A stretch of DNA of 57,794 nucleotides, filler included, from Bipalium vagum (Eukaryota): assembly GCA_037834085.1 (NCBI GenBank). It is 3 parts of 3 records of this genome, joined end to end, with 100 filler letters (N's around TTAATTAATTAA, not from the genome) between each part and the next. Parts side by side here need not be neighbours in the genome. Positions count along the whole stretch, not along the records: positions 39,590 to 57,794 come from JBBMKC010036450.1; 2 more parts are not named here. One strand, 5' to 3'. The position numbers and the translations under genes were made by a program. The notes under the pieces are model-generated. The model was not told the DNA's origin and did not search any database. It was given only the letters and a program-made list of their open reading frames with translations. Within the stretch, counting starts at the first letter, position 1. Every line of letters begins with the position of its first letter. Shown here in pieces: positions 1 through 57,794 of the stretch.

Positions 1-39
1 TATTTATTATTTAATATTAATTAAAATTTAATCCTTACA

Positions 40-43
40 ATAC

Positions 44-97
<54 letters not shown>

Positions 98-133
98 TAA
101 TAACAATAATAACAATAATCCACCAATAATAAT
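40..133. repeat. (AAT)n microsatellite with ACT/AAC variants
   Basis: Tandem AAT units read directly from the sequence. Confidence 0.95.
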
Positions 134-1397
134 GAAATATAGACAAAAATACAATTCTAATTGTGAATAATCAATGTCCATTTTTTATTATTATAATCAT
201 TTTTCACAATCAATTAATATTATTGAATATTATTATTTATTTAATTTATCTCTATGGATTTGAACATTTCCTTTTTTCAATTTCAGAATGATCAAACAAA
301 ACCAAAAGGTCATTTTTATTTTAATAATTAATTAAAATTGGTCAATTTTTATTATTTATTTCAATTGAATTATTATTATATTATTTTAATAAATTTTTTC
401 TTTACCTTAACTGTACAATTTGAAACCATCTGTGGACGTAATGAAATTATTGAAATCCCCAACTATGAGGTTGAAATCCTAAGCACTAGACCATTACCCA
501 AGAAATTTCAACAATTGCAGTGTTCAGCACGGTTCCGCAACCTGAGCGATCAAAAGGATTTTATGGGCGTTGAAAAGTGCAATGGGTCATAAAAAAACCA
601 TGTCATCAATGAGTTAAACTTGATTAATTTTTATTGATTGTTTTAATATACAAATTAAAGATGGTAATTATTACCACCGTAGAATCAGAATATCAATGAT
701 AAATTCCAATAGTTACTTAGTTACAATAGTAAAGTAGGCTTTCGGATTGATCTAATTACTCTCAAAAGTTTTATAATAAAACATCTCTACAATCTTAATT
801 TCGCCCAGTACGAAGACCAGGATGTCTTCAGTATTTATCGACTCTTGTTATAAAGATATTCTCGAGGGCGTTTTGTTATTGTGAGTATAAATATTTATCC
901 TACACGATCAATGATCAAATGATTCAAAGATCATTTTCGGGTTCCGAGTGAGCTAGACAACTGACAGCAGACCGACAGGAGTTCCGATGAACCAAAAATG
1001 AAATCCAGAAATGTTGATTTGATTTTCATAACGTTTCCTTATAATTCTATAAAGCGTTTTTTAACGTTATGTTGACAGGAAACCAGTGGTTACGATTTTC
1101 ATTGTTACTTTATTTCATAATTTAATTGTGAATTGATTGTGCTACGATTGATGAAATCTATTGACAATTGTTGAACATTTTGGTGCTCTTACTGATAAAT
1201 GATTAATACAGTTTTTAGACTAGCGCTCCGCTTTTAATATTTGAAAGAGTGGAGAGATAGGAACAAAGCCTGTTGGAAAAGGGGTCGTATTTTGAGGGAT
1301 TAGTTAATATTAAAATTTTTATTACGAATTTTTACTCAAACTGAAAAATACATTTGTTTTCTCTTGGCAGAGAAGGAAAAAAGTTTCTATTAAGTCA

Positions 1398-2309
1398 ATG
1401 TTCCACGAATTTTTTGCGATCAAAAATATCGTGCTTTTGTTTTATTTGCAATTGTTGGTGTTACTAAAATTAATAATACCTCTTACTCCAGATGGTCCAA
1501 CCGACCCCCAGTCAAAGCAAGAAAAGCCGAACATTGTTCTGCTACTAGGTAACCCTGTTGATTAAGCAGTTCTTTTACTGAGGTTCTTTAATTTCCTAAT
1601 TATTTCCGACATCAAACAAGGCGGTCCATGTAGTGGCAAAAGATCGATAGGAGAACAAATTGCTAAAAAGTACATGATGTCATTCATTCATGTCGATCAA
1701 ATGATTTCCGATGAGATCAGATCTGAATCTGAGAATGCCGATCTTCTCAGAGAATGTCTGAAATCGAATTATGCCGATATCGTAAGAATAAAAGTGACCT
1801 CCCTCCAAGCGAAGATTTATGGAATTGTTCTAGACTGCAATTTTGTCTTTCCTCGGGAAACATGTGGCTAATGGAGTGGATGTAGGCGAAACTATCATTC
1901 TGGCTGGTTTTCCGAAAGCCCTTGGCCAATACCCAGGCTTCATAGAAAAAGTTTGAAGGCAACTTACAAGTTAAACTGAATTGAATGTCTTCAGGTTGGC
2001 TTGGTTTCGGCTGTGATTTACATCAATGTAACAGAAGAGATGATGAGAAGTCGACTGGATTCAGCTCATGGTGAAGATAGTTCTTCGGATACTTATTCAG
2101 CACGTATTGAGGATTTCACAAGTCAAAGTTTTCCCCTTATTGAAAGCTTAAGGATGTTGGACAATTTCAGTGAAGTTGAGATTTTCTGTTGCATTTATCG
2201 AAATTAGTTGTGATTGCTGTAGGTCAATGGTAATGACGACATCGAAAAGGTGATAGCTCGGACCTTTGAGATTGTTGACAGATTTCCATTTCTGAAGTCA
2301 AAGCAGTGA
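1398..2309 (+). CDS. Adenylate kinase / UMP-CMP kinase-like protein, 5 exons (1398-1548, 1621-1781, 1834-1950, 1995-2174, 2223-2309), about 231 aa; 5' end uncertain
   Basis: Four GT-AG introns (72, 52, 44, 48 nt) splice in frame to KPNIVLLLGGPCSGKRS (P-loop)...IAKKYMMSFIHVDQMISDEI (NMP-binding)...IILAGFPKALGQ...VIYINVTEEMMRSRL...VNGNDDIEKV...KQ*. This is the NMP-kinase motif order. ORF-track entries 1674-1871 and 2001-2207 are exons 2 and 4. Confidence 0.85.
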
Positions 2310-2589
2310 GACATTGACAGTGCTTGATTGCAAATATATTTTACTAATGTGTATCGCACTTTTTGTATTCGTTTTTCATAAAATATAATTTTCCTTTGTC
2401 ACTTTAACCTTTTCATATGGGAACAGTTTCTGAACTGCGTCTCTCATTTCAGTCGTTCACGGATTTTGATGATACTCTGCCACTTCTGATAAGATCTGGG
2501 AGATATACAACCTATTTGATAATTTATCATACTATGATATGGAAGAACCAATATTGATTAATCTTTTTCTTTTACTAAATTAAAAAATA

Positions 2590-3745
2590 TTAGGTTTGTG
2601 CAAATATAATGGCCGATTTTCAGCACAATAATAAGATATTTCAAGCAAAACGGGATATAAGATATATTTAATTGAATCTTTATTTAATCATTATTATCAA
2701 TATATTTTTTGTTTAAACAGCCTTATAAAGGTTAATATATTCGCATATAATTTAAATAAAACAGTTTTCATATTAGAACAAAGATGAATTATTCATGAAG
2801 AACAACTTTTTTAATTAACATTTTTTTAAAAGGTACGTGTGTGTAGTTTGGACAAAAATTTAAGAAATTGTTTCCAGACAGTTACATTCCAAAGAAAACT
2901 ATACTCACAAGCTTCAGGATATGCCAATGTTCTATAACGGAAAAGTAAGGTGACAGAACAAATACCTCAGAAAAATGGTTCGAATCGAGCAAGCCACACA
3001 AAATTTGAGAGAAATTAGGCAGATAATCAATTATTTTATGTCTCAAAGATTTTCAATTCAGCAATCAAACCGTTTACCGAATTTTAAAAGACGACGAAAA
3101 GTTAGATCTTTCTGTTCCATATTATTTGGAAAAAACCAACAACAGAATAGAATTCTAGCGTGCTCTGCAAACAAATAAAAAAAGCATAAAGATTTACTCC
3201 AGCAAAAATTTAGCTCTAGATAAGATTGTACAAGCCTCAATCGAAAGACCAACTTTGTAACTGAATTTCAACCAATGATCCTGAACCATGAGTTCTTAGA
3301 GAATTGAAATTTCTGATAAACGAATATTCTTCGTAGAAATAGACTACGAAGGAATATCCTTTGTGAAGAGAACAAGACTAATAAGGCTGAACTCTACAAA
3401 CTAATAATAAAACGAGAAATCAAAGAAGGTTTTTAAAAAAATCATTCAAAGCTCCTGTTGCTCTCCGTGAAAACGCCCGACCCCATAAATCAAATGCTGT
3501 TTGGCAATTTTTCACAGAAAAAGAAATTACGGAATAGTATCAGCCACTATATTTAACAGATATTTCGCTTTGTGATTATGATTGCTTTGGTCCATTTAAA
3601 CGAGTTCTTCGACGTCGGCAAGATGAAAATGGATTCGAATTTGAAAAGATCCTTATGCAACTTATAACGGAAGGCAAAGAAAATGATCTGTATCGATGTG
3701 TTCAGCTACTCAGTGATCGTTGGCAAAGTGTCATTGATGTGTGAG
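2590..3745 (+). mobile_element. Degenerate mariner-like transposon remnant
   Basis: Mariner-like left end TATTAGGTTTGTGCAAA; broken frames give LLLRENARPH, ISLCDYDCFGPFKRVL and LSDRWQSVID. Confidence 0.7.
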
Positions 3746-3984
3746 AAACCTTAATATAACGTTCATTACGGTTATATAGGTTTTGGATTTGTACTTTTTG
3801 TTAAATAAAATGAAACAAATACCCCATTTTGCTTGAATTGACATATTACTTTAAAATTCAATCACTCAGTTCAAACAAAATCTAGTAATCAAGATATAAA
3901 TATTTGGAATCCAGGCACTTCTACTGATGGGAAAGAAGCATATTTATTGTGTTGTCCCATAAAAAATTGTTTTTTGTAAAAATG

Positions 3985-4620
3985 TTTTGACAGCAACAGA
4001 CCATCTCTAGGCTATCTTTTGAATTCCATTTTTATACCACTCTGCAAGTCTGAAATCAAAACCTTTTTCTCATGATGAGCTCCTTTATTTTCAAACCACT
4101 GTCCTCGGAGAAAATACTATATTGAGCAAAGTCAGAAGCTGGAACATGTGGAGTTAATTCAATTCCTGAAGAATATTTATACTTGTTATTGATCTCTGTG
4201 AAGTGTAAGGTTTTGAGTTAATCGATTGTAACACAAAATCTTCTTCCGATTGATTAAAGAAGGAGACTTTGTTGTCATTACTTTATGCAATCTTTTTATT
4301 TATATTATTATAATGTTGGAGTTGAAGCTATTATCACCTGCACTATTATCACCTATTATCAAAGAAGAGAACCCCATCGGAGTTCCAAGAAACTCACAAA
4401 ATGAGCTGATTTTTAATCTATGTACTTTAGAACAAGACAAGAGATGGTTCATTAAATAAATAACAACATATATTGTGTGTATGGGTTATTAAATGACCTA
4501 CTTTTCATCCATGGCAACAATCTTTTGAAAAAGCGGTCGTCCACTGAGTTTTTAAAGTGATTTACAAATTACAAACCGTCTATTTACCTGACTTTCCGAC
4601 GTTTCATATGGGTCGATTTG
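3985..4620 (-). mobile_element. Degenerate mariner transposase remnant
   Basis: Minus strand gives LFQKIVAMDEK*, SWNSDGVLFF, KSPSLINRKKIL and WYKNGIQKIA*RW, with stops and frameshifts. Confidence 0.7.
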
Positions 4621-4829
4621 AGTAGTAAAAGTGCCATTATTTTTGCACAAATGTAATAAAATTAAACGTAGTATTATTTAATAATTTTTGTTAAGTTTCT
4701 CATTTATACACAAAGATACTCTAAAATTCTTATATACAAAATTAAAAACAATTTTCCTTGCTTCTTTAATATCCTTTCTTCTTTTTATTGTAATTATTTA
4801 CCAGTCTCATTTGTAACATGCCCTCGGGT

Positions 4830-5310
4830 AAGGGGCACCTCGTTATCCGGTCAAATTCACATTATTTTAAAAATTGATTTTCTATATTCACTATTTGTCT
4901 AATAGAAAAAATAGGAACCCCGAATGCCCAAAATATTAATCATTTTAAGAGACGGTTTTAATTTTGTCACTTTAACTAATGAAAACTATAAAATTAATTT
5001 CGTGTGGTCCGTTTATCAAACATTTATTTAGAGTAAAAAATTGTTTTCAAATTACACTTGCAAACTTTAAATTATGTCGTGAAAATGAACGGGAAACCAG
5101 AGATATGAAATATCGATAAATTAAGAAAATCTATTTCAGAAAGAAAATGAATTTTAGAATAAAATACAAGGGACCAATTAACTGGACCAAACAGAACTAG
5201 CTGATGATCAAAAGACCAAGTCAAATACTGTATTACCTCAAAGTAAATCATTGCAGGTACTTAATAGAACGACCTGAGAAATATTCAAGAGGTTCCACGA
5301 GAACAATATT
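4830..5310 (+). mobile_element. Possible pogo/Tigger 5' remnant (CENP-B-type HTH)
   Basis: Broken frames resemble SISE.K.ILE...DQTELA, with an end-like CACCTCGTTATCCGG upstream. Weak. Confidence 0.3.
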
Positions 5311-5579
5311 CCTGTTAAAAGACAAAATAAAAGATCTTGGTCTAAATGGAAAGAAAGTTGGTTAAAGAGATTAACAGCCCTTTAGAGGTTTTATTCAAAC
5401 ACTTTAAAAATATTATTATTATTTAATTTTATTAAATCGATACAGATGTTATGGCGTATTTGTCTAATATTTGGTATTCAATCAATTCACAAATTGTTTA
5501 AATATATCAAAACCATTTATTTCCTGTCGAATTTTTGAAGTAAATATTAATCGAGTAATTTGGAGAATATGTACTGAGT

Positions 5580-6390
5580 CTATTGAAGTGACACACAAAA
5601 TACCTAATGAAGATCACATACTAGAATAAATGATATACTAATTCCATCGTGATAAAACGGCATCAGCGGCTACAAGATCATCTACCCAAACATTGTTGAT
5701 GTCAGATATTGTTTTTATTGTTTTATATTGTTTTTGCGATGAAAAGTGAATCTATCATGTCAAAATAAGCAGACGACCAGATCATGGTCGTTGAAATGAG
5801 AGCCGCCGCAAAAAGTTAAAAAACGAAACCTTACACGAAACAAGGTTCATTTATGCATTTCATGGGATTCTCGTGGAATTATTTATCAGTAGTTTCAATA
5901 ATCCTCGAAAACAAATAATTTTCATGTCTATTGTGACATGCTAAGAAGAGTTCATGCCATTATGAAGGAAAACCGGACCAGTTTGATAAACCGAAAACAA
6001 GTGATTTTCCACCAAGATGATGCCAAGCCTCAGAAATCAATGAAGACATTGAAGGTTATTCAGGAATTGAGCTGGACCCTAATGGAATATCCGCTATCCG
6101 ATTTTTATTTGTTCTGGGTATTACAGAATCACTTGATGGGTAAAACTTTAAGCGTTCCAAAGGTATAAAGAATGCAGTACTTTATTTCTTTCATTCAAAA
6201 GATCAAGAGTTCTTTAATACTGGGATCAATAAACTTCTAAATAGATGGGAGGCAGTAATAGAAAAAGATGGGGAACATCTGGATGATTAATTATTTAATA
6301 ATGTTTTATGATTAATAAATTAAATTTAACTTATTCAGTCTTAGTTTAGTTTTGAATTTAAAAACGAAAAAGCTTAGTTCGTTACCTAAT
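5580..6390 (+). mobile_element. Mariner (DD34D) transposase pseudogene with right TIR
   Basis: CDEK*IY, KVHLCISWDSRGII, VIFHQDDAKP, SDFYLF..LQNHL and GINKLLNRWEAVI; ends in ...GTTACCTAATA. Confidence 0.9.
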
Positions 6391-7717
6391 ATTTAAATTA
6401 TTGAACGTTGGAGATACTATACCGTTACCGAAGAAATCCATGAATTTTTTGTAAATGGAGCGAAATTGTAAACAAAAGTGTATTTAATTAACATAAGGCC
6501 ATAAACTGGGCTTAATATCAAACTTTTATTAGTCAAATCCTTAGCAAGAACAAATTGAATTAATCGAAGTAAGCGCATTTGGCAAGGATGTATTTCTGCA
6601 ATATTGTTGGTAGTTCAGAGATTCATTTATCAAAAACTTTTGGTTTGAGAGAATCAATAAATTGCGTAGAAGAATTTTGTAAAGCCTCGTTGGATTGTAT
6701 AACACAAATATATTATAAACAATTTCCTTTTTTAGAAATAAAATGTTAGTTCTTTTATTTGATAACAAAAAGTGATTGGTGACAGCTATTATCGATTGTT
6801 CAACAGTTTATTATCTTTTTAAAGCGTTCTCTTTGTCCTTTAAGAATTTATGTGGAATAAAGTGTGATTTTGTCGACTGTATATATTTCAATTTACTGCC
6901 AATAGCTCCCAGTATATTTTTGTGCTCATTTGACAAAGTTTGTCAGTCTAATACGACATTTTTCAATTTGATCAATATTAGATACAGTAATCTTACAATA
7001 AAAAAAACCTAATGGTAACGTCTTTTACTAATATGAAACTAATATTAATATTCGTAACTATTTGCTATTAAATATAACTTGTGATAAATGTGCTTTACAG
7101 TTCGATTTTTGGTTTAGGGGACTTGTGAATTGAAGTGAATGGCTAATAACAGCTTCATTCACCATTGAAAAGTTTAATTGTTTTAATTTTGCTTTATATT
7201 CAGAAAAAATACCACCTGAGACACATTTTTAGCATAAATTCTTTATTGGACAGTGAAGATACCATAGTGGCAGCTGAACTGCTACTTTCTTTCTGGTTAC
7301 GTATAGAGTCTAATTCATTCACGTCATGCAAGCTAAACGAAATCATTTCTGTTCAAAATATGTACAGTGACAAAAGGCAATTGGAAAAATTGTTTATTAA
7401 GCCGAGCATTGAAGACAATAACAAAACATCTGAAAATCTAAATTTTTACTCATTTTTTAAATTTTTACTATTGGATATTAATTTTAAGACGTTAGTCCGC
7501 GACCAGAAACACAAACAGTAACAAACCAGAGCCTAAGCCGAGTATTGCACTAGGTGATCTTACGAATTTCCGAAGACTGAGGACTGAGCATTGCATGGCT
7601 GAATCCAAGAGAACCTCAACAAGTAAAATAAATTATAATTATATTTCAATATTTTATGGACCAAAGATTATTAGCAAAAACAGGGTACAGAAAAATTATT
7701 GATAGACCCAACATTAT

Positions 7718-8375
7718 TTATTCCTGAATTAGCATTAAATCCATTGAGTATATTGTTAATGATATGCAACGTACTGTGGACTCTGACCAGTCTCTATTAA
7801 TTATTCGATTCAGTTTATGTCGTTTTTTCTTTCTGATAGGCTTTATCTTTTTGACCGCGTTATTCAAGAATCCCAAAACCCCTCCCTGACCAGACCATAT
7901 ATTCTTTATTCTCAAGAAACACCAATTCTAATAATTTCTTTTCCGGGAAGTGCATGATTACATATAGATCGAAGATCGGTAAGAATATCATGACTTCTGA
8001 AATACTGTTCTACTATGATATCCACACTACTATCCAAATTATGCTTTCTTGCCAATACACTGTTTAATTATAACTCTTCGGAAGTCTAACTTTTGATGGA
8101 TATAGTACTCCAGGCTTCGACTTGTCAAATCTGAGGGATAAGATTCCGGACACATCCAAATCAACAAAAGAAAAATACTTTTGTTGTGTTCAGGATATTT
8201 AAGAACATCATTATTATTATCAGTTTCATCGGAATTCATGAATCGCAGATTGAACTTCTTTCTCGTTTGTATTGTTTTCATCTTCTCTTATTACTCTTTG
8301 AACTTCTGAATATGTCGGTCTTTCAGGCTCTTCTGTCTCTCCCATTGAAAAGGATATCAATGATTCTCATTCATT
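7718..8375 (-). pseudogene. Frameshifted, apparently intronless coding remnant of unknown family
   Basis: Consecutive protein-like segments in alternating minus frames: MGETEEPERPTYSEVQRV, SFVDLDVSGILSLRFDKSKPG, DSSVDIIVEQYFRSHDIL. Visibly richer in GC than the flanks. Confidence 0.3.
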
Positions 8376-8536
8376 ATGTTTACTTAACAATTACAAGAGT
8401 AACAATATAATGACCGGATTCACGTGTGTTTATTGTTTTATATTCTTTTTGAAATGAATATTTTTGCACCAATAATTTATTATATATTTTTCAAAAAAAT
8501 TTTGTCGGACTTACATTTCTTAATTATTACAATATA

Positions 8537-9570
8537 CAGGGTGTCTCACTTACCTATTAATACGACTTTGGCACTATATAAAATCTGTTCTACTAATTTG
8601 AATTCAATAAAATTTTCAATTAACGTCAATTATTTCATTGACATTTTCACTATTTAATTTTCATTGCAAAAAAATTTTCCCTGTAAAGACAAAAGAATTT
8701 TTGAAAATCTAAAATTTGTTTAACTGTATCAATTTAATCAAGACAATTTAAATCCATTTATTTCAGATATGCATTAATTTATCATTAATATTGGTACATA
8801 AGATGTAACTGGCATGGAATATAATATCCAAGAACGCATAAATGTTGCGGTGTGGAATGAATATATGAAACGTGGCACAAGCATCACACGAAATTTTAAG
8901 TCATAATATGGCCCCAAGTCGTCAGCCAGAGTCAGTATTTATAAATGGAAACCGGGGATGTGCAAATTTTTTTGAAGAACAGTATGCGATTTGTACGCAA
9001 TAAAGAAAATGATCAAAAAGTGGAGAATAATTTTAAGAAAAACCACATTCGTTACATTATCGTGTATCAGCAACATTTTTGCCACAATACTCAGAATATT
9101 AGGAGACTTGCATTAGGATTCTTACAAAATTCAAATTCTCCAAACGATTACCGAAAAAGATACAGCCAATTGGTACAATGTGTTTTAGGTTAACTGAAAA
9201 GAATGGAAGATTATGAAAATCATATTTGAAATATGCTGTTTTCTGAAGAGGCACACTTACATTGATGGTAACGTTAATCGTCATTGTCATCATTACTGGA
9301 CACCTCAAAATCCGAAGATTTTGCACTCTCTCAAAATCACTGTTTTGGTTGTCTTTGGGACATCTGATATTATTTGATCCTTTTTTCTTGATAACGCCAT
9401 TAACAGTCTTTCGTATCTGGAAATGTTGAAAACAAAGTTTTATCTATCATTAAAAACTTATGGCATGAAAAAGAGAATCAGATGTTGCCAAATCGTTGGG
9501 TTGGTAGAAGTTCTCCAAACATACCATGGCCACCTTGATCACCGGATTTAGGTCCCTGTGATTTCTTAGA
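8537..9570 (+). mobile_element. DD41D (rosa-type) Tc1/mariner remnant
   Basis: TA+CAGGGTGT left end; MEYNIQERINV.. N-terminus; AVF*EEAHL..VNRHCHHYW; GRSSPNIPWPP*SPDLGPCDF. Confidence 0.8.
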
Positions 9571-9639
9571 CAAACTTCTTTCAGGTCAGTCAGAAAAGGT
9601 CAAGGAAGATGAATTACATTTGCTAATAGATGAAAACTT

Positions 9640-10245
9640 GATTCAATAATAACATAGGGTATCGCAATTATTAAATATGGATAGAACAACAATTTATAGG
9701 TGTTTGGTAGTTATTGGAAAAATTTAGAAAGGAGAAAGGTGATTGCGAAAATAGACATGGGGAAGTGAAAACAATGTGTAAAATTTTTCTTGAAGGGGAA
9801 AATGAAAAATTTTCATTCACCGTCTTTTTATTTGAGATGAAAAGATAATATAAAGGAAAAAAATCCATATTTGATCCCGGAAAGCTGTCAAAATGTACAA
9901 AAACAAAATATTTACTGCAAGAAAATATTGGTATGAATACTATGGGACTAATGTGGTGTAGCGTAACAAGAGTTGTTAAAAAAGAACTAAACAGTCACTG
10001 CAGAAATTTACATCAACAATTGATAGATTTAAACGGTATTGAAAAATAAGCGACAAGAATATGCAAAGAAACATAACAAATTCATCTGCCAGTACGGTAA
10101 TTCATGACCATATGTTGCAAAAATTGTTAATGCCTCTTTGAAAGATTCACCGGACATTGCTCCAAGTGACTATCATTTGATTCGATCGATAACACGTGGA
10201 ACTTCGAAAAAATACTTCAACAGTTATGAAGAAATAAAAAATGAC
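9640..10245 (+). mobile_element. Degenerate mariner remnant
   Basis: DSPDIAPSDYHLIRS...KYFNSYEEIKN near the end; HTH-like LNMDRTTIYRCL upstream. Confidence 0.75.
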
Positions 10246-10259
10246 TCAATGCATGAGTC

Positions 10260-10660
10260 AGACGACTCGACAGAAAACCAAACTTCGCTTATTACAAGCT
10301 TTATAACAAGTCTTTATAAATGAAGCCAGACAGCAGCTGGAAAGAACCAAATCAGAGGTGATCTGTTACAGTTGTAACAAAATAGGACACATCAAAAAAG
10401 ATTGTTCAAATCGAAACAAAAGAGAATGTTTCGCATGTGGTTCGGAAGGCCATATAAGAAGAGATTGCAACAGAATGAAGTACCATCTATGTCATGGAAA
10501 GGGTCATCATGAAAAAGACTGTTATACCAGTGAATCAAAAATAAGAGCTCTCAGATAACGATATAATTATGAGAGAAATAGAGGAACGGAATATAGAAGA
10601 AATAATGGGTTTCAGAGAAATGTGAACGAGATATCAGAAGAAACGGTGGAGATATTTTCA
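10260..10660 (+). mobile_element. Retrotransposon gag remnant with three CCHC zinc knuckles
   Basis: CYSCNKIGHIKKDC, CFACGSEGHIRRDC and degenerate YHLCHGKGHHEKDC (CX2CX4HX4C), followed by an R/N-rich tail with a stop. Confidence 0.75.
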
Positions 10661-10983
10661 ACATTAGAAGACAGAGAAAGACTATATGTCAATGGTGAAA
10701 GACAAGCAGACTCGTATTCGAGCATTCAAAAGGGCGGGCTCCGTCCAAAGTCGAGTTGATTGGAGCCTTGAACTAGGCGTAGGAATACGGTTTTGCAAGA
10801 AGAGGAATGTAATAGAGAATGTGAAAAGTGATAGTGAAAATGAAAGTATCAGAGCAAAAGAGGGAATTGGAAAAGTTGAATAGATTTTTTAAGAAGAATT
10901 TTGAGGATGGAGATGAAACGAAAATAGTAACGCTGAAAAGAGTATTAATTTATTGTATAAATTTATTGTTTTAGATAAATAAA

Positions 10984-12087
10984 ATGTCTAGAAATTTAAC
11001 AGAATTACAATGATGTTACATTGTTGCATTCCGGAATAATGGAAATTCTTGGACTGAAATATGTCAACAAATCTTGGAAAAGTACAACAAGACGGTGACA
11101 AAACGCGGCATATTTGGAAGAAATATCTCAAAACAGGTTGGGTGACTGATAGGATGAGAAAAGGCAGACCAACTATTGTTTCACCACAAGCTTCACGAGG
11201 TATAAGACGCATTTGAAAAGCGAACCGCTTTGCATCAGTTCCTTATATCACCAAAAAGTACAATTCAAATTATGTTCGAAATGTATCTGTCAGTACCGCC
11301 CAGAAAATTCTGAAGAAATATGGTTTTCGAAGTTATACAGCAATTAAGAAGCTGTATTTATCAACGACTCAAAAGACTTTCCTGGGTTTGGACTTACAGT
11401 GCTTGGGATGCAGATAAATGGGGAGATGTGGTATTCAGTGATGAGTGTTTCTTTCAATCCTATTTGTCATCAAATAGGTTATTGGTTCGAAGAACTGCAT
11501 TGGAAAAGTATAACCCTGCCTTTACCAACCCAGTTATGGGACATGGCCCATCCATTCATGTCTGGGGTTGCTTCAGCAGTAATGGAGTTGGACGTCTAAC
11601 TATGAATGGCAAGAGATATCAAAAAGACATACTTTATGACTTAGATATAGCTGGCAAATGCTTAGTATTTCCAAAAGCAGCATTCGTTTTTCAACAAGAT
11701 TTGGCTCCTCCTCGTAAGGCCAAAAGTACCCAGGCTTTCCTAAAAAATAAAAATATCGAAGTCTTACCTTGGCCAGGTAATTGTCTTGACCTAAATCCCA
11801 TAGAAAATATCTGGAGTATCCTTAAACTTCAACTAAGTCCAATAAAACATAATTGTGCTGAAGATTTATGGAATGAGATCCAACATAAATGGTAAAATCT
11901 TTCTCGTAACACATGCCAGAAAATTGTGAACTCAATGCCAAAAAGATTACAATTGGTCAAGAAATCAAAGGGATAACCTGTTCAATATTAAGACTTGTTC
12001 ATTTAATAAATTTCGTTGTTTAAAATATTCTTTTCAATTAAAATTAGTATTTTTTATAGGGGGTGAACATACTTTTTAAGCGCACTG
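10984..12087 (+). mobile_element. Tc1-family (DD34E) transposon, disrupted; left TIR not found
   Basis: VVFSDE...FQQD-34 aa-E (WPGNCLDLNPIEN); N-terminus MSRNLTELQ* has a stop and frameshifts; right end ...GCGCACTG+TA. Confidence 0.93.
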
Positions 12088-14499
12088 TAAAATAATGGTG
12101 TTTTAATAATTATTTGATTTGATTATTTTATATTATTTATTTAACATTTATTGATTTATTGATTTTTTTATGGTTTACACTTAAATTATGTGATCTTCAT
12201 ATAAAAAAATGCAATTTGATGTAATAAATATTGTGAACTGTGAAGTTTTTCAGTGCAGAATTACGTTCGTAGACGAGAGAAATGTGACAGACTTTACGTT
12301 TTTGCTTATTAAATATTCCAAATCAATATGAGAACTAATATCTAAGTTGCTTAGAAATAGCAAAACACGGGAACAAATTTACTTATCAGTTGAGAGTTCG
12401 ATGATGAAACCGTTGGTTCATACAAGTAACATTTAGCAGAAATCCTATTCTGAATAAAGCAACTTCTGATAAAAGTAAGCACTATTCCCAGATAACCATT
12501 GGCTTCATGGATACAGAGGCAGGCTCGACACAAAAAATCACCATTGAGTGTACTGATAACTTAAAGCTTTTGTGACTCCCTTTAGCAATAACAAAATATA
12601 ATATGAAGAAAAAATTAAATTTATTCAACGGTATTCATTTTTGCAGTATTTCGTAATTCTTTTCCCCAGTAAGTATTTGTGATATTGCAGAAGGTGAATG
12701 TTGTCACTAATATATTAACAACTTCTCTCGAACTACGGAACAATCTTAAGAAGTTTTAAATGCTACAAGTCTAATTTATTTAATCTTTCTATTTTGTTAT
12801 TGTCTTAGTACCATTCATATCATGAATCAAGTAGAAGAATTTAAGACTTGAGTTCTGTACACCTGTAACAAAAATTCTTGTTCGTTTTTTAGTCAAGCGT
12901 CGAGATTAATCTAAACAGTCTTTTAAAATCTGAGACATCTTTTCAAAATTTCCGACAAAGACAATATTTTGTCACACAACCCCACAATTGTCAAAAGTAT
13001 CAAATATGACAATAGAAATATCCCAGTTTACACTTAGTAATATTTCAGTTTTCATTTCATGAATTTGAATTCGCCAAAATAATTTGTTTCGGTCGCTCTC
13101 AATTTAAAAAAAAAACTAAAATTATCTATTGCCAATTTCAAATAAGTTTTTATATGTTACCTTTGATTCTAAGATTCTAATTTTAAAACTTCTCATTTTC
13201 TTTAGAAATATTTTTAATTCATATTTCATTGCTTAAAACGATTTGTTTTAATTATGTAATTATTTAAGTTTATTCGGTTTAATAATTTAATTTAAATCAA
13301 TACATGTTTCGCTAATTGGAAATATCACAGAATAGTCAAAATTAGGCAAAGGATTCCTGGAAATTCGAATTTATTGTAAAGATCAATTTTATTGAACAAG
13401 ATTTTATTTTTCTCTATTAATTTGATTTGATTTTTTGTGTTAAAAACTAAAAAAGATTTATTGTGCAATTGTATTCTTGAACTCGATAAAATGTACGACG
13501 CTTGAACTTTTTAAAACATTTCCTTTCCATTTTTCTGATTTGAATTTTTTGACAAAAGCTCCAGGAAAGTTTGGAAATCTCGTTCCATGTCATGATTCAT
13601 TGGAACATCAAATCAGTTTTCTACCAACGGAGAAAATGCAAAAATTATTTGAAATGAAATAGGGAATGGGAAGGAAATAGGAAGACGAAGAGAAGACAGC
13701 AGAAAAGAATGTGAGAAAGTCAGAAAAGAAAAGTAAATAATAAAAAAGAATAAGTTGTAGAAAATAGAAGACTAAGAGGAATGAATAAAGGAAGGGTTAT
13801 GCAAAAAAATGATTGAAAACTCAAAAAGCTACATCGGCATTGGAGATCTAAATTTTTGTTTTTGTTACTTCGTAAAAGGTGGATTCAGTTTTAAGAAGCA
13901 GAACTATCACAAATTACAACGAACAATAAAACTTCAATAAAAAATTTTTATTGAATATTTTCCCTTTAATTAATTTAGAAAGTACCAATACAAACGACTT
14001 TGATCCGCACTATCCAAGAGAAATCGTATTTGGAAAAGATCCATTGTTGAATTATAATAAAGAAGAAGACACTCAAACTCAATCGAAATTATTAATTGAG
14101 TCTCATCGGTCTAACTTCATTCTCGAACAAAGGAGACGACATTAAGCTATGTAGAACATCAAAGGCATTGTTTTTGGTAAATATTTTGTTATTATTATTC
14201 TTCTTATTAATATTATTATTATTTTGATTTATTTTTCAATGTTTGATTAGTCTTTCTAAGATTTTATTTTATTAAAAATTTAAACATTAAATATTAAAAT
14301 ATCAAAACCACTGATAACTTTTAAATTAATTTTGAACTCAAACGACATTCGTTGCTATAGAAATACTTTAGGTTATTTCAATAAAACAAAAATAAACAGC
14401 GAATCATAAAAATAGCTTAACTTTTCTAAAATATTACTTTGTCCTTTACAAAAATATATATAAATAATAATAATAATTCAAGAAAATTATTTATTTCAA

Positions 14500-14790
14500 G
14501 TATAATTGTTTCCATTCTTGTCTATAACATGGTCTTCATTGTTGCCTTGACAATAGATTTTTTAGAATAAAATCTTATATACATTGATTTTAAACAGATT
14601 AAATTTTATGTTCCCGTTTGGATGATAAAACTAAAATGAGGAAGAGAGAGACAGCACTCATTTATTTGGGATGGAAATATATAATGGAAACGTTTTTATA
14701 GAGAAATCGAAGCTATTTCCTGTCCATATGAAATGTTTAAGTATTCCATTGTTTCAGGAAGTCTGCTTTAGTCAATATTTCTTTTGTGTT
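14500..14790 (-). mobile_element. Highly decayed Tc1-type C-terminal remnant
   Basis: Minus strand WTGNSFDFSIK (cf. WPGNSPDLNPIE) and HVIDKNG. Confidence 0.35.
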
Positions 14791-16301
14791 TCGTAAATGT
14801 TCATGCATAAATAAATAAAATATTTTTTAAAAGAGAAAACATTTCTGTTATTATTCTCCTATTCCTTCCCAGTTGGACTTATTCTCGGTTTTTTCATTAA
14901 AACTATAACCTAAAATGATAATCTAATCATTTATTTATTTGATGAAAATCTCAAAAAATATGTTTATGTTTATATGTTCCTGATTAAGCTGAACATTTTT
15001 TGCCATATTAGTCTGAACTTGGTCTTCGAAACTAGCGCTATGCAATGAAGTCCAACCAAACGAGGTCCAGTAACATGTGACTCAACTCATTTTTTGATGT
15101 TTTATTGTATTGATAGTTGCTCTTTATAATTAAATAATTAAATTTGAAGTAGTTCAACTTTTGACGACATTGAATTGACTTTTTTAGTCTGTTATTTTTG
15201 TTCACATTTTCGTAATGAAATTGGGGAAATCAATTTCAGCAAATATTTTATGAAAGTTCTTTGTCCATTTTATTTCAAAGTGATGAAGCAAGCATTTTTG
15301 AAGGTGGTTCTGATCAGGGATATTCATTTATAATCTGAAAATAACGACTAATAAAATAATATTCATATTGGGAATGAAATAATCCATACATCACTAAAAT
15401 GTGAATCAAATGAAGAAAGGATTTTTTGTATAACAAAATCATTGGTTCCGTTTTATTCTCAAAAAAGCAGCAAAAATAACTTGTAAACTAAATTTTTCAT
15501 CTTCTACAAAAGTAACTCTTAATTTAATTTTTGTCCATTTCAGTTGTGGATTGACTTTTCTTTTCGATTATATTATACTTATCAAACTATTTGAATTCTT
15601 TAGAACATATTTTTGGTGCTAGAATTGATTTTGATGTCTTTCTACAGAATGGTTCGGTTTTAAAGTTCAGTCTCGAAAAACAACATCAAAATACAAATTT
15701 TAAACTTGATATATACATATATATATGTTTGTTTATGTTTTACTGTCAATATCAATAAATTGTTTATTTATTTCATTTAATTTTCTGATTAAAAAAATTT
15801 TTCCAATAAAAATCCTAGTGAAAAATCAACAGCATTGAAAAAAAATTTGAACATATTTTTGAATTTTTAAATTTTTATAAAGTATCCTTTTTAAAATCCG
15901 ATATGAATATTCATTACTTTAATGTATTAGTTAATTTTAAAATATTAATATAATTTTAAAATATCTTTTTAAAAAATAATAAAAGAGACTTTATTTAAAT
16001 TTATTTATTTCAGGAAATTTGTTTAAGTATTTATATTTTTATTAAAATAATAAAATTTTTGAAACTATACCTTTTTAATTTCAAAATGAGAATAATAAAC
16101 TTCAAAACAAGAATTTTTAAGAATTAAAAAAATATTAATGCATATCTTTTAAGTTCAGATCCGTAGTGACTTTTCCTTGTATGCTTGCGATGCATTTAGC
16201 ACATTTAGTTGCAGTAATTGTCTGAGACCTTCATCCATGTATTTTTCTAAAACTCTTGTTCTGTGCTCTTTGATGGTCAATTCTGGATTTTTGTTATTAA
16301 G

Positions 16302-16401
16302 NNNNNNNNNNNNNNNNNNNNNNNNNNNNNNNNNNNNNNNNNNNNTTAATTAATTAANNNNNNNNNNNNNNNNNNNNNNNNNNNNNNNNNNNNNNNNNNN
16401 N
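16302..16401. other. Artificial scaffold linker (44N-TTAATTAATTAA-44N)
   Basis: Exactly 100 nt with stops in all six frames; identical structure at 39490-39589. Confidence 0.97.

Positions 16402-16475
<74 letters not shown>
16402..16475. repeat. (ATT)n microsatellite at scaffold end
   Basis: Direct observation. Confidence 0.95.
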
Positions 16476-16476
<1 letters not shown>

Positions 16477-17204
16477 CAATTAATTACTACTAGCCCTATT
16501 TGTAGCATTTTGCTTTTTAAAATATCTTTTAAAATTATATTAGGGGGAACAATTTATATTAAATATATAAATATATTTTATTACTAGCGTCTCAGAAGGA
16601 GTTGCAAAGGTTTTTACCGAAAATGGAGGATTTATTAAATAAATTTCATTGAAAACAGTATTTTTCATTCATTTTCATTCTATGGATTTCAACAAGTGCG
16701 AATAAGATTTAGGAGCTCCGGTAATTTATATATTTACAAAATTTTTCATTATTAATTAAACTTTCTCAGGTGTGTTGATATAATTAAATAAATAATCAAT
16801 AAAGTAATGTTCTTAAATAAAAAAAATCGTTTACATGTTTAGGATATATTAAAAATTTTATGGTGTGGCTAAGATTATGAAACTCAATTTACAAAATTAT
16901 TCGATTTTTATTGTATATATATATAATTATATTAATAAAAAAAGAAACATCATCAATCAAGAACATATACTTAAATAAATAAATAAATACTAATTTAAAA
17001 ATAAAGAAAATTAGTTCAAATACACAAAATAGATGGTTTTATGATTTAAAAAATCTTTAAGGCATGAACTTTGATTTACATATTTATTTATGCTCATCGT
17101 GTCATAAAACTAATAATAAGAGGGGCTTAAGAAATTAATCTTCCCAGGTTGAAAATGATTCTCTTTTTACACTTTCTTCTATCTTTATCTAAATATAGAA
17201 GATT

Positions 17205-18990
17205 TGCTATAGAATGTAATAACCACCGTCAACATAGACTTTCTCCAATTTTTGAGGAAACTCATGATATCTCTAGTAGCTGTTCTTTGAATAGAGATTT
17301 TCTTAATATCTTTGAGGACTTTCAAATTCTGTATGGTAAATAACTGTGCTATTAATCCATGTAGTCATAAGTACATAGACTGGTAAATAAGCTGCTATTA
17401 TTAGGTGTGTGTAAGTTTCTGGATTCGGAATAAAGACGCTCCAATTGTAATATGCGTGGTAATAAATTAATGATATATATGTTATTTGAAACTGCCAAAT
17501 GCTATCTATTAATTTCAGTATAAAAATGTCTTGTTCAATTACTCATCATTTTAAAATAAAACATGGGAAAATTTAAAAATTGGAGGGAAAGACAGCATTG
17601 AGGGAAGTTTTTTTAGGCAACTTTTTTCTAAGAAAACCGCTTCTGAAATTCGTAATTTGTGAGTACAAACATATGGGAGATATACCTTGTCAAGAACGCA
17701 GTGTTTTGGATTTTAGAATTGCTTTAAGAATGAGGAATATGATGTCACTCACAAATCCCGATTCGGATGTCTGGAAAAGTGTGATGATGAAGATCTTATG
17801 ACCTTATACCAAAAAGATTCGTGTTAACACACAAGAAAAATTAGCAAAATCATTGATATTCGATCATTCTATCGTTGCCAAACCTTTAAATGTACTGGAC
17901 TTATCCAAAAGCAGGAAATTTTGGTGCCGTTCGAATTAAACCCCAGAGACGTTTGTGTACGTGTGAACAGTTATTTCAACACAAAGACAAAAATGGCTTT
18001 ACATCTCATTATTACAGGCCACGAAAAATGATTCATATAGGAATTCAAAGAGTAAAAGATCATGGGGACAGGCGGACCATGAATCTACATCGATGAGCAA
18101 ACCAAATATTCATGGTCAAAAGCGCATACTGTGTATTTGGTGGGAACAGTTTGGTATCATATATTATGAGCTATTGCAACCGAATTACATGATTATGATG
18201 GATTATTTTGCAACATGACAATGCTCGGCCGCATGTTTCGAAAACGGTTAAAACATTTTTGAAAACACTCAAATAGAAAGTTTTCCTACACTTGCCGGAT
18301 TTGGCACCTACAAATTACCACCTGTTCCATTCCATTGCTCATGACCTGGCTAACCAGTGGCTCCAATCTTGCATGACCTCAAAAAGTTTGGATATTTTTA
18401 AACGCGGAATCGGTACCTTATCTGGAAGATGGGAGAAAGTTTTGACAAGCAGTGGAGAATATTTCGAAGAATGAATCTGTTTTTATCTTTATAACAAAGT
18501 TTATTTTTTTTAGTTATTTATTAAAAAATCCGGAAACTTTTTCACACACCTAATACTTCAAATCGAAGCCACTGTAATAATACAAAGATTACCTTTGTGA
18601 TATGTGATCGGATGTTGTCAAATAGCAATATCATTTACGTTGCCTTGTTTCACATTTTGATCATTTCACAAACATTGTCTAGCTCAGACAGATTACCAAA
18701 TACATTGCAAAGTTTCTTCACTTGAGTACTTCTCTTTGGTGATAGGCAGTATGATTACAAATTGTTTCCTCGCATTTAGTTTTGTCGGAATAAATGTCCT
18801 TTCTTCACCTGCAACGTTTTAATGCAGAAACTTTTCCGTTTTTGCATATTAAGCAAAATTTCACTTATAATCTGGCATTGTTCAACGTTTCTCACAATGA
18901 AGGAAGTACTCATCTTCCTTCTAATGAACATTTCCTATAACTTCGAAACATTGAAATGGGAGATAAGCACTGTTTGATGTGGTAAGATTA
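17205..18990 (-). mobile_element. Older mariner remnant split by the 17401-18553 insertion
   Basis: Right part: EILLNMQKRKSF..VAGEE and ILLFDNIRSHI..QWLRFE. Left part continues in frame VIAAYLP and later FPQKLEKVYVDGGYY. Confidence 0.7.
17401..18553 (+). mobile_element. Mariner element with both TIRs and TA target-site duplication; transposase disrupted
   Basis: Left TTAGGTGTGTGTAAGTTTCTGGATT versus right revcomp TTAGGTGTGTGAAAAAGTTTCCGGATT; TA at 17399-400 and 18554-55; KPNIHGQKRILCIWW, LQHDNARPH and PDLAPTNYHLF. Confidence 0.93.
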
Positions 18991-20149
18991 TTTTGACTTT
19001 AATAATATAATTCTTATTTCAAATTGTAAAATATTTTAAAAATATTATTCTAAGGATATTAAATGCAATTAATAATGGCAAGTGAGCTAGGTCACAAAAG
19101 ACCTTACGAAAAGTCAAAATGATAAAAGGGCTCTTTTCATTAAAAGATGTTTTTCATTATTAAAAATATTAATATAGTAATAATTAATAAAATCCATAAT
19201 AATAATAATAATAAAATTTTAATAAATAATAATATTATTATATTAATTGACAATAATAAAATTATATAATATTTTATTGAAGATTAAAAAATTATTTTTA
19301 TGATTTTTATTAACAATTATTAAAAGATAAATCATAATTTTTGTAGTTCTTAATTGTTTTAATTAAATAAGATATTTTATTATTACATATTTTCCATTAA
19401 AATATTTCGTTAAATGATAAAAATAATCAAGTTTTATTACATATTTCTTATAGAAAATTAACATTCTATAACTAATACCTAATAAAAAAAGACTGCAATT
19501 AAAACAAAGAAAATTGTAAATTTTAATTATGAATTTGTAAGTAATCCATTTTGATTAAGACAAAGTGACATATAAAGATTAAAATTATACAAACTAAGCA
19601 CAATAATAAAGCTGAAAAGTCTTTTTTTATTAAAATATAATTAAACAAAATAGGCGCCAAATATTAAAGTATTTTTTAAGTATTATATCGGATAAAATAA
19701 AGCCAGTGTCAGCAGAAATTTCTAAACCCATGAAAACAAAGAAATGACGAATAAATAAAACATGGTCATTAAAACAAAACTTCAGAAAATATAATTTATA
19801 AATGTAATAATCTTTTATTAGTGTGGAAAATAAATTTATTTTGCAATAAATTTGGGAAACATTTCTTTTACAGGACAGCATTTGTGTCACTGACATTTAT
19901 CTCAATCAACATTATATAAGACGTCAATCATTAAGATATTGTTCCTTTCTTGTTTCATGAAAATCGATTTATAATGGAAAAACCCATTGGAAAGCATTAT
20001 TGAAAGAAAGTTAAGTGAAAGAGAGAGGTGTGATGATCACAATTATTTAATAAAAGCATCACAAATCGTATTTATATCTCGTGCTCTCCATAATATAAGA
20101 TCGGGTCTTATAATTATAAATATTTTTTAAAAATGACAGAAGTCCAAAC

Positions 20150-20770
20150 TATGTTTAGAACACATTCTAACTGTTATTTTTCAAAAATATTTTTAATCAA
20201 ATAGTAAATTTCAAACATTTTTCCAAAAGGTGATCTTTAGCGACGATGAATATTTTGAACTACGCGGATTTGTGAGACACACAGAATTGTCAAATTTGGG
20301 GCATGTAAACCCACAAGAAATACTACAAAAACAATTCCATCCACCAAAAGGTAAATGTTTTGTGTGATTTATAGGCGGGTGGTGTTATCGGTCTGTATTA
20401 TTTTGAGAATGAAGCTGGAAATTCTTTGACAGTTGACAGAGCTAGATATCGTAATATGATAGAAAATTTTGGATTCATAAATTGGAAGGTAAGGATAGTC
20501 AAAACATGTTTTTTCATCAGAATGGTACCACATCTCATACGGCAAAAGAAACAATTTCCCTTTTAAGAGAACGATTTGGTGAAAGATTAATTAATAAAAT
20601 CGATTTAGTAATTAATTTAATAACAAATCTTTTAATTGTTATGGCTTATTTAATGAGTAGGGTTTATATTATGGAATAATGATATTAATGATTCAAATAA
20701 ATAAATAATAAAAGAAATATATTCAATAGATGAATTCTATCTTAAATAAAATCATAGAAATATTGATTTT
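20150..20770 (+). mobile_element. DD41D-type transposase remnant (same family as 29500-30110)
   Basis: VIFSDDEYFELRGFV..QNCQIWG, VIGLYYFENEAG and FFHQNGTTSHTAKET; clear nucleotide similarity to the 29.5-kb copy. Confidence 0.85.
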
Positions 20771-20780
20771 TCAAACTGAC

Positions 20781-20875
20781 CTCGTGCGGTCAGCTTCTTT
20801 GTATTGATTATTTTTGCAGCAAATTCTAAATTGGTAGCTTTCTGAATGCATCTGCGAACAATTGAAAAAGCTCCT
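20781..20875 (-). CDS. CaMKII: CaMKII exon 2 (95 nt)
   Basis: tttag|A GGA GCT TTT...CGA G|gtcagt encodes (R)[31 protein letters not shown](D), the CaMKII glycine-loop/AAK signature, in phase with exon 1. Confidence 0.95.
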
Positions 20876-21400
20876 CTAAATATGAATAACAAGGATAATT
20901 ATATTTGTTTAAATTATGAAAAGGCAAAATAAAATAAAATTTGTCGATTTGTCGATTTGGAGATATAATTATAAGTAACTTTAATTTAAAAATTTTATTT
21001 TTTTAACAAGGTCATATAAAATTATACTGCATAAGTATAATATTTCAGAAAATTTAACAGTCAAATAAATATCATTTTATTTATTCAAAATTTTATACAA
21101 TATGATAGTAGTCACAATAGATTTCTCATTCACACTCAAAATAAAAGGAAAAATGTGAAAAATTATTCTTAAGTTTCCTTTAATAAATAATAACAATAAT
21201 AATAATAATCAAAATTGATATTAAATAACTAAATAAAATTTATATAATATAACCTGGTAAACATTTCGTGTACAATTATTAATTTTTAATCTGTAAAAAT
21301 ATTTTAAAAAGATAAATAAATGTAAAATTCTAAATTTAAAAAATAAAATAGTTTTCATTCTGATTTAACGAAACTTGAAAAATTCTTCTTTTATAAAATA

Positions 21401-21611
21401 CGGTGTGTTTCATAAATATGTATACGCATTTAAAGCAAAAATAATCAACAATTTTCAACAGAATTTGTTAATCCATGCGTATTTTTGTAAAATATTCATA
21501 TATTTTTCCAATGACTAATCCACAATAATATACAAAAATGATTCATGTTCATTGAAAAATTGATTAATTTTTATTTCTTTAAACGCGTATACATATTTAT
21601 GAAACAGTGTG
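21401..21611. mobile_element. MITE (Tc1/mariner type), 211 bp
   Basis: Imperfect TIRs of about 55 bp sharing TGTTTCATAAATATGTATACGC; TA on both flanks; non-coding. Confidence 0.85.
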
Positions 21612-22844
21612 TATATTTAATTGTTTTTTCTTAATATTTAATTAATTCAACAATTAAAATTAAAAATTAATAAGAAACAGTGAATCTTAAATAAAAATAT
21701 AATAAATAAAGTTTTATGATAAATAGTAAATAAATTCCTTTTATTTTTCATATAATGGATCATAAAATTTCAAACAAAATAAAAATTCATTGTATTATGT
21801 CCAGTACAATTACCATTAATGTCAATAATCTTCATAAAAATGATATTTTTTGCTTTTATGACTCTTTGTTTGACAAATAAAAGGATGATCAATTAATTTT
21901 TGAAATATGTACGTATCATAGTGATGGTATTGAAAGTAAAAATAATATAAATAAACTTTAAACTAAAATCCATTATGCTCAAATAACATCGACTATTTTC
22001 AAGTCAGCAATACGAAGAACCTCCAATATGAGATTGCATGCTTGGATGCTTAAGAATCAGAACATCATATTACGATATGTGAAACTCAGACCGTTGTTCG
22101 TGGACTATACCTGGATGTGTTATGATTTCAATATCTAAGTTTTGCTTTTGTCAGTTTTATTAAACTCTGCAGATATTCTTAAATTCGACCTCTTTCTCAA
22201 ACCAATTGAATCTAATAAACAAAGTCTCAATGTCTTAAACCAGTCAATTTCTGCGCTTTCTACTTTGGTTTGTATTGCTTTTCGTTAATCCAAGAATAAT
22301 ATGACCAAATTTTAAACTCCCATTATAATAATTCTCAATAAATATTTTTCATTACCTAATGAAAATTGCCTTAATAGTTGAAGAATGTGTTACAGGTTAT
22401 AATTGAAAGTACCAAAATTTTATTTGTTTACTGCAAATTAATTTAAATAATATTAAAAAACAAATGTTTCTTAATGATACAACTTAATTAATACTTATAC
22501 TATTACTTATTATTATTAATACTTATAATACGTAACAGTAAGAATTATATGGACAACCTTAAGGCAATAAAATGGAAAGCAGAAAGCGGCGGAGAAAGCA
22601 ATTAAATAATTTGATAAAAATAAAAATATTTATGTCACGGTAATATAAACCATGTGGTAAAAGTAAAAATATTTTATCGTTATTTTTGGTCACTATTGCA
22701 TTACAAAGTTTTCACACTACCTTATATTTCGTTACAAAAGTGAAAAAATAAAAGAAAACGTTAACTAATGAATACATACAACATTTATGTTCATAAATAA
22801 ACAACTCTTCTTTAATGCCTCAAGATTTTTCGATTTTTGAAAAA

Positions 22845-22999
22845 NNNNNNNNNNNNNNNNNNNNNNNNNNNNNNNNNNNNNNNNNNNNNNNNNNNNNNNN
22901 NNNNNNNNNNNNNNNNNNNNNNNNNNNNNNNNNNNNNNNNNNNNNNNNNNNNNNNNNNNNNNNNNNNNNNNNNNNNNNNNNNNNNNNNNNNNNNNNNNN
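22845..22999. other. Assembly gap within CaMKII intron 1
   Basis: Run of N. Confidence 0.99.
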
Positions 23000-23664
23000 T
23001 TACTTAATAATATACACATTAATAAACATACACAAGTTGTATACTCAGAGAAAATTGCTGTTAGTATTTCTTTTCTATATATTTTTACACATTTTTATTC
23101 ACTAAGAGTTGAAAGTGTTTTAAAAAATCAATATTTTCTATCAATAAATGAACTTGAAAATGAATCTAACTATACTATGATTTTCTCGTAAATAAATAAA
23201 TATTGCATGTTACATGTTTTGTAAAATTTTCTCTTATCAGCTTTATTTATTATATATTTAATATTTGCCTTTCTAGTGCAGTTTGTAAAATTATATAAAA
23301 TTATATAAAATTCTATATCTTAATATTAATATTAATACGTTAAAAATTGATTCTCAATCAATACCAACAAAAACAAATAATGATGATAAATAAAAGGTAA
23401 ATTAAAACAAAACTTAACATAAATTAAGTAAATATCCATATTTAAAGTAAAAAACCAGCGAGAGATAAGCAAAGAATATTCCATTTTAATACAACTGTCA
23501 CATTAAGAAATAATAGAATAAATAATTAATCTGCATTCGACCAAGTTTATTAATCTACAGTGAATTAAAAATATTTCCAGTCCCATAAATTACCAACACC
23601 CATATTAACCATAAATTATTCATATTAATTTTAGATTTCTATTAAATTAAAGTTTAATAAAATA

Positions 23665-23695
<31 letters not shown>

Positions 23696-25079
23696 TATAT
23701 AAATATATTCGAAAGGAAAATAATCTGTTAAGACCAAGATAAAATATAATCCATTTTTCGGTTAAACCAATGTTGTAAAAGTGGTAAGAAAAAAAGGATG
23801 CAAAAAATAAATAAATAAAATAAGGTTATTTTATGCACATTTCTTTTAATTCAATTTTTGGGAATTTCTTGATAATTTTCCACAGTCCAATGAATATTAA
23901 CATTGCAAGATAAAAATTTTTTTTTCAAAGATATATAAATATTTTATTATAATTTTTAAATAATAAAATTGCAAACGTCAATGACGATGAGAGAATTTTT
24001 GATTGAGAGATAAAAAATGATTTCATTAACCATTTACTTTTGTCTGGCAATTTAAAAAATTATAAATATATTATTTTTTTCATTGGAAAACAAATTAAAA
24101 ATATAATTCTATTTGAAACATTTGTGAGGATTTTCCAGCCCAAATTTTTTTTCGTCAACAAGAAATTGGAAAAAAATTATTAAAAGTAAAATAATTAATG
24201 AGAAGAGATTTTCCGGAGAAATTGAAAATACATTTTTGCCCAGGAATAAACTGAAGGAATTATCAGAATAAATGATAAAATTATTATCATCACTAACATT
24301 TTTTTCTTATTAAAAAAATGTAACAAATATAAGTTACTGGTATACAAGTGGAACGGGATGGTACCAAGACAAGTATACAAATTACAAGTGATGCGTACTG
24401 GCATGCCAGGTAAAGCAAACAAACCATTAGGATCCTAGATGTATTTATTGTCATTATAAGCCTGACTCGAATTAACGATTATGTAATTATAATAGTCTAC
24501 ATGTACATTATTCTTCTCTTACAAATGAAATATTTATAATTTTTATACTACTAGCATATTACACAAGCAATAGACAAAATCAATAATCATTATTTACTCC
24601 ATGAAAGATTTTTTTCAAAAAATTACAAGTATTATATAATTATCATTTAAATATAAAGTTATCATTTTTTTATTTTAAAATTAAAGTCCTTCGAAATCGA
24701 AATATCGTCCTCTTCACATGTATATATTTGGATTATTTGGCTTTGGAAATATGAAGGGAGAATAATACTACGAAAATGTTTTGGAAAAAATAAGTCAAAA
24801 ATGATTTTATTAATTTATGGATTGTTAATATTTTAAGTAAAAGTGCATGGAAATGTCAACTAAAATAAAAATAATATCAAAACAGTTAAGTTGAATAAAT
24901 CGATCTGAGCTCTGTTCGTAAGTATTGACTGAACAGAGTTTAGATTCTGTGATAAATCACCGGGAAAATAAAATAAAATTAAAATTAAAATTAACAAAAT
25001 TAAAATGTTAAATTAAGTTTATTTTATAAAAAGGAAATTGTAATTAAAACGAATTTATATACAAACTAATGAATTGTAC

Positions 25080-25138
25080 CTGCCCAATTCTTCTTTTATC
25101 TCATAGAGGTCTGATACTTTGGCTATAGTGGCTGTCAT
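25080..25138 (-). CDS. CaMKII: CaMKII coding exon 1 (59 nt)
   Basis: ATG ACA GCC...TTG GGC AG|gtac = MTATIAKVSDLYEIKEELG(R); the phase-2 intron joins exon 2 to give EELGRGAFS. Exon 3 onward not found before the scaffold end at 16402. Confidence 0.9.
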
Positions 25139-26643
25139 GTTTATTAAACGAAAAATACCAAAAGAAATTTAAAATTTTATCTGACTTAAATCGTAAGAGT
25201 TATAGATTAATTAAAGTAACAAATTTAAACAACAAGAAATATATTTGGAATTTTATATACAATATTGAAAGAAAGGATTAAATCAATTTTAAAATGGTGA
25301 TATTAAGAAAAACAATTAATTATATTTTTAAATGTAATTTTTCTATATTTAAAAATATTAATATTAATATTGTGGTAAACTGATAATAATTGATTATTTG
25401 TGTTACATTTCAAAATAAATTTTAGAAAATCAAAGAACTAATTATTAATATAATATGAAAAACCTAAATTTGCTTTTCTCAAATTATTAAAAATATAGCA
25501 CTTAAATTAAAATTCTTAGTTCTTTTAATTTATTATATAATTAGATTTCAAATTGATTAATAATTAAATATTGTCAAAATTGTTCCATTCATGCTACACA
25601 TCAAAATGCATTTTAGTCATAAAAATTAGATTCACATTTGATATTATAGTTCTTAGGTATCCTAGATATTCCAGGTGTAAGAAATGTATGACTTAATATA
25701 TTTTTATATTAAAAAAAAGATATATTTTAATTATCTCCATTATCTCATGTTAGTCCTCGAATATATATTCACAATATTAACTTTTCAATGAGGTTATGAC
25801 CGATTTCACGCAAAAACGTGTACATCAATTAAACTATATATTAATTAATAATTATTGCTTAAATAATATTAATTATTTCAGTTATTATTAATAATTAATT
25901 CAACTTTAATTAAATTCAATCTATATTAATTCCATCGATTTCTTTGTGTCCTTTTATTAGACAGATTTAATAAAGAAAATCGAACAAGAATTAACGGAAA
26001 TGATAATAATAATAATTATTATAGCATTAAAGAAACTGAAATGTAGAGCACTCATCTATTAATATTTAAAATTATAAATTGATTTCCAAATTCTCAGTGT
26101 AACAAAATAATAGGTTGTCCAATCATTTCGTTTTTAAATATATAATTTTGGAACACATGAAAGCAATTATATCAGAAGAATGTGCTTAAATCTCTTAAGA
26201 TATGTGTAAAAATGTCATGCTAACTTTCGTTAAGAGTTTTTCAAAATGTATCGAGATAAATGAGCGTCAAGTTGAATGAAAATAAAATTTTTAACATTTT
26301 GGTATTATTTGTTAGTCGTTCGAAGTTTCTCTTGTTATTTATTGATAATGCGGTGGCATTTAAATCTCAAGAGACTTTATTTACACCATGTATATTGAAA
26401 TTATATATAAATATGACTTTATTACAAGTGATGAATTTATTGCAAACTATTAAGAACAACTGCATATCAAATAGTGTTTAAAGTGGTTACGAAAAGAAAA
26501 TTGAAGTCTATATAATCTGATATAATTTTAAAAAACTCTAATAATGAAGTAAGAGTTGTCTGATTTTTTTATACATGTTAACAAAACTTCACAAAATGCG
26601 AACTCTTTTCTTCCTTTAATAGTAAATTTTGCCTTTCTCTATC

Positions 26644-27125
26644 TGTTGGCGCAACTCTTGATTAGTTCACCTGGTCTATACTGAGGTTGGTGTGAGGTTA
26701 CCTAAAGAGATAGCTATCCTCCCTCTAACAAAACACAAACACTCCAAAAGTTTATTAAATAAATGAGGATGAAACCATTTTTATTTGCTACAAACAAACT
26801 GTAACACTAGACAGACACCCAAAAACAGCAAGCTGCTTTAGGCAGTCACTCAAGCACAATACTCTTTAATTAAAACCTGTGCCAAGAAAAACCCTGGTTA
26901 GCAATATAAAATTATTAAGAAAAATCATCACTTTGACATTTTTCCGCTTGACGTTGCAGAAAATGATTTTAAACAATTACCATCTGACAAAATTTCACAG
27001 TCAGATATGACCTTTATTCCAAATCGCTGTACTTTAGGACAAGAAACTGGTTGCTCATTTGTAAATAACCATTGATATTATTTATTGGGTAATTCATAAA
27101 ACGGAACTTCTCATTCATGTCAACA
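26644..27125 (-). mobile_element. Probable solo LTR, related to 41944-42701
   Basis: TGTTGGCGCAA...CAACA termini; shares blocks (AAATGAGG, GGCAGTCAC, TTAATTAAAA..TGTGCCA..AAAACCCTGGT.AGCAA) with the 41.9-kb copy; only a 3-nt (ATC) flank match. Confidence 0.65.
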
Positions 27126-27748
27126 ATCCTTTTGAAAAAAGGTCGTCTAACGGGTTTTTAAAAAAAATAATTTACAAAGTGAGTTTGTTTACCATCGCAT
27201 GTTTGTCCTCTTGTTCAATTTCTGTAATAAAACGAACGGCTACCGACACGGATAAATTGTTCCATAAATATCTTAAAATTAGAAAAATCTCATATTTTAC
27301 GGTTATAATTAATATTAAAAATAGAATATTAATAAAAAGAAATATAAATATTTATCACTATTTATATCTTCATAAAAAGCGTTTTACTTAAGTCTTAATA
27401 AGAAAAATTGACATTTTTATGGGACTATAATATGAAAACTGAAAACCATACCATATAATTCAACTCATTAAATAAAATATTTATTAGAAAATAACAACTA
27501 TAAACAAGAATTTATCGTTTTTTGTACTAATATATTTTTCAGACTGTATTAGCGAAAAATATAAAACATGAAATGTAAAAGAAATTCAATAATCATCTGA
27601 TTTGACAAAAAAACAATTTTTTAATTTTTAATAATAATTCAATATAATTAAAATATAAAATCTAACAATTGATACATAAATCGAAAAGTTTTTCAATAAA
27701 ATTAAAAATATTGAATAAATGTTCAAATAAAGGAGAAATTGAAATTCT

Positions 27749-30700
27749 TTATTTGTATTGGAAAGCTTTGAAGCAATGATTTCCAGAATCGACAATCAAT
27801 ATTTGAGTACTATCTTTATTCAGAGTTATTCCTTGAGGTCCACAGAGAGGTTCCTCGATGGACTTCAGAATCCTCGTACACATAAATCTATTGTTGAAAA
27901 TCTGAAAATATCCATCATAAGATTTATCACATAAAAATGGGAAACAAAACTTTAATCATTTTAATTCACTTCTATCTGAGAAATTATCAATATTATAAGG
28001 AAATAAGAGATATTTTTTAAAGAAAGTGAAAGTTTTAGTTTTTTTATGCCTCCTTTAATAAATTATCAAATACAGGGTGGCTCAAAAGTAATTTAATGAT
28101 TTTAAATAATAGTAAAAAGTAAATATTCCAGACAATTATTTATTATGAATATTATACATAAACAATAATTCACGGATATTTTGAAAATTGTGTCCTTCAA
28201 CTTTCTGCCTCACAAAATTTGGCTCTTTTAATAGAGTTTTCCATGACACCTGCTAAGTTTGGATTATTGATTTATTGTTTTGAAAATAAAATTCCACGAT
28301 TTTCGTTCGTTCAGATATTGTATATATTTGTGATATTAATTTCCTGGAATCCATTTTTATATCTACAATTATTTCAAAATAAATAAATATTGATTTTATT
28401 TTTTATGAATTTTTAAATTTATTAATTAACTTTTGCGCAACCCTGTATATGAAATCAAAAATTCTTTGATATGTTGATGAGGTGGTTATATGTTCATGTT
28501 TATCTAGAAAGATTGGATTTGAAATTTAGTAAAATAGAAATTTTAAAAAAATATCTCACTTTAAATAATAATATTAATATTACTTTTACAAAAATAAAAA
28601 TAATTTTATGATTTATCATAAAACTTTTTTTAAAAAATTTAAGATTTTTTATTTTAAAGTTGTTTGTTATGAACTAAATAGTTAAGGCTTGAATAGAACG
28701 GAGCTGGTAATATTGACTGATTGTATTGCCCAATCAAATTTGAGGAATAAAATTAAAACTGATTTTTCGTTTTTTTTTATTTAATTTAAGAATTATTTGA
28801 AAAAATTATTTATTTATCTCGTAGAGATTTTATTAAATTTCGTTTTAGTTATTCCTAATTCAAATTTCTGTATAAAATTTGTATTTTATTGTAATAAAAT
28901 TTAATTTTATACGGCTTCATAAGTTATTATTATTAACACAGATAAAGAATAAGTAAAGAAAGAATATATTTTGAGATTTTACAATGATCATCGAGACATT
29001 ATCTTGAGATTTTTATATTAATATTTAAATGATAAATTGCAAGATAATATTGATAAATATTCAATCAGCGGCAATATTATAACCAAAACACAAGAATAAT
29101 TTAAAAATTTATGTTATATTTTACCTGACTATTCAGAGAAATAGGGAAATTAAGAATTTTAAGTTTGCAACTGACTAAGTTGGCTTTGGTCTTACATATA
29201 GGTAAAACTAATAGACACGTTTTTATGCAAACAGAAATAGTTTCATAATAGGCAGAAATATTTTTGAGTTTGTCAAGCTCACAAGATATTGATCTATAAA
29301 TCTATAATGTATAATTTTATAATTTATAGATTTTTTTATTGAAATGTGTTTGATATATTTTAAAATTGGATAGGTGAATATAGGTTACCAGCAAATTAAT
29401 TAGTTAAGGGTTATAGGGAATAACATTAAAAATAAGAAATATAACTTCAGAATACACTTCAGAATATAGTTCAGAATACACATTTTTGGACCCTTAAAAC
29501 AATAAATGAAAGCGAAACATTTTTCCAAAAAGACATCTTTAGCGACGAAGAATATTTTGCAATAGACGGATTTGTGAAATGAAAATCCACAAGAAATACT
29601 TCAAAAAGATTCTATCCACCAAAAAGAAAATGTTTGGTGTGCTGTATGGGCGAGTGGTGTTATCAATCAGTATTGTTTTGAGAATGAAGCCGGGAATTCT
29701 TTGAAAGTTACAGGAGCTCAATATCGAAATATAATAGGAAGTTTTTTGATTCATAAATTGGAAGGTATGGAGACCCAGAAAGTGTGTCTTCATCAGGATG
29801 GTGTTACATTTCATACGACAAAAGAAAAAATTGGTCTTTTAAGATAATGATTTTGTGAAAGATTTCTCATCATGTAAAAATTAGTTAGCCGCCCAGATCT
29901 TTCGATATTAGGCTTCTAGATTTTTTCTTTTGGAATTTTTTAAAGAAAAAGGTCTATATAAGCGATTCTCAAACAATTGCGGATCTGAAGGAGAGCATTA
30001 GGTGAAATTAAGCCACATTTATGTGTAACTGTTATAGAAAAATTTTGTTAAAAATGAGTGCTTCAGGTTTAGCAGCAGGTCACTTGTATGAAATTAATTT
30101 TTATTGTTAAATCGGAATCTGTGTATTATCATTTAAAATAAATATTGGGTAGTCTAAAAAGTTTCCGCCGATTTTGGTAAATTAAAAAAGTTAAAAAAAA
30201 ATAAAGTCGAATTGAAAATTTTATTAAATTACATAGTTACCATTTTGATTGACGTCTTTTCATTTTTTTGGTAAATCAAAAATTTCGTCACTGTAAAACT
30301 TTTTTGACTTATTGGAAAAAACTGAGAAAAATGTTTTTCGCAATCCTCTTTTCAATTTAATTTTACACCATTAAGGGAGTTCTGCAATGAGCGAAAAAGA
30401 TGATAGTCTGGTGGTGAATATGGACTATATGGAGGATGCCACAAAATTTCCCAATCAAGATTCCTCAATTTTTTTTCGAACTTGATCCATTTTTCGTCAC
30501 ATGTAATAAGACGTTTCCAAAATGGATCGATCATGTTTTCATTGGCATATTTTTTCAGTCAAATTATGTGGTATCCATACATCCAGTTTCTTTGTATATT
30601 CACATTTCTCCAAATGCTTTAAAACTGTTTGATGATGAATCCCAAATTCCTGGGATTTCGTGGCTGCTTATATTCCTGTCTTCTTCAACTTTCATAATTA

Positions 30701-32703
30701 TTTTGCCGACTTTTACACAGATTGGTCGCCCAGAACAAGGTGCGTCTGACATCAAAATTCCCGGAACGAAATTTAGCTAACCATTTACGGACTGTTCTAT
30801 CCGAAACAGAATCTTCTCCATAAACAGCATAAATCTTTTTAGTTACCTGTGTAGCATTTTTACCTTTCAAGAAATAAAATTTCATTATGTATCGCATTTC
30901 TTCTTTATTTATATTCATTTCTAAAGATGAATAAAACTTTATTAATTAATCAAAATGCCTACTTTTTAAAGTTATTTGAATGCTAGGATTATAATAAATG
31001 ATAAAATGATATATTAAAACATAATCAATTTCAATCAAACTACATAAAGAACATTTTCACCATCTATTAATAAAATCGGGGGAAACTTTTTAGACTGCCC
31101 AATATATATTGCTACATTTCATGTGTCTTTCTTGTTTTATTGAGAATTTAAAATGTAATCTTAAATTGGACCACCCTGTACATTATTCATTAAAATGGAG
31201 TCTTCCAAATGATTAGTTATTTTAATAGGAATTAAATACTACCAAAAACAGAATGAAATGAAATATTGAGATAAATTTGTTTCATTAAATGAGATCTGAA
31301 CCAGTTATGTCATTACATGTGATACTCTCATCGAAATTTTTATCATTATAAAAACATAAAAAGACAACTTTATTTACTAACCACAATTCGGGAATTTCCC
31401 CAGTCTGAAACAATGACTTCATCTTTATCTGAACTACATATGCCGGTAGGATAATTGAACTCTCCCCAGCTATTTCCGTGCTTACCAAATTCGCTTTGAT
31501 AGTTTCCGTTTTTATCAAATATCTTTATGCAATGATGGTAATAATCAGTTACCAAAATATCTGAAGTTGATAATATTACTAAAAAATGGGGGCCTGCTAA
31601 TTTCGTTTTGCCCTTTGAGTGATCTTTAATTTTCTTAATAAATTTACCAGTTGCCTTAAAGAACACTAAACTTGAGTCTTTGTTATCAGCGACAATAATT
31701 TGACCACTTTTATCTACACATATTCCTTTAGGGCCTATTAAAACTCTCTGACCAAATGAAGAAACATAATTGCCCATCAAGTCGTAAACAACAACTGCTT
31801 TTAATTCATAATCTGTAATCAAATAATGTCCATTAGATGTCTCTACTATATCTACTGGTCTTAGGAGTTTTCCAGCTTTTTTCTCTTTTGGACCGAAGCA
31901 TGTCAAATATTCACCACTTTCGCTGAAGACCTGAATACATGAATTTCCACTATCGGTGATTAAAATCCGATCATTACTCGCTATAATGGACTGCGGATTT
32001 CCAAAATCACTTGGCTTGATACCTCTATTTCCAATTTTGTATAGATAGTCCAAATTTGTTGCTTCAGATGGTTTTATTATCATGATGGGCTTATTTACTG
32101 ATGGCATTTCTGATCCAATTAATGTAAATGGAGAACCCAAAATTGAACTTTCACAAAACTTTACGTTGAGTTCATATTCACCTAATTCCGGTACAATCAC
32201 ATTTAAGTCTATAAGATGGGGAATTTGGGTTTCCACTATGTCACACTGAGGTCTTGACAGATTTTTAATTTCCAAATGAACCTTTGGATCTAAAATTCCT
32301 CTTTCTGTAACCAATTCTCCATCGCTATTTTTAAGTATTAGCTGTAATTTTTTATTTTCATTTATGGGAAAATTATCAAGCAACGTCAAATCAGCAATTG
32401 TGGATGACTTTGGATCCACCAAAGTCATTGAAATAGTACCGAATTCTCGAATTTCTTTGAGGACAGCATCCATTTTTATTCCAAAAAATTTCAATTGATC
32501 AATACATTTTTCTTTTTGAATTTGATCCACTGTTCCTGATTTATGCAACAGTTCACTATCACCTTCATTCAATACAAGATCATTTAATTGGGATAATATT
32601 TGATTTTGTCTCATGTAAAGAGCATTATGAAGCATTTGGAAAGACTGCTCAATCTGTTCTGAAACAATTTCAACATTGATTTTCATCTTTTCATTTGCCA
32701 TTG
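27749..32703 (-). CDS. TRIM2/TRIM3-like coiled-coil + filamin Ig + NHL-repeat protein; exons 32703-31382 and 27901-27749
   Basis: The 443-aa ORF has a coiled coil, filamin-type GEYELNVKF..SILGSPF and NHL repeats (FGNPQSI, LLRPVDI, LIGPKGI, LAGPHFL, FNYPTGI..VSDWGNSRIV). A GT donor at 31381 and CAG acceptor at 27902 add IFNN...PLCGPQGITL..IVDSGNHCFKAFQYK*, matching the TRIM2/3 C-terminus. Confidence 0.9.
28073..28445. mobile_element. Internally deleted DD41D-type element (MITE-like) in the TRIM intron
   Basis: TIRs CAGGGTGGCTCAAAAGTAATT and CAGGGTTGCGCAAAAGTTAATT; TA flanks. Confidence 0.85.
29500..31178 (+). mobile_element. DD41D-type element remnant with right TIR, interrupted by a nested mariner
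   Basis: IFSDEEYFAIDGFV; HQDGVTFHT...about 41 aa...PPRSFDIRLLDFFFW; right end GGACCACCCTG+TA. Confidence 0.85.
30145..31102 (-). mobile_element. Mariner element with intact TIRs and TA TSD, internally deleted transposase
   Basis: TIRs TTGGGTAGTCTAAAAAGTTTCCGCCGATTTT and TTGGGCAGTCTAAAAAGTTTCCCCCGATTTT; HTH MNINKEEMRY..RTVRKWLAKFRSG; RLITCDEKW fused almost directly to WEILWHPPYSP..PPDYHLF. Confidence 0.95.
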
Positions 32704-33089
32704 CTGAAATATAAAAATCATCTTCAAAACTTGATAAAGAGAAATGTTAAGGAAATCATAATAAATGGGATCATAAATTATCTGAAAATGAATTTTAAAA
32801 TAAATATTCATCTTGTGACAATTAATATCTGAAGAGTAACTCTATTTTAAGATATTTGGAAAGATATAATGTAATGAAATCGACAGAAAAACGTGATTTT
32901 ATGTAGAATAATAATTATATTTATATTTATTCCAATGATTATATATAGTTTTTATTATGCGAATGCACTTTTACTTTCTGATTCAAAAAATCATAATATT
33001 AATTTATTAGAATTTATCAGCTTGTCGAATCGGAAGTGTCGTTTTTCTTTAACAAGAACATTTATTATTAAAACAAGATTAAGACGCAT

Positions 33090-33315
33090 TCGTCCAATAG
33101 GTATTTTCAACCAGTATCAATTATTTGTCTCCAACGACAATGTAATGAATGGATACATTTTTCGAAGAATTCAACTGGTTGAAACTTAAAGAGGTGGAAA
33201 ATCAATTTTTTGATTTCGATTCGATGTTGGAACATTTTCTTTCTTAATAAAAGATCAATCGACAGGCATAAATAATAATCGGGTGGATCAAGGTCTGGAC
33301 TATATAACCCTAATA
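33090..33315 (-). mobile_element. Mariner C-terminal fragment
   Basis: LYSPDLDPPDYYL...EFFEKCIHSLHCRWRQIIDTG*. Confidence 0.85.
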
Positions 33316-35267
33316 TAATTTTTTATAAAATACATATTGCATTTAATTATTATTAATTAATAATTATTAATAATATATTTATAATTATTTATTTACTGTC
33401 TTTTTGTTGGACATCCATTTGGAAGGCATTTTTGCGATTCAGAATCAAGCATTATATGGTGTTAAACATCTCCTAGGTCATATTGCACAGACAAAATTCG
33501 TCTTGTATGCGCACTCTTTGAGCCCAAAATTTATAATATCACAAAAATGCATTCCTGCCATTCAAGGGTTTTTATTATAAATACACAAATTCATTTGCAT
33601 TACTTTGGTGGCATGAACTTTTTTCAAAACTTAAAACAAAAAGCTTTTTTACCAATTAATTAAGATAAAACAGATACATTTTTTAAAAAATTAGAATTTA
33701 TAATTAATAAATAATTAGTTAATTATAATTTTAAAAAAATTCACTTTTTATAAAAAAATTGTGATATGTAAGATATAATATAAGTCATCTATTTCTATAA
33801 AAACTTATAAAAACTAGATTTTTATTTTAAGAAATAAGAAATCAACACCTTTGGATGTCCTCATTACTGTGGTTCAAAAAGTTTCAGATGGAAACCCCCT
33901 TACTAATAAATTATTTATAATAATAATATTATAAAATAATAAATACCATATTATTATTATATTATTGGTAAAAAAAGTAATTGGTAAAACATAAAACTCT
34001 TGATTTTAAGAATGAGTTCATAATGGATTTACGCATAGAACATGGAATAAAAGCAAAAATTACTGATTATTTAATTTATAAACGTTGAAATAAAGTATTA
34101 TTTGTTTAACTTATTGTGTATTATTATTTATTATTATTTAGATTCAACTATAATAATACATTAATATAATTACGTATAACGTGGTTTATGGTTATTTTAT
34201 GTGTAAACTTATAATAATGGAACAACTTCTAGTTTTAGACTATTTTTCAAATTTGGTGGTACAAAGTAAAAGTTCGACTGTAATTACAAGCAATTCACTA
34301 AAAAATATAAAATAATTAAAATAAATAACATTTTTATGAATATAAAATATCTGTGATATATTTTGCAAAAACCTTTTGTGACTTTAGTTATATATGTGAA
34401 CTGAAGACCAATTCATTGATAAATTAAATATTAATTAATTCATCCCGTATCTCAATACTGTATTGAATAAGACTTATTTCCTATTCACTAGTTTTTATTG
34501 CTTGATATTAGGTTTGACCATAATGAATATTATATAAAATAGTCTGAAATAATTTTATTAATGAGATATTTTCTAAAGTCATTTGTTCGGATGTTTATTT
34601 ATTTCTCAATGTGAACCTTGGGTTTTCTATATTTATAGCGAAACATAGTACAGAATTCTTGAAATTAAATTATAGATTAACTGAAAAATTTGAAAGATGT
34701 AGATATAAATCAATGGTGAATAAATGTTTTACGTATTTATAAAATAGAGGTTATTGATAATATAACATCACATTAGAATCTGCCAAAGATGGAATTGGAA
34801 GGGACCAGAAAAATTTCTTTTTCCAGCTTAGACAAATTTCTGAGAGAGACAGTTACACAATACTTCCTTTTTTAATAATTTTATTAAATAAACGAAAAAT
34901 TAAATATATCAAGATATCAAAATAATCAATTAAATATAAACATTATTTAAACAAATTTTTAAAATTATAAGTGCTGATTTTATTATTTAATATTTATAGA
35001 AATATGTATCTCAGAGTTTTTAGAAATCAAAGAAAATAATTGTCCATATTACTTACTGGTGAAAAAAATTCGTCAAAGTAAGCATAAAAAGCTTCTATGA
35101 AATCTTAATTAATAGAAATATGCGAAGAATCACAATAATATAAAAATGTGACATTCAAGTCAGGTCTCAAACTTAATATTGAACTAAGAACAATATTTGA
35201 TTTAATATGATTTATGTTTCTATTTTATTTACAATTATCATTAAAATTTTATTATACTTATTTAATA

Positions 35268-35670
35268 CAGCCAACTCTGTTCCACATGAACACTATCGTT
35301 CCAAATTTTTCAAATGTTCATATTAAAAAATAATATGAACAGTTATAAACAACAATGTCAAAGATTTCACAAAAATGTATTTATTACACCTATTTATCAC
35401 AATGTTTATTTCTTTGGCAAATAACAATTTGTGATTTTCCATTGTCTATATTATTTTTCTCCTTGAATTTCATCAGTCAAATCCAAAATTTTGTTCATCT
35501 TATCAGGAATATTAGCTTGGAAGTACTTTTCAAGTTTTCTTGCACATTCATATGCTTCTAATCCCGTTATTACTGTATGTTCTTCCACCTCTTCAACAAC
35601 ATTATCATTTGTTTCCTCTTTTTCAGAACTTTCATTTTCACACTTCTCTACTAGAACAAATAGGTGTTCG
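35268..35670 (-). mobile_element. Possible pogo/Tigger 3' remnant
   Basis: Acidic tract followed by ITGLEAYECARKLEKYF, like pogo C-terminal tails; TA+CAGCCAACTCTG end-like sequence. Confidence 0.4.
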
Positions 35671-38448
35671 TCAAATTTTTAATTAATTTCAAAACAGAAA
35701 ATGATAATAAATAGGTAATTTTTCAATATCGAAATCTTAAAAAAAGGTTTCTATGACTTGCATATCAGTAAAGGATTTAATTTTTCTCCTAAGACGTTTG
35801 CTCCCAAGAGTATAATAATTTGATCTTTAGAAAACTTACCATTTGCGTTATCTACTTTAATTTTGAAGATTTTTTTTAAAATTTTTGCTTATTTTGAAGA
35901 TTATCTCTAAGATGAGTTGAATATTTTTTACTTAATTTCTTCTTCTTTTTTTATTAATATGAGCTCCAGTAGAGCTCAATTCTATAGTAAAAGACCAATC
36001 ATCTTTCAACATTTATTTATCTAAAAATCTGCCAAACTTCTCAAAATTAAAACAACTTAAATTATGAACAATTATTTGTTAATGTTTAATTATCTCATAA
36101 TTATATTCAATTAAATCGTGTTTTATTTATTTTGCAGAATTAAAATTTTGCAAAGAAAATATTAATCTTTTATTTTAAATATATAAAGTGAAGCAACAAT
36201 GAAAAATTTTGACCAAAATATGATCAGGATAAAGTAAGAAACATTTTAAAAGTAAGATAAGGTTAAGTAAGAGGTAGTATTTTGAAATAATAATAAGTGA
36301 TCTATTAATTAAATATATTTTTTTATTTAAAACGATTTTAATATTCAAGGACGTCACCATGACTCTAAAGAAGGTTAAAGCTAACTAACCATAAATTATA
36401 TCGGCATACACATTTTGATGTAAGCTGAAAACGATGACATTATAGTTAAATTATGTAGATATGTAAGCTTCTATGGATCTGGAGTGAAATCACAGTGCTT
36501 AAATTATTATAAATAGGAGTTAAAAATAGATAAATTCAAAATAAAAGTTAAGGTAAATTCCCTTGTTAGCAAATAAATTCGAGTTTTGTTAAAACAAACA
36601 AGAAACGATGAAGAAAAAATTACCAATCATTTATTTATTTTACTTATTTCCTGCTTCCGTGATATTCCCATTAGATGTAGAAGTCCATATACATAAAATC
36701 TTATTAGATGGCTCTACACTTACAACTTTACCTTGACTAAGGCCTTAATTAGTTTTAATATTTGGTAATTCAATAATATTTTGGTCATGTTAATTGTGTT
36801 ATTTATTTGATTTAAAAAGATTTTCAGAAAACCTAATACCAAAAAAAAATAAAAATTTTTGGATTCAGGCTTTAAAAGTAGACGAACTTATGTCCGTACC
36901 ATTTTCCTCGGTTGCTGACTTACGTATAAATGACGTTAGTCAAAGTGGAGAAAGATTAGTTTAAAAAAGATTAGTCTTAATATAAACGATTGGGATCCAA
37001 GGAAACCTCAACAAAAATGTTTTAGGATCAATGTACAAAAGGTGAAAAAAATCAGAGAAATATAAATTCCTGAAACATTTATTAAAGATGAATTTGTTTA
37101 AATCTTATTTTCATTTATTTTAATTTCACTGTCATCTATGGCAAGAGACATTTTAAAGAATGAGATAAAAAATGATTAAAAAGATTTTTCTAAGACGATA
37201 AAAGATGGTTTTTGTTTTTAACCAATTTTTCTAATAATTTTTCAAATTTATTCTTCACGCAAATTGTTAATAAAAAATTTTAAATCAAAGTTAAATAGAA
37301 AAAATAATGTTTATTTTTGATAATATTCTACCTTATTAAACAAGTATTTAGATTAAAATCAGTTTGGTTCCGTTTTGTTTTAACAGCTTAATTATAATAA
37401 TTTTAAGGTTGAAATAAAGTTAGTTTTCAATTTTAATCTTATCATATTAAGTTATTAATTTTTACTTAAATAATTTATTGACATGGTAAGAATTATCTTC
37501 AGGGCTACAAATATTGATTGATACAAATTTTAAGAAGTTAGAATCTGAAAAAAAATATTTAATTTTGGAAATGTAATGACTCTGACATATCCAAAAATGC
37601 AAAATATGTTCAATATTTTTCAATCTAAGAAAACAACAATCAACTTTTTAATCGAAAAAATGTTTTAAAATAACATACTTTGGCAAAATTTTGAAATATT
37701 AAGTAGACAATCATGTAGATAACAAAAATAAATTATCTTTCTTACAATCAATGTCCTGAAGACATCTATTAACATTCTTATTAACCAAAGGTAAATAAAA
37801 TTTAAAAATTCTAAATCTCCTGTTTAAATAGAACTGTGCCAAATCGATTTTCAAACAAGAATAATTTTTTAATTAATTTTTTCAAAATCTCATTTGATAT
37901 CATACAAAAGAATAACACTCAACCTGAACTCTTGAAGTAAGAATCAAATCTCAGTATTTAATTCACTTTTTCCCTAATGAGATGTTGAGTTACACATAAG
38001 CATTAGTATAGGACATATGTCACTTAGAAAACGACATATCCTGAAATATTTTCGAATACGGGAATTGTCACCATTCTTAGTCTAAGAATACAATTTTAGA
38101 AATATCAATTTTTAGTACCACGTTATGATATTTTCTCAATCTCAAAGAAAAACAAATAAAGCGGTTTAAAACAAAGAAAGAAAATAAATCCGGATTTTGA
38201 ATACATTAAGTAGAAATAATAATTTAATTCATTAAAAAGCTTTTTCAAAAATTGCTTTGCGTATCCGATATTATAAAATTGGAAATGATGCTATTTTGTG
38301 TTTTTGTCCAGTGGTAAAAATTTATTAAAAATTTTATTGTTTTTATTTTATTTTCTAGACAAACGTGGTAATGTAAAATGTAATAAATCAATAATTTATA
38401 AAATTAAAACAATTTATTGATAATAATATTGATTTATTTAAGAAAAAT

Positions 38449-38581
38449 NNNNNNNNNNNNNNNNNNNNNNNNNNNNNNNNNNNNNNNNNNNNNNNNNNNN
38501 NNNNNNNNNNNNNNNNNNNNNNNNNNNNNNNNNNNNNNNNNNNNNNNNNNNNNNNNNNNNNNNNNNNNNNNNNNNNNNNNN
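38449..38581. other. Assembly gap
   Basis: Run of N. Confidence 0.99.
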
Positions 38582-39411
38582 CATTTATATTTAAATTATT
38601 TAATAATTTTATAAATATGTTTAATTTTAAAATTATTTCAGTGAAAATTGTTTTAAATTATATATATACTGTTACAATTTAATAAGAAATTATATTATTG
38701 AAATAAATGAAATGAAAATATCATAAATTTTCTACATTAGTGTTCATAGGATAATCTAATATAAATATTATATTAATTCGGAAAATATTACGAGACTTCT
38801 GAATAGAAAAGTAAAAATCTTATTTTGGTCGATCCTGATCAAATAAATCTTTAATTAAGCTATTTGGACTGTAAATTTTGTCTAAAGCTATTTTTTAAAT
38901 ATGAAGTTGTCTTAAATTATGTTTTGAATGAAGTAAAACGTGTTACCATATATCTCATCACAAGATATTTATTTGTATAGAACCTTATTTCGCCTTAAAA
39001 ATAGACCTTAAATATTTTGGGGGCAGGCAAAATCAAGGAAGTAATTATATCTGCTGAGTACAGCCCTAAACGGCATCGTTTTTGTCAAAGCCACTATTAT
39101 GGTGGAATTTTTAACTTTTAGATAAATTATTAAATAAAATAAACCTCTCTGAATAATTCAATTTAAAATCCCCCATTGCATATCAAATCTGAGAACCAGA
39201 TGATGCCAAAACGCAAGATAATACTTCACAGAAAAATGAGGAATGATATTTTTCTGGTAGACTGGATATGCGTTTTGTGTTGTATCTTTTTGCTCAGTTG
39301 ACAATTTATTTTACTTTTAAGAATATAGTAGATATGCGAAAGGGACGAAATATAATCTAGTACAAACAAAAATTTCAATATTTAGACTAATCATTTATTC
39401 AAATTTATATA

Positions 39412-39417
39412 GTATTA

Positions 39418-39489
<72 letters not shown>
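39412..39489. repeat. (ATT)n microsatellite at scaffold end
   Basis: Direct observation. Confidence 0.95.
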
Positions 39490-39589
39490 NNNNNNNNNNN
39501 NNNNNNNNNNNNNNNNNNNNNNNNNNNNNNNNNTTAATTAATTAANNNNNNNNNNNNNNNNNNNNNNNNNNNNNNNNNNNNNNNNNNNN
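39490..39589. other. Artificial scaffold linker (44N-TTAATTAATTAA-44N)
   Basis: Same structure as 16302-16401. Confidence 0.97.
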
Positions 39590-39689
39590 AAATACAAGTG
39601 TTGCTTTACTGATTGTTTTGATTTTGCACCACCTAAGATTTTTGGAGTCAGGTTTAAATTTGATACACTAAATATTGAACATTTCTATA

Positions 39690-39912
39690 ATTAATTTTTA
39701 CTAAAAATAATTTTAAATTCTAAAAGTTTCTAAAAATTACAATTAAAAAATTTTAGATGACACAATACTAGTTAAAAATTAGAAGTTGTTCCTAAAATAA
39801 TATTTTTAATTTAATTTTTAAAATTTATTTAATTAATTTGAATTAATAATTAATAATTAAGAAAATAATTTTAAATTAGCCAGCTTATTATTTAAATGTT
39901 ATTTTGACGCGT
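39690..39912 (-). repeat. Fragment homologous to the 42380-42655 part of the solo LTR
   Basis: Shared TGTTCCTAAA..TAATATTT..AAAATTTATTTAATTA..AATTAATAATTAATAATTAA..ATAATTTTAAATT.GCCAGC.TATTA blocks. Confidence 0.7.
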
Positions 39913-40689
39913 TTTCCTTCGAAGAAATTTGTGGCCATCCAATGCGGATTCCAACTCATTAAATACTATTCTGGTTAGACGACTAATCAGTCGTAGACCA
40001 GCTCGATTAATAGGGAATGTCAATTCCCTTTTTAGATAATAAATTTCTAAGTTGGTTCCTCCTTGCGGACTCTGATCTTAGGAATTTAGGTTCGCCATTG
40101 TCAAAATTAGATCCATTAAAAAAATAAATTGCTCTTTTTTTCTTTTTAATTAACTTCTAATTATTATTTTAATATTATTGTTATTATTACAATTCTGACC
40201 CTTTTGCAGTCTTACTAATTAATTAATTATAATTATAAATAATCTAGACCCATTTTCGATCTTTATCATTTACTTTGTATCAGGGTTAACAGGAATGTGT
40301 CCTTGGCTAACCTAACAAATAATTAAAATTTCTAATATTTATATTAAATACAAAGAACGCTTGAATCTTAAATGTGAGAATAAATACAACTATTGAAATG
40401 ATTTTCCATTTTTTAATGTTTGGTTTTTCTCATCCCAATTCAAGACTGAAGAAGGAATACAAAAACTCAAAATATGAATTTAGGAGGAATAGACATCTGT
40501 GACTCAGAAGAAATATGTTCACAAATTAAGGGTTCAAGATGGAAAGGTCTAATTCTAAGAAAAAAACACAGAAATACTGCCCAGATTCGTCGAAAAAATT
40601 TCCAAAAGAAATAGAAAAAGACTGGAAAAATTTTTTTACGACGTGAAAGATTTGTTGTACAAAATGAGAAGTCAAGATTATTGGTGATA

Positions 40690-40960
40690 ACACTGTCTTT
40701 TCCAAATTTTTATAATAGGTCTTTAACTTTGCTGAAAATATCTGTAGTTACCTATTTCTCAAATCCTGTAAGACATGTTCCATAATCATTGAAAGATAGC
40801 ACTAACCATTAACAGTCTCATGATGGATAAAAAAGGTAATAGTAAAATATTTTGAGACGTGCATTCATACCTTCACTTTCTTTGAATGCAGAAGAATTTC
40901 CTTTTTATCTTTAGCTGTGTATTCTTTAATTTTATCTAGTATCCAACCAAAAATTTCTCC
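40690..40960 (-). mobile_element. DD41D-type transposase fragment
   Basis: LLHSKKVKV*..FFIHHETVNG*CYLSMIMEHVL. Confidence 0.5.
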
Positions 40961-41159
40961 ATCTTTATTTTTATCAATCATTGCAAAATTTGCTATTGAA
41001 TTTGATGAATTCAATAGCTATTGTTTCGACCTCTGATGAACCTAATTTAATGCCACATTAGTAAAAAAATTTTTTAAAACATTGTTTTATAGATTTATAT
41101 TCTCATCTACTTTTGTGTCTTTAATTTATTTTTCAAAAATTATAATTAAGAAAATGCTT

Positions 41160-41575
41160 TAAAATGAGCATTTTACAATTCGAAAACGCTGATTTTTCTG
41201 TTTCTAGGTTCGTGTGGTGCCCATATTCCTGCTCTGTTTGTTTTTCTCATATCAGGTAAATGTCGAAGAATTGTTTCTCTATCATAATTGAGTTAATTAC
41301 ACAAGTCGTCTTTTTTCGAGATGAATTTTCTTCCACAGCAGTCTTAAAGCATACATATCTACAGTTGATTGCCTGCCAGATCTAGAGACATCTCGTAAGT
41401 CAAAATTATTTGAATCGTCTAAACCACCTCTAACATTTCCTCAGATCGAGAATATTTGGATAAATTTTTTTATTGATTTAATTGGTTCTGATGACGTCTC
41501 CCCATGGTTAAATTCATACAGTATACCATTGCTTATATGGTCTCTTGCTATTTTGTCTGTTATTTCCACAAATTA
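41160..41575 (-). mobile_element. Mariner N-terminal half remnant
   Basis: ILYEFNHG..RKC*RWFRRFK..DVSRSGRQ..ETILRHL..GIWAPHE. Confidence 0.85.
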
Positions 41576-41824
41576 AATGTTTGTTATGAAATTTCTATAA
41601 TAAAAAATTATTAATTACGTATATTTCATAAAATCGCCAAATTACAAATGATTTTAAAAAAAAATCTAAATTCAAATTAATATTAACTATAAAAAACTAG
41701 ATTACTTTTGAGAAGACTTAATACAGATGATATCTCTATAAAATCTTGTCTCACATATTTTAAATTTACAATATAATTATTATATATTGGATCAGTTACA
41801 TTTATTATTTTATTTTTATTCATA

Positions 41825-44076
41825 TAGTGGTGGAAAATATTTTTCTGACACTTGTAATTTTTGTGATTAAAGATGAATTAATATATGTTTGACAATCTTT
41901 AATATTTATTGTTTCCGCTTGCTAATTAGAAACTTATTATATATGTTGGCGCAAACCTACCCCTTAGCGTATCTGACCTTAATAAGGTTGCTATGGGCTT
42001 AACTATTGAGCTCGCACCCAAAAACACAAAAATAACTTCTCTTAAAATATATTAATAAAATGAGGTTAAGACCCTTTTAATTACAGCAACAAACTGCAAC
42101 AGGCAGTCACCTCAAACAAACTGCAACAATCGGCAATCAATCAATTTCCAACAAACTGCAAAGCAGTCACTCTTAATTAAAAAGCTGTGCCAGGGAAAAC
42201 CCTGGTCAGCAAGATGAAATCATCATTAAAAACCATACCTGTTTTGTCTGGCAATTTTCTGGGCGAAAAATAATGCATTTTCGCTGGCTTATATACTATT
42301 TTACTGTTCATTTTAGCGTCTCTGATTGACAAGTTAAGCTGTCAATCAAGGCGTATCTTCTATATTTAATTATTACTAAAAATAAAATGAATTTCTAAAA
42401 ATTAAATTTTTATAAATTCATGCTACTGACTAAAAATCAGTAGTTGGTACTATTTAAAATTAATTTTATTAAAAAGTATTATAATTTGATAATTTTTAAG
42501 ATAACGTGCTACTGATTAGAAACCAGTAGCTGTTCCTAAATAATATTTAAAATTTATTTTTCAAAATTTATTTAATTAGTTTTAAATTAATAATTAATAA
42601 TTAAAATGCATAATTTTAAATTGGCCAGCGTATTAATTAAACTTTATTTTTCGCCAAAAGTCTATTTACAGAGATTATAAGATAGGAGTCGAACCTCAAC
42701 ATATATCTAAATTTTGAAGACTTGTTTAAGTAATATATCCAAATTGTAATTTCTTAAATTTTATAAATTATTATTGAAAAAATTTTTTCTGACAGTAAGT
42801 AAATTTTTACTGATTATAGTTTTAAATAAAAAAGTTAGGTATGTATTCAAAGGAATTAAGAAATATTGTAATGTACAAACGTTCATTGGGTGAATCATAC
42901 AGACAAATTTACTTAGATTGGAATATGAAAAATAATGAAATTAAAACTATTATAACATACAAATTAAAGATTCACAAGCACAAGTGAGCACCAAAAATGA
43001 AGATAAAGAAACCTGATGCTCTAAATATCAGAGAAACCATATCAAAGAGGCTGATAATCACCACAAGGTTACATGTGCAGTTAACCAGTTTAGATGTGTC
43101 CAGGAGAACACTAAATAATTGGACGTTGAAGAATAACATGAGATATCGAAAGGTGGCACAGAAAATTATGCTTTCTAATAAACATAAATTGGAAAGAATT
43201 CGTTTGGTTTCACACAGTGGATTGGATAGAATACTGATTGGAATATAGCGATATTTATTTATCAAAAAAGGTTGAGTCTTGACGGTCCTGACAACTTGTA
43301 TTAAATAATTATTGATGTTTTAAAGACGTTTATAATACATAGACTTTCGTGTTTTAAGAGATGGGAAACATCTCCGCGTCAAAAAGGTCAATGTTAAGGT
43401 GAAATGATTATGATGTTGGGTATGACTATGCCAAACGGTCTAATTGGTTTTAAAATATTCGAAAGAAAACAAGACAGTGAAAAATACATTTGCCTTTTCA
43501 AAGACTTTGCTGTGCCCATTATCAATCTCAATTATCATGAAGGCTATTATGTGATTCAGGATAATTGTCCAATCCATGTTTCAAAAAATTTAAATTATAT
43601 TTGGAAACAATCTTTTCAAGTCCTGAATTGACCAGCAAGATCCCCAGATTTGAATATTATGGAAAATGTTTTCAGATATTGTGTATGATGAATACCAGCC
43701 TAAAGTTAGGCATGAATTGGTCAACAGAGTAAATAATGCTGTTGAGGAGATAAATACCACAAAGAAATAATTGTTATTGATTTATTAAGAAATTTTAGGT
43801 ACAGACTACCTAAAGTGCTAATATGTAAAGGAAATGTTATTAATTAATATTTATGTTATGATATAAATTTGTTTCAGTTAGTGTCAGAAAAAATTTTTCC
43901 ATTTAAAAATCAGTAAATTTAAAGATTTTATTTAAAGAAATCTCCGAAATCTAAATATTTATTAAGTATATTATTAGCATGCAAAAATTATAAATATCAA
44001 CAACTTTCAAAAATATATAATATTTTATCTTTTATCAAAAAAATTTCAAGTGTCAGAAAAATATTTTCCACCACTA
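41825..44076 (+). mobile_element. Tc1-family IR/DR-type transposon carrying a nested solo LTR; transposase disrupted (about 42841-43847)
   Basis: Perfect 30-bp outer TIR TAGTGGTGGAAAATATTTTTCTGACACTTG with TA TSD; inner repeats at about 42775 and 43878; SLDGPDN and IQDNCPIH...PARSPDLNIMEN. Confidence 0.93.
41944..42701 (-). mobile_element. Solo LTR (758 bp)
   Basis: TGTTG...CAACA inverted termini; 4-bp TSD TATA (41940-43 and 42702-05); TATATAA on the minus strand at 42289-95; non-coding; related copies at 26.6 and 39.7 kb. Confidence 0.8.
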
Positions 44077-44289
44077 TATTTATATTTCATTTCATTGAAT
44101 CAATAGTAATATTTAAAATTTTATTTTCTAATTGATTTTTAATTAAAGTAATTCCTTTATTAATAAATTACTTTATTACTTTTATTTTTATAATCATCAT
44201 AAAAATATGAAGAGTTGTTATATAAGTAAAGTTATTATTCATTTTGTAATTTTAACTATTCAAAAATAATATATTTTATCTCTTTTAAA

Positions 44290-45800
44290 ATATTTTGAAA
44301 TGCCTGCATATTGGGAAAACGAAGCTTGGTTTGCTCATCTGAGAAACCTTATTATTTTCCATTAAAAATTTAGCATAAAACAAACATGGTTAATTTTCAA
44401 CAATAAACTAAATCTGTTTCACTTTGAATATCAAATTTGTTATACTTTTTCATATGTTCTTTTAATATCAAGTTGAGGTAAGCAATAAGAAACAAAATAA
44501 CAGTTTTTAAAATATTCAACCCAATGAACTCCTTTTTAGATTTGTATCGTGAAAATTATTAATTAAAGGATATTCAGATTTTACTCTTTTTTCAGTAATC
44601 CAAACTCGCAGTAAGTCTTTTAAAGACATTTCTATCTATTAAATCAAAATTTTAAATTGCATTAATTTACATTTGTGTAAAAATTCTAAAAGTGAACTTG
44701 ATTTTATAATTTTGAATCGAGACTATTTATTTTTAATTTCATAATTATTTTCTCATAAAGATAAATGTATAGCCAACTTTCTTGTTTTACGATTTTAATA
44801 TTATCCTTAGAATTTTTTAATAATTCCTTTAGTTCTGTTCTATCTAATTTATCTATTTTTTATGTTTTAAACTATTTATAATGGTATTTCTTAATCATTT
44901 CCCAAAATACCGGTAAAAATATAATTCACCTTCTTCAAAGTATAAACCTGACACAGTTGCTACTTCTTTTGGTTTTAGTTTTTCAATTTCAATTTCTAAC
45001 TTCCTTTTTTCCACATCTATTTTTCGTGCTTCTTTTGATTTTTGTACAGCTGTAGCAATTCTACCATATGCTTCACTAACCGCATCTATGAAACAAATAT
45101 TGGTTCCAGAATGTAATAAAGGTAGAACTCATCCTTTTTAGTCTTCTGCTCCTTATTTTTCCTGTTTTATTTCATTAATTAATTTTTGAATTATAATGTT
45201 GCTTATCATTAAAAGTAATATATTTCGATTTTCCTATATCAATAATATTTTTAGAATTTTTCTTAAGTTATTTCAGTCATTTTTGTAGAAAATAATTTTT
45301 TATAATAAACTAAAAATTTTTTTTTGAACTTTATTGGTTGAATTAAAAAAATCTATTTTTCCAAAGAAAATGGAACATCTTTCATTCGAAAGAGCACTAG
45401 TAAGTTTCTATATTAAAGTCTACAGATTTTTCACATCTACCTTCGTTTTCGAGATTTTAAGGCTTGAATATTTAGAAACTTGCATAAGTAAAACACCAAT
45501 TATTTGTATCTTTTTTGAATCGAATATGATTTTTCAGTTAGATCTTTGTATGTGGTTTAATATTTCTTCAATACAATTTTAATAAGTATTTTATTCTTTC
45601 TAATTAAGCTATATGAAAACAAATTCGAAAATCAGTTATATATTTGTAGGTAAAACATTTATGAAATTTATTTTACTTCCAAAAGTTAGAGCATCTTAAA
45701 CCAATACATTTTCAACTCAATAGATTTTATAGGAAAAGAGTTATTAAAGTTAAAATATACCTTTTAAAGTCAAAATTCCGAAATAATGAATCTAGTTAGA
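44290..45800 (-). mobile_element. Decayed Polinton/Maverick-like segment with adenain-type cysteine protease pseudogene (about 44370-44630)
   Basis: Across frameshifts: LINNFHDT..KGVHWVEYFKNCYFVSYCLPQ..KYNKFDIQSETDLVYC*, fitting the adenain H..D..Q..C order (HWV, YFDSYG, IQ, CG). Upstream small ORF with VSGLYF..GILG; possible minor-capsid debris at 45330-45800. Confidence 0.6.
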
Positions 45801-46823
45801 CATTTTGGCTGAATAATTAAAAACTTCTGGATTCTCCATTAATTAATGGAAATATAAATATTCTTTTGGCAATGAAGAGACTCTGACTCCTATATAATGG
45901 AGTATCAGAATTTCTATATGAACACAAGAGAGTTAGTTAAAGTTAGTTAATGAATCGATCAAAAGGGACAAAAGAATTGGTCGGATGAAAAGTGGTTGAG
46001 CCCTGAGTGATTATTTGTTACGTTCATATTTCCTTTAGTAGTTAACAAATAAAATAAGTGTGAAGTTTATTATTTTTATTTCTGATCACATCGCAAAGTG
46101 ACCAAAATACAAACAGTGGAATCAGAGAGAGATAAATCAGGATAAAATTAAAATTTTTTTTAATATTCCTTTGAATATTAACAGAATTATTTGTCCTTCT
46201 GGATCAAGAAAACAAATTTAGGACAATGTTTTTTTACCCATTGCAATATTGTAGGTCAAATTAAAGACATTGGGTCATAAGCAGATCATTTTTCACACAT
46301 AGCATAAATTAAACTTATATTTAGATTATTTTATACAACAATTATCGTACTGAATTTTGTAAAAATATATTTTGATAAAATTCTATCTTATTAGGTGATC
46401 CAAAACAAATATTTCAGAAAACATGTTAAAATGTTTTCAATTTCTGGCAATATTTAATTGAAACTTAATAAAATAGTGAAAATTAGTTTTTTAAAAATAT
46501 TTTATTCAAATTTAAAATACAAACTGTTTTCAAATTTGAGTAAAAATTTTTATTACTCTCAAATTTATAAATTTAAAAAATTATTTTCATTAAATTCTTG
46601 AAGTCACTATTTCAAATCCTTTTAAGGCCTGAATTCCTATTTGCTCTTAAAAATGTTAATTTAATTTAAAATTATTTTTAAATTAATAAAAAATTATTAT
46701 TTAGGAAATGTTGATGAGAAATAACATTAAATTTAAGTCGAAATTCAAAAAACTGTTGTTTAAATTACCAATTTAATAAAAATTAATTTAAGTTCGCTTA
46801 TTATTAAAACAAACCAAATCAAT

Positions 46824-47231
46824 ATGAGCCCAATATCGTCTAAAAATGAGTTATCAATATCTGTCTTCATCGAAAAATTAAACAAAATAAAAGATAGAAG
46901 AGAGAGAAGAAAATTCGTCAAGAAATACCATAAGATCTACTATGTATATGTGCAAATGGTAACGAAGAAGGACTTTAGCTACCTAAAAGGATTTGAAGAT
47001 ATTTCGAAATATTTTCCTGGCGTCTTAATAAGAAAGAATGAGGAAACCCAAAATAAAATGGACATTGGAAAGCAGATATATGAGAATGGACATTTGATGA
47101 ATACTCCGATTTCTAATGATAAACATGAATTTGAAATGAATGAGGAAATGAGAATAACTCCACACAAGAACCATTGTGAAGTTTCAAGTGTTGATAGTGA
47201 AAAGATAACCTCTGGTTTCAAGAGCCCATAG
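46824..47231 (+). CDS. Orphan 135-aa ORF, unknown function
   Basis: True ATG, protein-like composition, distinct from very AT-rich flanks, AATAAA near 47303; no family recognised. Confidence 0.5.
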   Translation: MSPISSKNELSISVFIEKLNKIKDRRERRKFVKKYHKIYYVYVQMVTKKDFSYLKGFEDISKYFPGVLIRKNEETQNKMDIGKQIYENGHLMNTPISNDKHEFEMNEEMRITPHKNHCEVSSVDSEKITSGFKSP

Positions 47232-49514
47232 CGACGAGAAATCCAAAGAAATGCTTCGATAGCTTATCCGAATACTTTATAAAATTTCAATTTTTTAGAA
47301 TAATAAAATCTTTTTGTCTTTCTTTGGTGAATAATTTATATTTTGAAATAATTTAATAATAATAATAATAATAATATATTCATTACAATTGTCATTATCA
47401 GTGTTTATTCTAAAATATAAGACTAAGAAAATATGTTTTTGGATACATTTGATGGGTTCAAAACAAATTAGGAAAACAATCTAAATGGAACGATCTAAAA
47501 ATTTTTATGCAATGTTTCTTTCTGATATATACTTATATTATTTATTTATTTGAGAAGTAACAAAAATATGAAAAAGATATAAATAAAATTTTGCGAATAT
47601 AAGGTGAAAATTTTTGGAATTGTTTTTCTAATTCTATCTTTTCTTTTTATACATTACTTTTTAGGCTCTTACTTTTTTGCACAGTTGTATATATACTTAA
47701 CTGTGAAAAGGTTTTTAAAGGTTCTTATTAAACTAAAATGTAATTATCAATTTTTGATTATGAACACATTTGTTACAGATCAATTTTGTTTTTACTTTGA
47801 ATTTTTATTGAAGTTTATTTGTTCTGAAATACACACTATAAATTCTTCTGGTTTGCAATTATTTTGTTAAGTTGCCTACAGATCAAAATTCGATATTTTT
47901 AACTCCATAAAATCATTGCATTTTAGTAGAAACTTAAAAATTAATTTAAGCTCATATTTAAATAAATATTAAAGCAATATATTAAAATATTATGCTAAAA
48001 AGATGTTTTTGTAGTTCTAAAATTTCACTTCAAAGCTTCTTCGCTGCAATTTTATCTTTATCTGTTCTACTTCCATATCTATAATGCCATAAAAATTGGA
48101 TTTGTATTATAAATTTTATTAATAATAATACTTTCTTCTGTCGATTTTATTGATTTTAATTTAATTTAATTTTTATATTTAAAATTTCGAATTTTATCAC
48201 CGTCACGGAATTTTGAATTTATCTTTCAGCTTATATTTGAAATATTTTCAAGTTTATTTACTTTAACTTTTCGGGATTGGCTAAAGGCCTTGACTGCTTT
48301 GCTGAAGATCAAATAATATAAGAGATTAAATAGCCTAAACAAATTATTTTTAACATAACATAAAATCATGTTCAACATCCGTTGACAGCTTAAGGTTAAG
48401 AAATCCCCACTATTTATTTAGGGTAAATTAAAAGAAGGTTCAAATCCTCTCGTACGATCCTCATATTAGTGTCAAACAATGCAAATAATCAGATATTGTT
48501 AATAAGGTTAATTTTCAAAACGGGGAGGTTTTTTAACATTTTTATTACCGTAATGCATCTTTCATTTAGTTGGTTTCTTATACTATTTTTTTAAAAAATT
48601 GAGCAGAATTCATCCCTAACCTTAAAATCCATCTGTAAAACTCGTTAACTAGCAAGATAAAAATTGGCCAGAGTTCCGCAATTTTTCTTATTTTTTTATC
48701 GCTTTATTTTAAAAAGTTTGGCAGGTTCATTTGCAAACATCAATTTTCAAACACAACAATAAACAATTCATATCACAAAGGTATCATTTTTGTTTGGTTT
48801 AAATATTTTAATTTAAATGTAATTTAATGTTTTTAATGTAATTTTAAATATTTTCCATTCTCTGTGATTTTCATTATTTTTCTGAACTTTTCACTTTTGT
48901 TAATAAAATAACTTTATAAAAACTGATTTCATTTTAAATTATAATTAAATATCCAGTAATTAATTAATTTTTTGGCTAGTAACCACAAGAGTTTAAAAAA
49001 TTGTACCAGGTCAAAAATGTTGTTTGCATCATTCTTAAAATCTGAATTTTGTTTCAGCAAAAACGCTACTTTTAACTTAATTAAATATTCAAGCAAACAT
49101 TTATAAGGAATTTTTTTAATTAAAAAAATATTATAGCTTTATTTTTTTTATTTATTTTGAAAATATTATATAATGAAAAATTTATTAGTGAAATGAAGCA
49201 TTTATTTTATTTATAATTTAATATATTTTATTTTAATTAATAAAATATCTTGGTTGAGTTATTTTTTATATTTTCAGATAATTTTACTGAAAAAGAAAAA
49301 AATTAATTTAAAAAGTTAATTTTCAATAAGGAAAAAATGTTATTATCTGCAGCTGAAAAATGGTTGTTAATTAATTAGCTTTATCTAATTATATTTATTG
49401 AACTTTACAATATATATATGGTATATATTTAAATATTGTATAATGGTTTGATACGGACTTCCTTACATATGTATGTCTTCATATTATTAATACTTTAATT
49501 ATTTTAAAGTGTTT

Positions 49515-51311
49515 TTATCCTTTAGACTTTGGAGACTTTTTTGGTGATTCGCTTTTTGCAGTTGGACTTTTATTTGCCGTTTCAGTTGGGGGAGTATCTA
49601 ATTTTTTGCAAAAGATGTGTGGTTGTGACTTCGTTGTGTGGACTGCATCACATTTTACAGGCAAATGATTCCAGGTTGGACAAGTGGACCATTTATTGAT
49701 ATATCTGGTCTCTCTGGTCAGAATGAAGGGTACCCTCACAGCCGGATGTCCACTTTCCTTATCTGTCGGTGTTTGTAAATTCATTCGAACGACAATATCA
49801 TAACTGATATAAACAGTGTGGCACAGATCACGGTTAGTTAAAATTCGTTTCGTTTGGATTTTTGCTGGTGCTCCATCACTGGGAGCCTTTTCTTGAGTCG
49901 ATTCGGCTTTTGGTGGTGATTTCTTGTTTTTCGGTGATTCCTTTTTCGATTCTCTTTTCGATTTTTCCGGCGAACCTTTTGCTTTTGGAGATTTTTCATT
50001 GGTACCTTCAGCAGCAGCGATTTCTTCCGGTGTCAATGGAACGTCTTTCATGATTATTGTACTTGAAGCGAGGAAAATTTTTTCGTCACGCTCCATTTTA
50101 CCGTCGCAAGCTAAATTGTATTTGGACCAATCGTACATGGGTGTAATTTGAACGGTTTTCGTCCAACTTTTGCTTTTGGGATTTATTGGCAAACCATTTT
50201 CTCCGGGTTTCAACCAAACTTCATTGAGTGGAATGCTACTGTCGTGGGGTATTTCGTTAAAAAATCTATAATTTTGCTCAAAGAAAACTGTTATACTGTT
50301 GATTACATGTCTCTGGGAATTATTTTCAACATTAATTGTAACTATTATCTCTTCGCCGTGATAATAAAGGTCTCTATTTAAAGATGCCGACAAAATTAGG
50401 TCGCCTATATCGTCAAGGGTTTGATACCGAATATAATTACATGGCGAACTTTTTCGTAAGGTAAAGGTTAACAACGATGGAGCTATTGTATATTTCCAAA
50501 AATTAAGCCGCACTTCTTTATCTGACGTTGGTTTTATATATTCGTATTTAGCGATAAAAGTTCTCAATACCCAAAACAAACCGTCTACAGGATATTGGTG
50601 ATTATATGGTCTATTAAAAGTTACTGAATTTGGTGCTCCAGAAAGATCAAAAAGGAATGGATAACCTTCCCATTCACTACCGTATTCAGTACGTATTTTT
50701 CTAATCAACGTTTGATTATATGGTGTCGGTAATACTTTTCTCTCAAAATTTGATGGCTGAATATAATAATAATCTCTGTAACATTGATGTTGAGCCCGAA
50801 TTTGTGGCGGGAATGGAGTGATGGGTGAAGATTCTGAGTATTTCCATGTTGCAGTAACCTCAACAAATAGTTTTTCATCATTACCTAGAAAAAGATGTCT
50901 TCGCATTGCTACTACACCTTCAATTATGGGTTTCTCATAAATTGGGGGCAATGGTTCATTTTCGTCCGCCGGCTTTTTACCTTTAGGAGATCCTTTTTCA
51001 TTTGGTGATCCTTTACCTTTGCCTCCTTTATTTGAATTGCATAATTGTTGAACTTCTGGAGCCTCATTGAATACTTCAAAAATATGTACCCGTCTAACTA
51101 TTAATGCCATATGATGTGTGACACGCTTGTAAGATGGATCCATAGGGGTTTCATATCTGCGACGTGCAAATGTCTCATTGTCAGCTTTAAGACATTCTTC
51201 AGCTGACCATTTTGGTAAAACCCTCTTTTCTGGACTCTTCTTATTTTTTCCTGCATCGCTTTTCGAACCTTTGCGATTGGGTGATTCCTTTTTAGGACTT
51301 CCTTTAGCCAT
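49515..51311 (-). CDS. Divergent beta/visual-type arrestin, intronless, with Lys-rich SP-repeat insertions (598 aa)
   Basis: IEGVV, YPFLFDL..PNSVT, VRL..WKY..AP, LSASLNRDLYYHGEEI.V...NNS, LACDGK..LASST and ISYDIVV..VPFIL match beta-arrestin motifs in order. Confidence 0.92.
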   Translation of the reverse strand: MAKGSPKKESPNRKGSKSDAGKNKKSPEKRVLPKWSAEECLKADNETFARRRYETPMDPSYKRVTHHMALIVRRVHIFEVFNEAPEVQQLCNSNKGGKGKGSPNEKGSPKGKKPADENEPLPPIYEKPIIEGVVAMRRHLFLGNDEKLFVEVTATWKYSESSPITPFPPQIRAQHQCYRDYYYIQPSNFERKVLPTPYNQTLIRKIRTEYGSEWEGYPFLFDLSGAPNSVTFNRPYNHQYPVDGLFWVLRTFIAKYEYIKPTSDKEVRLNFWKYTIAPSLLTFTLRKSSPCNYIRYQTLDDIGDLILSASLNRDLYYHGEEIIVTINVENNSQRHVINSITVFFEQNYRFFNEIPHDSSIPLNEVWLKPGENGLPINPKSKSWTKTVQITPMYDWSKYNLACDGKMERDEKIFLASSTIIMKDVPLTPEEIAAAEGTNEKSPKAKGSPEKSKRESKKESPKNKKSPPKAESTQEKAPSDGAPAKIQTKRILTNRDLCHTVYISYDIVVRMNLQTPTDKESGHPAVRVPFILTRETRYINKWSTCPTWNHLPVKCDAVHTTKSQPHIFCKKLDTPPTETANKSPTAKSESPKKSPKSKG

Positions 51312-51944
51312 AAAACGTTTTGAGAGATTTTTAATTGATTTATTGAACTGGATTTAAATAAACATTGATTATTACTATGAACGTAATTAAAGAGGTAAAT
51401 AATAAATTTTTCTTTTATCTTTTTCTGTTAAATTCTTAAATATCAAAACTTAAATTTTCAAAGTACCAATTTTATTTATTTTAAAAATTTTAAAAATATA
51501 ATAAATTTTTTTTATTAAATATGATAAATAAACATAAATAAAATATTTCCCGAAGAATTGTGTGGACTTTGTAAGTCTTACATGGGCTGTACAATGATTT
51601 TTTGAAGCAATTTTTAAAAACTTTGATTAATTAACTATGGTAATATAATTAAGTTGTAAGATTTATAACAATATTAAAATTATTATTAAACTTCGTTTTG
51701 GACCATTTCACTTTAACGCCTGTTAAAATATAAAATACAATATAATGTAAAACCCCTTTATAGTTACTATCAAATATTTTAATAAGTAATTAAAATATAA
51801 TTAAAATTAATTAAATTAAATTAATTACCTTTAACATTTAAATTCAATGAAGAAGAAAAAATTAATAATATTTTTAAGCTAAGGTATGGAAATCAAGTTT
51901 GACGGGTTTAAAAGATCTCAGAACCATGATATGATTATAATTTT

Positions 51945-52550
51945 AATAAGAATGCTGCTGCATTTCAATACCTTACCATAAATTTTCCAGAAATTAGTGA
52001 ATTAAAGGAAGGAATATTCATTGATCCTCAAATTCGACAACTGATTAAAGACAAAGAATTTCCTTCAAAAATGACACCAGTAGAATTTAATGCTTGGAAA
52101 TCATTCGTTGCAGTTATGCATAATTTCCTTGGAAACTACAAATCCGACGATTTTGAAAAGCTAATAAAGAAAATCAAAAGCTTTCAAGTGCTAGGTTGCC
52201 GAATGAGATTAAAACATCATTTTTTAGACTCATCTGAATAATTTTCCAGCAAATCTTAGAGACTAACGTTAGTAACTGAGCTACAGATTCCACCAGGACA
52301 TTGCCAATGTGGAGAACAGATATCAGGACAACTACAGTGTCAGCATGATGGCAGGTCACTGTCGTGACACTGCAACGTAACATCATCTTAGGAAGTCTAT
52401 GAGCAAAAAATTGATTTGTAAATAAAATAATTTTTTTGTTTTAATTAATTGTTTTGATTCTTTTTCTTTAAATCTGGACTACTAAGGAAAAACGGTTTAC
52501 TGATTCGTGATCAACGATCAAAATCCATATAATCTCACCTCCAATCTCTA
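51945..52550 (+). mobile_element. Chapaev3-type (CMC) transposase 3' remnant
   Basis: FQYL..FP.ISELKEGIF..PQIRQL..AWKSF..V..NFLGN..LGCRMRLKHHFLDS and RFHQDI..ENRYQ..MMA; subterminal GATTCGTGATCAAC. Family name from my recollection of this motif set. Confidence 0.7.
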
Positions 52551-52817
52551 AGACATTTAACGTATATTGCCCATGTATTACATAGAGTTTGTGAGGGCAT
52601 TAAGAATGAGTATTCATATAAAAATGAATTTATTTCTTGTAATAAGAAAATTCCGAAGAAGGCTCCTAATTGAAATTACAAGTATTTCTCTTTTACTTTC
52701 TCCCATTCTGACTAGACAGAATACATGGCAAAATCCTATAATTTTCATTTGTGAACATATTTCAATGATATGTAAATTTTTTGATTCTTTACCAAATGAT
52801 TCTTAAGCAGTTAACAT

Positions 52818-54009
52818 ATCTGAATCGTTCAAAAAGTTTCTGGACAAGCCTACTAAGCGTGTTAATTTTTAAAAGATTTGTATATCATTTAAAACTACCA
52901 ATGTGTGGTATTTACTATGCAGAAATTCATTCGTGTGTGTTTATCTTATTTACGTCAGCATTTAAACATGTCTTTGTCTGTCGAGAACTTTTCAAAACTA
53001 TAATATCGAACGCTATTAGATTTTGACTTCTGTTAGACCAATCCAACCAGAAGATTCCTTCCAATCTTGAAACAGCTTATAAGGATAAGTGCCCCTCAAA
53101 ATCTGTGCAGGATGAAAAAAGAGATGGTCTTCCATCAACATAAGATAATGAGAAAAATAAAAAACAACTTGAGAAATTGATTCAGGATAATCGGTGAAAT
53201 ACGATTACAGGCTTCGCTGATAATCTAAAGATATTAAGAGAATCTGTGGCAAGCATGTTGGAAAAAATGAATTATAGAAAGGTCCTGTCTCTATGTATTT
53301 CTCGCTTTCTCACACCAGAAATGCTTAAAGTTACGCTGGCATCGAGCCACGAGATTCTGAGAATTCACAACATTATAACCACTAATGAAACTCCACTTAC
53401 GTGAGTCAAGAGAATGATGTACGCCTGAAGAAGTGAAGAAATGAGTGAATCAAAGTGAGAAAGCCAACGGCAGAGAAATCATGTCCACTTTGTTACGGAA
53501 AAATGGAGGAAATATTAAATTGAATTTTTTGGAAAAAAATTAGACAATTACAGGTCAGTACTATGCTGGTCTCATCTCCAAGTTTTTTGACCTCAATTGG
53601 AAACCGAGAGGACTGTCTCACTAGCTACAAATAGAAAATGCTCCAGTTCACACAAGATGTATCTCTCAAGAATCAATCGACAAGGAAGAATTCAAACTCT
53701 GAATTCACCTTTCGTACAGTCCTGATTTGGCTTCTTCCGGTTATTGTCTTTTTGGAAAATTAAAAAATAAAGTGAAATGATGTTTGAGTCCTCAGATGAC
53801 TCAGAAGAGACTGTTCGCTCTTTCTTGATGAGCTTCCTAAGGATATTTATCATGATGCGTTTAGTGACCTCCCTGTGTACCGGACAAAATGTATTGATGT
53901 ATCACTTCTATATTACTATAGCAACTGCTAGAGAATATATTAATATATTTAATATTTACTATGTAATCTTTTAAATATGCAAGTCCGAATGCATTTTGAA
54001 GGAACCATG
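52818..54009 (+). mobile_element. Degenerate near-full-length mariner (irritans-like)
   Basis: YRKVLSLCISRFLT, ITTNETPL, ENAPVHT and HLSYSPDLASSGYCLFGKLK; weakly matching ends (TC.TTCAAAA.G..T..GGAC). Confidence 0.8.
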
Positions 54010-57000
54010 TACGTAAATTTTTAGCAAGTAAACAAGAATTGAGAGACGAGCGTATTAAAGCCCTTGGTTACTTTTCCTCACAAATGCTATTGCAATATTG
54101 GAACAACAATTTTCTCAGAATGATTTGCGGTGGACTATTCTCTTGAATGTGAAGAAGGCATTTAATTTTTTTTGCAAAACGAAAATTAGATAAGAGCAAA
54201 ATCAAAAACTCTGAAATTAAATGTGACGTCAAACAAAGATCTAAATTATAAACTGCTAACAAAGTATACTCCACCACTGTCTACTGGTATTGAATGATAA
54301 TTTTCGATATATAAGTATTTAAATACGAATCGAAGGTGCAGGCTCCGAAAAAATATTGAAATATGGAACCTTGAGAACATTTTTAGTCGATTCAATTTAA
54401 ATAAATTGGGTATCAAAACTAATTTTGAAATTACTTTAGTTTTAAATTTTAAAATGTATGTATATTTTCGTATTTTTCGATTTAAAAGTATACACATTTT
54501 GGCAAATCTTTTGCGCCTTTTTGGAAACATTTTTGCACCTAGAATCTTTACTATAGTGATAACACATCATCAATACCATACCGTAACTGTCATTTTTTTC
54601 AAACACGATTTATATTTTTAAAGAAAATAATTTTTAAAATTTAAGTGTTATTGTTTAACGGAAAACGTTTTCTATTTCCTTTCTAAAACTAAAGTGCCAA
54701 TTGATAATCTCAAAAATTTTGAGGATTGATTATTAATTGAAATTTTAATATTTTTATTAATCAAGACCTAACTCCAATATCTATGATATTGCAGGTCTAA
54801 AATTTTTATTAATCGTTTCACAAAGGATTCATCTAATATCACTATTTATTTCTTATTACAGGGAAATTATTCATCTATGGTTTTTTTTTATGAAAACCAG
54901 CTCATTAACGGTTACCGCTATCCCGCCACAAAGCAGTATTGCCTGATTATCTAATGCAACTAGGTTCTTACACTATTTGAGTTGAGGGACATACATACAT
55001 AGGTAATAAAAAAAAATTCTAATGAAGAATATAATTAATTTCATTCTATTGGTTCTGCGCAAAGATCCTCATAATGAAATTATAACTCATTATTTTTTAA
55101 TTTTTTATAATAACTATGCAAAGGTTTTATGGGTCACATATTTATGAAATTTAAAATAATATTATAGCTTATAAGCTTTGTTTGAAAATATATTTGTTAA
55201 AATCATTATTGATTATGTTGATATATGCATGACCTCAATTTATTTAAATTAGCTGACTTATTTCAAGAAATAATTATGGAAGTTGGTAAAATGTATTTTA
55301 TCCGTTGGATGTCGTTGATAGATTGGCTAAAATTCCTCTAAATTTGTTTAATTGAAACCAATTTTGAGATTACAATATACTTAATATGAAGCTATCATGG
55401 ATAACTGATGCTTTTCAGTTCCTTTTTTGAAGAATTTCAAAATAAAATATATAATAAACTCTTTATTATAAGGGGATGTTTTGCAACCATAAAGAATATT
55501 AAGAAGGAAAAGAGCTTTCAGATCCACTAAACTTTTGATTTCCATGTTTTATAGTTAAGATTTTTTGCGTTCAACACAAGCATGAATTGACTTTCATATT
55601 AATAGGTTGTTTAAAAAACCGGTATGGAATTTTTTAAAGTATTATCCCTTAAAATTTTTAAATAGCAGTTTTTCTAAAGGTGTTCGTTTTATGGAAGAAA
55701 ATTTGACAAACTGCTCGAGAATCTAATTTCTATATGTTGTTCATTTTCTATTTCAATAAATAAGATAATCTGATACTGCTTACATTCATAGGTTAGGTAC
55801 TTATAGAACAAACCAAGACCTCTTATTCTTACTATGAAGATATCCTATAGCCAATTTTTCATCTTGATGATTTGAGCATAAATAAAAAAATATTTGTGTA
55901 AAAATAAAACATTTACAATGATTATAAATGAAATTTTTACCCTTTGTGAAAATTAAATGAAAGAACTTACATTTTCGACCGACGATGTCTTGGAGTTCCG
56001 AAAATTTTAAGATGAATTAAGAATTAAGAATAAATAAAAAACTCGTCAAAAATCAACTTTTTTTAAAAAAAAATGTTCAAAATTATTTTTTACATCCACA
56101 AGTTTTTGGTAACGTACAGTAAATTTTTCAGAATTTATTAAATAAATTTTTAATGAATCTTTAATTCTAAACTTCTTATTTAAAACATTATGCAAATTTA
56201 CCCAAATTTTTCCCTGACAGTTTTTCAATCAAATTATGCTTTGAATAATAATTACTTTATAATGTTCACTGGAAAGGACATATAATTTCCCTACGCCCTA
56301 TACCAAGAAGACAATATTCTCATAAATTATAGCCCCTGAGATACATTTGATATTATTATTGTTGCATTCAGCTGATAATGTGAATTTTTTCTTCAAATTT
56401 TCCGTTATTTTTTTATTTTCTATATATATTCATTTGATTAAAAAAAATGTAATGTTAGCACAAAAATATCTGTATTTCGTGCTAAATAGATAAACACGGA
56501 AAAGATATAATTAAAACAAGGAAAAATATCAAGTATCTCGATCATTTAAACAAATTTTCGTTAGGGTTTCAAAAAATATTGATAATATCTATTTATTTGG
56601 AATAATCAATAATTAAAGAATAATTTCTTGAAAATTATATTTAAATAAATATTTTCTGTCTATCAAAATTTATTATGAGAATTTAATTAAAAATATTCGA
56701 ATAGAAAATTTTATTTAAAATTTCATTATTATTAAAAGATTTAATTTTTCATTGAAAAATTTCGCATAATTTTTATAATCAATAATTATATATTTTATTT
56801 TCTGTTACATTTCAAATTACAAAAAAATTAACAATTAAAATTAATGAGTTATTAGTTGAAGATGATAAAGCTTGATCATTAGAATAGAACCAAAAATATT
56901 AAGAATAAGATAAATAAATAAATCATGTGTCAGTGTTATATTTTTACTTTAGTGTCCTTTCATTTACATTTCTTCAGTAAATTTATTCTTAATTAACACC

Positions 57001-57214
57001 TTATAAATAAAATGGGACTTTTTTGAAACTTAAATAACTTAATGTGATCTACAAATTGTTTAAATTATCTATTTTATCTTACTAAGCAAATCAAAATCTT
57101 TAAAATGATATATCGAAGTAAGATAAACACATCGTGTTTTAAATCTCGAAAAATGTGGTTTTGCATTATCATAAAGCAAAATAGGTCATTTTTTATTAAA
57201 AAATGATTTTCAAA

Positions 57215-57720
57215 TAACTTCTGGTGTCTTATTTCAATTTTGTTGAAGCTTACCTGACCTGTGATAGATTTACCAGGCTTTATAAGTTATAATGAGTTAA
57301 TCCATCTATAGATCATCAAACAGTGATCATAATCTTCTTTGGGTGAAGACTTTGCTTAGGCATATTTTTCGATTTTCATTACACGCCCAACCATCGTGCT
57401 GATCTTTGCGATTAGTGACTTCTTCAGTTTCTTCTGATAATTAACTTATTAAAGTTTCTTTCAAAATCGTTTTAATTGATCAGTGATTTTTATTGATCTT
57501 TGATAATTCAATTATTTTGCTGTTCCAAAATTCGAGTATTTTATTTGGAAAATTTGATTATTTCATTGGTTTTTGGAGCAAGATTACAGTGACAATTCGA
57601 ACTGGGTATCAAATGTTTAAGTTGATCATCGTGTGATCTTTAGCAGGAATATCGTAAGATTATATTGACCAAATAAAATTTTGTGTGATTATTTTGATTC
57701 ATTTTTGTAGGAGCACTTTG
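57215..57720 (-). mobile_element. Mariner remnant
   Basis: MPKQSLHPKKIMITV**SIDGLTHY..KPGKSITG. Confidence 0.75.
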
Positions 57721-57794
57721 ATTACAATAATTTAAAGGGTCAACAATTTTTGAGTTAAGAATGCATATACGTATATAAACGTAACAATATAATA

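Follow-up and report, generated by a model that had tools for sequence, protein, structure and literature searches.

A single-exon arrestin gene in a Bipalium vagum assembly belongs to a fluke and tapeworm subfamily without the C-terminal tail and with basic Ser-Pro modules

A conserved single-exon gene

The window, meaning the whole stretch of DNA that was analysed (57,794 nucleotides, filler included, from Bipalium vagum assembly GCA_037834085.1), carries the gene described here in the part taken from record JBBMKC010036450.1, and its features are listed in Table 1. The frame opens with ATG, is uninterrupted, and has a GC content of 36-38% within surrounding DNA of 21-25% GC. Transposon debris adjoins the arrestin ORF in this AT-rich DNA. 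Scans of the genomic piece with the gene for tRNAs, Rfam families and tandem repeats found none, and a search of sequencing runs for the arrestin gene returned a single DNA run, probably the source, and no RNA run.

Table 1. Features of the arrestin gene, ordered from the N-terminus of the encoded protein
Feature	Position	Strand	Remarks
CDS, single exon	49515..51311	-	598 aa plus stop codon at 49517-49515
Module 1, N-terminal basic Ser-Pro segment	51213..51311	-	aa 1-33; 3 SP, net charge +8; predicted disordered
Subfamily-specific N-terminal extension	51144..51212	-	aa 34-56; predicted amphipathic helix 37-48 and F48-A-R-R-R-Y-E
Arrestin strands I-III	51066..51143	-	aa 57-82; Y61-K62-R63 aligned to canonical F-K-K
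Module 2, strand III-IV loop insert	50931..51065	-	aa 83-127; 2 SP, Gly/Lys-rich; predicted disordered
Arrestin core, strands IV-X to LASST	50049..50930	-	aa 128-421
Module 3, back-loop insert	49854..50048	-	aa 422-486; 4 SP, net charge +6; largely disordered
Last C-domain strands	49698..49853	-	aa 487-538; includes strand XVIII
Module 4, C-terminal tail	49518..49697	-	aa 539-598; 3 SP; SP-rich basic end

Around 90 alignment columns are invariant between the window protein and five orthologues, and the gene is a single exon in all five orthologue loci that were read (Clonorchis, Mesocestoides, Trichobilharzia, Calicophoron and Opisthorchis), so that this conserved gene was ancestrally without introns. 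That the ORF is a dead retrocopy would fit its intronless structure, the AT-rich DNA, the adjoining transposon debris and the missing RNA run, but a frame of 598 open codons amid such flanks would not be expected without selection, and both the invariant columns and the intronless orthologues speak against it. A pseudogene or retrocopy was therefore rejected, and we regard it as extremely improbable.

A complete arrestin fold of the visual/beta clade

Pfam recognises the protein through Arrestin_C as its only match (residues 303-387, 30.7 bits against a gathering cut-off of 27.7), while Arrestin_N gives no match at E up to 1, so only the second half of the expected Arrestin_N/Arrestin_C pair was recovered by this route; the N-domain is recognised through structure and through phmmer matches to PDB chains only. 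The phmmer search against the PDB returned beta-arrestin-2/1 with an E-value of 8e-13, at an identity to canonical arrestins of only 17-25%. An AlphaFold2 (AF2) model built on a 76-sequence alignment reached a pLDDT of 74.8 and a pTM of 0.71, with most of the core above 90, and superseded a model built on 6 sequences only (pLDDT 49.8). This model takes the two-lobed arrestin shape with the modules at low confidence, and Foldseek matched it to known arrestins with an E-value of 1e-26 and a target-normalised TM-score of 0.75-0.83. Structural alignment with VIA-align placed model residues 57..538 onto chain residues 4..357 with a Z-score of 33.1 and an rmsd of 2.4-2.9 A over 335-346 residues (about 2.5 A for beta-arrestin-1). 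Taken together, the Arrestin_C match, the PDB matches, the model and the structural alignment agree with the original prediction that the arrestin core between the modules is intact, and the predicted structure shows a complete two-lobed arrestin fold across residues 57-538. The model superposes at lower rmsd on arrestins bound to a receptor or a phosphopeptide (2.4-2.9 A) than on basal ones (3.2-4.3 A), which would fit a tail-less open state, weakly so since a prediction is being compared with structures.

The best matches by both sequence and structure are all visual/beta arrestins. In the tree, the subfamily groups with the Logan relative P0015 under strong support, and the seven other canonical arrestins that were included all fall outside this group. 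P0015 comes from Logan run SRR33002330 and lacks the modules. Membership of the alpha-arrestins was rejected, given these best matches and the tree, and the best explanation of the gene is a beta-arrestin-derived, ancestrally intronless subfamily.

Distribution of the subfamily

When 1.84 billion representative proteins were searched exhaustively with a profile, 10 subfamily matches reached at least 106 bits, followed by ordinary arrestins scoring 97 bits or less. Because nothing comparable appeared above the level of ordinary arrestins in this search, no vertebrate counterpart turned up. All named subfamily matches are trematodes or cestodes, with orthologues in liver flukes, rumen flukes, schistosomatids and tapeworms. 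Three deposited gene models had to be corrected: that of Clonorchis is 5'-truncated, with module 1 located upstream of the deposited start, that of Opisthorchis is mis-spliced, and that of Fasciola gigantica is 3'-corrupt. A word-based search, with the alignment and with the Trichobilharzia core, gave no new members and no Schistosoma orthologue, but low-complexity words probably swamped the candidates, so that this outcome carries no information on Schistosoma. A literature search found no description of this arrestin subfamily, which is apparently small and undescribed. The S. mansoni beta-arrestin Smp_152280 is a photoreceptor marker in the miracidium atlas; no link between it and the subfamily was established.

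Functional residues kept and lost

Few signalling adaptors have been studied as thoroughly as arrestins, and their control by the C-terminal tail, the polar core and the phosphoinositide patch is textbook knowledge. The phosphate-sensing basic residues of canonical arrestins are kept in the window protein, with K62/R63 at the positions of K10/K11, K205 in helix I at that of K107, and K405 at that of K294. Two polar-core residues are kept as well, R250 for R169 and D403 for D290; the R169 equivalent is arginine in six of the nine subfamily sequences. The gate-loop signature (L400-A-C-D403-G-K405 ... L414-A-S-S-T418) falls on the canonical columns, and D409 is invariant in the subfamily, while an insertion of one residue leaves the equivalent of D297 ambiguous. 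The D26 column of strand III holds no clear acidic residue, in a stretch where the alignment of strands II-III is itself ambiguous.

Other regions are remodelled or lost. The finger loop (aa 159-171) is conserved within the subfamily and has 13 residues against 10 in canonical arrestins. The C-domain phosphoinositide/IP6 patch of strands XIV-XV and XVIII is gone, its canonical Lys/Arg columns being neutral or acidic (N338, S339, T341, E345, S359, D505 and V507, of which D505 and V507 occupy canonical Lys positions of strand XVIII), with R509 alone kept and E345 invariant in the subfamily. No C-tail elements, that is, neither strand XX nor the F-A-R segment with the polar-core Arg, follow the C-domain in the window protein or in the orthologues, which stop 23-24 residues past the last strand, as compared with a tail of 66 residues in the window protein. 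A regular-expression scan for the clathrin box (L-phi-x-phi-[DE]) and the AP2 motif ([DE]xxFxx[FL]xxxR) found neither in the window protein and no clathrin or AP2 tail motif in any orthologue, and the same expressions found both motifs in the three canonical arrestins used as positive controls. With a remodelled finger loop and missing endocytic motifs, the protein may possibly no longer work with receptors.

Set against visual and beta-arrestins (Arrestin_N PF00339 plus Arrestin_C PF02752), the subfamily thus shares the fold, the gate loop, the strand-I basic pair, the helix-I Lys and the R169 equivalent, and differs in having no C-tail, strand XX, C-terminal polar-core Arg, clathrin/AP2 motifs or phosphoinositide patch, as well as in its finger loop (three residues longer), its N-terminal extension, two polybasic inserts of about 50-130 aa and its intronless gene.

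The N-terminal extension

The extension at the N-terminus is 37-59 aa long across the subfamily. In it, a conserved, predicted amphipathic helix leads into the motif [FY]-F-[AGS]-R-x-R-Y-[DE], 10 residues ahead of strand I. The motif is similar to the D-F-A-R-x-R-L of the canonical C-tail, which carries the polar-core Arg. When a profile of the extension was aligned by hhalign with a canonical arrestin profile, the single match fell on the C-tail FARxR, with a P-value of 0.034 and a probability of 1.5%, values too weak for a claim of homology between the two. A complex prediction of residues 25-57 against the core (58-545), at a score of 0.00 and without controls, counts neither for nor against contact between the two. 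It is conceivable, if quite unlikely, that the autoinhibitory tail element has moved from the C- to the N-terminus and that phospho-switchable polybasic loops have replaced the lipid patch. Such a rewiring would make this a parasite-specific arrestin whose activation and whose anchoring to membrane or partner are under proline-directed kinases, a form of control that would replace displacement of the C-tail by the receptor tail.

Basic Ser-Pro modules and their conservation

The 12 Ser-Pro motifs listed in the original prediction are all present, and all lie inside the four basic modules (residues 5, 10 and 26; 102 and 108; 441, 447, 459 and 465; 582, 589 and 593), where disorder is predicted; AF2 pLDDT falls below 50 at residues 1-32, 91-115, 445-474 and 538-598. 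Two further SP pairs lie within the fold (162 and 289). The resulting total of 14 compares with 4.5 +/- 1.9, and a maximum of 12, in 2000 shuffles of the whole protein, and SP is over-represented even when each module is shuffled separately (fraction reaching the observed count, 0.002-0.04). Strict [ST]P[KR][KR] units number only two in 598 aa (residues 5-8 and 589-592), alongside six CDK-type S-P-x-K/R sites, which, judging from their sequence, might be phosphorylated. Module 2 closes with PPIY at 122-125. Module 3 follows the LASST linker and precedes strand XVIII, and its placement in the back loop is based on PMC11467438, according to which this loop lies next to strand XVIII, where PIP2 binds, and connects to the gate loop.

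As had been proposed, such modules are missing from canonical arrestins, whose loops are far shorter: among 66 canonical sequences, the strand III-IV loop has a median of 14 aa and the back loop of 10 aa, against 48-101 aa and 79-129 aa, respectively, in the subfamily. The expectation that orthologues carry the modules at the same loops held for the N-terminus, the strand III-IV loop and the back loop, which are occupied in every full-length orthologue, and failed for the C-terminal module, which is private to the window protein and reaches past the end point of all orthologues. Net-positive charge, Ser-richness and disorder are shared at the three sites across the fluke-tapeworm split. Strict [ST]P[KR][KR] units, by comparison, number 0-3 per module in flukes and zero in the two tapeworm orthologues, which have SK/GS repeats instead. 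Since SPKK units are few and the tapeworms have none, the conserved property is basic Ser-rich disorder and not an SPKK DNA-binding turn.

Between Clonorchis and Opisthorchis, dN/dS is 0.26 for the modules (bootstrap 0.10-0.63) and 0.09 for the core, and indels are confined to the modules, in repeat units. These values indicate purifying selection on the three shared modules in liver flukes. An artefact of AT-rich composition was rejected, because the same modules occur in other fluke and tapeworm genomes and purifying selection is seen in the liver-fluke pair.

The modules could nevertheless be devoid of binding function, as tolerated low-complexity expansions or entropic spacers in a protein whose activity resides wholly in the core. 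The wide variation in length of both loops, the gain and loss of repeat units, the drift from SP to SK/GS in tapeworms and the restriction of the fourth module to this species would all suit such spacers, but a net-positive, Ser-rich composition recurs at these three sites in all full-length members, the upper bootstrap bound on module dN/dS stays under neutrality, and the order of SP is non-random even inside modules. We therefore consider the absence of a binding function unlikely.

Possible roles of the modules

The reading that we put forward, tentatively but as one with a reasonable chance of being correct, is that of a tail-less, phosphoprotein-reading arrestin predicted to be tethered electrostatically through phospho-switchable polybasic loops. 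Lacking its tail, the arrestin would be constitutively open, and the N-domain groove would still dock on phosphorylated partners. The polybasic loops would hold the protein electrostatically at an acidic surface, most likely the acidic lipids of the inner leaflet beside a membrane partner; these lipids are favoured because the largest insert, in the back loop, immediately precedes the usual PIP2-binding strand, and the structured patch has been lost. Proline-directed kinases would then phosphorylate the Ser-Pro sites, so that the charge falls and the tether is released. Disordered polybasic segments can bind several kinds of acidic surface, of which the membrane is only one.

Microtubules offer another such surface. 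Arrestins bind microtubules with measurable affinity, and in neurofilaments and microtubule-associated proteins (MAPs) the KSP repeats are under kinase control. The modules might accordingly resemble the proline-rich or KSP regions of MAPs and neurofilaments and bind the acidic tails of tubulin in cortical, tegumental or axonemal microtubules, to be released by proline-directed phosphorylation. Their K/S/P/G-rich composition with interspersed Glu, the S-P-x-K/R sites, and a disorder and charge conserved across orthologues are consistent with this, but they have no homology to any MAP repeat, Pfam offers nothing beyond Arrestin_C, and the composition suits membranes or nucleic acids equally, which leaves a cytoskeletal role with a small chance of being right.

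The original prediction had gone from SPKK-type motifs, known from the sea-urchin sperm histones H1/H2B, to binding of DNA or chromatin in the minor groove, switched by CDK and possibly in the germ line. Its description of an arrestin with four basic Ser-Pro modules stands, and its extension to DNA, chromatin, the axoneme and the germ line found no support. The two strict SPKK units, the six S-P-x-K/R sites in basic context, the conserved module positions and polybasic stretches that could act as nuclear import signals are compatible with it. Against this, the strict units number 0-3 per module and are missing from both tapeworm orthologues, they are not arrayed in tandem as is typical of sperm histones, and they sit in an otherwise complete phosphoprotein-reading arrestin without a DNA-binding domain. 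We consider minor-groove binding very unlikely, and roles in DNA, chromatin, the axoneme or the germ line are not favoured.

Comparison with known systems

With the SPKK segments of sperm H1/H2B and the KSP regions of neurofilament H/M and MAPs, the modules share Ser-Pro followed by Lys, Lys-rich disorder and the minimal consensus of proline-directed kinases. This resemblance is compositional only, without homology: the motifs of the window protein are few and non-tandem, are not kept as such in the tapeworm orthologues, and are set into the loops of a folded adaptor, not into a histone tail or a filament side-arm. Alpha-arrestins/ARRDC proteins likewise have an arrestin fold without the beta-arrestin C-tail, and one PPxY occurs here; in alpha-arrestins, however, PPxY lies in the C-terminal tail, whereas the PPIY of the window protein is single, stands in the strand III-IV insert and is not conserved. 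In digenean orthologues, an LPxY follows strand III. As these PY-type motifs occur singly and at differing sites, and tapeworms have none, they are not a feature of the family.

The lineage as a whole has lost the tail, the endocytic motifs and the lipid patch; it has kept the phosphate sensors and acquired conserved basic disordered loops, probably at the receptor-facing crest. It thereby provides a natural experiment on the abilities of an arrestin core from which those three elements are missing. If functionally important, the protein would be a parasite-restricted signalling component. A further parallel is with the p44 splice variant of arrestin-1 (PDB 4j2q) and with arrestin-1 residues 3-367 (PDB 9c6e), which equally have no autoinhibitory C-tail, and the model superposes on 4j2q with an rmsd of 2.8 A over 335 residues. 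Those two are truncated canonical arrestins that keep normal loops and the lipid patch; in the subfamily, unlike in them, the tail-less state is fixed across a gene lineage and combined with new basic modules.

The window protein adopts an arrestin fold with disordered basic modules

The protein encoded by the arrestin ORF is firmly of the beta-arrestin type and represents an apparently undescribed form: tail-less, intronless, bearing three conserved polybasic disordered modules, and with relatives seen only in parasitic flatworms. A literature search for an account of this subfamily returned no paper, and a search for RNA sequencing runs containing the window arrestin gene found none. The ORF has a GC content of 36-38%, compared with 21-25% in its flanks.

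Coordinates of features in the window and at the loci of related proteins
Feature	Record	Position	Strand	Description
Arrestin ORF	window	49515..51311	-	598 codons, ATG start, single uninterrupted frame
PPIY motif	window	50937-50948		aa 122-125, end of strand III-IV insert
AT-rich segment	window	51470-51514		part of AT-rich region upstream of arrestin gene
56-aa ORF	window	52071-52241	+	F-L-G-N ... L-G-C ... L-K-x-H-F-L
83-aa ORF	window	42997-43248	+	sub-threshold Tc3-type transposase HTH domain (PF01498), 17.8 bits vs cut-off 31.5
Clonorchis upstream segment	L001 (DF143043.1)	5863-6000		in frame; Met-Pro-Ser-Pro-Lys start, N-terminal basic module, FARKRYD
Opisthorchis viverrini orthologue	L006 (KV906412.1)	3737-5575		continuous single-exon ORF, full-length 575 aa
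P0015 ORF	L004 contig (Logan SRR33002330)	281-1726		481-aa arrestin
Calicophoron neighbour	L005	9787-10394		DUF2452 gene
Mesocestoides neighbours	L002	10650-11198		spondin-like and CRAL_TRIO genes

Pfam detected Arrestin_C only (residues 303-387, 30.7 bits, cut-off 27.7), with no Arrestin_N match in the protein, while phmmer against PDB sequences aligned residues 130-479 to beta-arrestin-2/1 (E 8e-13). AF2 gave a poor model from a 6-sequence alignment (pLDDT 49.8); with the 76 sequences of alignment A3, which includes canonical arrestins, pLDDT reached 74.8 and pTM 0.71, and most of the core exceeded a pLDDT of 90. Foldseek matched this model to beta- and visual arrestins (E 1e-26, target-normalised TM 0.75-0.83), and VIA-align superposed its residues 57..538 on chain residues 4..357 (Z 33.1, rmsd 2.4-2.9 Å over 335-346 residues). 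Residues with pLDDT below 50 (1-32, 91-115, 445-474 and 538-598) correspond to four modules, at the N-terminus, the strand III-IV loop, the back loop and the C-terminus. The original prediction of an arrestin fold with four Ser-Pro modules was structurally right, and all 12 Ser-Pro motifs that it named are present (residues 5, 10, 26; 102, 108; 441, 447, 459, 465; 582, 589, 593). Two further SP dipeptides lie within the fold (residues 162 and 289). The 14 observed compare with 4.5 +/- 1.9 (maximum 12) in 2000 whole-protein shuffles, and the excess persists when each module is shuffled separately.

The predicted model lies nearer to receptor- or phosphopeptide-bound arrestins (rmsd 2.4-2.9 Å) than to basal-state crystals (3.2-4.3 Å), with Z-scores of the two sets tied within about 1; this better fit is weakly consistent with a tail-less, open conformation.

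Phosphate sensors are retained and the C-tail is lost

Residues kept, changed or lost relative to canonical arrestins were determined by column counts on A3. The strand I F-K-K (K10/K11) is kept as Y61-K62-R63, K107 as K205, R169 as R250, and D290 and K294 as D403-G-K405; the L-A-S-S-T linker is also kept, whereas D26 has no clear counterpart. Since the N-domain phosphate sensors survive, the protein would probably still read phosphorylated partners. Compared with its canonical counterpart, the finger loop has three extra residues, and a subfamily-conserved S-K-V-P-P-F-P type sequence stands in place of G-R-E-D-x-D-V-x-G-L. The C-domain basic patch is lost, its K/R columns reading N338, S339, T341, E345 (invariant in the subfamily), S359, D505 and V507, and the C-tail is wholly lost, including strand XX and the polar-core Arg. 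Both the clathrin box and the AP2 motif are absent from the window protein, while the same scan finds both in three canonical controls. By alignment, the largest insert falls in the back loop (query 422 = beta-arrestin-2 residue 309), which in beta-arrestin-2 is located at the central crest (PMC11467438).

We favour the view that the polybasic modules tether the protein electrostatically to acidic lipids of the membrane, because it has neither the tail nor the structured lipid patch any longer, and a large basic loop now directly adjoins the strand that once bound lipid. Such a tether would be weakened when proline-directed kinases phosphorylate the Ser-Pro sites. Targeting of microtubule tails by the modules is the next most likely reading.

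Three modules are conserved across the subfamily

In orthologue alignments A1 and A2, every full-length member carries basic Ser-rich segments at three shared sites: the N-terminus, the strand III-IV loop and the loop after L-A-S-S-T-I-I-M. The persistence of modules at the same loops, which the original prediction had proposed as a test, was therefore confirmed for these sites; the N-terminal module is missing from the Clonorchis model only because that model begins at an internal Met. The extension ahead of strand I measures 37-59 aa in the subfamily versus 9 in canonical arrestins, the strand III-IV loop 48-101 aa versus a median of 14, and the loop after LASST 79-129 aa versus 10. The alignments indicate that the fourth, C-terminal module is private to the window protein, since the orthologues end 23-24 aa past the last strand and the window protein 66 (canonical median 56).

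Every module carries a net positive charge (+2 to +15; K+R 17-33%). The motif type drifts, with S-P-K in flukes and the window protein, SP mixed with SK/GS in Spirometra, and 11-13 SK/GS but only 2-3 SP per module in Mesocestoides. Strict [ST]P[KR][KR] units number 0-3 per module and never occur in the tapeworm orthologues. As the SPKK unit is neither abundant nor conserved, DNA binding is the least likely function of the modules; the chromatin, axonemal or germ-line role first put forward has no support, and a tail-less arrestin with a polybasic, phospho-switchable tether is the likelier reading.

The orthologues of Clonorchis and Opisthorchis share 95.4% identity and differ by only two indels, a single SPKK unit within the N-module and a single AKSPPK unit within that of the back loop. 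Nei-Gojobori dN/dS for this pair is 0.09 in the core (bootstrap 0.04-0.15) and 0.26 in the modules (0.10-0.63), indicating that the modules are under less constraint than the fold, yet are not neutral filler. That they are purely passive is disfavoured by dN/dS below 1 and by their conserved position and composition.

In the N-terminal extension, a conserved [FY]-F-[AGS]-R-x-R-Y-[DE] motif (F48-A-R-R-R-Y-E in the window protein) comes after a predicted amphipathic helix. In canonical arrestins, the Arg of the C-tail D-F-A-R-x-R-L occupies the polar core. The F-[AGS]-R-x-R-Y motif resembles this sequence, and hhalign of the extension profile against the canonical profile gave exactly one match, a weak one on the C-tail motif (P 0.034). 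A relationship between the two motifs is hypothetical.

The PPIY is the only PPxY of the window protein. Four digenean orthologues carry LPxY (LPSY, LPPY, LPIY, LPHY) where the strand III-IV insert begins, and tapeworm orthologues have neither motif. Such sequences may bind WW domains or may have arisen by chance.

Distribution and phylogeny

The only close relatives returned by word search (34-43% identity) were five proteins of parasitic flatworms: two Calicophoron paralogues and those of Clonorchis, Echinostoma and Spirometra. Because lineage restriction depends on the absence of relatives, an exhaustive profile search covering 1.84 billion representatives was run. Ten proteins reached 106 bits or more; below them came a gap, and ordinary arrestins scored no higher than 97 bits. 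This search added Mesocestoides, Fasciola gigantica, Trichobilharzia, Heterobilharzia, Paragonimus, Opisthorchis and Dibothriocephalus. All named members are trematodes or cestodes. In the maximum-likelihood tree, the window protein branches as sister to the digenean sequences as a whole (support 89/88), which form two paralogue groups, and cestodes fall outside. Its source is probably a flatworm that belongs to neither the digeneans nor the cestodes sampled. P0015, a Logan-derived protein, is placed with the subfamily at the end of a long branch; its back loop is longer (49 aa) and it shares several subfamily motifs, but it lacks the basic Ser-Pro modules and could represent a state prior to their origin.

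Gene structure and deposited models

In Clonorchis, Mesocestoides, Trichobilharzia and Calicophoron, the called gene length is exactly three times the protein plus the stop. With the Opisthorchis orthologue also single-exon, these gene models indicate that the single-exon state is ancestral for the subfamily. Metazoan arrestin genes are usually multi-exon, and this difference leads us to infer an origin that fits retroposition of an arrestin mRNA.

Three deposited models call for correction. The Opisthorchis model P0012 (225 aa) is a mis-splice, and the Clonorchis sinensis 'beta-arrestin' P0002 (519 aa) becomes 565 aa with its upstream segment. Fasciola gigantica TPP66942.1 (P0008) is family-like to about residue 365 and then wholly unlike all orthologues in A2, probably through a frameshift or mis-modelling of its 3' end. 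Comparison of the Calicophoron and Mesocestoides neighbours revealed no evident conserved synteny, and DUF2452, spondin-like and CRAL_TRIO domains were absent from the ten window-piece ORFs scanned against Pfam.

Other features of the window

The 56-aa ORF had no Pfam match; its sequence is reminiscent of the C-terminal region of a protein that derives from a transposase and is common among invertebrate genomes. The 83-aa ORF, which lies where GC skew is raised, probably belongs to a decayed element of the Tc1/mariner type.
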